Below are positions 1 through 64,000 of a DNA stretch of 64,000 bases, in pieces. Origin of the DNA: Clostridia bacterium (GTDB taxonomy: Bacteria > Bacillota > Clostridia > Oscillospirales > CAG-272); contig JAGBEE010000042.1 of assembly GCA_017937135.1 (NCBI GenBank), forward strand, positions 11,885 to 75,884, given 5' to 3'. The position numbers were made by a program, and so were the translations under genes. Under the pieces are notes generated by a model. The model did not search any database, was not told the origin of the DNA, and saw only the letters and a list, made by a program, of their open reading frames with translations. Each line of letters starts with the position of its first letter. Positions within the stretch are counted from its first letter, which is position 1.

Positions 1-927
1 ATGGAGCCTGACCATTCAGCAAGCATTGTTCCATTTATCAATGCCTATCCAAATGCTAAAATTGTGGCTACCCAAAAGACCTTTCAAATGATGAAGGGCT
101 TTTTCAAGATGGATTTTTCAGAAAAGCAAATTATTGTAAACGATAAGGATTCTTTAAGCCTTGGAAAGCACGCGCTTACATTTTTTACAGCTCCTATGGT
201 GCATTGGCCGGAGGTGATGGTTAGCTATGATTCCTACGATAAGGTTCTATTCTCTGCTGATGCCTTTGGTAAATTTGGTGCGCTTGATGTAGATGAGGAG
301 TGGGCTTGCGAGGCGAGAAGATATTATTTTGGAATTGTTGGTAAATATGGCTTGCAGGTGCAAGCGCTTCTAAAAAAGGTTGTAGGGCTCAATATTGAAA
401 GGATTTGCCCCTTGCACGGACCTATGCTTGATAATGATTTAAGCTACTATTTTAATTTATACGACACTTGGTCAAGCTATAAATCGGAGGATGATGGTGT
501 TTTGATTGCTTACACCTCTGTTTATGGAAATACGAAGGATGCGGTTTTGCTTCTTGAAAATGAGCTTATTAAAAATGGCTGCGCCAAGGTTGCCTTGGCT
601 GACCTTGCAAGATGTGATATGGCTGAGGCTGTTGAGGATGCATTCAGATATAGCAAAATTGTTTTTGCAACTACAACATACAATATGGATATTTTTCCGT
701 TTATGCGTGAATTTATTTCACATTTGACAGAAAGAAATTTCCAAAATAAAAAGGTTGCTTTTATAGAAAACGGTAGCTGGGCACCCTGTGCAATCAAGGT
801 AATGAGGGGTATGCTTGAAAAAAGCAAAAATCTCGATTTTATCGACACTGAGGTAAGAATTTTATCTGCCTTAAGTGAAGAAAACAAAAAAGAAATCATT
901 GCTCTTGCAAAGGAGCTTTGTAAATAA
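1..927 (+). CDS. fprA: Flavodiiron protein (metallo-beta-lactamase + flavodoxin domains), 5'-truncated by the window edge
   Basis: EPDH, VHWPE, FSADAFG and PLHG diiron motifs; C-terminal flavodoxin YTSVYGNT; adjacent rubredoxin. Confidence 0.92.
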   Translation: MEPDHSASIVPFINAYPNAKIVATQKTFQMMKGFFKMDFSEKQIIVNDKDSLSLGKHALTFFTAPMVHWPEVMVSYDSYDKVLFSADAFGKFGALDVDEEWACEARRYYFGIVGKYGLQVQALLKKVVGLNIERICPLHGPMLDNDLSYYFNLYDTWSSYKSEDDGVLIAYTSVYGNTKDAVLLLENELIKNGCAKVALADLARCDMAEAVEDAFRYSKIVFATTTYNMDIFPFMREFISHLTERNFQNKKVAFIENGSWAPCAIKVMRGMLEKSKNLDFIDTEVRILSALSEENKKEIIALAKELCK

Positions 928-945
928 ATAGCTTGGAGGTATATT

Positions 946-1107
946 ATGAAAAAATACGTTTGTGATGTATGTGGCTGGGAGTACGATGAAGAGCTTGGCG
1001 CTCCAGAATATGGCATTGAACCAGGTACAAAATTTGAGGACCTTCCCGATGATTTTGAATGTCCACTTTGCGGAGTTGGCAAGGACAGCTTTAGCGAGCA
1101 AGATTAA
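946..1107 (+). CDS. Rubredoxin, 53 aa (absent from the ORF track)
   Basis: GGAGGT RBS; manual translation [53 protein letters not shown] with two CxxCG motifs. Confidence 0.96.
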
Positions 1108-1111
1108 AATT

Positions 1112-1147
1112 AAAAAGAGGGACAAAACTAACTTTGTCCCTCTTTTT
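1112..1147 (+). terminator. Rho-independent terminator after rubredoxin
   Basis: AAAAAGAGGGACAAA-loop-TTTGTCCCTCTTTTT. Confidence 0.85.
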
Positions 1148-1210
1148 AATATCAGCTAATGCGATAAAAATATTAAGTACTTTTATATAAATTTATTTGT
1201 TATTACATAC

Positions 1211-1239
1211 TTGACAATAAATAATTTGAGATGTATAAT
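1211..1239 (+). promoter_or_regulatory. sigmaA promoter for the GH4 gene
   Basis: TTGACA-17 bp-TATAAT. Confidence 0.8.
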
Positions 1240-1267
1240 TTATTATATAAATTAAAGGGAGCTTCTT

Positions 1268-2653
1268 ATGAAAATCATTAACAAAAAAGCAGAAAATGTA
1301 AAAATAGCATACATCGGTGGTGGCTCTCGTGGTTGGGCTTGGGGTCTTATGAGCGACCTTGCAAAATGCGAGGATATGAGTGGCGATGTATATCTATATG
1401 ATATTGATTATGACGCAGCGTTAGTCAATGAAGCGATTGGAAATAAATATAACGACTGTGATGGTGCCAACTCAAAGTGGTACTATCACGCTGTGAAAAC
1501 TCCTAAGGAAGCGTTGGAGGGAGCAAATTTTGTAGTTATATCGATACTCCCTGGCACTTTTGACGAAATGGAGTCGGATGTACATACACCTGAAAAATAC
1601 GGAATTTATCAGTCTGTAGGCGATACAAGTGGCCCCGGTGGAATTGTAAGAGCTATGCGTACTATTCCTATGTTTGAGGTAATTGCAAATTACATTAAAG
1701 AATACTGCCCTAATGCTTGGGTAATTAACTACACAAATCCTATGACTCTTTGTATTAAAGCTTTATACAGAGTTTTCCCCGAAATTAAGGCATTTGGCTG
1801 TTGCCACGAGGTTTTCGGTACACAAGGGCTCCTTTGCAAGGTTGTTGAGGAATATCTTGGTGAAAAGGCCACAAGAAACGACATTAAGGTTAACCCTGTG
1901 GCTGTAAATCACTTTACTTGGCTTACAAGCGCAACCTATCACGGCATTGACTTGTTCCCTTATTACAAGAAATTTTGTAATAAGCACAGTGACGGAATGG
2001 AAATGCAAACTGATAACAACTGGATGAACAATTTCTTTGTAAGCGCTGATAAGGTTAAGATGGAGCTGTTTAGAAAATTTGGCTATATTGCAGCAGCAGG
2101 CGACAGACATCTTGCTGAATTTTGCCCTGGCAAATGGTATTTGGAAAGTCCTGAAAGAGTAAATGAAATGAAATTTGCCCTCACCCCTGTTTCCTGGCGT
2201 AAGCAGGATTTGAAAAATAGGCTTGAAAGAAGCCGCAGGTTACTAAGTGGCGAGGAGGCTGTTCAAATCAAGGAAACCGGCGAAGAGGGTGTAAATCAAA
2301 TGCGTGCTCTTCTCGGTCTTTGTGATTTAATTACAAACGTAAATATTCCAAACTTGGGTCAAATTCCAAATTTACCACTTGGCGCAGTTGTTGAAACAAA
2401 CGCTATTTTCCGTTCAGACGAGCTAAAGCCTGTTTTTGCTGGAAATATTCCAAATGAAATCTATCCGTTAGTTGCAAAAATTTGCTCCGAGCAGGAGGCT
2501 GTTTCCGATGCTGTTGCAAAGCGTGATTTAGGCGCTATCTTTAATGCATTTGCATCCGACCCACTTGTAACCTGCAGCATAGAGGATGCTAAAAAGCTCT
2601 TTAATGAAATGGTTGAAAATACAAAAGACTACTTAACTGATTATAATTTATAA
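1268..2653 (+). CDS. Family 4 glycoside hydrolase, probably alpha-galacturonidase (LplD-like)
   Basis: IGGGS NAD-binding motif, NYTNP, and CHEV cysteine motif of the alpha-galacturonidase GH4 subgroup. Confidence 0.85.
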   Translation: MKIINKKAENVKIAYIGGGSRGWAWGLMSDLAKCEDMSGDVYLYDIDYDAALVNEAIGNKYNDCDGANSKWYYHAVKTPKEALEGANFVVISILPGTFDEMESDVHTPEKYGIYQSVGDTSGPGGIVRAMRTIPMFEVIANYIKEYCPNAWVINYTNPMTLCIKALYRVFPEIKAFGCCHEVFGTQGLLCKVVEEYLGEKATRNDIKVNPVAVNHFTWLTSATYHGIDLFPYYKKFCNKHSDGMEMQTDNNWMNNFFVSADKVKMELFRKFGYIAAAGDRHLAEFCPGKWYLESPERVNEMKFALTPVSWRKQDLKNRLERSRRLLSGEEAVQIKETGEEGVNQMRALLGLCDLITNVNIPNLGQIPNLPLGAVVETNAIFRSDELKPVFAGNIPNEIYPLVAKICSEQEAVSDAVAKRDLGAIFNAFASDPLVTCSIEDAKKLFNEMVENTKDYLTDYNL

Positions 2654-2673
2654 TCAATTCACTTTTAAATACC

Positions 2674-2708
2674 AAAAGGGGATGTTGCATTAAGCGACAC
2701 CCCCTTTT
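2674..2708. terminator. Bidirectional terminator between the convergent GH genes
   Basis: AAAAGGGGATGTTGC-loop-GCGACACCCCCTTTT. Confidence 0.75.
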
Positions 2709-2713
2709 ATTCA

Positions 2714-4984
2714 TTAAAATATCCAACAAATTTTGTCAAATCCAAATGGCTGTTGCTTGGGTGAGGCTGTTCCTCGCCAGCCACACTCCTCAACGTTTTT
2801 ATCCCAATATGCAACATTGCCAAATATTGGAGCTATGCTTGAATACTGCGTTATTTTTAGGCTGATTCTTTTATTCCATAAGCTTTTATCTATATTAAAA
2901 ATATATGGAGACACAATTTTTTCGCCTAAGATTTTTTCGTTTGCATATATTTGTGTAAACAGCTTAGTTCCATATAGCTCTATTGCTTTAGCGCCATATG
3001 GGACAATGGTGTCGGTTGTAAATTCAACTATGCCATAGTCGCTAATTTCTTCCCCATTTGAATAGGTATCTACTCTTTTACTTAATTTTAGGGTGCAAAT
3101 TTCTGAGCTTTGTGTTTCGCATTTGAAATCACCAATAACTAATACGCTTGGCAAATATTTAAAATCGTTTTTGGAGCTTATAATATTTGCTCCCTTTTTA
3201 AGTAATGTTTTTTCAGAAATTTTATACAATTTCTTCATTCCACTTGGTAGAGTGGATGCTTTTTCTTGGCAAATGATTTTTTTGCCACTTAAAAATGCTT
3301 CTGTATCTTTTCTTATTGCAAATATTACCTCGGTGTCATTTTCGCAATATATTTCTGCGTTAATTTGCGAGTTTACATACATTGTGCGTATTATGTTATC
3401 ATTTTTATAGCCTACATCAAATTTTGACAAAAGCTCTTCTGTTTTGCTTGTGTCGTTCTCAGTTGATGAAAAATGAACTGCGTGTTTATGTAAAAGTACC
3501 CTTTTTCCATCTATAAAATATTCGCCCTCTTCGGCAAATAAATTCAGAACAACAAAGCTTCCATCGTTGAATTTCCTTACAAAAATCCCCTTGGGCGCTT
3601 CCCCCTTTTTATCTGTTACAAGGGGGGACGTGGAAATTGATGATATATCAAATTTTTTGCCATCAAGTACTAATTCCAAATCGTCGTTTAATTCGATTAT
3701 GGGCGCATCTGGACGCTCATCATCAATGAATTTCCATTGTATTTGCTTATAGGTAAGCTCATTTATCAAATTAAACAAAACCGTTAAATCTAAATTTTCA
3801 GTTATATGCTTAGCAGAAACGGAAAACGGATATCGAATATATACATCGGGAGTGTAGTCCTTTTTTGCAAGCAAGGCTGCATTTTGTGCATCCAACGCTA
3901 ACTCCTTCATTCCTGCAAAATCCGGCTGATCTGTGCTGAAATTGCTGAAATAGTCCTTAACGAGCATATTTCCACGCATATCCATATGGGATATTGCAAG
4001 AAAATAATGGTCGATTTTATGGCATGCCGATAAATAAAGCGTTACGCGCCTTTTAGCATAAGACATATCGCATGGACCTAAGGCAAAAAGCTCTGCCATT
4101 GCACCATTTTCACCGCTAGCATATTCGATAACGCCTAAAAGCGCCATTTCTGTTCGGTCATCGAGCTTTGTCTCTATCTCGTCAATGCCGGGCAATAAAA
4201 AGTGTGAGAGGTTTTTTAAAAGCTTGCCATTATGCTTTGTTGTCCAAAATGGCTCGTTATCGCACATTAGGTGACCTGTCATTAAAATTCCATGCTCCTT
4301 GCACCAAGAGCATATCTTATCTATATAACAGGCTCTAAACCTGTTTGAAATTATGGTGATAGCATTCAAGTAAAAGCCTTCATTAAATGAACGCATATCC
4401 TCATTAAAATCGCGTCCACAAAAAGTAAAATAGTCCTCTTCTATACCATCATAATAGGGGATATATTCGTCCTGACAGCAGTATCCTATTGATGGCTCGT
4501 CAGTAAAAATTCCCTTTATTACAGTTCCAAAAGCCTTTTTAAATCTTTTGTAATATTCCTCGTGGGTGCATTTTATAAAGCAGTCAACTGCATCATAGGA
4601 AAGCAAATCGGGGAAAAATTTTTCGCCAAAAAGTCCTGAATTATGGAGTGATTTATAGCTTATTTGCCCAATGCTCTCCCCTTTTGTTGAAATGGCTCTT
4701 AGCCTGTACTCGGGAATAGCTGTAACTCTGCCCCCTGCATCTCCAGATGGCCAATTAAAATCATCATATAGCCAAATGTACATATCAAGCATTCTTGCCG
4801 ATTCTATAAAATTGCCAATTGTGTCAAACCATTCCTCGCTTAAATATTCTATTTCGCAACCAGAGCGTGGATATAGCATAGCTTCATTTATTCCGTTTGC
4901 CTTAAGCGAGCTTAAATATTCATAAATGTCGCTTTTTGTAGGCTTACCTGTAATAGCAGACATCGTAATAAGAGGGCCTCTCAT
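2714..4984 (-). CDS. Glycoside hydrolase, GH106 (alpha-L-rhamnosidase)-like
   Basis: YPRSG, WLYDDFNWPSGDAGG, FTDEP and PGIDEI motifs; start moved to ATG 4984 behind an AAAGGAG RBS. Confidence 0.65.
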   Translation of the reverse strand: MRGPLITMSAITGKPTKSDIYEYLSSLKANGINEAMLYPRSGCEIEYLSEEWFDTIGNFIESARMLDMYIWLYDDFNWPSGDAGGRVTAIPEYRLRAISTKGESIGQISYKSLHNSGLFGEKFFPDLLSYDAVDCFIKCTHEEYYKRFKKAFGTVIKGIFTDEPSIGYCCQDEYIPYYDGIEEDYFTFCGRDFNEDMRSFNEGFYLNAITIISNRFRACYIDKICSWCKEHGILMTGHLMCDNEPFWTTKHNGKLLKNLSHFLLPGIDEIETKLDDRTEMALLGVIEYASGENGAMAELFALGPCDMSYAKRRVTLYLSACHKIDHYFLAISHMDMRGNMLVKDYFSNFSTDQPDFAGMKELALDAQNAALLAKKDYTPDVYIRYPFSVSAKHITENLDLTVLFNLINELTYKQIQWKFIDDERPDAPIIELNDDLELVLDGKKFDISSISTSPLVTDKKGEAPKGIFVRKFNDGSFVVLNLFAEEGEYFIDGKRVLLHKHAVHFSSTENDTSKTEELLSKFDVGYKNDNIIRTMYVNSQINAEIYCENDTEVIFAIRKDTEAFLSGKKIICQEKASTLPSGMKKLYKISEKTLLKKGANIISSKNDFKYLPSVLVIGDFKCETQSSEICTLKLSKRVDTYSNGEEISDYGIVEFTTDTIVPYGAKAIELYGTKLFTQIYANEKILGEKIVSPYIFNIDKSLWNKRISLKITQYSSIAPIFGNVAYWDKNVEECGWRGTASPKQQPFGFDKICWIF

Positions 4985-5141
4985 ATAATCTCCTTTATGA
5001 GCATATAAATTTATACTTATTTTATCATATAAATAATTTTGTGTCAATAAAGGGAGAGGAGTAAAAATGGAAAAATGAAGCTTTATCAAAAGCGAACAGC
5101 AGGGATATAAATAAAAAATTACAAAAAAATGAAAAAAACAC

Positions 5142-5170
5142 TTGACAAGGTAAAATGCTTATGATATAAT
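5142..5170 (+). promoter_or_regulatory. Strong sigmaA promoter for the tRNA pair
   Basis: TTGACA-17 bp-TATAAT with extended -10 TG and upstream A-tracts. Confidence 0.88.
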
Positions 5171-5199
5171 AAGCAAGCATTGAGCGGCAACAAAGAAAT

Positions 5200-5275
5200 G
5201 GCGGAATAGCTCAGTGGCTAGAGCATCCGGTTCATACCCGGCAGGTCATAGGTTCAAATCCCATTTCCGCCACCA
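5200..5275 (+). tRNA. tRNA-Met (CAT), elongator type
   Basis: GGCGGAA/TTCCGCC acceptor stem, CCGG-TTCATAC-CCGG anticodon arm, GGTTCAAATC T-arm, encoded CCA. Confidence 0.93.
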
Positions 5276-5279
5276 TAAT

Positions 5280-5354
5280 GGCCCGTTGGTCAAGCGGTTA
5301 AGACACGGCCCTTTCACGGCTGTAACATGGGTTCGATTCCCGTACGGGTCACCA
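5280..5354 (+). tRNA. tRNA-Glu (TTC)
   Basis: GGCCCGT/ACGGGTC acceptor stem, CTTTCAC anticodon loop, GGTTCGATTCC T-arm, CCA end. Confidence 0.96.
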
Positions 5355-5355
5355 A

Positions 5356-5401
5356 CACAAACAAAAATCGAACACTTTCGGGTGTTCGATTTTTGTTTGT
5401 G
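5356..5401 (+). terminator. Terminator hairpin after the tRNAs
   Basis: 20-bp inverted repeat CACAAACAAAAATCGAACAC/GTGTTCGATTTTTGTTTGTG. Confidence 0.75.
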
Positions 5402-5402
5402 A

Positions 5403-5565
5403 ATGAAGCACACCTGCAGTGCATTAAGACACTTTGTTAATGAAGTCGGCTTCGCCTAATGAAGTCGCTTCGCTAATTATTTTGTGTGCTTCGCTTCATA
5501 CGAACGGAGTGAGTGCTTCATTGTTGCGTAGCAACTGCTTCATATTGACAAAGTCAATGCTTCAT
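5403..5565. repeat. Mirror array A: 4x ATGAAG-type then 4x GCTTCAT with hairpin spacers
   Basis: ATGAAG/ATTAAG at 5403, 5423, 5440, 5459; GCTTCAT at 5493, 5515, 5537, 5559 (22-bp period). Confidence 0.85.
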
Positions 5566-5580
5566 TAAAAGGAGTAATTT

Positions 5581-5928
5581 ATGAAAGACGATAAATTATC
5601 AATACAGTCTATGGATTTTGCTGTATCAATTATTGAGCTTGTAAAAAGCTTAAAGGAAAAGCGAGAGTCTATAATTTCAAATCAAATCGGCAGAAGCGGT
5701 ACAAGCATTGGTGCAAACATTCGTGAAGCTCAATATGCACACGGAAAAGCAGATTTTATCGCAAAGCTTCAAATTGCTCTTAAAGAAGCAAATGAAACAG
5801 GCTATTGGCTTGAATTACTTTTTAGAACAAATTATATTGATGAAAGTACATATAAGTCACTAAACAATGCTTGCACAAGCATTCGTGTAATGCTAATTTC
5901 CTCTATAAATACATCAAAGCAAGGCTGA
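5581..5928 (+). CDS. Four helix bundle protein (23S rRNA IVS protein / bAvd-like family)
   Basis: QIGRSGTSIGANIREA...DFIAKLQIALKEANETGYWLELL family signature; AAAGGAG RBS. Confidence 0.92.
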   Translation: MKDDKLSIQSMDFAVSIIELVKSLKEKRESIISNQIGRSGTSIGANIREAQYAHGKADFIAKLQIALKEANETGYWLELLFRTNYIDESTYKSLNNACTSIRVMLISSINTSKQG

Positions 5929-5946
5929 ATTTTCAACCTTGCTTTT
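5916..5946 (+). terminator. Terminator overlapping the four-helix-bundle stop codon
   Basis: AAAGCAAGGCTGAA-TT-TTCAACCTTGCTTTT. Confidence 0.65.
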
Positions 5947-6265
5947 CTAATATTTCTTTCGCTATTTTGGGGCTGGGTTCGCATTTTTGACCAAGACTGT
6001 TCTCTGCGTCAAGGGGTCCTCAAAACGAAGTATGAGTTTTGGGGTTCACGGGTTGCAAGGATGAGGTCGGGCAAAAATATTCTCTTTAAGAGGCTTTTTG
6101 AATAACACGTGACAAGCAATCTTTTTAAGGAAAGCAATCATTTAAAGACAACTCCTCGTTTATCTTTCTTCATCTAAACTTTTTAGCACGCAAATTTACG
6201 TGCTTTTTGTCAGATTTTCTGCACCAAAAGTATTATCAAAAATATAATAGTAACGGAGGTACATC

Positions 6266-7069
6266 ATGGATAATTTTGTTATAATGGCTTTAATAGCAAC
6301 ATTAGGAACATGGCTTGTTACCGCTTTAGGCGCAGCGTTGGTTGTATTTTTTAAGGCTCCTAATCCTAAAGGTCTAAATGTCATGCTTGGATTTGCCTCT
6401 GGTGTTATGATAGCTGCAAGCTTTTGGTCGCTTTTACAGCCTGCTATTGAGCGCGCAAGGGTGTCTTCAAATATACCTGCATATCTCGTAGCAACAATTG
6501 GCTTTTTGCTTGGCGCTTTATTCATTTGGATATCTGACAAGGCTGTTAATTTGGCAAGAAAAAAAGCAGATATTTCACAAGGGAAGGTCAATGAGCGATT
6601 GCACCGAATTGCAATGCTTGTTCTTTCAATCACACTCCACAATATACCAGAAGGATTAGCTGTAGGCGTTGCATTTGGTGCATTACAGGGTTCCGGATAT
6701 ACGCCAGAGAGCTTAATGGGAGCAATTTCAGTAGCTGTTGGTATCGGCTTGCAGAACTTTCCTGAGGGCGCGGCAGTTTCGGTGCCTCTTAGACGAGAAG
6801 GCTGTTCCAGAAAAAGAAGCTTTTTGCTTGGTCAAGCATCTGGCATGGTAGAGCCGATTGCAGGTGTTGTAGGTGCATTACTCGTTGTCTATGTTGAAGC
6901 AATTTTACCATTTGCCCTATCATTTGCTGCAGGAGCAATGATTTTAGTTGCTGTTCATGAGTTAATTCCAGAGTGCCAAAAAAACCAGAACGAGCAGCCT
7001 TATTTGGCTACTATGGGTATCATACTTGGTTTCGCCGTTATGATGCTATTGGATGTTATGTTAGGTTGA
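6266..7069 (+). CDS. ZIP family metal transporter (ZupT/GufA-like)
   Basis: HNIPEG and QNFPEG motifs, multiple transmembrane helices, GGAGGT RBS. Confidence 0.93.
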   Translation: MDNFVIMALIATLGTWLVTALGAALVVFFKAPNPKGLNVMLGFASGVMIAASFWSLLQPAIERARVSSNIPAYLVATIGFLLGALFIWISDKAVNLARKKADISQGKVNERLHRIAMLVLSITLHNIPEGLAVGVAFGALQGSGYTPESLMGAISVAVGIGLQNFPEGAAVSVPLRREGCSRKRSFLLGQASGMVEPIAGVVGALLVVYVEAILPFALSFAAGAMILVAVHELIPECQKNQNEQPYLATMGIILGFAVMMLLDVMLG

Positions 7070-7153
7070 GCTATTAAAGGGTTAACAGCATAGCATTTTA
7101 AAGTAAGGTCTTGTGCTTTATTTTTACGTAGGTTTTTTGGTTATAATATATAG

Positions 7154-7190
7154 AAAAGGGGCTGTCGCATTGAAGCGACGCCCCTTTTTT
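7154..7190. terminator. Bidirectional terminator / palindromic repeat
   Basis: AAAAGGGGCTGTCGC-loop-GCGACGCCCCTTTTTT. Confidence 0.7.
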
Positions 7191-7406
7191 GGAGGATAGT
7201 GAAATGTGCGCCCAAGGCGAGATTCGTACACGTAGGCGTACTTCGTACGGTAGAGTGCGAGGTCGCGCCTAAAAAATGAAGAGAGCTTGCAACAAAACCG
7301 CAAGCTCTCAACCTTTAAATTTCACTAAAATAATTGTTTATACTTAATTTCAAGAGGAAATGTGTCATTATTTGGTCTAAACTTATTGCAACATCCCCTT
7401 GCTATT

Positions 7407-8105
7407 TTATTTGTTTGCTTTTGCCGTGTCCTCGTTTTCGTCCTCGTCTTCGGTGCGATTTATTATCATATTAAAAAAATTTTTTATCATTGTTCTCTTT
7501 TTTACCTTTGGTGGACTTTCTTTTTTATAATTCTTTAATTGCTCATCTAAAAATTCCTTGCTTTCCTCGGACATATATTCGAGCTGCTCCTCGTCCTCGC
7601 CTTTTATCCTTTTGTAGAAATTATAAACCTTTAATGCACCCTGTGTGTCTGCTTTGATTCCATCTATTAGTAGTGACACGCGTTTTTTTACAAAAATATA
7701 CGCAAGCTCCAAGGCTACCTGTAAAATCCAGCCTATTATCATAAGTGCAACTATGATTAAGGAAATCAAATCGGCTTCCCTTGTGGAAATAAAAAGTGCG
7801 TAAATTGCTATGCCGAGCGAAACCGTTTTTGCTGAGAATTTTATAATTCTATATATTACTTTTACTTTCTTTTTAGTATCCTTGTCCTTCTTACTATCCT
7901 TGTTGTGTGTGACTATGTAAAAACCCAAATATGCTACTGATACTACTAATAAAACTATATTTACTATAAGATTGCCTGTTTTTGCAATTATCGAGTATAA
8001 CGGAAATATTATTGCTAATGCCTGTACTATTATTACAGCGATAAAGGCAACTCTTTTTATGTCGTCAACCATTTTGTTAAAGGCTGCTTTGGTATAATCA
8101 AACAT
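7407..8105 (-). CDS. Hypothetical membrane protein (about 4 TM helices)
   Basis: Hydrophobic segments and charged C-terminal tail; start moved to MFDYTK (8105) behind a purine-rich RBS. Confidence 0.7.
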   Translation of the reverse strand: MFDYTKAAFNKMVDDIKRVAFIAVIIVQALAIIFPLYSIIAKTGNLIVNIVLLVVSVAYLGFYIVTHNKDSKKDKDTKKKVKVIYRIIKFSAKTVSLGIAIYALFISTREADLISLIIVALMIIGWILQVALELAYIFVKKRVSLLIDGIKADTQGALKVYNFYKRIKGEDEEQLEYMSEESKEFLDEQLKNYKKESPPKVKKRTMIKNFFNMIINRTEDEDENEDTAKANK

Positions 8106-8181
8106 TTTAGGTATCCTTTCCTTTATATGTCGTATTTTGTCGTCTATTATTATTTTAGCATATAACAAGCTCAAAAGCAAC

Positions 8182-8210
8182 AAAAAAAGCCACAGGGTGT
8201 GGCTTTTTTT
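8182..8210 (-). terminator. Terminator after the thioesterase gene
   Basis: A7-GCCAC-loop-GTGGC-T7. Confidence 0.75.
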
Positions 8211-8211
8211 A

Positions 8212-8601
8212 CTATTTGTTCAATTTTGAATAGGTTTTTTGCGTGAATTTTTCTGCAAAAATTATAAATCTTTCGTGAGTGCCCTCTCCAATGAGTCCAG
8301 AGTCATCATATGCCTTTACACTAAATACAATGCGTCTGCCATCAACCTCTGTAACCTCAGCCTCAGCCCAAGCCCTCATACCAACAGGTGTTGCGCTTAG
8401 GTGCTTTACGTTCATTAAGGTTCCAACGGTGCTTTGTCCCTCATCAAGCTCGCTTGCAATACACTTGTAGGCGCATTCCTCCATTAAAGCTACCATTCGT
8501 GGTGTAGCCAAAACCTCAAGCTCGCCACTGCCAAAAACCCTTGCTGTATCATTTTTTGTAACAGTTATTTCAATTATATTTTTATTCCCCGTCGTTATCA
8601 T
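8212..8601 (-). CDS. Hot-dog fold thioesterase (FlK-like)
   Basis: GSG...VLATP..VALME, TVG....HL.ATPVG and G.G.HER motifs. Confidence 0.88.
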   Translation of the reverse strand: MITTGNKNIIEITVTKNDTARVFGSGELEVLATPRMVALMEECAYKCIASELDEGQSTVGTLMNVKHLSATPVGMRAWAEAEVTEVDGRRIVFSVKAYDDSGLIGEGTHERFIIFAEKFTQKTYSKLNK

Positions 8602-9202
8602 TTGTAATCTCCTGTTTCTTATATCTGTGCTTTACCATCATCTGTGATAAAAATGCAATTGCCTGAAGTGGAACACCTAAAATAAATATTTGCCAAAAGT
8701 TCTCTTGCGGTACGATAAAGAAAAGCATATGTAAATATACAGCCAATATAGTTGTCCACATTGTAAAGGAAACTAAAATAAATTTTACTATCCAATTAAA
8801 CAAGGATCTACCAGATATGCACACAACCGCGGATGTTAATGGCAATGCCCACATAAATACAATCCAAAAATCAGGTCTGTATAAAAATAAAATAACAGCA
8901 AAAAGCATAATTACCGCGCCAGAAAGCGCGCACATCCATATTCTATATAGCTTAGCGTACTTTGCGCTCTCGTCAATCTTTTCTGCCTCGCACTCCTCAC
9001 CAACAAGGTCATTCATAGTGATACCATAAAATTGGCAAATATCATAAAGCACGTTAAGGTCGGGCAAGGTATCTCCCTTTTCCCAACGAGAAATTGCTTT
9101 GTCGGAGTAATTTAATTTTTCAGCAAGCTCAGCCTGTGTAAGCCCTCGCTGCTTTCGTAATGCGCCGAGATTTTTCGACACAATTGACTTAACATCCTTC
9201 AT
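8582..9202 (-). CDS. XRE-family HTH regulator with C-terminal membrane domain
   Basis: LTQAELAEKLNYSDKAISRWEKG HTH followed by about 4 TM segments. Confidence 0.88.
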   Translation of the reverse strand: MKDVKSIVSKNLGALRKQRGLTQAELAEKLNYSDKAISRWEKGDTLPDLNVLYDICQFYGITMNDLVGEECEAEKIDESAKYAKLYRIWMCALSGAVIMLFAVILFLYRPDFWIVFMWALPLTSAVVCISGRSLFNWIVKFILVSFTMWTTILAVYLHMLFFIVPQENFWQIFILGVPLQAIAFLSQMMVKHRYKKQEITNDNDGE

Positions 9203-9513
9203 AAAGCCTCCTAATCAAAAATATGCGACTAAGTGTCGATAATTTTATTTTCAGTTATCTTTTATGTTTTATTGTTTTATATATTATACTATATTCATAA
9301 GCGAAAATCAAGGGTTTTTTCGCCAATTCTACAATTTGTAGAGTGAAATTCTACTATTTTAAGAATTAAGATTTTTATTTTTAGAATTAAATTTTAAATA
9401 TGTCCTGTACTTTTTAATGCTTTTTTGATATTATTCAATTAAAGATGACGTATTTTGTTGTCTGTATTTCAGCCTTTTTGGCTGCATTTAATGCTTTTGG
9501 AGGTGAATCCTTT

Positions 9514-10323
9514 TTGGCGAAGAAAAAAGAGCCGATATATTATAAGGACGAGTATTCAGACGTTGTCCCTGCTCTTTCCAAGGAGCCTATCGTCATTGAC
9601 GAGAATTATAAATATTATCACACCTCGTTTATAAAAAAGCTAACACACTTTTTTTGGCTGAGAATTGTTTTCACACCGATTGCGTTTTTGTATTCAAAAA
9701 TTGCACATCACCACAAAATCGTGAACAAGAAGCTACTAAAAAATTTCAAGCACACAGGCTACTTTATGTATGCTAACCATACTCAAGAAATCGGCGATGC
9801 ATTTATGCCACATTTTTTGAACTTTCCAAAAGAGGACTTTTTTATAATTCACCCTGACAATTTAGCTCTTCCCTTTCTTGGAAGGCTACTTCCTACGCTT
9901 GGCGGTATTCCATTGCCAAGTAACGCTAAGGCGTTTAAAAATTTCAATGATGTTATTGAAAAGCGCATAAGGGAAAGAAAATGCGTTATTGTATATCCCG
10001 AGGCGCACGTTTGGCCATATTACACGGGGATAAGACCCTTTAATGACACATCGTTTGCTTATCCACTTAAATATGATGTACCAACCTTCTGCTTTACTAA
10101 CACTTATCAAAAAAGAAGATTTTCTAAAAAACCGAAAATCGTCACCTATATCGATGGTCCATTCTATGCTAACCCGGATTTAAGTCCTAAGGAGCAAAGA
10201 AGACATCTTCAAGAGCAGGTTTATGAATGTATGTGTGAGCGTAGCAAAAATAGCAGCGTCACCTTCATTGAATATATAAAATCAAATGGCGAAAACGCAC
10301 AAAAGGAGGAAAACGAGCAATAG
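9514..10323 (+). CDS. PlsC-like lysophospholipid acyltransferase
   Basis: NHxxxxxD (NHTQEIGD) and YPEAH motifs; probable TTG start at 9514 after GGAGGTG. Confidence 0.8.
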   Translation: MAKKKEPIYYKDEYSDVVPALSKEPIVIDENYKYYHTSFIKKLTHFFWLRIVFTPIAFLYSKIAHHHKIVNKKLLKNFKHTGYFMYANHTQEIGDAFMPHFLNFPKEDFFIIHPDNLALPFLGRLLPTLGGIPLPSNAKAFKNFNDVIEKRIRERKCVIVYPEAHVWPYYTGIRPFNDTSFAYPLKYDVPTFCFTNTYQKRRFSKKPKIVTYIDGPFYANPDLSPKEQRRHLQEQVYECMCERSKNSSVTFIEYIKSNGENAQKEENEQ

Positions 10324-10477
10324 AACATTTAAAACGCAATAGAATATTATAGCACGACTTAGTGCTTTATGTGGTTTTCCACTTTACATACATAATGGCT
10401 TTTACGGGCACATTATGTCCAGTAGATATATGACATACAACACTTGGTGTTGATATTTTTTGAAAGAGAGATTTATA

Positions 10478-11416
10478 ATGAACCGAAATATTATTCCCGT
10501 ATTTTTTTCATGTGATGATAACTATATGCCCTTCTTATCCGTTGCTATCCGTTCACTTATAGACAACGCATCAAAGGACTATAGATATGAAATTTCAATT
10601 CTTAATTCAGGTCTTAAGGAAGAAAACAAGCAAAGGATTTTGTCAATGCAGGACGAAAATCTTACTATAAAATTTATAGATGTAACAAGCAAGCTTTCAA
10701 GATTTGGCAAGCTTTTACACACAAGAGATTATTATACTATCGCAATTTATTTCCGCCTTTTCATTCCTGCTATGTTTCCAAAGTATAAAAAGGCTATTTA
10801 TCTCGACTCGGATATAGTTGTTCTTGATGATATTTCAAAGCTCTACTTTACCGAGCTTGATAATAATTTATTGGCAGGCGTTAGTGACGATGTTATTGCT
10901 TCTCGTCCTGACTTTATTGATTATGCTGAAAAGGGCGTTGGCATTAAGCACGAGAAGTATTTTAATTCCGGTATGCTTTTGATGAATCTTGACCTTATGA
11001 GAGAAATTGATATTGAGGAAAGATTTGCCGAGCTTTTAAACACATACCACTTCCCTACAGTTTGTCCAGACCAAGACTATCTTAATGTTATTTGTAAGGA
11101 TAGAGTGCTCTATCTTGACAAGGGCTGGAACAAGATGGCAATTAACAATAACTACGAAGGCAAGCCTATGGTTATCCACTTTAACAACTTTGCTAAGCCT
11201 TGGCAGCACGACGACGTTCATTATGGCGAATATTTTTGGGAATACGCCAACAAAACAGAATTTAAGGATATAATAAGAGAAATCAGAGAAAATTTCTCTG
11301 ATGAGGATATGCAAAAGCAAATTGAGGGTGCAGAAAATCTTGTAAAGAGTGTTGATGAAATAATTCACGATGAAAAGAACTTCTGCAATACCCTATTTGA
11401 TGGAGTTGTAGGATAA
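10478..11416 (+). CDS. Glycosyltransferase family 8
   Basis: DDNY, YLDSD, YFNSG, DQD and HF...KPW motifs. Confidence 0.92.
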   Translation: MNRNIIPVFFSCDDNYMPFLSVAIRSLIDNASKDYRYEISILNSGLKEENKQRILSMQDENLTIKFIDVTSKLSRFGKLLHTRDYYTIAIYFRLFIPAMFPKYKKAIYLDSDIVVLDDISKLYFTELDNNLLAGVSDDVIASRPDFIDYAEKGVGIKHEKYFNSGMLLMNLDLMREIDIEERFAELLNTYHFPTVCPDQDYLNVICKDRVLYLDKGWNKMAINNNYEGKPMVIHFNNFAKPWQHDDVHYGEYFWEYANKTEFKDIIREIRENFSDEDMQKQIEGAENLVKSVDEIIHDEKNFCNTLFDGVVG

Positions 11417-11417
11417 T

Positions 11418-12290
11418 ATGGATAACAAAAGCACCACTCTGTCCAAGGACAGATTAGATGTTATAAACAAAATTAAGGAATGCGAAAGGCTTGGACTTTT
11501 TAACGAGGACGTTGAACCAGACCCCCCGTCAAGAATGATAATGCCCAATGAAATTGACTACTTAAGAAAAAGGCCTCTTAGCAAAATTAAATCCTATTTT
11601 GCTTATAGAGGAGCAAAAAAATTTTTAAACAAGCTTGTAAAAAGCAAAAGCTTAATAGTCAAGGAATACAAGGGAGTTGAGCATTTTTCAGGCTTAGATT
11701 GTGGCGCTATTATTACGTGCAACCATTTTAACATTTGTGACTGCTTTGCTATGCATCTTTTGTACGAGCAAACAGGCTTTAAAATGAGAAAGCGTAAAAT
11801 ATATCGTGTAATAAGGGAAGGTAATTACACCTTGTTTGATGGACTTTTCGGACTTCTTATGCGGCACTTTTACACTCTTCCGCTTTCTTCTAATCTTCAA
11901 ACAATGAAGAAATTTAAGGAAAGCATAAAAATACTTTTAGAGCGTAAAAATTTCATTCTTGTTTACCCTGAGCAGTCAATGTGGTTTAACTATCGCAAGC
12001 CAAGACCATTAAAAATTGGCGCATTTATGTTTGCGGCACAAAATAATGCTCCTGTTTTACCCTGCTTTATAACAATGAGGGACACAGAAAACATCGGCGT
12101 TGACGGCGCATACATTCAAGAATATACCATTCACGTAAGAGAGCCAATTTATCCGGACCCAGAAAAAAATGCAAGAGAAAACGCACAATATATGATGGAT
12201 GAAAACTATCGTGTATGGAAGGAAATTTATGAGGAGGAATATGGTATTCCTCTTGTATATGATACCGAAAGCAAGCTCGACCCTCAGTAA
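11418..12290 (+). CDS. PlsC-like lysophospholipid acyltransferase
   Basis: NHFNICD and YPEQSMW motifs. Confidence 0.82.
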   Translation: MDNKSTTLSKDRLDVINKIKECERLGLFNEDVEPDPPSRMIMPNEIDYLRKRPLSKIKSYFAYRGAKKFLNKLVKSKSLIVKEYKGVEHFSGLDCGAIITCNHFNICDCFAMHLLYEQTGFKMRKRKIYRVIREGNYTLFDGLFGLLMRHFYTLPLSSNLQTMKKFKESIKILLERKNFILVYPEQSMWFNYRKPRPLKIGAFMFAAQNNAPVLPCFITMRDTENIGVDGAYIQEYTIHVREPIYPDPEKNARENAQYMMDENYRVWKEIYEEEYGIPLVYDTESKLDPQ

Positions 12291-12312
12291 GGTGCTGAGG
12301 TGTTACCTACGT

Positions 12313-12350
12313 AAAAAGGCTGTTGCAAAATGCAACAGCCTTATTTTTTT
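12313..12350. terminator. Bidirectional terminator
   Basis: AAGGCTGTTGCA-AAA-TGCAACAGCCTT flanked by A/T tracts, between convergent genes. Confidence 0.75.
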
Positions 12351-13143
12351 ATAATATTTCTTTTAATGACCTTATATAAGGATAGGATTTATTCTCAAGC
12401 ATTTTGTAAACAGCCACAAGTCCACAATCAATGCTATCAACATTATGAGTGTCGGAATTTACTACAAATGGCTTTCTTGATTTTGCAATTCTATCAATTA
12501 TATAGTTTTCGGGATATGCCTCTGTGCGATAGCCACGTGAAATAGCACCTGTGTTAATTTCAAAAATGGCAGGAGTTAATAAAAGCTCGCTAAGTGCATC
12601 GCTTACTGCTTTTTTGTATCTATCACAGCTTGTATCAATCATCGGAAGCACTTCATTAAACTTGGTTACAACGTCAAAATGGCCTATTATTTGACATTTT
12701 GTCTTGTTGTAGATATCCTTTACCAGCTTGTAATAGTCCTCACAATATGAATACACGTCGCCATTATACTCATCCTCAACGAATTTCTTCATCTCCTCAG
12801 CACTTGTATCAACGGATAGATATTTTCCGTTTTTATATACATAGTGAACGGAGCCTATTACATAATCATAGCCCTTTGTTGAGGTGGTTGAAAAATAATC
12901 CTGCTCAATGCCTACATAGATTTTTATTTTGTCCTTATATTTTTCTCTTAAGTCAAAAATTGTTTTCTTGTAAAGCTCAATTTCTTCCATTTTCATCGTC
13001 CACGAGCAGTCAAAATCTAACGGAGAGTGTCCAGAAAAGCCTATTTCACTTAGTCCCTTTTCTATCGCAGAGACAACCATTTCCTCGGCTGTATTCTTGC
13101 CGTCGCAAAAGGTTGTATGTGTATGATAATTAGTTATAATCAT
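12349..13143 (-). CDS. hisJ: Histidinol-phosphatase, PHP family
   Basis: HTHT.FCDG, GSVH, GHFD and SDTH PHP motifs; last gene of the his operon. Confidence 0.88.
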
Positions 13144-13790
13144 TTTGTCATTTTTTCCTGCTTAACCTTGTGGTCTATTACGTGGCGAGAAGCAAGCTCC
13201 TTTTGAATATCCTCAACGCTAATGCCCATTTCTACCATCAAAACCATTACGTGATATGCAAGGTCAGCTATTTCGTAAATTGTTTCCTTTTTGTCGTTTG
13301 CCTTGCCTGCGATAATAACCTCAGTGGATTCCTCGCCTACCTTTTTAAGAATTTTGTCAATTCCCTTTTCAAAAAGGTACGTTGTATATGAGCCCTCTGG
13401 CTTATCCTTCTTTCTGCCAACTAAGAGGTCATATAGCCCTTCTATATTAAATTCGTGTCTTTCGTCACTTTTCCATACATCGTTTGTAAAGCAGGTATCT
13501 GTACCTGTATGACAGGCAGGACCGTCTTTTTCTACAACTACGGTCAATGCGTCCATATCACAGTCGGCAGTTATTGAAACAATATGCTGATAGTTGCCAC
13601 TTGTTTCACCCTTTAACCATAGCTCTTTTCTTGAACGGCTATAGAAGCACGTAAGTCCCTTTTCCATTGAAATTTCAAGGCTCTGCTTGTTCATATAAGC
13701 AACGGTTAAAACCTTTTTTGAGAAGGCATCAACTACTACTGCAGGAATTAGTCCATTTTCATCAAATTTAAGCTTTTCTATATCTATCAT
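13140..13790 (-). CDS. hisIE: Bifunctional PR-AMP cyclohydrolase / PR-ATP pyrophosphatase
   Basis: [18 protein letters not shown]; KKVGEE and EIADLAYH. Confidence 0.96.
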
Positions 13791-13792
13791 AA

Positions 13793-14551
13793 TTATATCC
13801 TCACCTTTATACCATTTTGCGATAGCTCCCTTTTAAGCTCGCTGATTTTTATTTCACCAAAGTGGAAAACTGATGCCGCAAGACCTGCGTCAATATCGGG
13901 AATTTCTTTAAATAAATCAATAAAGTGGCTAACCTTGCCTGCCCCTCCTGATGCAATAACCGGAACCTTTACAACCTCGCACACAAGCTTTAAAAGCTCT
14001 ATGTCAAAGCCATTCTTTACTCCGTCTGTATCTATGGAGTTTACTACTATTTCACCAGCGCCAAGCTCAACGCCCTGCTTTATCCAAGAAATTGCTTCCT
14101 TGCCTGTGTCATATCTGCCACCAGCTGAAAATACTCTAAATTCACCATCTACTCTTTTTATATCAGCAGAAAGCACAACGCATTGTGAGCCATAGCGCTT
14201 AGCTGCCTCATACATAAGATTTGGATTTTTTATTGCGCCTGTATTTACGCTAACCTTGTCTGCGCCACATTTTAAAACTCTGTCAAAGTCCTCTAAGGTA
14301 TTTATACCTCCACCAACGGTAAGCGGAATAAACACATTTTGGGCTACCTTTGTTAAAATGTCGGTAAAGAGCTTTCTTTCCTCGCAGGAGGCTGTTATAT
14401 CATAAAAAACAAGCTCGTCTGCTCCGTTTGCCGAGTAATAGCTCGCAAGCTCGATGGGTGATGAAACATCGTTCAAGCCCTCAAAATTAACACCCTTTAC
14501 TACTCTGCCATTCTTTACATCGAGGCAGGGTATTATTCTTTTTGTTATCAT
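13793..14551 (-). CDS. hisF: Imidazole glycerol phosphate synthase cyclase subunit
   Basis: [30 protein letters not shown]. Confidence 0.97.
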
Positions 14552-15261
14552 TTTGCCACCTCGATAGCTTCCTTTAAATCAATTGCGCCTGTGTAGTACG
14601 CCTTGCCAATAATTGCACCATAGATATTCATTCCTCTTAGAGCCTTTATATCGTCAATCGTTGACACTCCACCAGAGGCAACTATATCAAGTGAGTATTT
14701 CTGACTAAGAGCCTTGTATAATTCAAGGTTAGTACCCTTCATTGCTCCGTCCTTGGAAATATCGGTGCAAATTACTGTTTTTACGCCTAACATCTGCATC
14801 TTTGATAGAAATTCCTCTAATGAATATTGGCTTTTTTCTATCCAACCCTTAATTGCAATATAGCCATCCTTTACGTCTGCGCCTACTGCAATTTTTTCGC
14901 CATACAATGAAAGCGCTTCCTTTAAAAATTCCTCGTTTGTTACTGCGCTTGTGCCAAGAATAACACGATTTGCTCCATTTTCAAGGTATTTTTTAACTGT
15001 TTGAATATCGCGTATTCCTCCACCTATTTCTAAAAACAGGCTTGTTTCCTCAGCGATTTTTTTAACTATTTCTATGTTTGGAGTTGTGCCAAGCCTTGCG
15101 CCCTCTAAATCAACCACGTGAATGTATTTTGCGCCTTGCTTTTCAAAGCTTATAGCCACCTCCCAGGGCTTTTCACTATAAACAGTCATTTGATTATAGT
15201 CACCCTTGAAAAGACGAACTGCCTTTTTGTCATACAAATCTATTGCAGGAAATATCTTCAT
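14548..15261 (-). CDS. hisA: ProFAR isomerase
   Basis: IFPAIDL, HVVDLEGA, GGGIR, TDISKDG. Confidence 0.96.
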   Translation of the reverse strand: MKIFPAIDLYDKKAVRLFKGDYNQMTVYSEKPWEVAISFEKQGAKYIHVVDLEGARLGTTPNIEIVKKIAEETSLFLEIGGGIRDIQTVKKYLENGANRVILGTSAVTNEEFLKEALSLYGEKIAVGADVKDGYIAIKGWIEKSQYSLEEFLSKMQMLGVKTVICTDISKDGAMKGTNLELYKALSQKYSLDIVASGGVSTIDDIKALRGMNIYGAIIGKAYYTGAIDLKEAIEVAK

Positions 15262-15264
15262 TTA

Positions 15265-15876
15265 TTACTCCATTTCGCAAAATGCTCTTAAGATATTAAG
15301 TCCAACCTCTCCACTCTTTTCGGGGTGGAATTGGCAACCCATTACATTGTCCTTGCCTACAATTGCAGGAAGCTCCTTGTCATATTCACAGCTTGCAATA
15401 AGTGACTCCTCACAGTTGCTTGCAAAATATGAGTGAACAAAATAAACAAAGTCACCATTTTTTATATATTTTAAAAGTGGACTTTCCTTTTTGAAAATCA
15501 AAGCATTGTAGCCTATGTGTGGAATTTTAAGCTCACTATTTATTACGCCATTCATTCCTACAACCTCGCCCTTTAAAAGGCCAAGACCTGTGTGCTCTCC
15601 AAACTCATAGCTCTTTTCAAAAAGCATTTGCATTCCAAGACAAATACCCATTATTTTTTTGCCTTTTTTTGCCTCGTCTATTATTACTCTATCAAGTCCT
15701 GTAGCCCTTAACTTTGCTATTGCATCCTCAAAAGCGCCAACACCCGGAAGGATAATTTTGTCGCATTTTCTAATAGTATCCTCATCAGAGGTTACTATTG
15801 CATCTACGCCTATATATTTAAGTGATGATACTACGGAAAAAAGATTTCCTACACCGTAGTCAACTATTGCTATCAT
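15265..15876 (-). CDS. hisH: Imidazole glycerol phosphate synthase glutaminase subunit
   Basis: PGVGAF, GICLGMQ, FVHSY, QFHPEKS. Confidence 0.97.
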   Translation of the reverse strand: MIAIVDYGVGNLFSVVSSLKYIGVDAIVTSDEDTIRKCDKIILPGVGAFEDAIAKLRATGLDRVIIDEAKKGKKIMGICLGMQMLFEKSYEFGEHTGLGLLKGEVVGMNGVINSELKIPHIGYNALIFKKESPLLKYIKNGDFVYFVHSYFASNCEESLIASCEYDKELPAIVGKDNVMGCQFHPEKSGEVGLNILRAFCEME

Positions 15877-16463
15877 TAGATTACTCCTTTTGTTGAAGGA
15901 ACTTCGTCTTTATATTTTTCATCTATTTCGCACGCTTCCTTAAGACATCTTGCAAGTGCCTTGAAGATACCCTCTATTATGTGGTGCGAATTTACTCCTG
16001 CAAGCTCTCTTATGTGCGTTGTAATTCCACTTTCTCTTGCAAAGGCGCACAAAAACTCCTCGCAAAGCTCGGTGTCAAAATCACCAACCTTAGATGCAGG
16101 AATATCAAGCTTAGTATATAAACCACCTCTGCCAGAGATGTCAACTGCACACATAATAAGCGCCTCATCCATTGGCAAAATTACGTCGGCATATCTCTTA
16201 ATGCCCTTCTTTTCTCCAAGCGCATCCTTTATTGCCTTGCCAAGACAAATAGCAATATCCTCTGCTGTGTGGTGGTAATCTACATTTGTATCTCCCTTGC
16301 AAAATACATCAAGGTCAAAGCGAGAATGCTTTGCAAAAAGAGTTAGCATATGGTCAAGGAAGCCACAGCCTGTGTCTATATTTCCCTTGCCTGTACCGTC
16401 AAGGCTCACCAAAAGCTTAATGTCAGTTTCATTCGTTTTTCTTATAATTTCAGCGTTTCTCAT
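15876..16463 (-). CDS. hisB: Imidazoleglycerol-phosphate dehydratase
   Basis: FLDHML, HHTAED, PMDE, NSHHIIE. Confidence 0.97.
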   Translation of the reverse strand: MRNAEIIRKTNETDIKLLVSLDGTGKGNIDTGCGFLDHMLTLFAKHSRFDLDVFCKGDTNVDYHHTAEDIAICLGKAIKDALGEKKGIKRYADVILPMDEALIMCAVDISGRGGLYTKLDIPASKVGDFDTELCEEFLCAFARESGITTHIRELAGVNSHHIIEGIFKALARCLKEACEIDEKYKDEVPSTKGVI

Positions 16464-17524
16464 TTTATTTCCTCCAAAATGGAAATTACTTTTTTAATTA
16501 AGATATCCATTTGCTCCCTTGTGCCAATGGTTATACGGTTGTAGTCCTTTATTTTGTCCTTGGTAAAGTGACGCACCAAAACGCCATTTTCCTTGAGCCT
16601 TTTATAAAGATGCTCCCCTTGTATTTTATCGTGCTTTGCAAAGATAAAATTCGCCTTGGATTCAAGAATATCAAAGCCTATTTTTTTAAGCTCGGCTACT
16701 GTATATTCTCTTGTTTTTATTATTTCCTTACAGTTGTCCATATAGTATTTATTGTCATCTATTGCCACAGCTCCTGCTATTTGGCTAAGACGATTTACGT
16801 TATATGGATTTGTTGAATATTTTATAGTGTTTAAGTCATTTATAAGAGCCTTGTTGCCTATGCCGAAGCCTATTCTGCCTCCTGCCATAGAGCGTGATTT
16901 TGAAAATGTCATCGTAACTAAAAGGTTATCATATTTTTTAGTTAAGCCCACTGCGCTTTGCCCACCGAAATCTATATATGCCTCATCAATTATTACGACA
17001 TTTTCGGGGTTCGATTTTGCGATTTTTTCAATTTCTTCAAGGCTAAGATATATTCCTGTTGGTGCGTTGGGGTTGGCTATTACTATATTTTCATTTATGC
17101 CTATGTAATCGTTTACATCAATTGTGAAATCGTCCTTTAGCGGAATTTCCCTATATTTGACGTTGTTTATTTTAGCAAAAACAGAATAAAAGCCATATGT
17201 TATATCGGGAAAAGCAATCCCTCTATCGCTATCGCAAAATGCCATAAAGGCAAAGTTCAAAACCTCATCCGAGCCATTTGTAACCAATACCTCGCTTTTA
17301 TCTACACCATATAAATCAGCTATTTTCTTGGTTAAAACGGAGCACTCGGGGTCTGAGTATAAATGGAGCCTTTCAGCCTCGCTTTTTACTGCATCGAAAA
17401 CACCCTTGCTTGGCAAATATGGCGATTCGTTAGTATTTAATTTTATATACTTCATATCCTTAGGCTGCTCGCCAGGCGTATATGGAACCAAGGTTGAATA
17501 TTTTTGGCTGAAAAATCTGCTCAT
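16460..17524 (-). CDS. hisC: Histidinol-phosphate aminotransferase
   Basis: KLNTNE, NGSDE, NPNAPTG, DEAY, TFSK. Confidence 0.96.
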   Translation of the reverse strand: MSRFFSQKYSTLVPYTPGEQPKDMKYIKLNTNESPYLPSKGVFDAVKSEAERLHLYSDPECSVLTKKIADLYGVDKSEVLVTNGSDEVLNFAFMAFCDSDRGIAFPDITYGFYSVFAKINNVKYREIPLKDDFTIDVNDYIGINENIVIANPNAPTGIYLSLEEIEKIAKSNPENVVIIDEAYIDFGGQSAVGLTKKYDNLLVTMTFSKSRSMAGGRIGFGIGNKALINDLNTIKYSTNPYNVNRLSQIAGAVAIDDNKYYMDNCKEIIKTREYTVAELKKIGFDILESKANFIFAKHDKIQGEHLYKRLKENGVLVRHFTKDKIKDYNRITIGTREQMDILIKKVISILEEIK

Positions 17525-17539
17525 TTTTACTCCTTGTTT

Positions 17540-18817
17540 TTATTCTTCAAATCTTATTGTTGCGCTCTTTGCGTGTGCGTGTAGGCCTTCCTTATCAGCA
17601 AATTTCGCAATCTTATCATATACCTTATTAAGTGCGTCCTTGGTGTAATAGGTAAACTGTGATTTCTTTACAAAATCGTCAACTGAAAGAGGTGATGAAA
17701 ACCTTGCGCTACCACTTGTCGGAAGGGTGTGGTTTGGTCCTGCAAAGTAGTCTCCAAGCGCCTCGGGACAATACTTACCCATAAATATTGAGCCTGCGTG
17801 CTTGATTTTGTCAAGATAATCAAATGGATTATCTACGCAAATTTCAAGGTGCTCTGGCGCTATTTCGTTTGCTATATCAATAGCTAAAAGCAAATTGTTT
17901 TCTGCTACTATGATTTTACCATTTTTATCTATTGAATATCTTGCAATTTCCTCTCTTGGAAGGAGTGGAATTTGTCTTTCAAGCTCGTCACTTACCTTTT
18001 TTGCAAATTCCATTGTGTCAGTTACTAAAACTGCGCTTGCCATTTTATCGTGCTCAGCCTGTGAAAGAAGGTCTGCTGCAACATATCTTTCATCACAGGT
18101 AGAGTCTGCTACTACTAAAATTTCGCTTGGACCTGCTATCATATCTATTGATACTCTGCCAAACACCTGCTTTTTAGCTTCGGCAACGTATGCGTTACCC
18201 GGTCCTACAATTTTATCGACCATAGGAATTGTTTGGGTTCCATATGCGAGTGCGCCTACTGCCTGTGCTCCACCAACCTTGAATATTCTATCAACGCCTG
18301 CGATTTTAGCGCTTGCCAAAATAGCAGGGTTAACCTTACCGTCCTTTGATGGTGGTGTTACCATTACAATTTCGTTACAGCCAGCAATTTTAGCAGGAAT
18401 ACTATCCATTAAAACAGTTGATGGGTATGCTGCTGTACCACCCGGAACGTAAAGTCCAACCCTTTCAATAGGTGTTACCTTTTGTCCTGTAACTACTCCG
18501 TCCTTTTCGCTTATTATAAAGCTGTTTCTTACCTGCTTTTTGTGGAAGGCTTCAATATTTTCCTTTGCTTCCTTAACTATTTCGATAAATTCCTTATCTA
18601 CAAGCTCGAAAGCCTCATCAATTTCTGCCTTGGTAACCTCTAAGCTGTCAAGCCTTACCTTATCGAATTTTTCTGCATACTCGTAAAGTGCCTTGTCGCC
18701 GTTTTTCTTTACGTTTTCAATAATGCCAGAAACGACCTCTTCAACGCCTGAGGCGATATTGTCACGTGCGAAAATCTCGCTATTTGAAACCTCGCCATAT
18801 TTATAAATCTTAATCAT
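17540..18817 (-). CDS. hisD: Histidinol dehydrogenase
   Basis: YVPGG, GPGN, AGPSE, QAEH, APEHL, GPNHTLPT. Confidence 0.97.
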   Translation of the reverse strand: MIKIYKYGEVSNSEIFARDNIASGVEEVVSGIIENVKKNGDKALYEYAEKFDKVRLDSLEVTKAEIDEAFELVDKEFIEIVKEAKENIEAFHKKQVRNSFIISEKDGVVTGQKVTPIERVGLYVPGGTAAYPSTVLMDSIPAKIAGCNEIVMVTPPSKDGKVNPAILASAKIAGVDRIFKVGGAQAVGALAYGTQTIPMVDKIVGPGNAYVAEAKKQVFGRVSIDMIAGPSEILVVADSTCDERYVAADLLSQAEHDKMASAVLVTDTMEFAKKVSDELERQIPLLPREEIARYSIDKNGKIIVAENNLLLAIDIANEIAPEHLEICVDNPFDYLDKIKHAGSIFMGKYCPEALGDYFAGPNHTLPTSGSARFSSPLSVDDFVKKSQFTYYTKDALNKVYDKIAKFADKEGLHAHAKSATIRFEE

Positions 18818-18818
18818 T

Positions 18819-19439
18819 TTATTTTACCTGTTCTTTTAAAAACGCTGTGATTTTTTCAATTTGCTCTGTTTTAAATTTGAAGCTTGCCTTATTGACAATC
18901 AGTCTTGCTGAAATAGGCACTATTTCTTCCTTTACCTCTAAGTCGTTTTCCTTTAAGGTTGTTCCTGTTTCAACAATATCGACAATTACGTCTGACAAAT
19001 CAAGAATGGGGGCAAGCTCTATTGAGCCATTTAATTTAATTATATCAATGTCACGACATTTGCCTGAATAGTATTTCTTTGCTATATTTGCAAATTTTGT
19101 GGCTACTCTTAGTGTTTTTGTGTTGTCGTCATAAAAGTCCTTCTTTGCGGCAACTGCCATTCTGCATTTACCTATATTCAAGTCAAGAAGCTCATAAACA
19201 TCTGGCATATATTCAAGCAAAATATCCTTGCCACATACGCCAATATCGGCAGCTCCTCTTTCTACGTATATTGATACGTCGGAGGGCTTTACCCAGAAAT
19301 AGCGAACTCCCTTTTCCTCGTTTTCAAAAATGAGCTTTCTGTTATTCTCTAAAATGGAAGGGCATTCATAGCCACAGTCTTGAAACATTTTATATACCTT
19401 TTCGCCAAGGCGACCCTTGGGTAGTGCTACGTTTATCAT
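18819..19439 (-). CDS. hisG: ATP phosphoribosyltransferase, short form
   Basis: ALPKGRL, ATKF, GSIELAP, DIVETGTTL. Confidence 0.96.
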   Translation of the reverse strand: MINVALPKGRLGEKVYKMFQDCGYECPSILENNRKLIFENEEKGVRYFWVKPSDVSIYVERGAADIGVCGKDILLEYMPDVYELLDLNIGKCRMAVAAKKDFYDDNTKTLRVATKFANIAKKYYSGKCRDIDIIKLNGSIELAPILDLSDVIVDIVETGTTLKENDLEVKEEIVPISARLIVNKASFKFKTEQIEKITAFLKEQVK

Positions 19440-20530
19440 TTTGCCTCCATATTTATTAGTTCTTTATATCTTAATTTTTTGGGAATTGATTTTTGCGCGC
19501 TAACGCTCTTTCCCTCGCTTATAAATGTATCAACCGCTTTTTGAACCTTGTTTAAATCGCTTTTGTCTGAATACAAAATAAGCATATCTACATCGTATTC
19601 CTTTTTGTCAAAGCATATTTTTTCTAAGAGATTTGTGTAAATAGCAAAGCCTACTCCGCTTGATGTCTTGCCCATTTTTTCAAGAAGCTTGTCGTATCTG
19701 CCACCAAAAAGCACGCTCTCAAATATGCCCTTTATAAATCCGTTGAATACTATTCCGTTATAGTAATTCATATCGTTTACTATTGAAAAGTCGATACGAA
19801 TATTGTCAAGGTCCTCTGTGCCCTCAAGCATTTTTATAAGCGACTTTAATTCATTTACTGCCAATTCAAGCTCATTATTAGCCTTGAAGCTATCAAGTCT
19901 TTCAAATACTGATTTTGGGCTACCATAAATGCCGACAAAGCTTGAAAGCATTTGCGCCTTTTCATCATCAACGCCATATTTTTGGCATATTGCGCTTATT
20001 TCGTGTGCGCTCTTCTTTTTTATACATTCAGCAATTTCACTCTTAAAATTATCATTTGCGCTTATGCTATTTAAAAGCGCAGACAATATTCCCATATGCG
20101 AAATCTCTAAAACATAGTCGCTTGAAACTGTATTTAAGGTCTTCATTGCAAGACAAAGCGTCTCGTACATATCGTATAGGTCAATATCACCTATACATTC
20201 AAGACCCATTTGCATAATTTCCTCAAATTCTCTTGTGTTTCCGGAAATTCTATATACATTTTCATTATAATATACCTTGTTTTTTATGCCCCTTGCATCG
20301 GATGCATTTTTAATAATTGACAAGGTTACGTCCGGCTTTAATGCAAGAAGCTTGCCATTTGTATCAGTGAAGGTTATTATACCGTCGCCAACTAAAAAAT
20401 CCTTGTTTTTTGCATATAGGTCATATTCCTCAAATTTATTCATCTTGTATGGAAGATAACCATACTTTGAATATAGTGAGCGTAATGCCACTATAATTTT
20501 TTCCTCACTCTTTAGGTATTTCTCTATCAT
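19436..20530 (-). CDS. hisZ: ATP phosphoribosyltransferase regulatory subunit
   Basis: HisRS-like: LKPDVT, YYNGIVF, GGRYD; adjacent to short hisG. Confidence 0.9.
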   Translation of the reverse strand: MIEKYLKSEEKIIVALRSLYSKYGYLPYKMNKFEEYDLYAKNKDFLVGDGIITFTDTNGKLLALKPDVTLSIIKNASDARGIKNKVYYNENVYRISGNTREFEEIMQMGLECIGDIDLYDMYETLCLAMKTLNTVSSDYVLEISHMGILSALLNSISANDNFKSEIAECIKKKSAHEISAICQKYGVDDEKAQMLSSFVGIYGSPKSVFERLDSFKANNELELAVNELKSLIKMLEGTEDLDNIRIDFSIVNDMNYYNGIVFNGFIKGIFESVLFGGRYDKLLEKMGKTSSGVGFAIYTNLLEKICFDKKEYDVDMLILYSDKSDLNKVQKAVDTFISEGKSVSAQKSIPKKLRYKELINMEAK

Positions 20531-20817
20531 TTCTTGCCCTCTAATCTATCAAGTATCATTGAATATCCACCGTTTCCATATTCAAGGCATCTATTAACTC
20601 GGCTAATTGTTGCTGTGCTCATGCCTGTTTCCTTTGTTATATCGGCATAGTTTGCGCCACTTCTTAGCATACTTGCTGCTTTAAGTCTTTGAGCTATTTC
20701 TAAAACCTCTTTTACTGTGCAGGCATCCTCGAAGAATTTATAGCACTCTTCTACTGAATTTAATGATAATATTGCTTCAAACAGCTTATCTACTGCTTCA
20801 TTATGCAATTTGTTCAT
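20527..20817 (-). CDS. yerC: YerC/YecD TrpR-like regulator (probable his operon repressor)
   Basis: ECYKFFEDACT..E...IAQR and STATISRV.RCL.YG motifs; first gene of the his operon. Confidence 0.88.
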   Translation of the reverse strand: MNKLHNEAVDKLFEAILSLNSVEECYKFFEDACTVKEVLEIAQRLKAASMLRSGANYADITKETGMSTATISRVNRCLEYGNGGYSMILDRLEGKK

Positions 20818-20860
20818 TTTATGCTCCTTTTTATCATTGGTAAAAAAATTTATGTTTTAA

Positions 20861-20908
20861 CGCTTTAGTGTACTAAAATATTATAATACTTTTATTTTAT
20901 ATTGTCAA
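20861..20908 (-). promoter_or_regulatory. his operon sigmaA promoter with adjacent palindromic operator
   Basis: Minus strand TTGACA (20908-20903)-17 bp-TATAAT (20885-20880), directly followed by TTTAGT-GT-ACTAAA. Confidence 0.8.
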
Positions 20909-20950
20909 TAGTTTATATTATATTTATGTAAGAAAAAACAGATGCACAAA

Positions 20951-21428
20951 TGCGTGTTATCCTTAACGGAGAACACGCAATGAATTGCAACCTTGCGGTT
21001 GCATGAATTGAAAGCTGTGCTTTCGTGAATTGCCTGCGGCATGAATTGTGCTTTACGGCACATTGGTTGCAATTCAATTCATGTGAGCGACGAATTGCAC
21101 AGCAATTCCGCGAGCAAATCATGGCGGAGCCAATTCATGATGCGTATGCATCAATTCATTCATAAAAACGAACAGAGCAAGAATAGAAGGAGGTTTATCC
21201 TTTCACTCTTGCTCTGTTAGTATAAAGTGATATTCTTTGCTGACGCAAAGAGTGATATTGTCGCACAGCGACAGTGATATTGAAGCCTTGTGGCTTCAGT
21301 GATATTCTATTCGCCCTAAACTTGCGTAGCAAATATAACTCGGCATAAGCCGAATATCACTGCGTAGCAATAGAACTCGCCAAAGGCGAATAGAGTTAGC
21401 GTGATACTCCGTTAAGAGTATCACGCTA
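20951..21428. repeat. Composite non-coding palindromic element: two mirror arrays, a central hairpin and related terminal hairpins in inverted orientation
   Basis: ATGAATTG-type x4 then CAATTCAT-type x4 (20980-21159); AGTGATATT x4 then AATATCACT-type x4 (21226-21397); end hairpins share CTTAACGGAG on opposite strands. Confidence 0.85.
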
Positions 21429-21446
21429 TTGTGCATCTGTTTTTAA

Positions 21447-21824
21447 TTATTTTATTACTGCAATAAGCTCAACCTCTACAAGCGCGCCCTTTGGTAAATC
21501 CTTTACTGCAACACAGCTTCTTGCTGGCTTTTGAGTAAAGTATTTTGCATAAACACCATTGAAGCTTGCAAAGTCGTTTATATCGTATAGGAAGCACGTA
21601 GTTTTTACTACATTTTCAAAGCTTGTGCCTGCTTCCTCTAAAACTGCGCCGAGGTTTTTCATAACCTGCTCAGTTTGCGCTTCAATATCGGTTGCTTCTA
21701 TATTTCCACTCTCTGGATTTATCGGAATTTGTCCTGAGGTATAAAGCATATTTCCACAAATTATCGCCTGTGAATATGGTCCTATTGCTCCAGGTGCTTT
21801 ATTTGTTGCTACTTTTTTTAACAT
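21447..21824 (-). CDS. ridA: RidA-family enamine/imine deaminase
   Basis: [26 protein letters not shown]. Confidence 0.93.
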
Positions 21825-21834
21825 ATTTCTCTCC

Positions 21835-23028
21835 TTATATAAGCTTAAAGCCAAATTCGGTAAGTGCCCTTTTTATTTGCTCTATATGGTCGTAATTTCT
21901 TGTTTCAAGCACTATTCTCAAATAGCATCCATTTACGTCTGAGCCCTCGTTTGCTCTTTCGTGGTGAACGGAAATTACATTACCACCAAGGTCAGCAATT
22001 ATACGTGAAACATTCTTTAATTGTCCCGGCTTGTCAGCAAGCTCTATCATAAACTGACATGTTCTTCCAGACATTAGAAGTCCTCTTTTTATTACTCTTG
22101 ACAAAATTGTAACATCTATGTTACCGCCTGAGAGCAAGCACACTACCTTTTTGCCCTTTATATCAAGCTTGCCAAACATTGCAGCGGCAACTGCTATTGC
22201 TCCAGCGCCCTCAGTAACAAGCTTTTGCTGCTCCATAAGTGCTAAGATAGCTGCTGAGATTTCATCATCAGTTACGCTAACTATATCGTCAACATATTTT
22301 TTGCAAATTTCGTATGTAAGATTACCAGGCTTTTTAACAGCGATACCATCAGCAATTGTTGAAACGCTTGAAAGCTCCTCGATTTGAGAATGCTTTACAG
22401 AGTTAAGCATAGATGGCGCTCCACTTGCCTGTACACCATAAACCTTAACCTTGGGGTTGAGCATTTTTATTGTGTAGGCAACGCCTGAGATAAGTCCTCC
22501 ACCACCTATTGGCACTATTACTGCGTCAAGGTCGGGAAGCTGGTCAATAAGCTCTAAGGCTATTGTGCCCTGTCCCGCTATAACGTCCTCATCATCAAAT
22601 GGATGAATAAAGGTATAGCCCTTCTCGTCACGGAGCTGAAGTGCTTTTTTGTATGCGTCATCATAAACACCCTCTACTAAGCATACCTCTGCGCCATAGC
22701 TTTTTGTTGCTTCAATTTTAGAAATTGGCGCTCCGTCGGGCAAGCAAATTACTGCCTTTATTCCGTTCTTTTGAGCTGAAAGAGCGACACCCTGTGCGTG
22801 ATTTCCTGCTGAGCAGGCTATAACGCCTCTTTCCTTTTCCTCTTGGCTAAGGCAAGACATTTTGTAGTAAGAGCCTCTTACCTTGAATGAGCCTGTTACC
22901 TGTAGGTTTTCTGTTTTAAGATAGATTTGCGCATCCTTTACGAGCTTTGGTGCGTAAATTACGTCTGTTTTACGAATTACGCCCTTTAATGCGTAGCTTG
23001 CGCGATATACGTTATCAAGTGTTAACAT
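21835..23028 (-). CDS. ilvA: Threonine ammonia-lyase with C-terminal ACT domain
   Basis: [40 protein letters not shown]. Confidence 0.95.
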
Positions 23029-23050
23029 ATTTCCTCTTTCCTTTATTAAA

Positions 23051-24226
23051 TTACATAAGACTGTCTATAAATTGCTCAGCACAGCGTGCAGAGCGATAGC
23101 CTCTATTTAGTGCAAATGCCTCTGCTTTGATTTCAAGCTCCTTTACGTCCATAGTAATGTTTTTTCTCTTTGCAAGCTCTCTTACTATTTCAAGATAAAG
23201 TGCCTTAGGTGGCTTAGCAAATAAAATGGTTAAGCCAAAGCGCTCAGATAGTGACAGGGTTTCTTGCACTGAATCATTTCTGTGCACGTCATCTCCCTCA
23301 CGCTCACCAAATGTTTCCTTTACTATATGACGGCGATTGCTTGTTGCATAAATTACTGCATTTTTAGCCTTGGCAGATGCAGAGCCCTCAAGGGTTGCCT
23401 TTAGCATACTGAAGTTGTCGTCGTTTTGATTAAAGGACAAATCATCAATAAATATTATAAACTTTAGCGGGTTTTTACCAATTTGAGCCATAATTTTAGG
23501 TAAGAGCAAAAGCTGATTTTTTCTTATCTCAATAAGTCTTATGCCCTTGTCAAACAAGTGGTTTGCTACCGCCTTAACGGTTGAGGACTTACCTGTGCCC
23601 GCATCTCCATAAAGAAGAATGTTGGCAGCCGGGCGATTTTGCAAAAACGCTTCGGTATTATCAAGCACCCTTCTTCTTTCCTCTAAGTAGCCGACAAAGT
23701 CCTCAATTTTAGACTCGTCTGCACTGACAACGGGAATTATCTGTCCGTTTTCATCAGAGGCAAGCATACAGTTAGAGGCATATATACCATAACCATATTT
23801 TTCAATGTTCTCAACACGCCTTTTATATTCCTTTTTTAAATCAATTTTGTCCGTGTCATAGTCGGGCAAGTGAAAATTAACGCCCATATCGTATGCAAAG
23901 CGCTCACTTGTAAGAGCACAAAAGTCATTTAAAATATCAAGCTCAAAATCAGTTGATTTTTCAATGCTCTTGCTTATTTGTTGCTTATTCGCTATCGCCT
24001 TTACGTAAACATTTTCGTCCTCAAAAAGCATTTTAGCGACACTTGTTGAGAGATTTCCACCCTTTTTGTAAATTTCAGAAACGAAGGAGGCATACTTTTT
24101 TATCTTCTCCTTTTTGTCGTTTTCCTCACAATATTCAATAAATGAATTTATAAGCTTGTTCTTTAAAAGTCCTCTAAATACTGTGAAAAGGCAAAATCCC
24201 GAATATACTTCATTTATTTTAGACAT
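23051..24226 (-). CDS. DUF815-family AAA+ ATPase
   Basis: GDAGTGKSS, FIDDLSF, YATSNRRH, SLSERFG. Confidence 0.85.
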   Translation of the reverse strand: MSKINEVYSGFCLFTVFRGLLKNKLINSFIEYCEENDKKEKIKKYASFVSEIYKKGGNLSTSVAKMLFEDENVYVKAIANKQQISKSIEKSTDFELDILNDFCALTSERFAYDMGVNFHLPDYDTDKIDLKKEYKRRVENIEKYGYGIYASNCMLASDENGQIIPVVSADESKIEDFVGYLEERRRVLDNTEAFLQNRPAANILLYGDAGTGKSSTVKAVANHLFDKGIRLIEIRKNQLLLLPKIMAQIGKNPLKFIIFIDDLSFNQNDDNFSMLKATLEGSASAKAKNAVIYATSNRRHIVKETFGEREGDDVHRNDSVQETLSLSERFGLTILFAKPPKALYLEIVRELAKRKNITMDVKELEIKAEAFALNRGYRSARCAEQFIDSLM

Positions 24227-24234
24227 TTTTTGCC

Positions 24235-25302
24235 TCAAAGATTTTCTATAATTTTATCTGTAATTTCCGTTGTTGAAAGTGAAGGTGCACCGTGTGCTAA
24301 ATCTGCTGTACGATAGCCAGCTAAAAGCACCTTGTCAACTGCATTTATAATTGCATCGCTTTCCTCTTTTAATGAGAAGGAATAAAGTAGCATCATAGCA
24401 GCTGAAAGAATTGTTGCTATTGGGTTTGCTATATTCTTGCCTGCTATGTCAGGTGCTGAGCCATGTATTGGCTCATAAAGTCCTCTTGTATTATCAGACA
24501 AGGATGCTGATGGGAGCATTCCAATTGAGCCTGTAATTTGTGAAGCCTCATCGGAAAGAATATCTCCAAACATATTAGATGTTACAATAACATCAAATTG
24601 TGCAGGGTTGCGTACAAGCTGCATAGCTGCATTGTCAACAAGCATATCAGCGCACTCTACATCGGGATATTTTTCGCTATATTCGTGAACTATTTTTCTC
24701 CAAAGACGTGAGCTTTCAAGCACGTTTGCCTTGTCAATGCTTATAAGCTTCTTTCTTCTCTTTCTTGCTGTTTCAAACGCAACCTTTGCAATTCTTTCAA
24801 TCTCCATACGGCTGTATGCTTCTGTATCGTACGCTTCCTCACCATATTTGCCCTGGCGCATGCCACGCTCACCAAAATAAATACCACCTGTAAGCTCACG
24901 TACTATCATAATGTCAAAGCCGTTTGCAACAATATCCTCTCTTAATGGACAATCACCCTTTAATGCAGGATAAAGCTTTGCTGGGCGAAGGTTTGTGAAA
25001 AGTCCCATTGCACTTCTAATGCCTAAAAGAGCCTTTTCAGGACGCATATTGCCTGGTAATGTGTCCCACTTAGGTCCACCAACTGCTCCAAGAAGCACGC
25101 TGTCAGATGCCAAGCATCCCTCAACTGTTTCCCTTGGTAGTGGTTCACCACACGCATCAATTGCACAGCCACCTATTAAATATGGTGTAAAATTAAACAC
25201 GTGTCCGTACCTTTTGCCAATTTCTTCAAGAACTCTAACTGCGCTATCTACTATTTCAGGGCCTATTCCATCACCCTTTAATAATGCTATATTGTAATTC
25301 AT
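24235..25302 (-). CDS. leuB: 3-isopropylmalate dehydrogenase
   Basis: [38 protein letters not shown]. Confidence 0.97.
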
Positions 25303-25326
25303 TTTTCCAACCTCAACCTATTTTGA

Positions 25327-25821
25327 TTATTTAAGCTCACCCTTTTTGATGGTCTCTATAAGTCCACCATTGGTTATTATCTTTTGAATAAACTCCGGGA
25401 AGGGCTGTGTTTTAAAGCTCTTGCCTGTTGTTCTATTGTAAATAATACCGTTATCAAGGTCAGCCTCAACCTTATCTCCATCGTTTATATTGTCAACTGC
25501 CTCATCACATTCCAAAATGGCAAGCCCTATGTTTATTGAGTTACGATAGAAAATTCTTGCAAAGCTCTTTGCTATTACAAGGCTAATTCCACTTGCCTTT
25601 ATTGCTATTGGCGCATGCTCTCTTGATGAGCCACAGCCGAAGTTGAAGCCTGCCACCATAATATCGCCCTCTTCAACCTTTTTTGTAAAGTCCTTATCAA
25701 TATCCTCCATACAGTGAGAAGCAAGCTCCTTATGGTCACTTGTATTAAGATATCTTGCAGGGATTATTACGTCTGTATCTACATTATCACCGTATTTTAA
25801 TACTTTTCCTGTGAAATTCAT
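25327..25821 (-). CDS. leuD: 3-isopropylmalate dehydratase small subunit
   Basis: [24 protein letters not shown]. Confidence 0.96.
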
Positions 25822-25839
25822 ATTCGTTTGCTCCTTTCC

Positions 25840-27099
25840 TTATATGTTATTTGGGTCTGCTATTTTACCAGCTATTGCGCTTGCTGCTGCTACTGCCGGG
25901 CTTGCAAGATAAACCTCACTTGTAACGTCGCCCATTCTACCAACGAAGTTACGGTTTGTTGTTGCCACTGCTCTCTCGCCTGCTGCCAAAATACCCATAT
26001 AGCCACCAAGGCATGGTCCACAGGTTGGTGTTGAAACTACACAGCCTGCCTCAATAAAGATTTTTATTAGACCATTTTCAGCTGCCTTCAAATAAATGTC
26101 CTGTGTTGCAGGAATTATAATAGCTCTTACGTTTTTAGCAACCTTTTTGCCCTTGATAATCATAGCTGCCTCTTCAATGTCCTTGTACTGTCCATTTGTG
26201 CAGGAGCCAATAACTACCTGGTCGATTTTTACGTCGCCAACCTCGTCAATTGTTCTTGTGTTTTCGGGAAGGTGTGGGAATGCAACCGTTGATTTAATTT
26301 CGGATAGGTCTATTTCATAAACCTCATCGTATTTTGCATCGGGGTCTGCCTTGTAGGATTTAATCTCTCTGTCTGAGCGCTCCTTAATGTAGCTTATTGT
26401 TTCCTCGTCAACCTCAAAAATACCATTCTTAGCACCTGCCTCAATTGCCATATTACAAATTGTAAGACGGTCATAAATTGTGAGTGAGGAAACGCCCTCC
26501 CCTACAAATTCCATTGATCTATAAAGCGCGCCATCAACGCCTATTTTACCAATAATATGTAAAATTACGTCCTTACCAGAAACGTATTTATTAAGCTTAC
26601 CCTTTAATACAAATTTAATTGCGCTTGGAACCTTGAACCAAGCCTTGCCTGTTGCCATTCCGCAAGCCATATCGGTTGAGCCAACGCCTGTTGAGAATGC
26701 GCCAAGTGCGCCATATGTACAGGTGTGTGAGTCAGCGCCAATTACAACGTCGCCAGAAACTACAAGTCCCTTTTCGGGAAGAAGCGCGTGCTCAATGCCC
26801 ATTCTACCAACGTCGTAAAAGTGTGTAATATCCTTGTCGTTACAGAAGTCACGGCACATTTTGCATTGTACTGCTGCCTTTATATCCTTATTTGGTGCAA
26901 AGTGGTCCATAACCATAGTTACCTTTTCCTTGTCATAAACGCTATCTACACCTATTTTGTTAAATTCCTTAATTGCAACGGGAGATGTAATATCATTTCC
27001 TAAAACTCTGTCAAGATTTACAAGAATTAATTGTCCTGCCTCAACCTTGTCAAGCCCTGCGTGCGCTGCAAGTATCTTTTGCGTCATCGTCATTGACAT
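25840..27099 (-). CDS. leuC: 3-isopropylmalate dehydratase large subunit
   Basis: DSHTCT, IGSCTN, CGPCLG, TNRNF; start set at MSMTMTQK. Confidence 0.96.
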
Positions 27100-27211
27100 A
27101 ATACTAATTCCTTTCTTTATATAGAAATATTTATTATCAATCCAAAATGTCCTAAATACCTTAGGGCACTTTGGATTGCCCACCATCTAAATGGTGATGG
27201 GTAATATAAGA

Positions 27212-28873
27212 TTATCTATTGATAATTGCGCCCTTGTCAGCTGAGGAAACCATTTGTGAATAGCGCTTTAAGTAGCCACTTATGTTTTCCTTTCTCTTAA
27301 TAGGCATTTCTTCCTTACGCTTGCTTAATTCCTCGTCTGAAACCTTAAGCTCTATCTTGTATTCGGGGATATTTATGGAAATAATATCTCCGTCCTTAAC
27401 GTAAGCTATTGTGCCACCAGATACTGCCTCGGGGGATACGTGACCTATTGATGCACCTCTTGTAGCTCCTGAGAAGCGTCCGTCAGTTATCAAGGCAACG
27501 TCCTTGTCAAGTCCCATACCTGCTATTGCAGATGTTGGTGAGAGCATTTCTCTCATACCTGGGCCTCCACTTGGTCCCTCATAGCGAATTACGACAACAT
27601 CGCCCTTTACTATCTTTCCTGCGTATATTGCGCTAATCGCCTCCTCCTCGCTCTCGAAAACCCTTGCAGGTCCCTCGTGAACGAGCATTTCGGGAGCAAC
27701 AGCACTTCTCTTAACTACGCATCCGTCAGGTGCAAGGTTGCCTCTTAATACAGCTATACCACCTGTTTTTGTGAATGGATTATCAACTGTACGAATTACG
27801 CTTGTATCGCGATTTACGCTATTTTCGATATTTTCACCAAGAGTTTTACCTGTTACTGTCATTACGCTTGTGTCTATAAGACCGAGCTTGTCGATTTCCT
27901 TGAGCACTGCGTAAACTCCTCCTGCCTCGTAAAGATCCTCCATATATGTAGGTCCAGCAGGTGCTAAATGGCAGAGGTTTGGTGTCTTTTCGCTGATTTC
28001 GTTTACCATATCAAGGTCAAATTCAACACCACACTCGTTTGCTATTGCAGGTAAGTGAAGCATACTGTTTGTTGAACAGCCAAGAGCCATATCAGCTGTA
28101 ATTGCATTTCTTATAGCAGACTTAGTCATAATATCACGTGGTCTTATATTCTTCTTAACAAGCTCCATAACCTGCATTCCTGCATGCTTTGCAAGCTCTA
28201 TTCTTGCAGAATATACCGCGGGAATTGTTCCATTTCCGCTAAGTCCCATACCGAGAACCTCTGTTAAGCAGTTCATTGAGTTGGCTGTGTACATACCCGA
28301 GCAAGAGCCACAGGTTGGGCAAGCCTTGTTTTCAAATTCGCAAAGTCCACATTCGTCAAGCTTGTCTGCTTTATATGCTCCAACAGCCTCGAACATGCTT
28401 GAAAGGCTTGTTTTCTTTCCGTCAACACGGCCAGCAAGCATAGGTCCACCACTTACAAATACGGTTGGAATATTAAGTCTTGCTGCTGCCATTAAAAGTC
28501 CCGGTACGTTTTTGTCGCAGTTTGGTATCATAACAAGACCATCAAAGCCGTGAGCCATTACCATAGCCTCGGTTGAGTCTGCAATTAAGTCACGTGTTAC
28601 TAAGGAATATTTCATTCCTACGTGTCCCATAGCAATACCGTCGCATACTGCAATTGCAGGGAACATTATTGGTGTTCCCCCTGCCATTGCAACTCCTAAT
28701 TTAACTGCTTGTGTAATTTTATCAAGGTTCATATGACCCGGCACTATTTCGTTATAGGAGCTTACTATACCTATTAAGGGTCTGTCAAGCTCCTCCCTTG
28801 TAAGACCTAATGCCTTGTACAAGGAACGGTGAGGTGCATTATGAGCGCCCTGTACTATTTTTTCCTTTATCAT
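27212..28873 (-). CDS. ilvD: Dihydroxy-acid dehydratase
   Basis: [44 protein letters not shown]. Confidence 0.97.
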
Positions 28874-28915
28874 TGTTTACTCCTTCGGCAACTATTGCCT
28901 TTTAAGTAGAGGGTA

Positions 28916-29938
<1,023 letters not shown>

Positions 29939-29961
29939 TTATCTCCTTATAATTAATTTTT

Positions 29962-30498
29962 TTAGTTTTCTTTTGTTTTGTAAACGCCTGTTTTGTCAAC
30001 CTTGGAAAGAAGTGTTCCACTTCCTCTTTCAAGTGCGACGATACCTGTACGACACATTTCAATTATGCCATATGGTAGCATATATTCGATAAATGCGTTG
30101 ATTTTAGAGGGGTCACCTGTAATTTCAATGCACATCTCGCTTGATGTAAAATCAATTACCTTTGCTCTATATACCTCGACAGCTGATAAAATGTCTGCTC
30201 TTTTTTCAGATTCGTTCTTAACCTTGATAAGAGCAAGCTCACGCTTAATTGAGCCTCTTTCCTCAATTTCCTCTACCTTTTTTACATTGTAGAGCTTGCG
30301 AAGCTGATTTATAAGCTGATCCTTTGCGTAGCCATCACCACTTAAGCAAATTGTAATTCTTGAATACTCGGGGCTTTCAGTTTCTCCAACCGTTAAGGCA
30401 TCAATATTGAAGCCACGACGTGTAAACATGCTTGTAACTCTTGTAAGTACACCGAATTTGTTATCAACGTATACTGCTATTACAAATTTATTACTCAT
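29962..30498 (-). CDS. ilvN: Acetolactate synthase small subunit
   Basis: N..GVLTRV...F.RRGFNI ACT domain, RELALIKV, RTG. Confidence 0.95.
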   Translation of the reverse strand: MSNKFVIAVYVDNKFGVLTRVTSMFTRRGFNIDALTVGETESPEYSRITICLSGDGYAKDQLINQLRKLYNVKKVEEIEERGSIKRELALIKVKNESEKRADILSAVEVYRAKVIDFTSSEMCIEITGDPSKINAFIEYMLPYGIIEMCRTGIVALERGSGTLLSKVDKTGVYKTKEN

Positions 30499-32182
30499 TG
30501 TCTTCACCTACCTTAACGATAATGTCGTCTATTGAGCCACCTGGTGGAAGCATAGGAAGAACAAATTCATCCTTGTCAATAAATGTATCAATTATAACCG
30601 GACCACCAGCCTTAACTGCTTCCTTGAATGCGTTTTCAAATTCAGCAATTGTAGTTGCTCTGTAGCCCTTTGCTCCAAACGCCTCTGCAAGCTTTACAAA
30701 ATCAGTTTTTCTTTCAAGAACTGTATTTGAAAATCTCTTGCCGAAGAATAGGTTTTGCCACTGTCTTACCATACCTAAAACACCATTGTTCATAAGAACT
30801 ATAATTACTGGAAGGTTATATGTAACTGCAGTTGCAAGCTCATTAAGGTTCATACCAAAGCTACCGTCACCTGTTATTAGCACGGTTGGGTCCTTTGTTG
30901 CTACGTATGCACCCATTGCTGCGCCTAAGCCGAAGCCCATTGTGCCAAGACCACCACTTGAAACAAAGCGTCTTGTTGTATCAAATTTAGAATACTGTGC
31001 TGCCCACATCTGATGCTGACCAACATCAGTTGTAATTATTGTTCTCGGAAGCTTGTTTTCGTTAATTACATCGAAAACCATTTTAGGAGTCATTCTGCCT
31101 CCTGCCATTTTAGCTGCCTTTAAAGCAATTTCCTCTTCTCTTGCCTTTAGACTCTCAACTTCCTTTTCCCATTCAGGATTTTTCTTAGCCATAGCTGCCT
31201 TGGCGATTCTTAGGAAGGAATCCTTAACATCGGCAATAATACCGAGGTCAACGTTAACGTTTTTGTTAATTTCGGCAAAGTCAGGGTCTAATTGAATTAT
31301 CTTTGTTCCCTTTGCAAATTTTGCAACGTTTCCTGTTGCTCTGTCGCTAAAACGAACGCCGACACCTATAATTAAGTCAGCCTCCTTTTGCGCCATTGAG
31401 GATGCAAAATGCCCGTGCATGCCCTGCATACCAAGAAATCTTTCATAGTCATCTGGTACAGCCGAAAGTCCCATAAAGGTACAGCCGATGCAAGCATCTA
31501 TTTTTTCTGCAAATTCGATAATTTCCTTGCCCATTCCAAGTCCTGCTGCTCCACCACCTATATATATATATGGGCGTTTTGATTCGTTTACTAAGGCAAC
31601 AGCCTTTTCTATTGCCTCCTCATCTGCCTTGGGAAGTGGAATCTTTTCAACTATTGGCATAGGCTCATAATCATATGTAGCTACCTGTACGTCCTTTGGT
31701 ACGTCAACAAGGACAGGGCCAGGTCTGCCTGATTTTGCGATTTGGAATGCCTCTCTTATAGCAGGAGCCAAATCTTCAATTTTATTTACAAAGTAGTTAT
31801 GCTTTGTAATTGGCAATGTAACACCTGTTATATCAATTTCCTGGAAGCTATCCTTACCTATAAGTGAGCAAGGAACGTTTCCTGTAATTGCTACCATAGG
31901 AATGGAGTCAAGCATTGCTGTTGCAATACCTGTTACAAGGTTTGTTGCACCAGGACCAGAGGTTGCAATACATACGCCAACCTTTCCTGTTGCTCTTGAA
32001 TAACCGTCTGCTGCGTGAGCTGCTCCCTGCTCGTGCGCAGTTAGTATGTGATTTATTCTATCACTATTTTTATATAAAGCATCATAAATGTTGATTACCT
32101 GTCCGCCCGGATAACCGAAAACATCAGTTGTGCCCTGCTCAATCAAGGTGTTTATGATGATTTCTGCACCTGTCATTTTCAT
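30491..32182 (-). CDS. ilvB: Acetolactate synthase large subunit
   Basis: FGYPGG, HEQGAAHAADGY, DVGQHQMW, GDGSFGMN. Confidence 0.97.
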   Translation of the reverse strand: MKMTGAEIIINTLIEQGTTDVFGYPGGQVINIYDALYKNSDRINHILTAHEQGAAHAADGYSRATGKVGVCIATSGPGATNLVTGIATAMLDSIPMVAITGNVPCSLIGKDSFQEIDITGVTLPITKHNYFVNKIEDLAPAIREAFQIAKSGRPGPVLVDVPKDVQVATYDYEPMPIVEKIPLPKADEEAIEKAVALVNESKRPYIYIGGGAAGLGMGKEIIEFAEKIDACIGCTFMGLSAVPDDYERFLGMQGMHGHFASSMAQKEADLIIGVGVRFSDRATGNVAKFAKGTKIIQLDPDFAEINKNVNVDLGIIADVKDSFLRIAKAAMAKKNPEWEKEVESLKAREEEIALKAAKMAGGRMTPKMVFDVINENKLPRTIITTDVGQHQMWAAQYSKFDTTRRFVSSGGLGTMGFGLGAAMGAYVATKDPTVLITGDGSFGMNLNELATAVTYNLPVIIVLMNNGVLGMVRQWQNLFFGKRFSNTVLERKTDFVKLAEAFGAKGYRATTIAEFENAFKEAVKAGGPVIIDTFIDKDEFVLPMLPPGGSIDDIIVKVGEDNE

Positions 32183-32195
32183 AAAAGTGCTCCTT

Positions 32196-33860
32196 TCAAT
32201 TGGTTTTTGTAAGCATTATATTTACTGCACTTACAAGTGCCTTTATTGAAGAATCCATAATGTCACTATCAATGCCCGTTCCGAACTCGCTCTTGCCATC
32301 ATGGCTAATGCTTACGTATGATGCAGCCTCAGAGGTTGATTTGCCCTCGAGCGCGTGCTCTGTATAGCTATCAAGAGTATATTCGATGCCGATAACGTCC
32401 TTTATCGCGTTGCTTACAGCATCTAAGCGTCCGTTTCCATTTGAGACTCGAACATATGATACGCCATTATATTTTATTGTACATTCTGCCTCTATTACCT
32501 CGCCCTTATCAACATAATTCGCCTTTTCGACCTCTACGGGTGTGGATATGTTTACGAAGTCACGAATGAATATATCGTAAACCTCCTTTGGTAAAAGCTC
32601 CCTGTGCTCGTGGTCGGAAATGCTCTTTACGTGGTAGCCAAATGCCTCACGCATTTTGGGTGGCAAGGCAAGATTGAATTGTGTTTCAAGTATGTAGCCA
32701 ATTCCACCCTTTCCCGACTGAGAGTTAATACGGATAACATCTGCCTCATAAACTCTGCCTACATCAGTTGGGTCTATTGGAAGATATGGAACATTCCATA
32801 CCATATTCCTTTCGCTTCTAAACCTCATACCCTTTGCAATTGCGTCCTGGTGTGAGCCGCTAAAGGCTGCGAATACAAGCTGACCACTATATGGCTGTCT
32901 TTCGTAAACGTGCATTCTTGTAACCTTTTCGTAAACCGCAGTAATTTCAGGAAGGTTTGAAAAGTCAAGCCCTGGGTCCACGCCCTGTGAGAACATATTA
33001 AGAGCTAAGGTAATTATATCAACGTTACCTGTTCTTTCTCCGTTGCCGAAGAGTGTTCCCTCTATTCTGTCACCACCTGCTAAAAGTCCCATTTCGCTAT
33101 CTGCTACTGCACAGCCCCTGTCATTATGTGGGTGAAGTGAAATAATAACATTTTCTCTATTCTTAAGATTCTTGGACATATATTCAACCTGATTTGCGTA
33201 AACATGTGGCATTGAGTGCGACACCGTTACAGGAAGGTTGATTATAACCTTGTTTTCAGGAGTTGGCTCCCAAATTGAGATTACCTCGTTGCATATTTCT
33301 TTTGCAAATTCGGGCTCTGTGCCTGTAAAGCTCTCGGGTGAATATTCAAATGTGATTTTGCCCTTTGCCTTTTCTCTGTATTTTTTACAAAGATTTGCAC
33401 CGAACTTAGCAATTTCAATAATTTCCTCCTTGCTCTTTTTGAACACCTGCTCTCTTTGAGCAACTGAGGTTGAATTGTAGAGGTGAACTACTGCGTGCTT
33501 TGCACCGTCAATAGCCTCGAAGGTTTTTGCAATTATATGCTCTCTTGACTGAGTTAAAACCTGTATTGTTACATCGTCGGGTATTAAGCCCTGTTCGATT
33601 ATTGTTCTGCAAAATTCGTACTCTGTTTCCGAAGCGGCAGGAAAACCTATCTCTATTTCCTTGAAGCCTACCTTGCATAGTAGCTTGAAAAACTCCAATT
33701 TTTCTTCAAGACTCATTGGAATTATGAGCGCTTGGTTTCCATCACGAAGGTCAACGCTACACCATATTGGCGCTTTGTCGATGGAGTCCTTTTTAATCCA
33801 GTCCATCGTGACACCGTTTGGAACAAAATATTGCTTTGAGTATTTTTTACAGTTTTTCAT
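32196..33860 (-). CDS. leuA: 2-isopropylmalate synthase (yeast/actinobacterial type)
   Basis: WCSVDLRDGNQAL, HPHNDRG, GNGERTGN, AFSGSHQDA, IRINSQSGKGG. Confidence 0.96.
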   Translation of the reverse strand: MKNCKKYSKQYFVPNGVTMDWIKKDSIDKAPIWCSVDLRDGNQALIIPMSLEEKLEFFKLLCKVGFKEIEIGFPAASETEYEFCRTIIEQGLIPDDVTIQVLTQSREHIIAKTFEAIDGAKHAVVHLYNSTSVAQREQVFKKSKEEIIEIAKFGANLCKKYREKAKGKITFEYSPESFTGTEPEFAKEICNEVISIWEPTPENKVIINLPVTVSHSMPHVYANQVEYMSKNLKNRENVIISLHPHNDRGCAVADSEMGLLAGGDRIEGTLFGNGERTGNVDIITLALNMFSQGVDPGLDFSNLPEITAVYEKVTRMHVYERQPYSGQLVFAAFSGSHQDAIAKGMRFRSERNMVWNVPYLPIDPTDVGRVYEADVIRINSQSGKGGIGYILETQFNLALPPKMREAFGYHVKSISDHEHRELLPKEVYDIFIRDFVNISTPVEVEKANYVDKGEVIEAECTIKYNGVSYVRVSNGNGRLDAVSNAIKDVIGIEYTLDSYTEHALEGKSTSEAASYVSISHDGKSEFGTGIDSDIMDSSIKALVSAVNIMLTKTN

Positions 33861-33907
33861 GTCGTTTCCTTTCTGTTTGTATTTTTGGTTGCGACTTATA
33901 TCAAGCG

Positions 33908-34178
33908 TAAAATAAAATAGCCTCTTGATACAACACGCACCTATCGTATTGTAAAAAGAGACGAAGTATTCTCCGCGGTACCACTCTTAATTGGTGCTTT
34001 GCACCCACTCTGCGCCTTGTCTATCAACAAAGCCTCTCTGTAACGGGAGAGCCCGACCAAGCCTACTATTTTTCGGTTGGTAGCTCCGGGATGAGAATGT
34101 CTTTATAATCATACTGTCTTGCACCAACCGCCAGCTCTCTGAAATGATATTTGGGGACATATTTCCCTTCATCGCTTA
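33908..34178 (-). promoter_or_regulatory. T-box riboswitch, probably Leu (CUC specifier), leader of the leu-ilv operon
   Basis: Minus strand: AGAGAGC AG-box, GGTGCAA loop motif, CTC at 34095-34093, T-box AATTAAGAGTGGTACCGCG, then a hairpin with U-tract. Confidence 0.9.
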
Positions 34179-34190
34179 TATATATTATAT

Positions 34191-34219
34191 ATTTTATATT
34201 ATGTATAATCGTTTGTCAA
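34191..34219 (-). promoter_or_regulatory. sigmaA promoter upstream of the T-box
   Basis: Minus strand TTGACA-17 bp-TAAAAT. Confidence 0.65.
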
Positions 34220-34340
34220 TAGTTTTTTGAAATTTTTTTCAAATTATTTTATCGCGTTAAAGTACTAAAATCAAAATGCACAAATTTCATCACTATAACA
34301 CAGAAAAAACGGGCATTTTGCCCGTTTTTGTCTATTGTTG

Positions 34341-35864
34341 TTATTCATTTGATGACTCAGATACAGAGGTGTAGGTCTTTTCTATTATATTAATATTGGT
34401 GTTTTCGCACCAATCCTTCTCCACCATACTATATAGGACATTATCATAAATATAATCTTCGCCAAGCTCATTTACAAAATCAGTTGCAGACTTGGTTGCG
34501 TCCTCCTCATTCATTCCTTCAAAGGACATATAGTGATTTTTATAATACGCTACAAGTCTCTCTTTTTCTAATGCAAGCATTTCTTCTGTTGGCACTATTT
34601 CTTTTTGCTGAGCATATGCATAGTAAATCATTTCATTTTTCATATTTGATTTAATATACTCATCACGTGTCATGTTATAGTTTTGCATTAAATACTCATC
34701 TAAAGTCATGCCATAGGCTTCTTCAAGATTAGCTTTAAGTTCTTCAAGCTTAGAATTTATAGCGTTAAGCTCCTTGGTTGGATATTCTTTAACGACACTA
34801 TTTTCACTAATATAGTCATAAACCTTTTCTGAAATGCAATTATTTATAATGGCATCCTCAAGCTCCTTTGTGGTAGTGTAATCGTTGAAGTATGCTTGAA
34901 CAAATTCGTCATTATATTTAGGTGCATCATATATAGAGTTTAGTGTTACCTTGAAAAGAACCTTTTTTCCTTTTAAATCAAGTGCTTCATTGCCTGTTTC
35001 ATGGTCACTTGGGAAGGTTGCATAAAATTCAACCTCTTGACCCTTTTGTGCTCCTATTATTCCGTTTTCAAAATCATCAATTGCAATATGTGAGCCAAGA
35101 TAAAATTTAGCGTTTTCACTCTCATTAAATGGCTCACTTAAGGGGTTATCGCTTTCATCTAAAAGATAGCCCTTGTATGATACATCTACCACATCGCCAA
35201 GCTCGGCTTCGGTCTTTTCATCGTTTTTGGTTGCATACTGCATAAGATATGAATCTATACAGCTTTGAAGCATATCAAGCTCAAAATCAACTGTGAGGTC
35301 ATCAAGGCTTGGTAGGGTTATATAATCCGACATTGTGTAGTCGTATTTTAGCGCCTCTCCCTCTGACCACTTTGCGTATAGAGTTATATTTGATGCGTTT
35401 GCTGAAATGTTATCAGCCAGCACGGTAAGCTCCTTATCAAGATACCAGCCCTCAAAGGTGTAGCCCTCTCTTGCTGGGTCCTCAAGCTCTATTTTATCCT
35501 TTATTGTATATGTTGTAGGGTTGTTTCCATTTACTGCATTTTCACCTAATTCATATTTGATTTCATAGGTTATAAGCTCCCATTTAGCAGTAAGAGTCAT
35601 ATCCTCTGTGGCGATATAGCCGATAAATGACCATCTTTCATCTCCAACATACCAGCCAAGAAACTCATAGCCTATTTTCTTTGGGTCCTTTGGCTCGGTG
35701 ATTTTGCTGCTTTTTTCAATTTTTTGCTCATTTACTAAGCTTCCACCTGCTGAATCGAACTTTATTGTTATATCAGGTGATACTATGTCACCGACAGCAT
35801 CACAGCTAACAAGAACGAGCGCAAGCAGCATACAACATATAAATATTGTAATTACCCTTTTCAT
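34341..35864 (-). CDS. Lipoprotein with two InlB B-repeat (Listeria-Bacteroides repeat)-like domains and a trigger-factor/FKBP-like domain
   Basis: Lipobox LVSC; P.K.GY.F.GWY...L.AKW repeats; GD.VDVSYKG...IDDFENGIIG...TFP...LKGK.V.FKV. Confidence 0.75.
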   Translation of the reverse strand: MKRVITIFICCMLLALVLVSCDAVGDIVSPDITIKFDSAGGSLVNEQKIEKSSKITEPKDPKKIGYEFLGWYVGDERWSFIGYIATEDMTLTAKWELITYEIKYELGENAVNGNNPTTYTIKDKIELEDPAREGYTFEGWYLDKELTVLADNISANASNITLYAKWSEGEALKYDYTMSDYITLPSLDDLTVDFELDMLQSCIDSYLMQYATKNDEKTEAELGDVVDVSYKGYLLDESDNPLSEPFNESENAKFYLGSHIAIDDFENGIIGAQKGQEVEFYATFPSDHETGNEALDLKGKKVLFKVTLNSIYDAPKYNDEFVQAYFNDYTTTKELEDAIINNCISEKVYDYISENSVVKEYPTKELNAINSKLEELKANLEEAYGMTLDEYLMQNYNMTRDEYIKSNMKNEMIYYAYAQQKEIVPTEEMLALEKERLVAYYKNHYMSFEGMNEEDATKSATDFVNELGEDYIYDNVLYSMVEKDWCENTNINIIEKTYTSVSESSNE

Positions 35865-35974
35865 AACTATCTCCATGTTTTTGCTTTTTTGTTAATTATA
35901 TCACTATTTTAAAAAAAATTCAATATATTTAGTAAAATAAAAAGGCTCTTGCAAAAGCAAAAGCCTTAGTTTTG

Positions 35975-37042
35975 TTAGTCGCAGATTTTATAAATCCAAC
36001 CGTATGTATCCTCTACCTCGCCCCATTGAATACCTGTTAGGGTGTCGTAAAGCTTCTTTGTAACCTCGCCGATTTGTCCACCGTTTACATCGTACTCTAC
36101 ATCGTTATAGAAAAGCTTGCCTATAGGAGAAACTACTGCTGCTGTACCACAGCCCCACGCCTCCTCGAGCTTTCCACTCTTGAGCGCATCTACAAGCTCG
36201 TCAACACTAAGAAGTCTTTCGCTAACATTATATCCCATTGATTTCAAAACCTCAATGCAGGACTTTCTTGTAATGCCAGGTAAAATTGAGCCTGTGAGCA
36301 TTGGTGTTACTATCTCGCCATCAATTTTGAACATTACGTTCATAGCTCCAACCTCTTCAATGTACTTACGATGTACACCGTCAAGCCAAAGAACCTGCGA
36401 ATAGCCCTTTTTGCTTGCCTTTTCGCCTGCTCTGTTTGATGCTGCATAGTTACCACCACATTTAACCGCGCCAGTTCCACCCTTTACTGCACGAACATCC
36501 TCGCTCTCTATCATTATTTTAACGGGGTTGATTCCCTCTGCATAGTAGCTTCCACTTGGTGAGGCGATTATCATAAATGTTGCTCTTTTTACTGTGTGAA
36601 CTCCAAGTGTTTCATCGTTACCGAACATATATGGACGAAGGTATAAGGATGTTCCGAAGGAATGTGGAACAAAGTCCTTTTCAAGCTCAACAAATGTCTT
36701 AAGCGCCTGTAAAAAGTCCTCTTCATTTATTTTAGGTAAGCACATACGCTCAGCTGAAGCATTCATTCTTCTTATATTTTCCATAGGTCTAAATAAGCGA
36801 ATTTCTCCACTTTTGGTGCGATATGCCTTTAGTCCCTCAAATATTTCAGAGCCATAATGTAGAACAGTTGATGCAGGGTGTAAGGAAATATTTCCAAATG
36901 GCACTATTCTTGCATTGTGCCAGCCCTTTGTGTATTCATAATCCATAATGAACATATGATCTGAAAAGAATTTTCCAAAGCCAAGCTTATCTTCCTCAAT
37001 TAAGGTCTTGGGAGTGGTTGTTTTTGTAATACTGATTTGCAT
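35975..37042 (-). CDS. ilvE: Branched-chain amino acid aminotransferase
   Basis: LHYGSEIFEGLKAY, KCGGNYA, ILPGITR, GTAAVVSP. Confidence 0.96.
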   Translation of the reverse strand: MQISITKTTTPKTLIEEDKLGFGKFFSDHMFIMDYEYTKGWHNARIVPFGNISLHPASTVLHYGSEIFEGLKAYRTKSGEIRLFRPMENIRRMNASAERMCLPKINEEDFLQALKTFVELEKDFVPHSFGTSLYLRPYMFGNDETLGVHTVKRATFMIIASPSGSYYAEGINPVKIMIESEDVRAVKGGTGAVKCGGNYAASNRAGEKASKKGYSQVLWLDGVHRKYIEEVGAMNVMFKIDGEIVTPMLTGSILPGITRKSCIEVLKSMGYNVSERLLSVDELVDALKSGKLEEAWGCGTAAVVSPIGKLFYNDVEYDVNGGQIGEVTKKLYDTLTGIQWGEVEDTYGWIYKICD

Positions 37043-37208
37043 TTTAATTTACCCCTCGTTTAAAATACTATTTATACAAATCATAATATCACAACTATTT
37101 ATTCAAGTCAATATTTAGAAAACATTTTTTTGATTTTTTCTATGAAAACAAAAAACGAGCATACAGATTTCTGTTTGCTCGCTCCCTGTGATATAGCTAA
37201 TTCAACAT

Positions 37209-37853
37209 CTATAATATACTTTTGATTTCCTCGGCGCACTTAACAATATGTGTTGCACCTGCGCCCTTAAGCTCCTCATAAGAGCCATAGCCAAATGTGA
37301 CTCCTATCGAATCCATACCAAAGGTATTTGCGCCATTGATATCAAAATGACGGTCACCAACCATTATTGCATCCTTAGCGCTTGTGTTAGAAACGCTTAG
37401 CGTGTATTCAATAACGGCTTCCTTGGTTGCGCGTGTTTTTTCGTCCATTGTAGCGCCAATTTTATAATCAAAATATTTAGAAATCCCTAAAAAATCAAGC
37501 ACCCTGTGTGCATAATCCTCGGGCTTTGAGGTTGCTAATGCAATAGTATATCCCTTTTCCTTAAGATACTTTAAAAGGTCTTCTATTCCATTATAAAGAT
37601 GACATTCATAAATTCCCTTTTCCTTGTAGTATTCGCGATACGTTTTTACGGCTATTTCAGCCCTTTCGCCGTCAAAGCCGTAAAACTCCTTAAAGGACTG
37701 ATAAAGTGGTGGCCCAATAAATCGGTAAAGATTTTCCTTTTTTTCTTGTATTCCGAATTTTTCCAAGGCGTACATACAAGAGTTTGTTACTCCCTCACCT
37801 GAATCGACTAAGGTTCCGTCAAGGTCAAAAAAGACGGTGGTATATTTCTTCAT
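37209..37853 (-). CDS. HAD-superfamily hydrolase (subfamily IA)
   Basis: FDLDGTLVDS, ATSK, MVGDRHFD. Confidence 0.9.
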   Translation of the reverse strand: MKKYTTVFFDLDGTLVDSGEGVTNSCMYALEKFGIQEKKENLYRFIGPPLYQSFKEFYGFDGERAEIAVKTYREYYKEKGIYECHLYNGIEDLLKYLKEKGYTIALATSKPEDYAHRVLDFLGISKYFDYKIGATMDEKTRATKEAVIEYTLSVSNTSAKDAIMVGDRHFDINGANTFGMDSIGVTFGYGSYEELKGAGATHIVKCAEEIKSIL

Positions 37854-37870
37854 AAATAGCTTCCTTTTTG

Positions 37871-38563
37871 TTATTTTTCATCCACTTGATCAGCTTTTTT
37901 CTCTTCTTCTGTAGACTTTTCCTCGTTTGCGGTAGATTGCTTTGCTGCTATACCAGTTTGCTTTTCAAGCACCAATGTAATTCTATTTAATGCTGGTGAA
38001 AATACAACATTTATAAGAAGCTCAAAAAAGAAGTTGATGCCTATCAGTGTAAGAAATAAAAGCGCTATAAAGTTACCTGATGTATCAAGTCCAAGCTCGT
38101 TGCAAACGCTTACAACATCATTTTTGATTATCATGCTACCAATTGCAAATATGCCTGTGTTTACAACCGGTGCACTAACTCCTGCCACTACTGCCGCTAC
38201 AATACCTGCTCCCTTAAATTCACGCTTTTTTATAAGCTTGTAAAAAAGTGCTGGGACAAGTCCTGCCAAGCTTCCCTTTACAATACAGATAAGAACAGTT
38301 ACAACAGGATTAAACTGAAGCAACAAATATGTGAACATATCTCTGCCCATAAGCCCCCAGAATATTGCAACTAAGCCAAATGCGAAGCCGAGTGCTGCGC
38401 CATATTTGGGTCCTAACACCATAGCTCCGAGTGTGATTGGCACTAAGCAAAGGCATATATTTACTACGCCCATTCCAGAAAGCGATTGAAGAACTATAAC
38501 AAGAGCTAAAAGTATTCCAAGCTCTGCCATTTTGTAGGTTGATTGCTTTTTACTTACTGACAT
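37871..38563 (-). CDS. ECF transporter S component (PanT-like)
   Basis: VP...GA..LGP..GA.LG..FG and NT motifs; about 6 TM helices. Confidence 0.78.
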   Translation of the reverse strand: MSVSKKQSTYKMAELGILLALVIVLQSLSGMGVVNICLCLVPITLGAMVLGPKYGAALGFAFGLVAIFWGLMGRDMFTYLLLQFNPVVTVLICIVKGSLAGLVPALFYKLIKKREFKGAGIVAAVVAGVSAPVVNTGIFAIGSMIIKNDVVSVCNELGLDTSGNFIALLFLTLIGINFFFELLINVVFSPALNRITLVLEKQTGIAAKQSTANEEKSTEEEKKADQVDEK

Positions 38564-38717
38564 ACAAATCTCCTTTTTAAGAATAATATGTTTGACTAAT
38601 TTTAGCATATTAATAAATTTATGTCAAGAAAATATTAATGAAGAAAAGATTTTTTCTTTTATTAAAGTGATAAAACTATTTAAATTTTAGCAAAACAGCC
38701 ACAGGCGTGGCTGTTTT

Positions 38718-40421
38718 TTAGCTTTTAAATTCTACTCTTACAGTTGTTCCAACATTGATTTCGCTCTGTATTGAAAGCTCGGCATTGTAAAGCGCGCATA
38801 TATGCTTAACTATTGCAAGCCCAAGTCCTGTTCCACCTGTCTTCTTGGAGCGTGACTTATCTACGCGATAAAACCTTTCACAAAGGCGTGGTATATGCTC
38901 CTTCTCTATTCCTATTCCTGTATCACGAACAGCTAATGTAGTAGAATCATCATTTGAATGGATGCTGATTTCTATTTCTCCATTTTCTCTGTTATAATTT
39001 ATTGCGTTGGTGCAAAGATTAGTTACAAGCTCAAAGATTTTCCTTGGGTCGGCTGTAATTTCACCCTCGCCCAAAAGTGTAACCCTAATATTTTTTTCTG
39101 AAATTTGATTAGCAAGCTCATTTATTGCCTCGTCGCATATATTACGTAGGTCAACGTTGACTAAAACCGGCTCGTCCTCACTTCTTTCGAGCTTACTAAG
39201 CTTGAGCATATCGGAAATTAGACTTGCCATTCTTATGCTTTCATTATGAATTCTTAAAATATGCTTTTTGGTTGCTTCATCTATTGTTTCCTTGGATAAA
39301 AGTATTTCGGTTAGTCCCTGCATTACCGTTATTGGTGTTTTTAATTCATGTGAGGCATTCGCGAAAAAGTCGCTTTTTTGCTTTACCATTAATTTTTCTG
39401 TTGTTACGTCGGTTAAAATAGCGATTCTTGATATGATTCCCTCAAGCTCGGTATCCTCTATTCTTTTCACAAGAACATATATGTCTTTATTATCAAGCTT
39501 ATATTCAAATTCAATATTTTTGTCTAACTCCTGAGTTATTTTTTCAACCAAGCGAGCATCAGACAATAGCTTATTCAAATGCCTACCTACGCAGTTATCC
39601 CTTGCGCTCAGCATCAATAAAACACTATTATTTGCAAAAACAACCTCATTATTTGGATTAAGGGCTATTATTCCCTGTGAAACATTATCAAGTACCTCTC
39701 CAAGCTTCTTGCTCTCTCGAATTTGACTTGCCATGGTTTCGTGAACGTTGGCATTTATTTCGTTGATTTCCTTAAGCACTGAATGTAGCTCTGTATCGCT
39801 TGAGTCCGTCCTTATTGGTATGTATTCGCCCTCATTAAGGCTCTTGAGGCTTTGACCGATTTGTGTCATTTTTTCAGACACGTCCTTGGAGATTTTCTTT
39901 GAAAACCACAAGGAAAAGCCAATTGCAATAACAAGCGCACCTATCAAAAACGGAATTGAAACTATTACATATTCAGTTATTTCACTGCTTCTTACAGCAA
40001 GGCGCAAAACAACATCTGTTCCGTCCTGTAGAGTGGTCTTTTTTGCATAATAGGTCATTTTACAATCAAAGGTTTCGGAATACCTTTCAACCGTTTTACT
40101 CTCTCCCTTAAGAGCGTATATTATTTCCTCTCTGTCGGCGTGATTTTCAAATTCTATCGTATTTGATTCACTATCGTGCAACACCTCTCCGTTTGTGTCG
40201 GTTACGGTTATTCTGAAGGCGTCCTTAGTGTAGTAATTCTCTAAATTTATGATATCTTCCTTATCCTTTAATATGCTCAGAACCAAGTCACATTCATCTA
40301 CAAGCCTTTCATCAAGCATATTTCTGCTGATTTTGTGCATTGACACAATTCCTGCTACGAAAACGAGCAAAACAAGACACAGGGCTAAAGAAAATATTTT
40401 TATAAACGCATTTTTTCTCAT
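38718..40421 (-). CDS. Sensor histidine kinase (PhoR-like, PAS domain)
   Basis: FANASHELKTP H-box, ERFYRVDKSRS, GGTGLGLAIVKH; NHADREE extracellular motif. Confidence 0.9.
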   Translation of the reverse strand: MRKNAFIKIFSLALCLVLLVFVAGIVSMHKISRNMLDERLVDECDLVLSILKDKEDIINLENYYTKDAFRITVTDTNGEVLHDSESNTIEFENHADREEIIYALKGESKTVERYSETFDCKMTYYAKKTTLQDGTDVVLRLAVRSSEITEYVIVSIPFLIGALVIAIGFSLWFSKKISKDVSEKMTQIGQSLKSLNEGEYIPIRTDSSDTELHSVLKEINEINANVHETMASQIRESKKLGEVLDNVSQGIIALNPNNEVVFANNSVLLMLSARDNCVGRHLNKLLSDARLVEKITQELDKNIEFEYKLDNKDIYVLVKRIEDTELEGIISRIAILTDVTTEKLMVKQKSDFFANASHELKTPITVMQGLTEILLSKETIDEATKKHILRIHNESIRMASLISDMLKLSKLERSEDEPVLVNVDLRNICDEAINELANQISEKNIRVTLLGEGEITADPRKIFELVTNLCTNAINYNRENGEIEISIHSNDDSTTLAVRDTGIGIEKEHIPRLCERFYRVDKSRSKKTGGTGLGLAIVKHICALYNAELSIQSEINVGTTVRVEFKS

Positions 40422-41092
40422 TTTCCCTCAAAGCGATAGCCTATTCCACGAACGGTTACTATTGGATCATTTTCACTTACTGCTTTTATTTTATCACGCA
40501 GGGTTGCTATATGCATATCAAGCGTTCTTGTTTCCCCTATAAAGCTCTCGCCCCATACCTCTCTAAAAAGCTCTTCTCTTTTAACCGTGACTCCACCCTT
40601 GGAGATTAAGAGCTTCAAAAGGCAAAACTCCTTTAAGGTAAGTCCAAGGTCAGTGCCCTCATATAATGCCTTATATGTATTATTATCTATCGAAAAGCCG
40701 TTTGAATTTGTAACATAAAGATTTGCTCGGCGCAGGTTGGTTCTTACTCTTGCCATAAGCTCTAAAATCGAAAATGGCTTTGCCATATAGTCATCAGCTC
40801 CCTTGTTAAGTCCCTTTACAAAGCTTATTTCATCACTTTTAGCACTGACTATAATAACAGGCACCTTCTCGTCCGACTCTCTTATTTTGGTTAAAATTGC
40901 ATATCCGTCAAGGTCTGGAAGCATTATGTCAAGAATTATCAAATCAGGACGCTTTATTGCAAAGGCATTTAAAAATTCAGTTCCGTTTTCAAAGATTACA
41001 ACCTGATAATCATTTTCAAACGCGCCCTCATATACCTCGCCAATTCCCTCATCATCCTCTACAATATAAATAAGTGGCAAATTCTCCTTCAT
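40418..41092 (-). CDS. OmpR/PhoP-family response regulator
   Basis: LDIMLP, GADDY..KPF, LTLKEF, TRTLDMHI..LR, VRGIGY. Confidence 0.93.
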   Translation of the reverse strand: MKENLPLIYIVEDDEGIGEVYEGAFENDYQVVIFENGTEFLNAFAIKRPDLIILDIMLPDLDGYAILTKIRESDEKVPVIIVSAKSDEISFVKGLNKGADDYMAKPFSILELMARVRTNLRRANLYVTNSNGFSIDNNTYKALYEGTDLGLTLKEFCLLKLLISKGGVTVKREELFREVWGESFIGETRTLDMHIATLRDKIKAVSENDPIVTVRGIGYRFEGK

Positions 41093-41172
41093 ATTCTTCT
41101 CCTTATACTCAATTTTACTATATTATACAACTAATTTTTATTAAAATCAACACTGTATTACAATTCAAAAAT

Positions 41173-41201
41173 TTGACAAATCAATAATTTTATGGTATAA
41201 T
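41173..41201 (+). promoter_or_regulatory. sigmaA promoter
   Basis: TTGACA-17 bp-TATAAT with extended -10 TG. Confidence 0.75.
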
Positions 41202-41249
41202 TTGGTAGCATTTCATAATTCTTTAAGGATTTTTAAATAAAATATATTT

Positions 41250-41513
41250 ATGGAAAATAAGAAAAAGAAAAAATCAAAATGGATGAAATTCAGGCACAAG
41301 GTTGTAATTAGACTCTTGAAGCTTATATTAACTCCAATAGTAAAATTCAAATACGGAATGACTATCGAAAAATGCGACTATATAAAGAAAAATCAGGTGC
41401 TGGTTATTTCAAATCACCAAACGTCCTTTGACCAATTTTTTATGAGCCTTGTTGCTTATCCAAGGCATCTTTATTGTTTTAAATATAATTCTGTTCCGTT
41501 CATTTATATTTAA
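41250..41513 (+). pseudogene. Truncated PlsC-like acyltransferase (N-terminus only)
   Basis: NHQTSFD catalytic motif is present but the ORF ends soon after; no PEG-type motif. Confidence 0.7.
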
Positions 41514-41582
41514 AAGACGAAAAAAACAAAAATAAAGTAAATAGAGGCACTAAAACGACAGCTCGTTTAGTGCCTCCTTATT

Positions 41583-42965
41583 TTATTTAAGAAAAAAGCG
41601 TAATAGTCTTCTAAAAAAGCTACTTGTGTAAGGCTGATAACGCATTGGAAGGTCTATCCAGTTCTTTTTATTTACTATTGATTTTTGGTGTGAAAAGGCA
41701 TCAAAGCCTGCTTTTCCGTGGTATGCTCCCATACCACTTTCGCCAACTCCGCCAAAGCCCATCTCGCTTGTTGCTAAGTGAATAATAACATCGTTTATAC
41801 AACCACCACCATATGAGATTTGCTCGGTAACTCTTTTGATATTTTTCTTGTTACTTGAAAACACATAAAGCGCAAGTGGCTTTTGTCTTTCTTGTATGAA
41901 CGTTATTACATCATCAAAATTGTCGTAGGTTAAAATTGGCATAAGAGGTCCAAAAATTTCCTCCTGCATAATTGCGTCATTCTCTGTTATGTTATCCATT
42001 ACCGTTGGCTCTATTTTTAGTGCTTCTTTATTTGACTTCCCACCAAAAACAACCTTATCAGTGTCGATTAAGCCACATAAACGGTCAAAATGCTTCTCGT
42101 TTACTATTCTGCCATAATCCTTGTTTTCAAGTGCATTTTCTCCATATTGCTCCTTGATTTGAGAAATAACCTCTTTTATAAATTCAGCCTTAACTGAGCT
42201 ATGGCATAAAATATAGTCGGGAGCCACACAGGTCTGTCCACAATTTAAGTATTTACCAAAAACTATTCTTTTGGCAGCTAATTTTATTTTTGCAGAGCTA
42301 TCTACTATACAAGGGCTCTTACCACCAAGCTCTAAAACTACAGGGGTTAAGGTTTCTGCTGTGTGTCGCAAAACCTCCTTGCCCACATTTTGGCTTCCTG
42401 TGAAGAATACCATGTCAAATTTCTTTTCAAGAAGAGCAGAATTTTCCTTTCGTCCACCCTTAATTACAGACACGTGCTCGGGTAAAAACGATTCATTTAT
42501 TATTTTTTCTACAATATCGCTCGTGGCTGGCGAATACGCGCTTGGCTTTACTATTACGGTATTACCTGCGCTAACTGCATCTATTATTGGGTCTATTGAG
42601 AGAAGAAAAGGGTAATTCCAAGGGCTCATAACAAGCACATTTCCATACGGACAAGGCTTTACATAGCTTTTTGAGGAAAATTGCGCAAGAGGGGTGTGCA
42701 CCTTCTTTTTCTTTGAAAACCTTTTCGTGTGCTTTACCATGTAGGTAATTTCAGAAAGTGCCATTCCTATTTCGCACATATAGCTTTCATATTCGCTTTT
42801 CCCAAGGTCATTATAGAGTGCTTCTGCTATTTCCTTTTCGTATTTTTTTATACACTCCCTGAGACTTTTCAAGGCATTTATTCTAAATTTTACATCAAGA
42901 GTTCTTCCACCCTTGAAAAATTCTCTTTGCTTTTCTACGATATTATCTATGTTCTTCTCTTCCAT
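41583..42965 (-). CDS. Aldehyde dehydrogenase (ALDH3-like)
   Basis: PWNYP, FTGS, LELGGKSP, GQTCVAPDY, EEIFGP, FGGVGESG. Confidence 0.95.
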   Translation of the reverse strand: MEEKNIDNIVEKQREFFKGGRTLDVKFRINALKSLRECIKKYEKEIAEALYNDLGKSEYESYMCEIGMALSEITYMVKHTKRFSKKKKVHTPLAQFSSKSYVKPCPYGNVLVMSPWNYPFLLSIDPIIDAVSAGNTVIVKPSAYSPATSDIVEKIINESFLPEHVSVIKGGRKENSALLEKKFDMVFFTGSQNVGKEVLRHTAETLTPVVLELGGKSPCIVDSSAKIKLAAKRIVFGKYLNCGQTCVAPDYILCHSSVKAEFIKEVISQIKEQYGENALENKDYGRIVNEKHFDRLCGLIDTDKVVFGGKSNKEALKIEPTVMDNITENDAIMQEEIFGPLMPILTYDNFDDVITFIQERQKPLALYVFSSNKKNIKRVTEQISYGGGCINDVIIHLATSEMGFGGVGESGMGAYHGKAGFDAFSHQKSIVNKKNWIDLPMRYQPYTSSFFRRLLRFFLK

Positions 42966-43054
42966 TCTCAGTCCCCTTTAAGCTTGTTATTCATATTCTA
43001 TCACAGATTTTTAAATATATCAATTAATTCATTTTAATTTTTATAAAAAAACTA

Positions 43055-43083
43055 TTGACAAATCAGTTTTGCTTTGCTATAAT
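43055..43083 (+). promoter_or_regulatory. sigmaA promoter for the tRNA-Pro locus
   Basis: TTGACA-17 bp-TATAAT with extended -10 TG. Confidence 0.82.
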
Positions 43084-43127
43084 AGTATGGCAATCGAGAA
43101 AATCACGCTTGCAAATTCAATTAAAAT

Positions 43128-43243
43128 CGAGATGTAGCGCAGTTGTAATGAGTTTCCAAGAACACAAGCCTTTAGCGAAGTGCGATTGGCTAAAACGAAT
43201 TATGGGGGGGAGCGATAGCGAGTCCCAGTAGCGCATACGCTTT
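43128..43243 (+). pseudogene. Degenerate tRNA-Pro 5' half interrupted in the D-loop
   Basis: AAAATCGAGATGTAGCGCAGTTG is identical to the start of the intact tRNA and its 5' flank; GTAGCGC resumes after an insert of about 82 nt; no T-arm. Confidence 0.6.
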
Positions 43244-43267
43244 ATTGAGAGAGCTGATTTTAAAAAT

Positions 43268-43343
43268 CGAGATGTAGCGCAGTTGGTAGCGCGCATGCTT
43301 TGGGAGCATGATGCCGTGAGTTCGAGTCTCGCCATCTCGACCA
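43268..43343 (+). tRNA. tRNA-Pro (TGG)
   Basis: CGAGATG/CATCTCG acceptor stem, CATGC-TTTGGGA-GCATG anticodon arm, GTTCGAG T-loop, CCA. Confidence 0.96.
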
Positions 43344-43480
43344 AGCGTCTCTAATTCGAACCATAGGGATTAGGACGCCAAATGAATATTAAAGGACTAC
43401 TTTTTGAGTAGTCCTTTTTGCTATTATACCACAAATGGTACAACACATGTTGTATAATGTCAATGAAAGGAAGTGAACAA

Positions 43481-44122
43481 ATGAAAAATAATGACCCCAT
43501 TTATCCATATAAAAATCTTTTTATTACTGCTCGTCCTGGCGCAGGAGCTACCACTCTTGCCACAAACATAATAAGCAAATATTTAGATAACGGCAAAAGA
43601 TGCTTAGTATTTGAAAATCCAAACTGTTTTTTCATAGATTATATTGAAAGGACAAAAGCTATCAGAGAAAACATAGAAATAAAAACCGATTTTCCATATG
43701 TAAAAAAGCATGGTAATCTAGTAGTTACACATCGTTATTTTTTTGAGTTGGAATTTGTTCTAACAGCAGTTGAAGAGTTTAGCGCCGATGTAATAGTGTT
43801 TGAAGAAGCACGAACAATGAAAGAAGATATAAAATCGCTTATTCAGTTGGCAAGGGAACTAAAAAAGCGAGGAAAGCTTTTCATTTTTGTAACGCATATA
43901 AGTAAAAATATATCTCGCTTTTGGCACAAAGATCCAAATATACCGCTTTACTCTCGATATCGCAAAGCTATACCATATTTTGACGCCACTGTCATTATTG
44001 ACCGAGATGTATTCAATGATAACGATACAGAAAAAATTCGGTTGTTTGAAAAGGGAGAAAGAAAGTATCGGAGCATCCCTATTAACTTTGATTTTCCAAA
44101 ACAAAAAGTAACTTACAAATAG
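43481..44122 (+). CDS. DnaB/RecA-like P-loop protein with degenerate Walker A
   Basis: ITARPGAGATTLA (DnaB-type ARPG.GKT with K replaced by A), VIVFEE Walker B-like. Confidence 0.6.
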   Translation: MKNNDPIYPYKNLFITARPGAGATTLATNIISKYLDNGKRCLVFENPNCFFIDYIERTKAIRENIEIKTDFPYVKKHGNLVVTHRYFFELEFVLTAVEEFSADVIVFEEARTMKEDIKSLIQLARELKKRGKLFIFVTHISKNISRFWHKDPNIPLYSRYRKAIPYFDATVIIDRDVFNDNDTEKIRLFEKGERKYRSIPINFDFPKQKVTYK

Positions 44123-44180
44123 TCTTGCAAGGTTGCGACAAATATGGTACAATAGTATTATCAAGGATGGTGGTAATATT

Positions 44181-45164
44181 ATGGCTAACGAAACAAAAAA
44201 GCTTGCTCTTTTAAGAATACTTGAAATTTTACAAGACAGGACTGACTCTGAGCATTTGCTCACCCATACAGAAATTGCAGATATTTTGCTTTCTAAATAC
44301 GGAATTGAAATTGAACGCAAGGCTGTAGGCAGAAATATTTCACTGCTTCTTGAAGCTGATTACGACATTATAACAACAAAACGCGGTGTTTATCTTAATG
44401 AACGAAAATATGAGCCATCTGAAATAAGATTACTTATTGACGGAGTTTTATCAAGTCAGCATGTTGGAGTGATACATTCTAAAGATTTAATTGAAAAATT
44501 AGCAAGTGAGGAAAATATTTATTTCAAGAAAAATATTAAACATATTCACTCTGTTTGCGACTTCAACAAAACAGAAAACCCAACTATTTTTTATAGCATA
44601 GACACAATACACGAAGCGATAGATTTGGGCAAGATGGTTGAATATGATTATAATAAATATGGAGCTGATAAAAAGCTACATAAAACCTCTTTTCAAAGAA
44701 TTTCGCCATATCAGTTAATCTTGCACAATCAACGCTACTACCTTATGGGTTATAGCTCCTACTGGGGACATATGGTTTACCATAGACTTGACAGAATCAC
44801 AAATATGGTTGTGTCAGATAGGCCCCTTGTGCCGATAAAAGAGATTAAGGGCTTTGAAAACGGAATCAATTACAAAAATCTAACCACAGCTATGCCCTAT
44901 ATGTTCTCTGATACGCCAGAAACAATTGAAATATTGGCAAAGGAGTTTATAATCGACCAAGTGATAGATTGGTTTGGAAAAGATATAAAAATAATTAAAA
45001 CCGAAAATGAAGAAATATACAAAATCATTCTTAAATCAAGTCCAACTGCTATGCTTTTTTGGGCTATGCAATACACCGATGAGTGTGAGGTTATAAAGCC
45101 GATAACGCTAAGAGAAAAAATAAAAGAAACAATAAATAAGGCAAAGGAAAAATACGAAAAATGA
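44181..45164 (+). CDS. WYL-domain transcriptional regulator (wHTH-WYL-WCX)
   Basis: N-terminal wHTH (IERKAVGRNI), SPYQL....RYYL, HRLDRI, C-terminal WAMQY...EVIKP..LRE. Confidence 0.9.
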   Translation: MANETKKLALLRILEILQDRTDSEHLLTHTEIADILLSKYGIEIERKAVGRNISLLLEADYDIITTKRGVYLNERKYEPSEIRLLIDGVLSSQHVGVIHSKDLIEKLASEENIYFKKNIKHIHSVCDFNKTENPTIFYSIDTIHEAIDLGKMVEYDYNKYGADKKLHKTSFQRISPYQLILHNQRYYLMGYSSYWGHMVYHRLDRITNMVVSDRPLVPIKEIKGFENGINYKNLTTAMPYMFSDTPETIEILAKEFIIDQVIDWFGKDIKIIKTENEEIYKIILKSSPTAMLFWAMQYTDECEVIKPITLREKIKETINKAKEKYEK

Positions 45165-45826
45165 ATGCAGCAATTGATATTATAATAACTTTCTTGAAAA
45201 ACTGGAATAGTTACAAAGAAGATGGCAAAACTTATGAATATTTAGGCAGGGCCAGCGATAAATACAATGCCGAATGTATAAATTTGTGGTCACCTAGATA
45301 TTTGCTCGGTCAAATTCTCCGCCAAATTCCTGTTTCAAAAAAGTACGTTTCAGACAAAGCGCAAGAATTGTGGCATCAGTTAACTGATGAAGATATATGG
45401 AAATACAATTATCAAGACAAAGTGCTTGTAACGAAAAACAAGGATTTTATTGCAAAAAAATATAAAGGTGCTTCTAAAACAGCGGAAGACAAAGAAGGAA
45501 AAGCAGTAGGAAATAGCTTTATATTTAGAGAAGTGTTTCACGATGAGCATATAATTCCTATAGCAGTTATTATTGAAGAATTGTTAAATTTAAAAGACAG
45601 TGAAATTGAAATTACATCCGAAAGAGTTGCAAAAATAATAAATAAAATATGCATTTGCCGCATAACAAAGGAAGAAGATCGCAAAATAAATCCTCGATAT
45701 AAACGATCTTCTGATTTGTCAGAAGCTTATGAAACAGCTTACAAGCTGAATAAAGTCAAAATAACTTCATTAGAAGAAGAACTGAGAAATCAAAAGGAGA
45801 AAAATAATGAAGACTTGGGAAATTAG
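45161..45826 (+). CDS. Hypothetical protein with HNH/His-Me-finger-like motif
   Basis: FHDEHIIP...CICRITKEED; ATGA overlap with the WYL gene. Confidence 0.6.
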   Translation: MNAAIDIIITFLKNWNSYKEDGKTYEYLGRASDKYNAECINLWSPRYLLGQILRQIPVSKKYVSDKAQELWHQLTDEDIWKYNYQDKVLVTKNKDFIAKKYKGASKTAEDKEGKAVGNSFIFREVFHDEHIIPIAVIIEELLNLKDSEIEITSERVAKIINKICICRITKEEDRKINPRYKRSSDLSEAYETAYKLNKVKITSLEEELRNQKEKNNEDLGN

Positions 45827-45971
45827 ATATTATATAACAGAAAGCTCTTTGAGATGCGATATACCTGCTTTTAAAGAAACAATACGAGGAGACAGAAACT
45901 ATGTCGCTAATTGGGCGGAACAAAAAATCAGAAATTCTCAATTCAAATTTTACAGAATGATTGAAAAATAG
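45807..45971 (+). CDS. Small hypothetical protein, 54 aa (absent from the ORF track)
   Basis: AAAGGAG RBS; MKTWEIRYYITESSLRCDIPAFKETIRGDRNYVANWAEQKIRNSQFKFYRMIEK. Confidence 0.65.
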   Translation: MKTWEIRYYITESSLRCDIPAFKETIRGDRNYVANWAEQKIRNSQFKFYRMIEK

Positions 45972-46315
45972 TTTTTAGTGCAAAATTTTTATATTTTTGC
46001 TCAAAGCACCCTCTCGCCAGCATTGGTAAAGCCTATGCTACAAGGCTTTATCACACTTTTTCAATTGGGTTCGAGTCAGGTGTCGCCACTTCGACCACCT
46101 ATGACTAAGTTGAACACACGGGTTTGTGATGTCGACTTAGTCATTTTTGTTTTCGCATACAAAGGAGCCACTTGTTTGAGTGGCTCCTTTTGCACTTATT
46201 TTATCTTTTGCCCTTTGTTGGCAGCATCACAATATCACAGAAAAATACAAAAGTCCAGAAAAGAATAAAGCGAGTGCCGAAGCACTCGCTTTTAGGAAGT
46301 ATTAACTCAACGATT

Positions 46316-47644
46316 CTATAATTTTTTTATGTATATTATATTGGCTATTGGTTCTATAAGAATCATTTGTTTACCATTTATATTTACGTCTAGTTTTATT
46401 GTTTGTTCATCAATCTCTTTAACTTCACCATTAGAAACCACCGTGTTAATTTGAAATTTCGCATCAACAAAATCGCCAATTTTAAGAATTGATAAAACTT
46501 CTTTTGTTTTCTTTTCATACTTGGATTTTTCATAATCAAAATATTCTTCTCTGTGTTCGTACACCTCATTCAAACCAGCATTAAATGCTACACAAATATC
46601 GCTAGGATGATATGGGGGTCTAATATATCTTCTTATTTTTAGATATAATTCCATACCTTCGGATGTAGCATTTCCCTTCTTTTTTTCATATGGTGATATA
46701 TCAAATTTTTCAATATTTTTTGACATACAGTATGAGCTTACTAATTCTTTTACTTTTTTAAAAGACTCGTCTGTTAAAACAAGTAGAAATGGTAAACCTT
46801 CAATATCTCCCAAAATATCTTGTTGTTCTAATATTTCCTTATGAGGAGAATTTTGACGTGCTTGTTCCATAGTTTTTTTATACTCAATGTAATCACTATC
46901 GATTATAAATGGTGGCAACGTATAGTTGCACATTCCACATGTAAACAATTCAGATCCAAAATCCAATTCATACTTTTCGGATTTATAATCCCAATCAAAA
47001 TATCTAGATGGTAAACATGTATTATATATCGCTAACAAATAGAATGCTGCTAAAACCATAATTGCATTTTTTACTGTCCCATGTTTAGGTATGCTCTGAA
47101 TATAATTATGCTTTATATCTTGATAACTTTTACACCAATCAACATTCTCTAACTTATTTGAAGGGGGTGACCATATTCCTTCATTCGTATGATGCTCCCA
47201 CTTTCCACCTTCACATTTTTCTACCGAAATGTTTGAAAACGGAAGCAGCATTCTTCCGTATTTACTAAAGTGAAATCGTTCAATTTTTAGTTGTACCATT
47301 TTCTTTCCCAAAGAAAATTTTTTGTCGATTTCTACCAAACAATTATAATCATACTTCCACTTTTCTCTTATCCATTTTTCATTAAATTTTGAAGGAGATC
47401 CTTTAAATGAGATTGGGGTTATATCTAAATCGATTTGAAATGGGAAAATATGATTTTCATAGATGTCTTTTGCTAGTGACTCAATTTTTATACAAGCAGA
47501 ATTTATGATATCTGCTAGTTCTGAAGAGTATACATCTATTTGCTCATCATCAAAATAAATTGAATGAGAAATTCTAATAAGCTGTTTTTCTAATAATCTA
47601 TAACTATTCCAATACGCTTCGCTGGTGTTTCTATTAACTAACAT
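46316..47644 (-). CDS. Hypothetical protein, 442 aa, AT-rich
   Basis: Long ORF with AGGAGG RBS; no family confidently recognised. Confidence 0.75.
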   Translation of the reverse strand: MLVNRNTSEAYWNSYRLLEKQLIRISHSIYFDDEQIDVYSSELADIINSACIKIESLAKDIYENHIFPFQIDLDITPISFKGSPSKFNEKWIREKWKYDYNCLVEIDKKFSLGKKMVQLKIERFHFSKYGRMLLPFSNISVEKCEGGKWEHHTNEGIWSPPSNKLENVDWCKSYQDIKHNYIQSIPKHGTVKNAIMVLAAFYLLAIYNTCLPSRYFDWDYKSEKYELDFGSELFTCGMCNYTLPPFIIDSDYIEYKKTMEQARQNSPHKEILEQQDILGDIEGLPFLLVLTDESFKKVKELVSSYCMSKNIEKFDISPYEKKKGNATSEGMELYLKIRRYIRPPYHPSDICVAFNAGLNEVYEHREEYFDYEKSKYEKKTKEVLSILKIGDFVDAKFQINTVVSNGEVKEIDEQTIKLDVNINGKQMILIEPIANIIYIKKL

Positions 47645-47661
47645 TTTTCCTCCTATATATT

Positions 47662-48552
47662 TTAATATTCCACTCTGAAGTAGTCAAGCCAAGCTTTGAA
47701 TTTATCTTGGGCGGTGAGGCATGTATCGATAAGATAACCTTTTTCTCGCTTCCATTCGGTAAGCCCACGGTAGTAGAACATTTTTAAGTTTTCATCAATT
47801 ACAAATGGCACAATATTATGCTTTAAGCATTCCTTGAACAGCAGTAATCTACCAACTCTTCCATTTCCGTCTTGGAATGGGTGAATGCACTCAAACTGAT
47901 AATGGAAATCTATTATTTCTTCAAGTGTTTTATTTTCACTCTTGTTATACTCTTCAAGGAGCTTTTTCATTTCTGTAGCTACCTTTTCCGGTGGTGTTGT
48001 ATCCTTGCCGCCTACCTCGTTTGGAACTTTCTTGTAATCGCCAACAGCAAACCAAGATATTCTGCTATCTGATGTTCCGTTTTTGAGTATTCGGTGTAGC
48101 TCTTTTATAAGTGATTCAGTTATATTTGAATTGGCTTTATCAATAATCAAATCAATACATCTAAAGTGATTTGCTGTTTCTACTACATCATCAACATTAA
48201 CAGATGTATCGCTAACGCCTATTGTATTAGTTTCATAGATATATCTTGTTTGGTCATGTGTCAAACGGCTTCCCTCAATATGGTTAGAGTTATAGGTTAG
48301 CTCGATTTGCACCTTGTGATATATTCCGCCTGTCATTTTAGCTTGCTTTTCAGCTTTAAGAACATTAAGCAGTGTTCTTTTTGTTTCTACTTGCTTGTTT
48401 TTTCTTTCAGGCTTTTTTGCATCCTCTGGTATTGTCCATGTCTTGCCAACAAGGATTGCTCCTTCTACTCTTCCTTCGGCACAGTAGTTTCTAACACTAC
48501 GCTCTGACATATTCCATTTTTTTGCCATTTCAGCAACAGATATATAACTCAT
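47662..48552 (-). CDS. Fic-domain protein with N-terminal HTH
   Basis: HPFQDGNGRVGR Fic motif; TYNSNHIEG; N-terminal SVAEMAKKW...RSVRNYC; GAGGTG RBS before 48552. Confidence 0.92.
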   Translation of the reverse strand: MSYISVAEMAKKWNMSERSVRNYCAEGRVEGAILVGKTWTIPEDAKKPERKNKQVETKRTLLNVLKAEKQAKMTGGIYHKVQIELTYNSNHIEGSRLTHDQTRYIYETNTIGVSDTSVNVDDVVETANHFRCIDLIIDKANSNITESLIKELHRILKNGTSDSRISWFAVGDYKKVPNEVGGKDTTPPEKVATEMKKLLEEYNKSENKTLEEIIDFHYQFECIHPFQDGNGRVGRLLLFKECLKHNIVPFVIDENLKMFYYRGLTEWKREKGYLIDTCLTAQDKFKAWLDYFRVEY

Positions 48553-48766
48553 ATTTACACCTCTAAATTTTATCTTGTATATAGTATAACACTTTATCGG
48601 CAAAATATCAATACGTTTTCGATATTTCGGTTCTATTTTTGCCGATAATGGAATTTTCCAATTACAAAAAGCCACTCAACCGAGTGGCTTCCTTTAATTT
48701 TTAATTAGTAAAATATGAGTTAAATCATTTTGAATATTTGAGAATATGTACTAAATTTGAGTATTT

Positions 48767-49262
48767 TCAATTATTGCGTTTCTCGTGTTTTTTCACAAGT
48801 AGGATAAGTCCGATAATCATAATGGTTGGGAACAAGATGGCAAAAAGCAAGCCTATTTTTAAATCGCCTCCTACGTGATCAGCGATTGCACCGACCATAG
48901 CAGGGCTTACTGTTGCGCCTAAATCTCCTGCTAATGCTAAAAAAGCAAACATCGCCGTTCCTCCCTTTGGGCATTTTTGCGAGGAAATGCTGATTGTTCC
49001 TGGCCACATAATGCCAACCGACAAGCCACAAAGTGCGCAACCGACAAGACCTATAATTGAGATTGATGATAGGGATGCCAACAGGTAGCATATAACACAC
49101 ATAACGCCACATCCAAGCATAACCTTGGTTAAGTCAAGCTTTTCGTTGAGCTTGCCATAAAATACACGTGCAAGTCCCATAAAAACAGCAAACATACATG
49201 GACCTAATAAATCACCTATGGCTTTAGAAACACCGAGTGCTGATTCTGTAAAGGCTGAGCAC
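48767..49262 (-). pseudogene. MFS transporter, C-terminal part only
   Basis: SAFTESALG, GPCMFAVFMG..R, GIMWPGT, LALAGDLG; no plausible N-terminal half or start. Confidence 0.75.
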
Positions 49263-49398
49263 GACGCATTCCGCGAGTGCTTGACTGGTAACATTGTTGC
49301 TCGCGTAACAGACGGCACAGTTACTCCATAAATTTATAAATAAATCAACGGCAAGGATTTTACCTTGCCGTTAACTCATAAGAAAAGGTAAAAATGAT

Positions 49399-50571
49399 AT
49401 GACAAGTTATCAGCTCTATGTTTTTTTGATGTGTCTAATCGTTTTTGTTCTGCTTGCCTCACTCTCTATTTTCTGTATTTACACAATTATGCGCTTAACA
49501 ATACGCTTAATTAGGCATGGAGCTGAGGATGAACGAATATTAGATGAGCACAAAAAAAGTTCTGCTAAAAAGCGAAAAGGTAAATTATCAAAGCTTTTAG
49601 GCTATGCATTTTCAGGCATAGTCTGCTTTGTGTTGCTCGCTGTTCTTGTCTGCTCATTAATCATCAAGGGCACAAATGGCTCTGTTGTTGGTGATATTCC
49701 CGTTTACCGTGTTGTTAACACAGGCTCTATGGCAAAGAAAAACGAGAGAAACCAATACCTTTATGAAAACAAATTAGATAATCAAATTCAAACCTTTGAC
49801 CTTATTCGCACTGAAAAGCTCCCCGATGAAATGGAGCTTAAATTATACGATATTGTAGTTTATGAGACGGACGGAATGCTAATTGTTCACAGAATTGTGG
49901 AAATTGAGGAGCCGAATCAGTATCATCCTAATTGCCGCCACTTTAGGCTTCAAGGAGATAGTGTTGAATCCCCTGACCGTTTCCCTGTTTTATACTCGCA
50001 AATGCGTGCTATTTATAATGGAGAGCGCATCCCATTTATAGGAAGCTTCATTATGTTTATGCAGTCTCCTGCAGGTTGGCTTTGCTCACTTTTTGTTCTT
50101 CTTTCGGTATGTGCTATACCATTTCTTGAGTCTAAGCTTGAAAAAGAAAAGGAAAAGCGCTTGCTTCTTTATATGGGAAGCAATAGTGAAACCGTGGTTA
50201 AGAAGAAGATTCCTGAAGCTCCAAGCGTAACAATTACAAAATTCTCACCTATAACACTTCACACAATGAAGGGTGGAATCTCAGCTGTAACACTCGATCA
50301 GCTTAACAGTAGCTACAACGCTGGAGAAACCGTCGATATAGGTTCTCTTAAAAGCAAGGAGCTTGTTCATCCCGCTTGTAGGTTAATAAAGATTATTGCA
50401 TATGGTAAGCTTGAAAAGGCGTTAACTGTCAAGGCGGATTTCTTCTCGCCTAAGGCACGCGAGGCTATTATTCTTGCTGGTGGAATAGCTATTACATTAC
50501 CAGAGGCTTGTAAAAGCTCAAGCGCCACACCAAATTCTAAAGAATACGGTGGAGGTGACACCAATGTTTAA
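49399..50571 (+). CDS. SipW-like (S26) signal peptidase with C-terminal uL15-like domain
   Basis: V.TGSM (Ser), IVHRIV (His), LQGD; C-terminal VTLDQL...GETVD...L...IKIIAYGKLEKALTVKA..FS..A.EAI..AGG. Confidence 0.75.
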   Translation: MTSYQLYVFLMCLIVFVLLASLSIFCIYTIMRLTIRLIRHGAEDERILDEHKKSSAKKRKGKLSKLLGYAFSGIVCFVLLAVLVCSLIIKGTNGSVVGDIPVYRVVNTGSMAKKNERNQYLYENKLDNQIQTFDLIRTEKLPDEMELKLYDIVVYETDGMLIVHRIVEIEEPNQYHPNCRHFRLQGDSVESPDRFPVLYSQMRAIYNGERIPFIGSFIMFMQSPAGWLCSLFVLLSVCAIPFLESKLEKEKEKRLLLYMGSNSETVVKKKIPEAPSVTITKFSPITLHTMKGGISAVTLDQLNSSYNAGETVDIGSLKSKELVHPACRLIKIIAYGKLEKALTVKADFFSPKAREAIILAGGIAITLPEACKSSSATPNSKEYGGGDTNV

Positions 50572-51208
50572 GCGTTATGTATTTATATTCTTAACCTTGA
50601 TAGTTGCAATTTCCTCGGTTGGCGGCGTTTACGCCACTTGGCTTTATGCAGAATCTCCCCCTATTTCAGTAAATCAAGGCGTCGGTGTTTCTATTTCGGA
50701 ATTTAATTATCCTCCCGAGGAAATTCTACCAGGTGGAGGTGAAGGCACAGGCGGAGTTGAGATAGGTCAGGACCACTATCATACAATTCAGTTAATTGTT
50801 GATGAGGCGGGCAAGGGATACAGTCTTAATAGCTCTGGCTCTATACTCCATTCACTTCTACGAAACAATGAGGTGATATATTCTAATCAAAAGGTGTCTG
50901 GTGGTAACCTTAAATTTATACTTGACCCAAGCAACAATACTCACAAGCTTTACTATGCTTTAGAAAGAGTGAGCGACACGCTATACTATGCTTATACATT
51001 CTCAATAGATGAGCTTTCTACTGCCGGTGGCACGGACATAGAAATTGTAGCTTACAGAACAAGTATTGAATATACGGACAAATGGTATGCAACAGAAAGC
51101 CATATGGGATATGCCAAAACAGCAACTCTTCGCGAGCTTGGCGCAAGCGCTGACCCCAAGGCAGTTCCATACTCTATTGTCGTAAGTGATTGGCATTTGC
51201 ACGCTTGA
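50564..51208 (+). CDS. Secreted protein with SipW-type signal peptide
   Basis: Hydrophobic N-terminus ending GGVYATW; GGAGGTG RBS; overlaps the peptidase stop. Confidence 0.65.
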   Translation: MFKRYVFIFLTLIVAISSVGGVYATWLYAESPPISVNQGVGVSISEFNYPPEEILPGGGEGTGGVEIGQDHYHTIQLIVDEAGKGYSLNSSGSILHSLLRNNEVIYSNQKVSGGNLKFILDPSNNTHKLYYALERVSDTLYYAYTFSIDELSTAGGTDIEIVAYRTSIEYTDKWYATESHMGYAKTATLRELGASADPKAVPYSIVVSDWHLHA

Positions 51209-51383
51209 AATAAAATTTAGGGCTTTCTTAATGAGAAAGCCCTTTTTATTGCTTATTATCAAGTCATTGCTCATCAGCGTTTTTTGCTGTCAAATTAGTT
51301 ATTTAAATATGGCTACTACCCCCTTGTTTGCAGCCCTGATTAAAAGCAAAGCGCCTTAGTCTTTAGCTAAGGCGCTTTTTGAA

Positions 51384-53135
51384 TTATTTTTGTGTTTTAG
51401 TAAATCTTACTCTTTGGCAATTTTTTACTAATAGCTTATGCACTCCTGCTTGTAGGATTCCACTTTCACATTTTTCGCCATAAATATCAAATATTTCATA
51501 AACCTTGTCCTCTAAAAGCTCAATATATACATTATCCTTGCCCGAGGAGTTAAAGAGATTTGTTTCCACCTCGTTTTCTACTACATACGCTTCATTTTGA
51601 TACAAAACAGCGACACTGTGTCCGTCTTTTGTGCTTTTTGCCATTGTAAATGAGGCATCTATTCCCTTTAATTCAAGCTCGCCATCTAATAAAATTTCGC
51701 TATGCTCTCTCCAAAATGAGAGGAACGCTTTTAAAAGCCTTTTATGCTCGCTTGTAATGTTATCAAAGCGCACTGAAATTTGAGGAACGGCAAACATTAT
51801 ACCTAAGAGCTGATACATTACGCCCTCGGGGGTGTCGTTTTTATTCCACATTAGCATATCGCTATGTACTGCTGTATTTCCTGAGGTTAATCTAAGTCCT
51901 AAGGAATAGGCTCTATTTAAAATTGCATCTGATGGGCAGTCAAGAACTCTAAACATATTGCAATATTGGCTCACGACAGGTCCGACATAGGACTGACGGT
52001 ATTCTATCATAAACTCGGGGTTTATCTTGGTAAGTCTTTGATGCGCCTCGCAAAGAAGCCTTTCAACTCCCTCCTCAACGGATATCGTATCCATTTTATC
52101 GTAATCCTTGGAGCTTTCCTCGCTTAGTGTAAAGGAGTCGATAAAATCAAGCTTCAAGCCATCCCAACCATATTCCCTTACATATTTTTCGTAGGTATCA
52201 ATCAAAAACTCTCTTACCTCTTTAAAGCGTGGGTCTAACACCATAGCGTTCATATGCTTACGTGTGCTAAGATACATTCCCTTAAATCTTTCGTAATTCT
52301 CGCTCTCGAAGCCTACGTATGGCACAGAAAACCATATCATAAATTTCATACCGAGGGCGTGTATTCTATCAACAAAATCCTTCATATCGGGAATTTTGCC
52401 CTTACTTACCCTCCAGTCACCACAAAAGGCGTAGCCTCTTGAATTATCATCTGTTTGCCATCCGTCATCGACTATGACAGTATCCATACCATATTCCTTG
52501 GCTATTTTACATTCCTTTATAATTTCATCTGGAATTGTGTGCTGATGGAAGCCATACCAAGTAGAATAAAGTGGCTTTTTTGTGCTTTTGGGCACGTATG
52601 CTCTTTTATAACCTATTTCCTCCCACCATTTTGCTACTGCTTCAACTGATTTAGTAAAGGGGATTTTTCTTTTATCAACTCTTACAATGACCTCGTATTC
52701 CTTCATTTTTGATGTTGGCATATCAAAAAGAACTACCTCAAATTTAATTCTGCCAGTTTCCTCTACCACGCCAGCCCTTAGGGCACTTGGATTCTTAGGG
52801 TCGGATAGCGCAACGGTAATTTTATTTTCGTCAGCTTTATTGTAAATTGCTATTATTGGCGCACCACTTGCTGTCTTGCTCTTTTCTGTGCGCATATTCC
52901 ACTCGGGTGTTAAATTATTAGCAAAATAGGCGCGAGGCGACCAAAAGCCAAGCATATCTATTTGCTCCTCCTCCCATACGAGAGAAAATGGCTTTGGCTC
53001 AATTTCGCTTTTGAAGGTTATTTTTAAAAGATAGGTAGATATTTCTCCACCCTGTATAAGCTCTATTTTTTCTTCACTTATGGAATTTTCAGTTTTAGTT
53101 GTAAATTTGATATTTTGTAGGTTGTGAATTTTCAT
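51384..53135 (-). CDS. Alpha-galactosidase, GH36
   Basis: YSTWY, IVDDGWQ, GDW, KLDFID motifs. Confidence 0.88.
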   Translation of the reverse strand: MKIHNLQNIKFTTKTENSISEEKIELIQGGEISTYLLKITFKSEIEPKPFSLVWEEEQIDMLGFWSPRAYFANNLTPEWNMRTEKSKTASGAPIIAIYNKADENKITVALSDPKNPSALRAGVVEETGRIKFEVVLFDMPTSKMKEYEVIVRVDKRKIPFTKSVEAVAKWWEEIGYKRAYVPKSTKKPLYSTWYGFHQHTIPDEIIKECKIAKEYGMDTVIVDDGWQTDDNSRGYAFCGDWRVSKGKIPDMKDFVDRIHALGMKFMIWFSVPYVGFESENYERFKGMYLSTRKHMNAMVLDPRFKEVREFLIDTYEKYVREYGWDGLKLDFIDSFTLSEESSKDYDKMDTISVEEGVERLLCEAHQRLTKINPEFMIEYRQSYVGPVVSQYCNMFRVLDCPSDAILNRAYSLGLRLTSGNTAVHSDMLMWNKNDTPEGVMYQLLGIMFAVPQISVRFDNITSEHKRLLKAFLSFWREHSEILLDGELELKGIDASFTMAKSTKDGHSVAVLYQNEAYVVENEVETNLFNSSGKDNVYIELLEDKVYEIFDIYGEKCESGILQAGVHKLLVKNCQRVRFTKTQK

Positions 53136-53863
53136 TATTTGTCCTCCAATTCCTTTATTACTTCGGCAAAATCCCTGTAATCATCTATTGTTATGTAATT
53201 AAAATCCGATTTATAAACACTCTCATCATTTCCACCCTGTCCATAATCGTCGCCAATATAAACAACATTTTCGTGCAAGAGGTTATTTTCCTTGCAATAC
53301 AAATCAAGCGCGTAATATTTATTATATGGCTTGGGTGACATATCAAAGGATGATGAGCCACCTACAAAAACGTTGTATTCTGGAAAGGCTATTACGACCT
53401 TATCGTAAATTGCTCTCCTCTTTTTTCTGTCTGGGTCGAATGATAGCTTATCCTCTTGTATTGCCTTAGTGCCAAGAATTGGGAAGGTTATACAGCCAGA
53501 TAAGTGATATTCTACACTATCTCCCCTGTAATTTGTAAAGCCATATTTTTCTCTAAAATAGCTTACTCTTTTTTCTATTTCTTCCCTGTTAATTTCAAAA
53601 ACAAGGTCGCGCACGGTATCTATATCGTTTGTTATCTCATTATACCTTGCATATTGCAAGCCATAGTTGCCTATTATGTCTATGGGGTATTTGTTCATTT
53701 GATTAAATATTCTTTTTGTTTGTCCTGCCCCTACCATTAAAAGCTTGTAGCGTTGTTTTAAAAAATCAAGTGCTTGCTTGTTTTCTTGGCAAAGTAGCTC
53801 CTTGTGCTGAGTTAGCGTGCCATCTAAGTCCATTGCGACAACCTTAATTTTAGTCTTATCCAT
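53135..53863 (-). CDS. HAD-IIB hydrolase (eukaryotic-type phosphomannomutase-like)
   Basis: DLDGTLT, GGSSSFD, GD....GGND. Confidence 0.8.
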   Translation of the reverse strand: MDKTKIKVVAMDLDGTLTQHKELLCQENKQALDFLKQRYKLLMVGAGQTKRIFNQMNKYPIDIIGNYGLQYARYNEITNDIDTVRDLVFEINREEIEKRVSYFREKYGFTNYRGDSVEYHLSGCITFPILGTKAIQEDKLSFDPDRKKRRAIYDKVVIAFPEYNVFVGGSSSFDMSPKPYNKYYALDLYCKENNLLHENVVYIGDDYGQGGNDESVYKSDFNYITIDDYRDFAEVIKELEDK

Positions 53864-55122
53864 TATTTATCTCCAAACAGGTCGTAGTTCATCCAAAGCA
53901 CAGTATATCTGTCCTTTAAATCCTTTGCATAACGCACTGCATTTTTTATTTTTTCCTCGCCATAGGTATTATAAAGCTCATTTATATCAAGCTCTAAGTC
54001 TGATAGCATTTTTTCTATCTCTTCGCCTCTTGGCATTTTGGAAAAAAGCTCTCTTATTTTTTGTTCTTTATCCTTGTAAATAGATATTCTGTTTATTTTG
54101 TAATTTCCTACCCTTTGTTGAAGGCTTATACACTCAGGTGCAATTTTTCCATAAATCTCACCAATTTTAGCCACGTATGCGCCATTTTCCATAGAAAACT
54201 GCTCATTTGGCCAAGGTGTATTTAATATTTTTTCTCTAATTTTTGCAGTTATTACTGTTGAATATGCAACGTCTATTCCGTGGGCAAGATATTTTTCGGA
54301 GTTTAATATTCCTGTTATCTCAAAAAAGTGTGAAAGATGATGCTCACTTCCCGAGGCGGGACGTGAGGTTGTTGCAAAGCTCATCATTATTCCAACTACT
54401 ATTAAAGCCTCTGTTAGTGCCTTTATGCTCTCTTCGTTTCTTTTTAGAAGTCCGTCCTTAGTTAAGAGAGTTTTTTCTACCATAGAATAGGTTGTTTTAT
54501 ATATGTAATCACAAAAATATTCGTTATTTACCTCGCGTGAAAGCTCCCAGTCGCAAAGGGCTGAATATTTTCCTATTATATCGCCATAACCTGCCTTTAT
54601 CATTTCCATAGGCGCATTTTTTAAAACGTCAACGTCGGCAATTATTGCCCTTGGTAGCCTTGCAGAAACGGTTTCTTTCATTCCCTTTAAAATCATTGCT
54701 GCACCACTTGAGGCATAGCCATCCATAGATGGTGCCGTTGCAACTATCATATATGGTAGGCTTGCAAAATGTGCTACATATTTACATAGGTCCTGAACTA
54801 CTCCTGAGCCAATTCCTATTATTAAATCTATTCCGTCAAGCTCCCCTTTCACCCTGTTAATGGCTTCCTCATTTGGAATAAGCACGGTTTTTCCGTCAAA
54901 AACAACTTTTCTTGTTTTTTTGCCCAAAAGAGCCTTTTCTGTCTTATCTATTGCTGCAAAAAAAGTATTTTCATCACCTACGAGCAAAATGCTCTTATAA
55001 TTTTTGCAAAGCTCGCTTAAACGTGCAATTGCTCCACATTCAATATAGATATTTTCTATATCACAGCTATGCTCCCTGCCACAGGCGCATTTTCTTATTT
55101 TAAGTAGTGAATTTATATCCAT
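53863..55122 (-). CDS. egsA: sn-glycerol-1-phosphate dehydrogenase (AraM/EgsA family)
   Basis: GSGVVQDLCK, TAPSMDGYAS, GYGD, RPASGSEHHLSH, HGIDV. Confidence 0.85.
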   Translation of the reverse strand: MDINSLLKIRKCACGREHSCDIENIYIECGAIARLSELCKNYKSILLVGDENTFFAAIDKTEKALLGKKTRKVVFDGKTVLIPNEEAINRVKGELDGIDLIIGIGSGVVQDLCKYVAHFASLPYMIVATAPSMDGYASSGAAMILKGMKETVSARLPRAIIADVDVLKNAPMEMIKAGYGDIIGKYSALCDWELSREVNNEYFCDYIYKTTYSMVEKTLLTKDGLLKRNEESIKALTEALIVVGIMMSFATTSRPASGSEHHLSHFFEITGILNSEKYLAHGIDVAYSTVITAKIREKILNTPWPNEQFSMENGAYVAKIGEIYGKIAPECISLQQRVGNYKINRISIYKDKEQKIRELFSKMPRGEEIEKMLSDLELDINELYNTYGEEKIKNAVRYAKDLKDRYTVLWMNYDLFGDK

Positions 55123-55267
55123 TTTTGTCTCCTATTTTGTACTCACAGTTATATTATAATATTAGTTTTTTTATTTGTCAATAAAGTTACTATATCAAAA
55201 ATATATTATTTTCATATTATGTTTAGTGGAGCTTATGCTCTAATAATCGAAAGGAACAATTTTAGAA

Positions 55268-56119
55268 TTGGCTCAATTTACAAATCAGGCTCAGTTAACC
55301 TATAAGAACACTACAACTAACTCAAATGTTGCAGTTGGTGAGATTTTAGAGGTTATTTCCGTTACAAAAACAGCGGTAACTGCAACCTACGGTCAAAACG
55401 ACACAATAACTTATATTATCAGTATTATTAACTCGGGAGTTAGCGCTCTTAATAATCTTACTCTTACTGATAATTTAGGAGCTTATAATTTTGGTCAGGG
55501 CACACTTACTCCTCTTGAATATACAGAAAATAGCATACAGTATTATGTAAACGGAGTTTTACAGTCTGCCCCCACTGTTAATAGCGAGGATGCTCTAATT
55601 ATTACAGGCGTTAACGTCCCTGCAGGTGGAAATGCTATAATAGTTTACGAGGTATCAGTTAATAGCTTTGCTCCAATAGAACAGAGTGGTCAGATTACAA
55701 ATGTCGCTACTGTTTCTGGCGCAAATATATCTCCTGTTTCTGCACAGGAAACAGTCACGGCACAAAACGCACCGAATTTAACTATTACAAAATCAATTAG
55801 CCCCGTACCTGTGGCTGAAAATGGCACTGTAACCTACACCTTTTTAATCCAAAACACAGGAAATACACCTGTTGTCGCAACAGACAATGCTTTTATTACG
55901 GACCTGTTTAATCCTATTCTTTCTTCTATTACTGCAACCTTTAACGGTCAGGTATGGACTGAAGGGGTTGAATACAACTACAATCAAACAACCGGTCTTT
56001 TTGAAAGCGTGCAAAGCGAAATTACAGTCCCTGCTGCTACCTTTACAAGGGACCCTGTAAGCGGCGCTTGGTCTATTACTCCCGGCACATCTACACTTGT
56101 AGTTACGGGAACAATTTAA
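55268..56119 (+). CDS. DUF11 / conserved-repeat-domain protein
   Basis: Two TK....TY.I.I.N.G....N....D repeats; Thr/Asn-rich; TTG start. Confidence 0.75.
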   Translation: MAQFTNQAQLTYKNTTTNSNVAVGEILEVISVTKTAVTATYGQNDTITYIISIINSGVSALNNLTLTDNLGAYNFGQGTLTPLEYTENSIQYYVNGVLQSAPTVNSEDALIITGVNVPAGGNAIIVYEVSVNSFAPIEQSGQITNVATVSGANISPVSAQETVTAQNAPNLTITKSISPVPVAENGTVTYTFLIQNTGNTPVVATDNAFITDLFNPILSSITATFNGQVWTEGVEYNYNQTTGLFESVQSEITVPAATFTRDPVSGAWSITPGTSTLVVTGTI

Positions 56120-56203
56120 TAAAATAGCGACACGTGTCGCTATTTTATAAGTAAAGCAGGACTTTCTGAGCTTTAGCTCATTTTGCCCTGCTTTTTAAAA
56201 TAT

Positions 56204-57034
56204 TTATTTGAGATTTACTGATTGTCTTGCTGGTATTTTTATTGTTTCACCATAACGGCACATCCAAACGTCTATGCCACTTGGATTGAAAACAATTTTT
56301 CCATTTGCTGAATATTCAAGTCCACGATATGCCTCTACATAGTCGTAAATTTCAATATTGGTTGCATACCAAACATCGTCCTTGCCTGCAAGATAGCTAC
56401 AAAGCCTTTCCATTCTTGCCCAGTCCTCTTCTGTTCTGTATTCATAGGAGTGTCCCCAGATATAAAACAGCCAGCCCTCAATGCTCATCCAGCTTTTAAA
56501 TGGGTCGTAATCTACAAATTCCTTTGCTAAATCAAATACCTTCTCATCTGCTTGGTGACAGGTTGTATCCATTTCAAGCCATTTGTCAGATATTGTAAAC
56601 TTGTGATGTGCGCCAACACCTCTTGAATACTTAATTCCTGCATCCTTGATTATTCTTATAACATCGTTATTATAAGTGCCAAATGGGTATGCCATTCCGC
56701 GAACTACATAGCCTGTATATTTTTCCAAAAGCTCCTTGTCATCCATAATTTCCTTAACTACAAGTGTAGTAGGAAGTCTTTCAAGGAAGGGGTGAGTTAG
56801 AGAATGAACTGCAACCTCGTGTCCCTTATATACTGTTGGAATTTGCTCAAGGGCAAGCTTTTTGGACTTTTCATCAGCTTTTTCCGGCATAAGTCCACTA
56901 TTCAAGTTAAATGTACCCTTCATATTGTACTTGTTAAAAAGCTCTATTAAGCGTATATCCTGTTTTTCTCCATCGTCAAAGCTGAAGGTGAGCGCCTTTG
57001 GCTTACCACCCCAAAAAAGCATTCTGTTATTCAT
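56204..57034 (-). CDS. Polysaccharide deacetylase (CE4/NodB-like)
   Basis: TFSFDDG, HEVAVHSLTH, AYPFG, WGHSYE. Confidence 0.88.
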   Translation of the reverse strand: MNNRMLFWGGKPKALTFSFDDGEKQDIRLIELFNKYNMKGTFNLNSGLMPEKADEKSKKLALEQIPTVYKGHEVAVHSLTHPFLERLPTTLVVKEIMDDKELLEKYTGYVVRGMAYPFGTYNNDVIRIIKDAGIKYSRGVGAHHKFTISDKWLEMDTTCHQADEKVFDLAKEFVDYDPFKSWMSIEGWLFYIWGHSYEYRTEEDWARMERLCSYLAGKDDVWYATNIEIYDYVEAYRGLEYSANGKIVFNPSGIDVWMCRYGETIKIPARQSVNLK

Positions 57035-57046
57035 AAATTTATCTCC

Positions 57047-58183
57047 TTAATCTGAATTTCTTTCCCCTAAAATGTTTCTATATTTTTGGTAAAAGCTCTC
57101 AAAATATTCGCCATCAAGCGCTTCCCTTATCTTTTCCATAAGCTCGTTATAGAAATATAGGTTGTGAAGCACGCAAAGGCGCATTCCAAGTGCCTCCTTT
57201 GCCTTTACGAGGTGCCTTATATATGCGCGTGAGTAGTCACGACAGGCAGGACAATTACAGCCCTCATCAATTGGACGGGAATCCGCCCTGTATTTTTCAT
57301 TCATTATATTCATTTTTCCGTGCCAAGTAAAGAGGTTACCGTGCCTTGCGTTTCTGCTTGGCATTACGCAGTCGAAAAAGTCAATTCCTCTGTGAACTGC
57401 CTCTAAAATATTGCAGGGAGTGCCAACGCCCATTAAATATCTTGGCTTGTCCTTTGGCATATGTGGCTCGACTATGTCTATGATTTGATACATTTCCTCG
57501 GTTTCCTCACCTACTGCTAAGCCACCTATTGCATATCCGTCAAGGTCAAGCTCGGCAATTTTTTTCATATGCTCTACTCTTAAATCCTCGTAGGTGCTAC
57601 CTTGGTTTATTCCGAAAAGAAGCTGATTTTTATTTATGGTTTCGGGCAAGGAATTTAGCCTTGCCATTTCCTTTTTACAGCGCTCAAGCCATCTTACTGT
57701 ACGGTCACAGGACTTTTTGGTGTAATCATATGGAGCTGGGTTTTCTATACATTCATCAAATGCCATAGCAATTGTAGATGCTAAGTTTGACTGAATTTGC
57801 ATACTTTCCTCAGGTCCCATAAAGATGCGCTTGCCATCTATGTGCGATGCAAAGCGAACACCCTCCTCGGTGATTTTTCTAAGGCTTGCAAGTGAGAAAA
57901 CCTGAAATCCACCACTATCAGTTAAAACAGGCTTGTCCCAATTAAAAAACTTATGAATTCCACCAAGGTCGTGTATTAGCTTATCGCCTGGGCGTATGTG
58001 CAAATGGTAGGTGTTTGAAAGCTCCACCTGACATTTAATTTCCTTTAAATCTGTAGTAGATACTCCACCCTTTATTGCGGCGCACGTACCTACGTTCATA
58101 AACACAGGGGTCTGTATTTCGCCGTGAACTGTGTTCAATGTGCAGCGTCTGGCTCTACCCTCTTGCTTTAAGACTTTAAACAT
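57047..58183 (-). CDS. tgt: tRNA-guanine transglycosylase
   Basis: TPVFM, NTYHL, DSGGFQVFSL, GGLAVGE, C.C..C zinc site. Confidence 0.97.
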   Translation of the reverse strand: MFKVLKQEGRARRCTLNTVHGEIQTPVFMNVGTCAAIKGGVSTTDLKEIKCQVELSNTYHLHIRPGDKLIHDLGGIHKFFNWDKPVLTDSGGFQVFSLASLRKITEEGVRFASHIDGKRIFMGPEESMQIQSNLASTIAMAFDECIENPAPYDYTKKSCDRTVRWLERCKKEMARLNSLPETINKNQLLFGINQGSTYEDLRVEHMKKIAELDLDGYAIGGLAVGEETEEMYQIIDIVEPHMPKDKPRYLMGVGTPCNILEAVHRGIDFFDCVMPSRNARHGNLFTWHGKMNIMNEKYRADSRPIDEGCNCPACRDYSRAYIRHLVKAKEALGMRLCVLHNLYFYNELMEKIREALDGEYFESFYQKYRNILGERNSD

Positions 58184-58193
58184 TGTTTTTTCC

Positions 58194-60200
58194 TTATTTT
58201 ATCCTTTCAAATTGCTTTTCGAGAAAATGCTTTGTTATCTCGAAGGCTATTGGTCTGCCATGTGGGCAATATTTAATATTATCAAGAGTCAAGACTCTGT
58301 CACATATCCATTTTATATGGTCCTTGTCGTAAGCTCTGCCTGCCTTTATTGCTGCCTTGCACGATGCTTGATAAAGTGCCCTTTCAAAGCGCTCATAGCG
58401 TGATTTTTCGCCCTGTGCCTCTCCTCCAACAAGCCTTTCGCAAAGGGTTAGAAAGGTATCCTGTGCTGAGCTTAATTCAATTTCTGATGGAATTTCATAA
58501 ATTGATACGGTTTTATTTGACAAATCATAGCCAAAGCCTGTTTTCTTTATTTCCTCGCCCCAGTCGCTAAGTGCCATAAGCTCGCTTGCGTCAAGGTCTA
58601 TTTCTATTGGCATCATCAAAATTTGCGAGGACGGTGTTGAGAGTGAAAGCTTTTTCTTCAAATCCTCGAAAATTATTCTTTCGTGCGCTGCGTGCTTGTC
58701 TATTAAATACATAATATCGCCAAGCTCAACTATTACGTAGGAATTAAACGCCTCACCAATTATTTTATAATCGGGTATAACTCGAATTTGAGCCACGTCC
58801 TCGGTGATTTTTGTATTTTCCAAGGCTTTTTGCTCGTCCTTATTTTCCTCGACTGCCTTTTTGGTTGATTTTTCATCATAAGCTATTATTGGCTCTGTTT
58901 TAATTGGCATATCATAGGTTGGAACACTATTTACTTCAATTGTCTTAATATTTTTATTAAATTTTATTGTAAAGGCATCGTCCTCTTTTATTGGCTCTGA
59001 TGCCTTCTTATTCTCATCCTTTTTATCAAGCGAGGAGTAATCAAGAGTATTATTCTGACAAAGAGTGCCAAAATTAGTATTTGAATCAAAAACTATTCTT
59101 TGTGGTCGTTGCTCCTTGCTTTCCCTGTCTTTTACAGGGAAAAGAGTGTTTATTAGCTCCTTTGCTTCCTTTGAGCGCTTTTCATCGTCATTATAAAGCG
59201 TTGGAGTTGTAATTCTATTTGATAACGCTGTGCGTACAGCATAATATACCGCATCGAAAATCAGCTTCTCATTTGAGAACTTCACCTCTAATTTTGCAGG
59301 ATGAACATTAACATCCACGCTTGATGGGTCAATTACTATATTCAAAACGCAAAATGGAAATTTGTCGCTTGGAATATATGACGTATATGCTTGCTCAAGG
59401 GCTGCAGATGCAGTTTTGCTCTTTACAAAGCGAGAGTTTATATAAAAGTTTTCAAGATTACGATTAGCCCTTACAAGCTCGGGAGTTGAAATAAAGCCCT
59501 CGACCTTAATTCCACCGTCTTCTCTTTCTACCTGTATAGTCTTTTTAGACACGTCCCTGCCCAAAATCGCATAAATTACGTTTTGCAGGCTACCATCTCC
59601 TGCTGTTACGTATTTTACTTGATTATCAATTAAATATCTAAATGATATGTCAGGACGGGAAAGGGCAACCTTTTCTACGATTGAGGTTATTGCCATAGCC
59701 TCAGTTGCATCCTTTTTTAAGAATTTCTTTCTTGCAGGAACATTATAAAATAAATCCTCAACTATTACAGTTGTGCCATTTGCGCACCCTATGCTGGTAT
59801 GGTTAACAACATTTCCACCATGTGCTTCAAGCATTGCACCAAATTCACTGTCCTCTTGCTTTGACATTATTCTTATTTTACTTACAGAGGAAATGGCAGC
59901 AAGCGCCTCACCTCTGAAGCCAAGGGTAAATATTGATTCAAGGTCGGTTGCATCCTTGATTTTGCTTGTTGCGTGTCTTAAAATCGCAACGGGCAAATCA
60001 TCGTATTGTATGCCGCAGCCATTATCTGTAATTCTTATAAAGGTAATTCCACCGTTTTTGATTTCAACGGTTATTTTATTCGCTCCTGAGTCAATTGCGT
60101 TTTCAAGAAGCTCCTTTACTACCGATGACGGACGGTCAACTACCTCGCCTGCGGCTATTAAATTTGCAACGTCAAAGCCAAGAACATTTATTTTTCCCAC
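58194..60200 (-). CDS. mutL: DNA mismatch repair endonuclease MutL
   Basis: IAAGEVV, ENAIDSGA, GFRGEAL, DKHAAHER, CPHGRP; probable GTG start at 60200. Confidence 0.97.
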   Translation of the reverse strand: MGKINVLGFDVANLIAAGEVVDRPSSVVKELLENAIDSGANKITVEIKNGGITFIRITDNGCGIQYDDLPVAILRHATSKIKDATDLESIFTLGFRGEALAAISSVSKIRIMSKQEDSEFGAMLEAHGGNVVNHTSIGCANGTTVIVEDLFYNVPARKKFLKKDATEAMAITSIVEKVALSRPDISFRYLIDNQVKYVTAGDGSLQNVIYAILGRDVSKKTIQVEREDGGIKVEGFISTPELVRANRNLENFYINSRFVKSKTASAALEQAYTSYIPSDKFPFCVLNIVIDPSSVDVNVHPAKLEVKFSNEKLIFDAVYYAVRTALSNRITTPTLYNDDEKRSKEAKELINTLFPVKDRESKEQRPQRIVFDSNTNFGTLCQNNTLDYSSLDKKDENKKASEPIKEDDAFTIKFNKNIKTIEVNSVPTYDMPIKTEPIIAYDEKSTKKAVEENKDEQKALENTKITEDVAQIRVIPDYKIIGEAFNSYVIVELGDIMYLIDKHAAHERIIFEDLKKKLSLSTPSSQILMMPIEIDLDASELMALSDWGEEIKKTGFGYDLSNKTVSIYEIPSEIELSSAQDTFLTLCERLVGGEAQGEKSRYERFERALYQASCKAAIKAGRAYDKDHIKWICDRVLTLDNIKYCPHGRPIAFEITKHFLEKQFERIK

Positions 60201-60215
60201 CGTCATCACTTCCTT

Positions 60216-62795
60216 TTAGTTAAATAATTTTTTAAGCTCAAATATAAAATTCATTGCTTCAATTGGTGTAATTGTGTTTAGGTCAAGCTTCTTTATTTTA
60301 TCAGCTGCCTCGTAAATTGCCATATCCTCAAAGCTCATTATCTGATTTGGCTCATTTACCTTCTTTTGCGAGCGTGATTCAACTACTCCGTTTTCTACCA
60401 TTTCATTAAGGATTACCTTTGCTCTTTTCACTACCTCGTTTGGCACGCCTGCAAGCTTAGCAACCTCGATACCAAAGCTGTCATCTGTTGGTCCCTTTAC
60501 GATTTTGCGAAGGAAGGTTATATCATCCCCACGCTTTTTGGCAGCAATATTGTAGTTTACAATTCCGTCAAGCTCGTTTTCTAAGTCAGTAAGCTCGTGA
60601 TAATGTGTTGCAAACATTGATTTTGCGCCTATTTTCTTGCTTACTGTATATTCTGCAATTGCACGCGCAATGCTCATTCCGTCATAGGTGCTTGTGCCTC
60701 TACCTATTTCATCATATATTATAAAGCTGTTTTTTGTTGCGTTGGCTAAGATATATGCTACCTCGCTCATTTCAAGCATAAAGGTTGACTGTCCAGAGGC
60801 TAAGTCATCTGATGCGCCAATGCGTGTAAAAAGCTTATCTATAACACCTATTCTTGCGCTCTTAGCAGGAACAAATGAGCCAATTTGTGCCATCAAAGCT
60901 ATCAACGCGCTTTGACGCATATAGGTTGACTTACCTGCCATATTAGGTCCTGTAATAAGTGCCATTTTGTCCGTTGTAGTATTTAGATATGTATCGTTAG
61001 GAACAAAATAGCTGTCCTTTACAAATTGCTCTACAACCGGGTGGCGTCCGTCCCTTATATCGATTACATCGCTATAATCAACCTCGGGGCAAACATAGCT
61101 GTTTTTAACTGCAACCTCTGCAAGCGAAACGTAAACGTCGAGCTTAGCCAAGAGGTTTGCACTTGTTTGTACTCTTGTAAGATTTTTAGCAATCTCGTTT
61201 CTTAGCTGAACAAAAAGCTCGTATTCTAATACGCAAAGCTTGTCCTTTGCGCCAAGCACCGAGGATTCCATCATCTTCAATTCCTCAGTAATATATCTTT
61301 CACAGTTAGAAAGGGTTTGCTTTCTTATGTATCTTTCGGGGACTTGTCCTACTAAGGATTTTGTAACCTCTATATAGTAGCCAAAAACACGGTTATAGCC
61401 TATTCTAAGGGTCTTTATTCCCGTTTTTTCTCTTTCGTCCTCTTCTATTTTGTTTATCCAGCCCTTGCCATCATTCATTATGTTGCGCAGCTGGTCTATT
61501 TCCTCATTTACGCCATCTTGAATGAAGCCTCCCTCTCTTATTGAAAAGGGTGGGTTTTCAACTATCATATTATTGATAATTTCTGTTATATCCTCGAGGG
61601 AATCAAGACCCTCTCTTATTTTCAAAAGCTCATTTGCATTTACGGAGCAAAGAAGGCTTTTTATCTCAGGGATAACACTAAGGGTTGATGAAATCGCCCT
61701 CATATCCTTGCCATTTGCAGTACCGTAAACTATTTTTGTCATAAGTCTTTCAAGGTCTAATACATTCTTTAAAAGTGCCGTTATTTCGCCTCTTAAAACT
61801 ATATCATCACATAGATTAGACACAGCGCCCTGTCTTTCGTTAATTGCCTTAACGTCAAGGAGTGGGTGCTCGACGTAATTTCTTAACATTCTTGCGCCCA
61901 TTGAGGTGCTTGTCTTGTCAAGAACCCAGTAAAGAGTTCCTCTTTTTTCCTTAGAGCGCATTGTTTCGCAAAGCTCTAAGTTGCGACGGGTGTTCAAATC
62001 CATTTCAAGATATTGTCCCTCGCCATAAATGTTTATTCTATTGATATATGAAATATCTGTTTTTTGAGTCTTTAATATGTACTCTAATATCGCGCCTGTT
62101 GCGTATATAACAGACAAGTCGTTTTGATATTTATTAAAAAATTCGTTGCCAAAATGGCGCTTTGTTGCTTCAAGACAGCACTCATAATCGTAAAGCGCAT
62201 AGCAATCAAATTCTACAAGCGCACTTAATTTTGTTCTTGCAAAATCATAAAGCTGTGCGCCCTTTTCCTTAGGAATGTTTGTAATAATTTCCTTAGGAGC
62301 ATATGTACCAAGCTCGTTTAGTACTCTATTTATGTCGTTTTCAAGCGCTGTTGCACAAATTTCACCTGTGGAAATATCTGCAAAGCACATTCCTATTCTA
62401 TTACTGTCAAAATAAATTGAGCAAAGATAGTTATTTTTTGTTTCTGTAAGGAGTGAGCTTTCTACAACTGTGCCAGGTGTAATCTCGCGCACTACCTCTC
62501 TTTTTACAATACCCTTTGCTTGTGAGGGGTCCTCCATTTGCTCGCAAATTGCGACCTTATACCCCTTAGATATCAGCTTGCCAATAAATGGCTCAACGCT
62601 GTGGTAAGGAACGCCACACATTGGTGCGCGCTCCTTTTCGCCACAGTCTCTTCCTGTTAATGTAAGCTCTAATTCTCTTGATGCAATTTTTGCATCATCG
62701 AAGAACATTTCATAAAAATCTCCGAGACGATAAAACAGTATAAAATCTTTATATTGTTCTTTTATCTCAAGATATTGAAGCATCATTGAAGTCAT
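60216..62795 (-). CDS. mutS: DNA mismatch repair protein MutS
   Basis: GDFYEMF, TGPNMAGKSTYMRQ, DEIGRGTST, ATHYHEL; start at MTSMMLQY. Confidence 0.97.
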   Translation of the reverse strand: MTSMMLQYLEIKEQYKDFILFYRLGDFYEMFFDDAKIASRELELTLTGRDCGEKERAPMCGVPYHSVEPFIGKLISKGYKVAICEQMEDPSQAKGIVKREVVREITPGTVVESSLLTETKNNYLCSIYFDSNRIGMCFADISTGEICATALENDINRVLNELGTYAPKEIITNIPKEKGAQLYDFARTKLSALVEFDCYALYDYECCLEATKRHFGNEFFNKYQNDLSVIYATGAILEYILKTQKTDISYINRINIYGEGQYLEMDLNTRRNLELCETMRSKEKRGTLYWVLDKTSTSMGARMLRNYVEHPLLDVKAINERQGAVSNLCDDIVLRGEITALLKNVLDLERLMTKIVYGTANGKDMRAISSTLSVIPEIKSLLCSVNANELLKIREGLDSLEDITEIINNMIVENPPFSIREGGFIQDGVNEEIDQLRNIMNDGKGWINKIEEDEREKTGIKTLRIGYNRVFGYYIEVTKSLVGQVPERYIRKQTLSNCERYITEELKMMESSVLGAKDKLCVLEYELFVQLRNEIAKNLTRVQTSANLLAKLDVYVSLAEVAVKNSYVCPEVDYSDVIDIRDGRHPVVEQFVKDSYFVPNDTYLNTTTDKMALITGPNMAGKSTYMRQSALIALMAQIGSFVPAKSARIGVIDKLFTRIGASDDLASGQSTFMLEMSEVAYILANATKNSFIIYDEIGRGTSTYDGMSIARAIAEYTVSKKIGAKSMFATHYHELTDLENELDGIVNYNIAAKKRGDDITFLRKIVKGPTDDSFGIEVAKLAGVPNEVVKRAKVILNEMVENGVVESRSQKKVNEPNQIMSFEDMAIYEAADKIKKLDLNTITPIEAMNFIFELKKLFN

Positions 62796-62826
62796 ACTGC
62801 TTTCCTCTCTTTCTTTTTTAATTATA

Positions 62827-63222
62827 TTAGTGGTGGTGATGTCCGCAGTCTGAGCCACAGCTTGAGCAGTCGTGTGCACAGGGGCGTTGACCTGTAATTT
62901 GGAATTCGATTTCAGCATTAACCTCGTTCATAAGCGCATTTACTGCCTCTTGAGCCTCGCTAATCTTTATAAAGGCTTCATTAGCTGTAACCTCTGCTAC
63001 TATTGCGTCAAGACGGTTGCCGATAGCCTCGACAACCTTTTCGTCAACAGGGGACTTTTTGTATTCCTCTGCAAGTGCGATTTGTTGAGTGTTGTACTCA
63101 AGCATAAGAGCTTGAATCTTCTCATTCTTCTCATATGCTTCCTTTGCTTCGTTCATTTTAGCAACGCGCTCGTCTGCCTTGATAGCTTGTCCGAGCTGTG
63201 CTGCAAGCTCCATAATTTCCAT
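62827..63222 (-). CDS. YlbF/YmcA (RicAF-like) family protein
   Basis: Helical 131-aa protein with Cys/His tail, located between miaB and mutS as in Bacillus. Confidence 0.8.
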   Translation of the reverse strand: MEIMELAAQLGQAIKADERVAKMNEAKEAYEKNEKIQALMLEYNTQQIALAEEYKKSPVDEKVVEAIGNRLDAIVAEVTANEAFIKISEAQEAVNALMNEVNAEIEFQITGQRPCAHDCSSCGSDCGHHHH

Positions 63223-63237
63223 GGTTTTCTCCTATTA

Positions 63238-64000
63238 TTATATTATTTCACCGTACAGTGCAAATGTGTCTGTACGTGTGATTTTTACATTGATAAATTT
63301 TCCTGTATAGTCCTTGTCGCACTCGAAGTGAACTATTTTATTACCCTCGGTGCGCGAGGTATATACATTTTCATTATTTTTGCTTTTTCCGTCAACTAAG
63401 ACTCTTATTGTCCTTCCAATATAGCCCTCGTTTATTTCCTTGGAAATTTCGTTTTGCACCTCGCACAGCCTTTCGTATCTTTGGTGCTTTATCTCCTCTG
63501 GAATTTGGTCCTCCATTTGATAAGCAGGTGTACCCTTGCGCGGTGAGAATATGAAGGTAAAAATCGAATCATATCTTACCTTTTTTATAATATCAAGGGT
63601 CTTTTCAAAGTCCTTTTCGCTCTCGCCCGGGAAGCCTACTATTATATCTGTGGTTAAGGTTATATCATCACTATTTTCTCTTAGTCCATTAATGATTTCA
63701 AGATATCTTTCGGTTGTGTATCGTCTGTTCATTCGGTTGAGTACCTCATCCGAGCCACTTTGTAGTGGGAGGTGGAAGTGATTTGCACAGTGGGGGTTTT
63801 CCTTTAATGCCCTTATCATTTGCTTTGATGCATCCTTAGGATGTGAGGTCATTAAATGTATCATAAAATCGCCATCTATTTTGGCAATTTCGTCAAGTAA
63901 ATCTGCTATTGTCGGAGTGCCCTTTAAGTCCTTGCCGTATGAGTTTACGTTTTGTCCAAGCAGGGTAATGTCCTTATAGCCACGACCTGCAAGGTCTTTA
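63238..64000 (-). CDS. miaB: tRNA methylthiotransferase MiaB, 5' part outside the window
   Basis: MTSHPKD, HLPLQSGS, DIIVGFPGE, FSPRKGT and C-terminal TRAM domain. Confidence 0.93.
   Translation of the reverse strand, partial: KDLAGRGYKDITLLGQNVNSYGKDLKGTPTIADLLDEIAKIDGDFMIHLMTSHPKDASKQMIRALKENPHCANHFHLPLQSGSDEVLNRMNRRYTTERYLEIINGLRENSDDITLTTDIIVGFPGESEKDFEKTLDIIKKVRYDSIFTFIFSPRKGTPAYQMEDQIPEEIKHQRYERLCEVQNEISKEINEGYIGRTIRVLVDGKSKNNENVYTSRTEGNKIVHFECDKDYTGKFINVKITRTDTFALYGEII

What the first reader, a model, noticed from the sequence alone, without database searches (positions are those of the whole stretch)
20980..21159. Mirror array B (ATGAATTG x4 / CAATTCAT x4)
Seen: ATGAATTG at 20980, 21003, 21025 (GTGAATTG), 21041, then CAATTCAT at 21075, 21115 (CAAATCAT), 21131, 21152. 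Spacers are distinct hairpins (GCAACC-TTGC-GGTTGC, GAAAGC-TGT-GCTTTC, GCC-TGC-GGC, GGC-GGA-GCC, GATGC-GTAT-GCATC). Same design as the 5403 array, but the cores share only ATGAA. Inference: architecture is conserved more than sequence.
Basis: seen in the sequence. Interest (0 to 1): 0.72.

Follow-up and report, generated by a model that had tools for sequence, protein, structure and literature searches.

The report
Mirrored Gut-1-like word-and-hairpin repeat array
The mirror array is real and is a diverged relative of the little-studied 'Gut-1' RNA motif, sitting here inside a 521-base self-folding repeat element that is scattered through the genomes of uncultured gut Clostridia, usually tucked inside transcription terminators.

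Summary
Array B is not a stand-alone feature. It is one module of a 521-nt, highly self-complementary element (window 20933-21444). That element lies between the ridA stop codon and the his-operon promoter.

Element order: locus-specific terminator-like outer stem, end hairpin T', array B, central hairpin H, array C, end hairpin T.

Rfam's Gut-1 model (RF01706; four GUGAAAU words separated by three hairpins) matches below its threshold of 50 bits: array C at 42.6 and 39.4 bits, array B's forward half at 31.7 bits. Canonical Gut-1 loci in related genomes are mirrored in the same way.

The family is multi-copy and modular. The word differs between subfamilies; the hairpin spacers keep their structure, not their sequence.

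Best reading (0.5): a non-coding, BIME/BOX/MITE-like interspersed repeat nested in terminator stems, whose mirrored arrays zip it shut. Mobility, transcription and any protein partner are not shown. Rivals: an sRNA or protein sponge, a DNA-binding array, or REP-like single-stranded DNA sites.

The parts
20880..20908 (-). His-operon promoter (TTGACA, 17 nt spacer, TATAAT). It lies just outside the element and sets its context.
   Evidence: 12 of 12 consensus matches on the - strand, 20908 to 20880. Downstream genes are a Trp_repressor-family protein and a HisZ-like protein.
20933..20948 (.). Outer stem, left arm (AAAAAACAGATGCACA). Locus-specific and terminator-like.
   Evidence: (I1), and folds. 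It pairs with 21430-21444. The same kind of locus-specific inverted flank is seen at other copies.
20951..20979 (.). End hairpin T' (GCGTGTTATCC-TTAAC-GGAGAACACGC).
   Evidence: (I10). It is a variant of the conserved T hairpin.
20979..21048 (+). Array B, forward half: words at 20980, 21003, 21025 and 21041 separated by three hairpins.
   Evidence: Gut-1 (RF01706) match at 20978-21052, 31.7 bits, E 2.4e-4, below the threshold of 50 bits. Hairpins supported on 25 aligned copies.
21047..21074 (.). Centre of array B: hairpin TGTGC-TTTACG-GCACA (21047-21062) and a linker GGTTGCAATT that is complementary to the start of the array.
   Evidence: (I5).
21075..21160 (+). Array B, mirrored half: reverse-complement words at 21075, 21115, 21131 and 21152 with hairpin spacers, including the inner hairpin 21092-21108.
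   Evidence: I19-I22. No Gut-1 match on the - strand at E up to 10.
21168..21221 (.). Central hairpin H (24-nt arms, 83% complementary). It is shared by the array-B unit and the array-C unit and looks terminator-like by eye.
   Evidence: I3; folds; the module recurs at other loci. The simple terminator scan does not flag it.
21225..21310 (+). Array C, forward half (AGTGATATT x4 with three hairpins).
   Evidence: D2. Gut-1 match at 42.6 bits, E 4e-7.
21328..21398 (-). Array C, mirrored half. Read on the - strand it is a Gut-1-like half-array.
   Evidence: Gut-1 match at 39.4 bits, E 2.6e-6. It is nearly identical to GUGAUAUU-type rows of the published Gut-1 seed alignment.
21397..21428 (.). End hairpin T (TAGCGTGATACTC-CGTTAA-GAGTATCACGCTA; a 13-nt palindrome arm on each side).
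   Evidence: I9, 13 nt, 100%.
21430..21444 (.). Outer stem, right arm (TGTGCATCTGTTTTT). It starts 2 nt from the ridA stop codon (21447-21449).
   Evidence: (I1). The ridA-family call is from Pfam.

Best explanation
What it is. Array B is an internal module of a non-coding, multi-copy, modular interspersed repeat of uncultured gut Clostridia. The repeat is built from Gut-1-type units: a constant 7-9 nt word followed by a short variable hairpin, repeated about four times and then repeated again as the reverse complement.

The copy in the window. It is a head-to-head fusion of two units that share one central hairpin (T'-arrayB-H and H-arrayC-T). It is enclosed by a locus-specific stem plus T-run, which looks like the ridA terminator with its loop replaced by 480 nt.

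How I think it works (inferred). The mirrored words pair with each other and every spacer folds on itself, so on either strand the insert collapses into a closed, branched rod. That brings the two arms of the host stem back together. The host terminator or 3' end therefore stays functional and the insert is tolerated. It may add protection of the 3' end or insulate the his promoter.

Shown: the anatomy; the repetition within and between genomes; the conservation of structure rather than sequence; the position directly after stop codons inside inverted flanks.

Not shown: how the element spreads; that it is transcribed; that it benefits the host.
For: Self-complementarity. The 521-nt element folds at -225.4 kcal/mol on the + strand (z -14.2) and -221.8 kcal/mol on the - strand (z -15.3), with 0 of 100 shuffles as good.

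Spread. BLAST of three element queries against the own genome merges into 44 places, 15 of them at least 180 nt long, several at contig ends. 28 of 41 related genomes, G000 included, match the element.

Modules. Printed and folded copies show the plan T - array (word AATGATGT, ATGAATTG or AGTGATATT) - H - R.

Gut-1 matches. Sub-threshold matches fall on arrays B and C. The own genome has 15 sub-threshold matches, arranged as facing pairs. In a sample of the order, 50 of 151 genomes have matches above threshold, with up to 29 per genome, which is the scoring cap. In 10 top loci, 9 of 11 best Gut-1 matches are followed 19 nt later by an opposite-strand match.

Flanks. The two sides of a copy share an inverted stretch holding at least 5 G/C in 8 of 11 copies, against 0 of 110 non-cognate pairings.

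Position. Copies lie within 9-31 nt of a stop codon in most cases and are often between convergent genes. In one same-genus genome (L026) the ridA to Trp_repressor spacer is 135 nt and holds a plain terminator with no element.

Hairpins. In 25 array-B half-copies 92.8% of cells are paired, against 25-42% when the partners are slid. 5 of 22 pairs change on both sides. Across 434 unique spacers, 313 hold a perfect stem of at least 4 bp, against 53 after shuffling.

Strand. Both strands fold about equally well in 15 copies, as expected for something that must close when read from either side.

Coding. The two ORFs inside the element have no Pfam match.
Against: No evidence of movement. No empty site was found in the same species. 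The one metagenome hit with the same stem (L181) is an unrelated locus. The contigs laid on the locus showed no joint across the element.

No direct target duplication; the flanks are inverted instead. No element with the same ends and a transposase was seen. The genome has no Y1/RAYT transposase.

Signs of a real function. Canonical Gut-1 plus its mirror (about 190 nt) is almost invariant across 8 genomes. The adjacent terminator stems all differ, variation sits in the loops, and there is one compensatory stem swap. That pattern suggests a genuine function rather than junk. The original authors rated Gut-1 'certainly' an RNA.

Pairing not always possible. Some copies have unequal halves, one forward word with three or four reverse words, or a forward half alone. 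Word-with-word pairing is therefore not always available.

Terminator role unsupported. The simple terminator scan does not flag H.

Transcription untested. The one RNA library laid showed the same excess of depth on the modules as the DNA libraries did.
Confidence: 0.5

Rival explanations
1. A Gut-1-type small RNA. One strand is transcribed as a stable structured RNA. Its repeated single-stranded words, held between hairpins, bind a protein several times over, as a sponge or scaffold does. The mirrored half would be an antisense partner or a second gene.
For: Rfam lists Gut-1 as an sRNA. Weinberg et al. 2010 rated it 'RNA? Y' (passages and table).

Canonical copies show purifying selection on stems and words across 8 genomes.

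The words are identical within an array. Pairing alone does not require that.

Copies with unequal halves exist, which would leave words unpaired.

In nested register the word pairs show 33 G.T against 9 A.C on the forward-half-first strand.
Against: 10-29 copies per genome with different words is unusual for a trans-acting RNA.

9 of 11 top matches carry their own reverse complement 19 nt away. That would sequester the words.

Canonical copies start 4-10 nt after a strong terminator with no room for a promoter. A promoter-like box on the other side is not conserved in its second hexamer (my reading).

The strand tests disagree. Inside the spacers there are 2 G.T against 9 A.C on the sense strand. 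Folding energies are equal on both strands.

The G.T excess in the words rests on about two inherited changes.
Confidence: 0.2
2. A REP/BIME-like site on single-stranded DNA. Each unit, a word followed by a hairpin, is a recognition site for a hairpin-binding nuclease or recombinase that copies or moves the units. This explains a constant word with structurally conserved hairpins on either strand.
For: The unit design, a short conserved word next to a hairpin, resembles what HUH enzymes recognise (recalled knowledge).

Stems are mostly perfect Watson-Crick: 144 of 237 strict spacers have a perfect stem of at least 4 bp, and only 23 have one internal mismatch.

Three-base loops are common, and DNA parameters give the cleanest nested fold.

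Whole units are gained and lost between copies.
Against: No PF01797 match in this genome, which is 93.7% complete and holds at least 15 large copies. Array-rich relatives G022, G011 and G003 also have none.

No other candidate enzyme was identified.

The hairpin sequence is not conserved between units, unlike classical REPs (recalled).
Confidence: 0.13
3. A double-stranded DNA binding array. The words would be iteron-like or transposase-binding sites in two facing blocks, like the ends of a transposon brought together, or like a partition or nucleoid-protein site.
For: The words are identical within an array and occur in direct and inverted blocks.

The words resemble the arms of the end hairpins (GCGTGATAC against AGTGATATT; GCGTGATGT against AATGATGT), so ends and internal words co-vary between subfamilies.

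In one genome two facing half-arrays lie about 320 nt apart around a small gene.
Against: Word spacing ranges over 16-26 nt, with peaks at 16, 18, 20, 22-23 and 25, so there is no helical phasing.

The spacers are selected to be hairpins. A double-stranded site does not need that.

No partner protein and no direct target duplication were found.
Confidence: 0.1
4. A chance arrangement of low-complexity intergenic DNA.
For: None beyond the A+T-rich setting.
Against: 8 arrays against 0 in each of five genome shuffles. There are homologous copies in many genomes. Fold z-scores are -14 to -15 for the element.
Confidence: 0.01

Closest known systems
Gut-1 RNA motif (Rfam RF01706; Weinberg et al. 2010, Genome Biol 11:R31, PMC2864571). 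Seen: main-text passages, Table 1 row, the seed alignment in supplement file 5 part 193, and consensus drawing text in file 6. Additional file 1 (.DOC) could not be read.
   Same: Same design: four copies of a short word separated by three hairpins. Same habitat, gut metagenomes. Array C is nearly identical to GUGAUAUU-type seed rows and scores 42.6 and 39.4 bits. Array B's forward half scores 31.7 bits over the whole model.
   Different: All scores are below the curated 50 bits. Array B's word is AUGAAUUG, not GUGAAAU. The 77-nt model covers only one half, whereas here, and at 9 of 11 top canonical matches, a mirrored half follows. The published description is of a non-coding RNA from unknown organisms. 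Here it is a multi-copy module of a composite repeat, in genomes of uncultured Clostridia, placed inside terminator-like stems.
REP / BIME elements of enterobacteria (recalled knowledge; no paper read for this)
   Same: High-copy palindromic units at 3' gene ends and between convergent genes. They occur in clusters with alternating orientation and short constant linkers, and are foldable on either strand.
   Different: In REPs the palindrome itself is the conserved part and a RAYT transposase is associated. Here the linker word is constant, the hairpins differ from unit to unit, and no PF01797 gene is in this genome.
Pneumococcal BOX and SPRITE repeats (Croucher et al. 2011, PMC3049150: search listing and abstract start only; MITE review PMC10969869: passages)
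   Same: Small, modular, non-coding interspersed repeats with a variable number of internal units (BOX) or terminator-like structure (SPRITE). They are strongly folding, intergenic, and sometimes inserted into one another.
   Different: No sequence relation was tested or expected. BOX internal units are about 45 nt and are not a word plus hairpin. The host lineage differs. Nesting inside a host terminator stem is not something I saw described for them.
Bacterial MITEs (review PMC10969869, passages)
   Same: Under 600 nt, non-coding, multi-copy, with terminal inverted repeats (43-nt arms, 84% complementary, I1). They fold stably and prefer intergenic DNA.
   Different: No direct target-site duplication and no parent insertion sequence was found. 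The flanks are locus-specific inverted repeats.

Membership tests
Gut-1 RNA (RF01706) | Covariance-model score at or above Rfam's gathering score of 50 bits | tested here: not met
   Array B forward half 31.7 bits; array C 42.6 and 39.4 bits. In the own genome 0 of 15 matches are above threshold.
Gut-1 RNA (RF01706) | Four copies of a short word separated by three hairpins | tested here: met
   Full-length alignment to model positions 1-77. Hairpins supported on 25 copies, with 92.8% of cells paired.
Gut-1 RNA (RF01706) | Word GUGAAAU (or GUGAUAUU in part of the seed alignment) | tested here: not met
   Array B's word is (A/G)UGAAUUG. Array C has GUGAUAUU.
Gut-1 RNA (RF01706) | Expressed as a non-coding RNA | tested here: inconclusive
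   One RNA library has contigs on the modules. The excess over the flanks is the same as in DNA libraries, and contigs cannot show strand or ends.
MITE | Terminal inverted repeats, small size, no coding capacity, many copies | tested here: met
   (I1); 521 nt; no Pfam match for the internal ORFs; copies.
MITE | Direct target-site duplication | tested here: not met
   Flanks are inverted, not direct. 8 of 11 copies share an inverted stretch with at least 5 G/C.
MITE | Related autonomous element with the same ends and a transposase | tested here: inconclusive
   All paired ends in the own genome lie 521 nt or less apart. Relatives were not searched exhaustively.
REP / BIME | Associated RAYT (Y1 transposase, PF01797) | tested here: not met
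   0 matches in G000. 21 of 41 genomes have one, without matching the distribution of the arrays.
Rho-independent terminator | G+C-rich stem with a short loop followed by a T-run | tested here: inconclusive
   The outer stem (10 bp plus A/T runs) has T-runs on both strands, but its 'loop' is 480 nt. An identical stem with a 6-nt loop exists in an unrelated metagenome contig. H is not flagged by the scan.
Iterons / partition-site repeats | Words spaced in phase with the DNA helix | tested here: not met
   Spacing is spread over 16-26 nt with several peaks.

The most novel reading that the evidence does not exclude
Gut-1-type arrays may be a distinct, undescribed class of nucleic-acid architecture. 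A freely exchangeable 7-9 nt word and disposable hairpins are mirrored so that the strand zips into a stack of four-way junctions.

This architecture could do one of two things. It could spread as an element that specifically enters the loops of terminator hairpins, by a mechanism that leaves inverted rather than direct flanks. Or it could serve as a selected scaffold or decoy for a word-reading protein. In the second case the near-invariant copy downstream of tRNA genes would be the working gene and the dispersed copies, such as array B, its offshoots.
Probability: 0.2. Interest if true: 0.75.

Novelty: new variant of a known kind. Interest (0 to 1): 0.5.

Why it matters
Gut-1 has sat in Rfam since 2010 as an RNA of unknown function from unknown organisms. 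In the library searched, only two papers name 'Gut-1 RNA', RF01706 or 'Gut-1 motif'.

This locus adds the following:
- A host lineage. 50 of 151 sampled genomes of one order of uncultured gut Clostridia carry matches above threshold.
- The published 77-nt model is only half of a mirrored unit.
- The word can be swapped while the design stays.
- The units are modules of a high-copy repeat that sits inside terminator stems.

Together these turn a name in a database into several testable alternatives. They also warn that Gut-1-like matches in gut metagenomes may be repeat modules rather than sRNA genes. Practically, these repeats break short-read assemblies: several copies lie at contig ends, and depth on the modules is 10-200 times that of the flanks.

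Tried and rejected
Earlier findings.

Rfam at gathering thresholds. Nothing in the region; the Gut-1 relation appeared only with the E-value threshold.

Empty site.
- ridA loci of 20 same-genus genomes were fetched. Nine (G000 included) keep the Trp_repressor gene within the fetched stretch. None of the eight from other genomes carries the element, but their terminator stems differ, so this is a cross-species comparison only.
- Closer relatives have a different neighbourhood.
- A pattern scan of metagenome contigs for the outer stem with a short loop found one locus. It has no similarity to this genome, so the match is a coincidence.

Public runs. Contigs of four runs were laid on 20400-22000. 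No contig bridges the element, no joint removes it, and the RNA library cannot show transcription. The parts without cover say nothing.

Strand of action.
- Folding energies of 15 copies are alike on both strands.
- A first count of wobble pairs (76 T.G against 7 A.C) was an artefact of word-derived bases repeated in every unit.
- The strict count is small and points the other way (2 G.T against 9 A.C).

Orientation relative to genes. Most copies lie between convergent genes, and only about three tandem contexts are informative, so no conclusion.

RAYT partner. Not found.

Promoter for the canonical Gut-1 locus on the far side. The first hexamer is conserved but the second is not (my reading), so the idea was dropped.

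Phage and plasmid collections. One partial 97-nt match in a faecal phage contig; none in plasmids.

Gene-cassette idea for the array-rich contig of G026. The arrays simply occupy ordinary intergenic spacers.

Ideas considered from recall and not pursued. A lox-like reading of the T hairpin geometry; type III antitoxin-like repeats (no toxin gene follows the arrays seen).

Full report
OBSERVATION. ATGAATTG starts at 20980, 21003 and 21041; GTGAATTG at 21025; CAATTCAT at 21075, 21131 and 21152; CAAATCAT at 21115. The five named spacers are hairpins at 20987-21002, 21010-21024, 21032-21040, 21123-21131 and 21139-21152. The repeat finder reports the word pairs as 9-nt, perfectly complementary inverted repeats (I19-I22).

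The base before each word separates the outermost pair (AATGAATTG with CAATTCATT) from the next one (CATGAATTG with CAATTCATG), as nested pairing would need.

Chance is excluded. A scan of the whole 1.85-Mb genome looked for a 7-mer three times forward and then twice as reverse complement. It gives 8 arrays against 0 in each of five block-wise shuffles. The array alone folds better than its shuffles: RNA z -3.27, with 1 of 200 as good; DNA z -4.16, with 0 of 200. With DNA parameters the best fold is the nested design itself.

THE ARRAY IS ONE MODULE OF A LARGER ELEMENT. The 630-nt spacer lies between two genes on the minus strand.
- On one side is a RidA-family gene (21447-21854).
- On the other is a Trp_repressor-family gene (20527-20817), followed by a HisZ-like gene (Pfam). 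By my reading of the ORF translations this opens the his operon.
- A perfect consensus promoter (12 of 12) lies at 20908 to 20880.

Between the ridA stop codon and that promoter lies a 521-nt stretch that folds at -225.4 kcal/mol on the plus strand (z -14.2) and -221.8 kcal/mol on the minus strand (z -15.3). Its parts, in order:
1. Outer stem, AAAAAACAGATGCACA (20933-20948) pairing with TGTGCATCTGTTTTT (21430-21444).
2. End hairpin T' (20951-20979).
3. Array B.
4. Central hairpin H (21168-21221).
5. A second array, C: AGTGATATT four times (21226-21307), then a degenerate mirror.
6. End hairpin T (21397-21428).

The two ORFs inside it have no Pfam match.

IT IS A REPEAT FAMILY. BLAST of three copies against the own genome merges into 44 places. 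15 of them are at least 180 nt long, and several lie at contig ends. Printing and folding 15 copies shows a modular plan: T hairpin, array, H hairpin, then a right-hand module R whose end is an inverted copy of T's outer arm. Three array types fill the same slot, with words AATGATGT, ATGAATTG and AGTGATATT. The window copy is two units head to head that share H.

Array B itself occurs once in full in this genome. There is one short form (one forward word, three reverse) on contig C33. It occurs many times in related genomes. 28 of 41 related genomes, G000 included, match the element.

All of them are labelled as uncultured gut Clostridia of several families. The phage collection holds one partial match and the plasmid collection none.

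WHAT IT IS CALLED. At gathering thresholds Rfam finds nothing here. With E-value thresholds the Gut-1 model (RF01706, 77 positions) matches:
- array C's forward half at 42.6 bits;
- array C's mirror, on the other strand, at 39.4 bits;
- array B's forward half at 31.7 bits (E 2.4e-4).

Each match covers the full model length, and each is below the curated 50 bits.

Weinberg et al. (2010) found Gut-1 only in human gut metagenomes. They rated it certainly an RNA, neither cis-regulatory nor a riboswitch, and listed 43 representatives (for passages and table; for the supplement table row). Their seed alignment contains GUGAUAUU rows almost identical to array C. Their notes in Additional file 1 could not be read. 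Only one other paper in the library names 'Gut-1 RNA', RF01706 or 'Gut-1 motif'.

NEW CONTEXT FOR GUT-1. The own genome has 15 sub-threshold matches and none above threshold, arranged as facing pairs. In a sample of the order, 68 of 151 genomes match at E up to 0.001 and 50 of 151 match above threshold.

In the ten best loci:
- 9 of 11 top matches (88-91 bits) are followed 19 nt later by an opposite-strand match of 42-48 bits, so the canonical motif is mirrored too.
- 9 of 10 loci have a tRNA gene upstream on the same strand, with a terminator in between.

That is the setting of the window's 5403 array, which follows tRNA-Met and tRNA-Glu. The 5403 array itself gives no Gut-1 match at E up to 10.

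Across eight of these genomes the 190-nt array plus mirror is almost invariant. Changes sit in hairpin loops, and there is one compensatory stem swap. The neighbouring terminator stems all differ.

ARCHITECTURE OVER SEQUENCE.
- Of 80 loci with the T hairpin, 48 have an array of at least three exact 7-mers within 320 nt, and 31 of these are mirrored. The words are TGATATT/GTGATAT, TGAAGTT, TGAAATC, TGATGTT, TCGATAT and TCATAAC.
313 spacers contain a perfect stem of at least 4 bp, against 53 after shuffling. These loci were chosen by likeness to the family, so this is a property of the family.
- Word spacing spreads over 16-26 nt with no helical phase.
- For array B's forward half, 25 copies from five genomes align with nearly invariant words. 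92.8% of cells are paired in four hairpins, against 25-42% when partners are slid. 5 of 22 pairs change on both sides. The covariation score is 0.146 against 0.114 in shuffles, with 0 of 500 reaching it. The rows are related, so the shuffle count is not a probability.
- In G022 the second and third hairpins are replaced by unrelated hairpins at the same places.
- Whole units are gained or lost between copies.

WHERE COPIES SIT. Most copies begin 9-31 nt after a stop codon, and many lie between convergent genes. The DNA just outside the two ends of a copy is a locus-specific inverted repeat, usually with A/T runs. 8 of 11 copies share an inverted stretch holding at least 5 G/C, one holds 4, and two hold fewer. 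None of 110 non-cognate pairings reaches 5.

One locus has only a T hairpin inside an 18-bp stem. This looks like a terminator hairpin whose loop has been replaced. In one same-genus genome the ridA to Trp_repressor spacer is 135 nt and holds a plain terminator. None of the eight other genomes that keep this gene pair has the element there. That is a cross-species comparison, not an empty allele.

HOW IT MOST LIKELY WORKS. I commit, at 0.5, to a non-coding interspersed repeat nested in terminator stems. Its mirrored arrays and hairpin spacers make the insert close on itself on either strand, so the host stem can still form and the insert is tolerated.

The anatomy, copy number, position and structural conservation are shown. 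Closure as the selected property, any effect on ridA 3' ends or on insulation of the his promoter, and the way copies spread are inferred.

For ridA transcripts, reading the minus strand, the order is: stop codon, outer arm, T, array C, H, array B, T', outer arm with a run of six T, then the his promoter. Array B therefore lies beyond H. If H terminates transcription, array B would rarely be transcribed here. The scan does not flag H as a terminator.

WHAT SPEAKS AGAINST IT.
- I found no same-species empty site, no direct duplication and no parent element.
- This genome has no Y1 transposase.
- The near-invariance of the canonical copies reads like function.
- Short forms with unequal halves show that pairing of words is not always possible.
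- The identity of the words within an array is not explained by pairing.

Strand evidence is equivocal. Energies are alike on both strands. Word pairs in nested register give 447 Watson-Crick, 33 G.T, 9 A.C and 24 other over 15 copies, but the G.T cells trace to about two inherited changes. A first wobble count was an artefact, and the strict one is small and opposite.

Public-run contigs show only that the modules are 10-200 times deeper than the flanks, in DNA and RNA libraries alike.

RIVALS. A trans-acting Gut-1 RNA or protein sponge (0.2). REP-like sites on single-stranded DNA for an unidentified hairpin enzyme (0.13). A double-stranded binding array or fused transposon ends (0.1). Chance (0.01).

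COMPARISON AND NOVELTY. The array works like, and is distantly related to, Gut-1. It fails the family's score threshold and has a different word, so I file it as a variant, not a member. It resembles BIMEs, pneumococcal BOX/SPRITE and MITEs in lifestyle, but fails the RAYT and target-duplication tests.

What is new here is the mirrored whole unit, the exchangeable word, the host lineage and the terminator nesting. The existence of the motif is not new.

Noticed in passing
window 5403-5570: The '5403 array' (word AATGAAG/CTTCATT with hairpin spacers) follows tRNA-Met, tRNA-Glu and a terminator. It ends at the ribosome-binding site of a 23S_rRNA_IVP-family gene (5581-5928). It is unique in this genome by BLAST and gives no Gut-1 match at E up to 10. 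Its place after tRNA genes is the same as that of canonical Gut-1 loci.
   Followed up: partly
G000 contig C17:9133-9197 and about 25 other loci: A separate repeat of about 60 nt, 85-90% identical between copies, lies beside one element copy and at many other places in the genome. Not examined.
   Followed up: no
G000 C3:35490-35566, C22:143-218, C30:8143-8192: Arrays of the word TGATTCC/GATTCCA (3-4 copies) close to contig ends. They may be a further word family.
   Followed up: no
G000 C10:45126-45192: A Gut-1-like match (35.1 bits) at a locus that the BLAST queries did not find.
   Followed up: no
L198-L200 (G026 contig C25, 55 kb): About 20 half-arrays in ordinary intergenic spacers of one 55-kb contig, mostly as facing pairs. 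They include the words GCGATAT, TCGATAT and a new one, AGCTAAA/ATTTAGC.
   Followed up: partly
L154 1499-2006 (G026): Two facing array-B half-arrays lie about 320 nt apart, around a terminator, a promoter-like stretch and a small ORF of about 75 codons. This resembles the two ends of a larger unit.
   Followed up: no
L181 1501-1534: An unrelated metagenome contig carries exactly the window's outer stem (AAAACAGATGCACA ... TGTGCATCTGTTTT) closed by a 6-nt loop, as a plain terminator-like hairpin.
   Followed up: yes
window 33954-34181 (-) and 43268-43343 (+): A T-box leader (111.7 bits) and a tRNA-Pro gene elsewhere in the window.
   Followed up: no
L007, L161, L174 and other G024 copies of array B, right half: Several right-hand spacers read GAGCGAAGCGAG or GGCGAAGCC. 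From memory, GCGAAGC is known as an unusually stable DNA mini-hairpin. This was not checked in any paper here.
   Followed up: no

What the first reader, a model, noticed from the sequence alone, without database searches (positions are those of the whole stretch)
21226..21397. Mirror array C (AGTGATATT x4 / AATATCACT-like x4)
Seen: four perfect AGTGATATT (21226, 21251, 21273, 21298) with hairpin spacers (CTTTGC-TGAC-GCAAAG, GTCGC-ACA-GCGAC, GAAGCC-TTGT-GGCTTC), then four decaying inverted copies (21332, 21353, 21369, 21389). The spacer TTGCGTAGCAA also occurs in the 5403 array, linking the two loci despite different cores. Inference: each motif class could pair with its own cognate protein paralog elsewhere in the genome.
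Basis: partly seen in the sequence, partly recalled or inferred. Interest (0 to 1): 0.72.

Follow-up and report, generated by a model that had tools for sequence, protein, structure and literature searches.

The report
Gut-1-type hairpin array inside a terminator
The mirrored 9-mer array is a real copy of a multi-copy, self-folding non-coding repeat of gut Clostridia, a variant of the orphan Gut-1 RNA motif, which sits inside a gene's terminator hairpin and whose relatives lie directly upstream of matching four-helix-bundle protein genes.

Summary
Four perfect AGTGATATT copies at 21226, 21251, 21273 and 21298 are separated by hairpin spacers and followed by four inverted variants. Each arm is a sub-threshold match to Rfam Gut-1 RNA, RF01706: 42.6 bits on + and 39.4 bits on -, against a cut-off of 50. 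The "decay" of the inverted arm is not erosion. Its variants are position-specific, conserved in 58 arrays from other genomes, and closed by a covarying 9-bp helix.

Array C is one module of a 520-nt self-folding element, 20929-21449. The element lies between the two halves of the ridA terminator stem. It is multi-copy in this genome and common in its genus.

In relatives, the same arrays sit directly upstream of PF05635 four-helix-bundle genes. Thirteen motif classes each map to one protein clade. This genome has one such gene, of a different class.

Best reading: a passive, mobile copy of a protein-linked hairpin array. The function is inferred, not shown.

The parts
20933..20949 (.). A-run plus the left half of the ridA terminator stem (CAGATGCACAA).
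   Evidence: It pairs with 21429-21439. (I1).
20951..20979 (.). Left end hairpin, with loop region CTTAACGGAG.
   Evidence: I8. The same module bounds other copies.
20980..21165 (.). Mirror array B: ATGAATTG copies, then CAATTCAT copies, with hairpin spacers.
   Evidence: D4-D6, D10, I2, I4, I9. The same motif class lies upstream of a four-helix-bundle gene in relative L217.
21168..21221 (.). Central 24-bp hairpin module.
   Evidence: I3. It recurs in other copies and on its own in relatives.
21225..21310 (+). Perfect arm of array C: 4 x AGTGATATT with 3 hairpins. A Gut-1-like unit.
   Evidence: RF01706, 42.6 bits against a cut-off of 50. Compensatory changes in all three stems.
21307..21315 (+). 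5' strand of the long-range closing helix (CTATTCGCC).
   Evidence: It pairs with 21385-21393. Covariation AU 24, UA 18, CG 14 (I18, 55).
21328..21398 (-). Inverted ('decaying') arm of array C. A Gut-1-like unit on the - strand.
   Evidence: RF01706, 39.4 bits. Position-specific variants are conserved in 58 arrays.
21385..21393 (+). 3' strand of the long-range closing helix (GGCGAATAG).
   Evidence: (I18).
21397..21428 (.). Right end hairpin (TAGCGTGATACTC / GAGTATCACGCTA).
   Evidence: I7. It matches alone at 97-100% identity at many places in relatives.
21429..21444 (.). Right half of the ridA terminator stem (TTGTGCATCTG) plus a T-run.
   Evidence: (I1).
21447..21854 (-). RidA-family gene (PF01042). 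The element occupies its terminator.
20527..20817 (-). TrpR-like (PF01371) first gene of the his cluster, with a 12/12 promoter match at 20908-20880.
5403..5570 (.). Mirror array A (AATGAAGC / GCTTCATT class), placed between two tRNA genes with their terminator and the four-helix-bundle gene.
5581..5928 (+). The only PF05635 / TIGR02436 four-helix-bundle gene of this genome.

Best explanation
Array C is one module of a modular, self-folding, non-coding repeat element. The element has five parts in order: end hairpin, mirror array B, central hairpin, mirror array C, end hairpin. It lies between the two halves of the intrinsic terminator stem downstream of ridA.

Each arm of array C is a variant of the Gut-1 RNA motif: four copies of a 9-mer separated by three hairpins whose stems vary freely in sequence but stay paired. 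The two arms lie on opposite strands, and the inverted arm is closed by a covarying 9-bp helix.

The unit is homologous to the mirror arrays that relatives carry directly upstream of one clade of PF05635 four-helix-bundle genes, often just after a tRNA gene and its terminator.

Inferred steps:
- These arrays spread as gene-less copies into terminator hairpins, within genomes and between species.
- Because the element folds back on itself, the split terminator stem is brought together again, so the insertion is tolerated.
- The copy is transcribed as the 3' end of the ridA mRNA.
- The conserved 9-mer is the recognition word of a class-specific reader, most plausibly the linked four-helix-bundle protein.
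For: Structure:
- The 531-nt element folds at -227 kcal/mol on + and -222 on -. Shuffles give -138 and -129, a z-score near -14. The outer terminator stem forms in the minimum-energy fold.
- Gut-1 matches score 42.6 and 39.4 bits. Relatives' arrays pass the cut-off: L224 at 65.3 and 51.5 bits, L169 at 52 bits.
- Of 241 distinct spacers between AGTGATATT copies, 199 form 4 or more outer pairs, against 3 of 241 after shuffling. They use 77 different 4-nt stem starts.
- On 58 aligned arrays RNAalifold predicts 43 pairs, 21 of them with compensatory changes.
- The closing helix is 97.7% paired, against 31-43% when slid.

Copy number and spread:
- 12 clusters of three or more motif copies (one mismatch allowed) were found in this genome, 10 of them with the array layout on inspection. 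Several lie at contig ends.
- 24 of 50 genus genomes carry exact AGTGATATT arrays.
- 39 of 50 carry Gut-1 above cut-off, with up to 52 matches in one genome.
- 122 or more loci were found in other gut Clostridia.
- The same three spacers as in the window recur in G001, G011, G017, G042, G051 and G062, and in MAGs labelled as other families.

Terminator context:
- Of 17 genomes with both flanking genes in view, only this one has the element. The short spacers (116-181 nt) show a plain terminator hairpin at that place.
- In the reverse case the site is filled in G001, with flanks GCACACC/GGTGTGC, and is a plain terminator in this genome.
- Other copies are flanked by copy-specific inverted repeats followed by T-runs.

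Protein link.
Against: - No enzyme that could move the element was found here. There is no Y1/HUH transposase and no reverse transcriptase. The only IS110-type match is a weak 30-bit hit inside a 1477-aa frame.
- No exact empty site in a near-identical strain was available. The comparisons are between species whose flanking protein is about 80% identical.
- Transcription is not shown. RNA-library contigs cover the element at depth 70-1140 and the flanks at 0-14, but a DNA run shows the same multi-copy excess, 16 against about 1000. Contigs give no strand.
- Variable stems show no strand bias: G-U 13 against A-C 18 among 961 pairs. RNA, single-stranded DNA and plain palindrome maintenance cannot be told apart.
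- Binding by the four-helix-bundle protein is untested, and the class-clade match could be linkage alone.
- Most genomes are metagenome bins. Repeats can be mis-binned or collapsed during assembly.
Confidence: 0.58

Rival explanations
1. Array C encodes a free-standing small RNA, Gut-1 as first proposed. It would be made from its own promoter and act in trans.
For: - Rfam files Gut-1 as a gene/sRNA.
- Weinberg 2010 lists it as a likely non-coding RNA (passages and tables seen).
- There is strong covariation in the hairpins.
- Element-like sequence is abundant in RNA libraries.
Against: - No conserved promoter precedes the arrays. In the window only 9/12 hexamer matches lie inside the array.
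- Both arms score as Gut-1 on opposite strands, so no single transcript is favoured.
- There are dozens of copies per genome, many inside other genes' terminators.
- The RNA-library signal mirrors DNA copy number.
Confidence: 0.12
2. The dispersed arrays are working targets of a four-helix-bundle protein acting in trans in this genome. They would tune termination or mRNA stability at many 3' ends, or act as a protein sponge.
For: - Nearly all four-helix-bundle genes of these subfamilies have an array, and classes are monophyletic on the protein tree.
- In a mosaic pair, L169 and L177, the N-terminal 30 columns are 16/30 identical and the motif differs, while the C-terminal 48 are 48/48 identical.
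- Motif copies stay uniform within an array while the spacers vary.
- In the window's own gene the last motif ends 4 nt before the ribosome-binding site, so that array must lie in the mRNA leader.
Against: - This genome has one PF05635 gene, of the ATGAAGC class. No dispersed ATGAAGC array was found.
- Its dispersed arrays (AGTGATATT, AATGATGT, ATGAATTG and others) have no cognate gene.
- 15 of 24 array-positive genus genomes lack the cognate clade.
Confidence: 0.15
3. The array is a set of double-stranded DNA binding sites, like iterons, operators or a centromere-like site.
For: - The period is 22-25 bp.
- In the AGTGATATT class the array ends at or overlaps a promoter-like -35 of the four-helix-bundle gene (read by eye).
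Against: - Spacer length varies from 10 to 18 nt, so there is no fixed helical phase.
- Palindromic spacers with free sequence have no role in duplex binding.
- No replication or partition gene lies nearby.
- There is no match in the plasmid collection.
Confidence: 0.05
4. The array is a chance repeat or an assembly artefact.
For: Several copies lie at contig ends.
Against: - 0 of 100 shuffles reach the observed count.
- The same architecture appears in 58 arrays from separate records.
Confidence: 0.01

Closest known systems
Gut-1 RNA motif (Rfam RF01706; Weinberg et al. 2010, PMC2864571)
   Same: Four copies of an R-UGA-W-AU word are separated by three hairpins with covarying stems, and the motif occurs in gut samples. 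The seed alignment in the paper's supplement already holds GUGAUAUU and CAGUUAUAUUCGCC rows. Relatives' arrays pass the cut-off.
   Different: - The window's two units score 42.6 and 39.4 bits, below the cut-off of 50. The core is GUGAUAU instead of GUGAAAU.
- The paper gives 'human gut only', no host and no function.
- Here the motif is placed in named gut Clostridia bins. It occurs as inverted pairs, is multi-copy, lies inside terminators and sits next to PF05635 genes.
- I found none of this in print. Searches.
REPINs / REP sequences moved by RAYT transposases (PMC3337134, abstract seen in the listing)
   Same: Multi-copy extragenic elements made of two hairpins in inverted orientation around a spacer. 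The whole folds into a larger hairpin, and the elements are non-autonomous.
   Different: - No Y1/RAYT gene is present in this genome.
- The ends are joined by long internal motif arrays.
- The associated gene is a four-helix-bundle protein, not a transposase.
23S rRNA intervening sequences that carry a PF05635 open reading frame
   Same: A PF05635 gene is tied to a stable-RNA operon and to long inverted repeats. The family is described as encoded by large intervening sequences in some 23S rRNA genes and as homologous to Avd (PMC10053308, passage seen). That such intervening sequences replace a hairpin loop and are cut by RNase III is recalled, not checked here.
   Different: Here both repeat arms lie upstream of the gene, after tRNA genes. 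The gene-less copies sit in mRNA terminators, not in rRNA.
Avd of diversity-generating retroelements
   Same: The protein superfamily is the same. The solved relative 2RLD matches at E 3.5e-34 and has five chains in the entry. A pentamer of four-helix bundles is cited in PMC10053308. That Avd works with a structured RNA is recalled.
   Different: No reverse transcriptase is present in this genome, and no template/variable repeat pair was seen.
Modular pneumococcal BOX elements and other small structured repeats (recalled, not tested)
   Same: Modular, self-pairing intergenic repeats with a variable number of internal modules.
   Different: BOX modules are not short-word arrays with free hairpin spacers.

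Membership tests
Gut-1 RNA (RF01706) | Score at or above Rfam's gathering cut-off of 50 bits. | tested here: not met
   The window scores 42.6 bits (+) and 39.4 bits (-). The best of 15 matches in this genome is 46.6 bits. Relatives do pass: up to 88.1 bits, and 39 of 50 genus genomes.
Gut-1 RNA (RF01706) | Four conserved purine-UGA-type words separated by three hairpins. | tested here: met
   The alignment to the model spans positions 1-77 on both arms.
Gut-1 RNA (RF01706) | Covariation that supports the three stems. | tested here: met
   21 of 43 predicted pairs have compensatory changes on 58 arrays. 199 of 241 spacers pair, against 3 of 241 after shuffling.
Gut-1 RNA (RF01706) | Expressed as an RNA. 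| tested here: inconclusive
   RNA-library contigs cover the element, but a DNA run shows the same excess and contigs carry no strand.
REPIN / REP-RAYT system | A RAYT (Y1 transposase) gene in the genome. | tested here: not met
   PF01797 gives 0 matches. The genome is 93.7% complete.
REPIN / REP-RAYT system | Two inverted hairpin units around a spacer, multi-copy and extragenic. | tested here: met
   End hairpins at 20951-20979 and 21397-21428 lie in inverted orientation. About 13 such end hairpins are in the genome.
MITE (miniature inverted-repeat transposable element) | Terminal inverted repeats plus direct target-site duplications. | tested here: not met
   The ends are inverted (I1). The flanks are inverted, copy-specific terminator halves, not direct duplications.
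CRISPR array | Repeats of about 23-50 nt with unique, non-palindromic spacers, plus cas genes. | tested here: not met
   The repeats are 9 nt and the spacers are 10-18-nt palindromes. No cas gene is seen among neighbouring frames.
Iteron / operator DNA site array | Fixed helical spacing and a neighbouring replication or regulator gene. | tested here: not met
   Spacing is variable. The neighbours are ridA and a his cluster.
PF05635-linked mirror array (the grouping proposed here) | The array lies directly upstream of a four-helix-bundle gene. | tested here: not met
   Array C has no such gene beside it. Its neighbours are ridA and a TrpR-like gene. It shares the full architecture of the linked arrays, including the closing helix.

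The most novel reading that the evidence does not exclude
Gut-1-type hairpin arrays are the nucleic-acid ligands of stand-alone PF05635 four-helix-bundle proteins, the '23S rRNA intervening-sequence protein' or Avd-like family. Each protein clade would read its own 8-9-nt word through its N-terminal helices, with one word per subunit of the ring-shaped oligomer. The pair would form a two-part system seated behind tRNA operons. Its arrays have multiplied as gene-less copies into terminator hairpins across gut Clostridia, where they may place dozens of 3' ends under the protein's control.
Probability: 0.3. Interest if true: 0.8.

Novelty: new variant of a known kind. Interest (0 to 1): 0.6.

Why it matters
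Gut-1 has been an orphan RNA motif since 2010, with no host and no function. PF05635 is a very large protein family whose only studied member, Avd, is an accessory factor of diversity-generating retroelements.

This work adds the following:
- The motif is placed in identifiable gut Clostridia.
- It is a multi-copy, inverted-pair module lodged in terminators.
- It is tied to PF05635 genes by a class-by-class match.

That turns two unknowns into one directly testable pairing: purify two proteins, swap their arrays, and measure binding. It also gives a clean example of a repeat whose own fold restores the hairpin it interrupts.

For the window itself the practical point is modest. Array C is a non-coding repeat, not a gene, and it breaks assemblies.

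Tried and rejected
- Rfam at gathering thresholds found nothing at the locus. Only the permissive scan showed Gut-1.
- Public RNA runs: three metatranscriptome runs held 6% of the sampled words. Laid as contigs, they covered the element and not its flanks. A DNA run showed the same pattern, so no conclusion on transcription or strand was drawn.
- Mobilising enzymes in this genome: Y1 transposase none, reverse transcriptase none. IS110-type gave one 30-bit match inside a 1477-aa frame, taken as spurious.
- Defence-system models gave no match for two four-helix-bundle proteins.
- Carriers: the phage collection gave one 98-nt match at 79% identity, and plasmids gave none. In the viral-contig scan, 1 of 19 pattern matches (L228) was a true array. 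The other 18 were unrelated tandem or coding repeats.
- Strand inference from G-U against A-C in variable stems showed no bias, 13 against 18.
- The loop census shows C-GNA-G and C-TNC-G triloops mirrored on the two arms, so it cannot separate RNA from DNA either.
- tRNA identity next to the arrays differs among loci of one class when read by eye (Gln, His), so a link to a particular tRNA was dropped.
- Literature searches for a described link between Gut-1, PF05635/TIGR02436 and hairpin arrays found none. [quoted passage not shown] Whether that reflects these arrays is unknown.

Full report
**Observation**

The reported array is real. AGTGATATT occurs perfectly at 21226, 21251, 21273 and 21298, with hairpin spacers between the copies. 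Four inverted variants follow, at 21332, 21353, 21369 and 21389. The window holds 6 exact matches on both strands, 5 of them here. Chance expectation is 0.82, and none of 100 shuffles reaches 6. The shared spacer TTGCGTAGCAA is also present in the array near 5403.

**Anatomy of the locus**

Array C is not a stand-alone feature. The 630-nt gap between a RidA-family gene (21447-21854, -) and a TrpR-like gene that heads a his cluster (20527-20817, -) holds a 520-nt element. A 43-nt inverted repeat, 20929-20971 with 21407-21449, bounds it.

From left to right the element contains:
- an end hairpin (20951-20979);
- mirror array B (ATGAATTG / CAATTCAT, 20980-21165);
- a 24-bp central hairpin (21168-21221);
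- mirror array C (21226-21397);
- a second end hairpin (21397-21428).

Either strand folds far better than shuffles: -227 and -222 kcal/mol against -138 and -129, a z-score near -14. The outermost stem forms in the minimum-energy fold.

**Identity**

Rfam at gathering thresholds finds nothing here. The permissive scan matches Gut-1 RNA (RF01706) twice, over the full model. 21225-21310 on + scores 42.6 bits, and 21328-21398 on - scores 39.4 bits, against a cut-off of 50.

The Gut-1 consensus is four (G/A)UGAAAU words separated by three hairpins. Array C has GUGAUAU words instead. Gut-1 was described in 2010 from human gut metagenomes only, as a likely non-coding RNA without host or function (PMC2864571; passages, a table and the seed alignment in the supplement seen).

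All 15 matches in this genome fall below the cut-off. In the genus, however, 39 of 50 genomes have matches above it, with up to 52 in one genome and scores up to 88 bits. The window's arrays are therefore a variant class of a known motif.

**Structure support**

- Between consecutive AGTGATATT copies in this genome and in 122 loci from other species there are 241 distinct spacers. Of these, 199 form at least four outer base pairs, against 3 of 241 after shuffling. They use 77 different stem starts.
- On an alignment of 58 full mirror arrays from separate records, RNAalifold predicts 43 pairs, 21 with compensatory changes.
- The inverted arm is not a decayed copy. Its word variants are position-specific and conserved.
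- A 9-bp helix encloses the inverted arm: xTATTCGCC after the fourth perfect word pairs with GGCGAATAy at the end. Its outer pair covaries (AU 24, UA 18, CG 14, other 2). It is 97.7% paired, against 31-43% when slid.
- This helix competes with the last local hairpin (CGCC...GGCG).
- Variable stems show no strand bias, with G-U 13 and A-C 18 among 961 pairs. Loop types are mirrored on the two arms. RNA and single-stranded DNA cannot be told apart from sequence.

**A multi-copy, modular repeat**

- This genome has 12 clusters of three or more AGTGATATT-like words, 10 of them with the array layout on inspection. Several lie at contig ends, and two contigs begin with the same array.
- A BLAST search with one copy finds about 20 places. 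These include copies that carry other word classes (AATGATGT, AGTGATGT) in the same scaffold of end hairpin and central hairpin.
- The end hairpin and the central hairpin also match alone at many places in relatives.
- Exact AGTGATATT arrays occur in 24 of 50 genus genomes.
- The element matches in 19 of 24 sampled genus genomes and in 6 of 16 other families of the order.
- At least 122 loci occur in bins titled Oscillospiraceae, Acutalibacteraceae, Christensenellaceae, Butyrivibrio and others from animal and human guts.
- The window's exact spacer triplet recurs in six other genus genomes, with six or more copies in G011, and in bins labelled as other families.
- Copies in G017, G020 and G011 are 95-96% identical to the window's over about 225 nt. 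The flanking TrpR-like protein is only about 81% identical between these species. This fits recent spread between species, with the caveat that most records are metagenome bins.

**Terminator context**

The flanks of each copy differ between copies but are inverted repeats of each other, preceded by an A-run or followed by a T-run. In the window they are AAAAAACAGATGCACAA ... TTGTGCATCTGTTTTT.

Thirty relatives' loci were fetched for the orthologous gap, and 17 showed both flanking genes. Only this genome has the element there. The seven shortest gaps (116-181 nt) and several longer ones show a plain terminator hairpin after ridA, plus the conserved his promoter.

The reverse case also exists. 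A copy in G001 lies between GCACACC and GGTGTGC upstream of a P-type ATPase gene, and this genome has a plain terminator at that place.

I infer that the element occupies the loop of pre-existing terminator hairpins, and that its own fold restores the stem. No exact empty site in a near-identical strain was available. No candidate mobilising enzyme was found in this genome.

**Link to four-helix-bundle genes**

The gene after the 5403 array (5581-5928) belongs to PF05635 / TIGR02436. It is the only such gene in this genome. Its closest solved relative is 2RLD, at E 3.5e-34, with five chains in the entry. The family is homologous to Avd (PMC10053308, passage seen).

In the genus there are 0-7 such genes per genome. 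The recurrent layout is tRNA gene, terminator, mirror array, four-helix-bundle gene.

- Of 37 distinct genes with 420 nt of upstream sequence, 30 have a periodic array of three or more words, against 103 of 2000 random segments. 22 have four or more words, against 6 of 2000.
- Thirteen word classes were seen. Each is tied to one N-terminal sequence type.
- On a tree of 30 proteins the classes need 12 changes, the minimum possible. Shuffles need at least 18.
- AGTGATATT goes with MSNSILRDKSKDFAKQIV. Array B's ATGAATTG goes with a protein in G048. Canonical GUGAAAU goes with two further types.
- L169 and L177 form a mosaic pair. They have different words, 16/30 identical N-terminal columns and 48/48 identical C-terminal columns. 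The array and the 5' half of the gene therefore travel together.
- In several classes, including the window's own gene, the last word ends 4-18 nt before the ribosome-binding site or start codon. The array must then lie in the mRNA leader, which favours an RNA-level role.

**Limits of the link**

- Adjacent features are inherited together, so the class-clade match may be linkage.
- The reverse association is weak. Only 6 of 122 AGTGATATT loci have such a gene in the fetched flanks, and 14 have a tRNA.
- By my cross-match of coordinates, 8 of the 150 top-listed Gut-1 matches, at 5 loci, lie beside a gene listed.
- This genome's single gene is of another class, 61% identical to the AGTGATATT-linked clade, and has no dispersed array of its own class.
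- 15 of 24 array-positive genus genomes lack the cognate clade.
- The pattern of nearly every gene having an array while few arrays have a gene resembles autonomous and gene-less copies of a mobile element. It could also reflect a regulator with many sites. The mismatch in this genome favours the first.

**Verdict**

Array C is a real, sub-threshold Gut-1-type inverted pair inside a modular repeat lodged in the ridA terminator. In this genome it is most likely a passive copy.

Shown here:
- the structure;
- the conservation;
- the copy number;
- the terminator context;
- the gene linkage in relatives.

Inferred, not shown:
- mobility into hairpin loops;
- transcription;
- recognition by the four-helix-bundle protein.

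Noticed in passing
window 20980-21165: Mirror array B (ATGAATTG copies, then CAATTCAT copies, with hairpin spacers) shares the element with array C. The same word class lies upstream of a four-helix-bundle gene in relative G048 (L217). A second copy is in this genome at C33:67.7k.
   Followed up: partly
window 5403-5928: Array A (AATGAAGC / GCTTCATT) follows two tRNA genes and their terminator. It ends 4 nt before the ribosome-binding site of the genome's only PF05635 gene. No separate promoter fits between them, so the gene is probably read from upstream, through the array.
   Followed up: partly
window 20820-20915: There is a perfect 12/12 promoter match at 20908-20880 (-) for the TrpR-like/his cluster. 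Its leader holds a palindrome (TTTAGTGTACTAAA-like) that is conserved in relatives' gaps. This may be an operator for the TrpR-like protein.
   Followed up: no
window 33954-34181 (-): A T-box leader scores 111.7 bits, above its cut-off of 93. It is unrelated to the finding.
   Followed up: no
G000 contigs C35:1-56, C4:1-56, C3:77-236, C17:477-612: Contigs start or end inside AGTGATATT arrays. C35 and C4 begin with identical sequence. These repeats break the assembly, so copy numbers are lower bounds.
   Followed up: partly
A1 alignment, inverted arm (window 21362-21368 and 21322-21332): The small hairpins GCGAAGC and GCGTAGC are almost fixed at one position of the inverted arm (21 and 14 of 46 parsed). 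From memory, d(GCGAAGC) is a very stable DNA mini-hairpin. I did not check this, and it does not decide between RNA and DNA.
   Followed up: partly
L047, L048, L049 (Butyrivibrio and other bins): AGTGATATT arrays with five direct copies and no inverted arm, followed by a different hairpin. In L048 two such arrays stand in tandem. The direct array can exist without the mirror half.
   Followed up: no
L143 and L153 (relatives' ridA gap); G000 C17:147-470: Other repeated, GC-rich palindromic modules (for example ...GGCTGTCGCATTAAGCGACGCC...) occupy intergenic gaps in this genus. They point to a wider set of hairpin modules than the ones studied here.
   Followed up: no
L170 (G004:C7) and G003:C31: Four-helix-bundle genes of the AGTGATATT-linked clade with an in-frame stop or split into two pieces. 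These are possible pseudogenes beside intact arrays.
   Followed up: no
PMC10910872, figure legend: [quoted passage not shown] Only the legend was seen. Whether short-repeat arrays like these caused that association is unknown.
   Followed up: no
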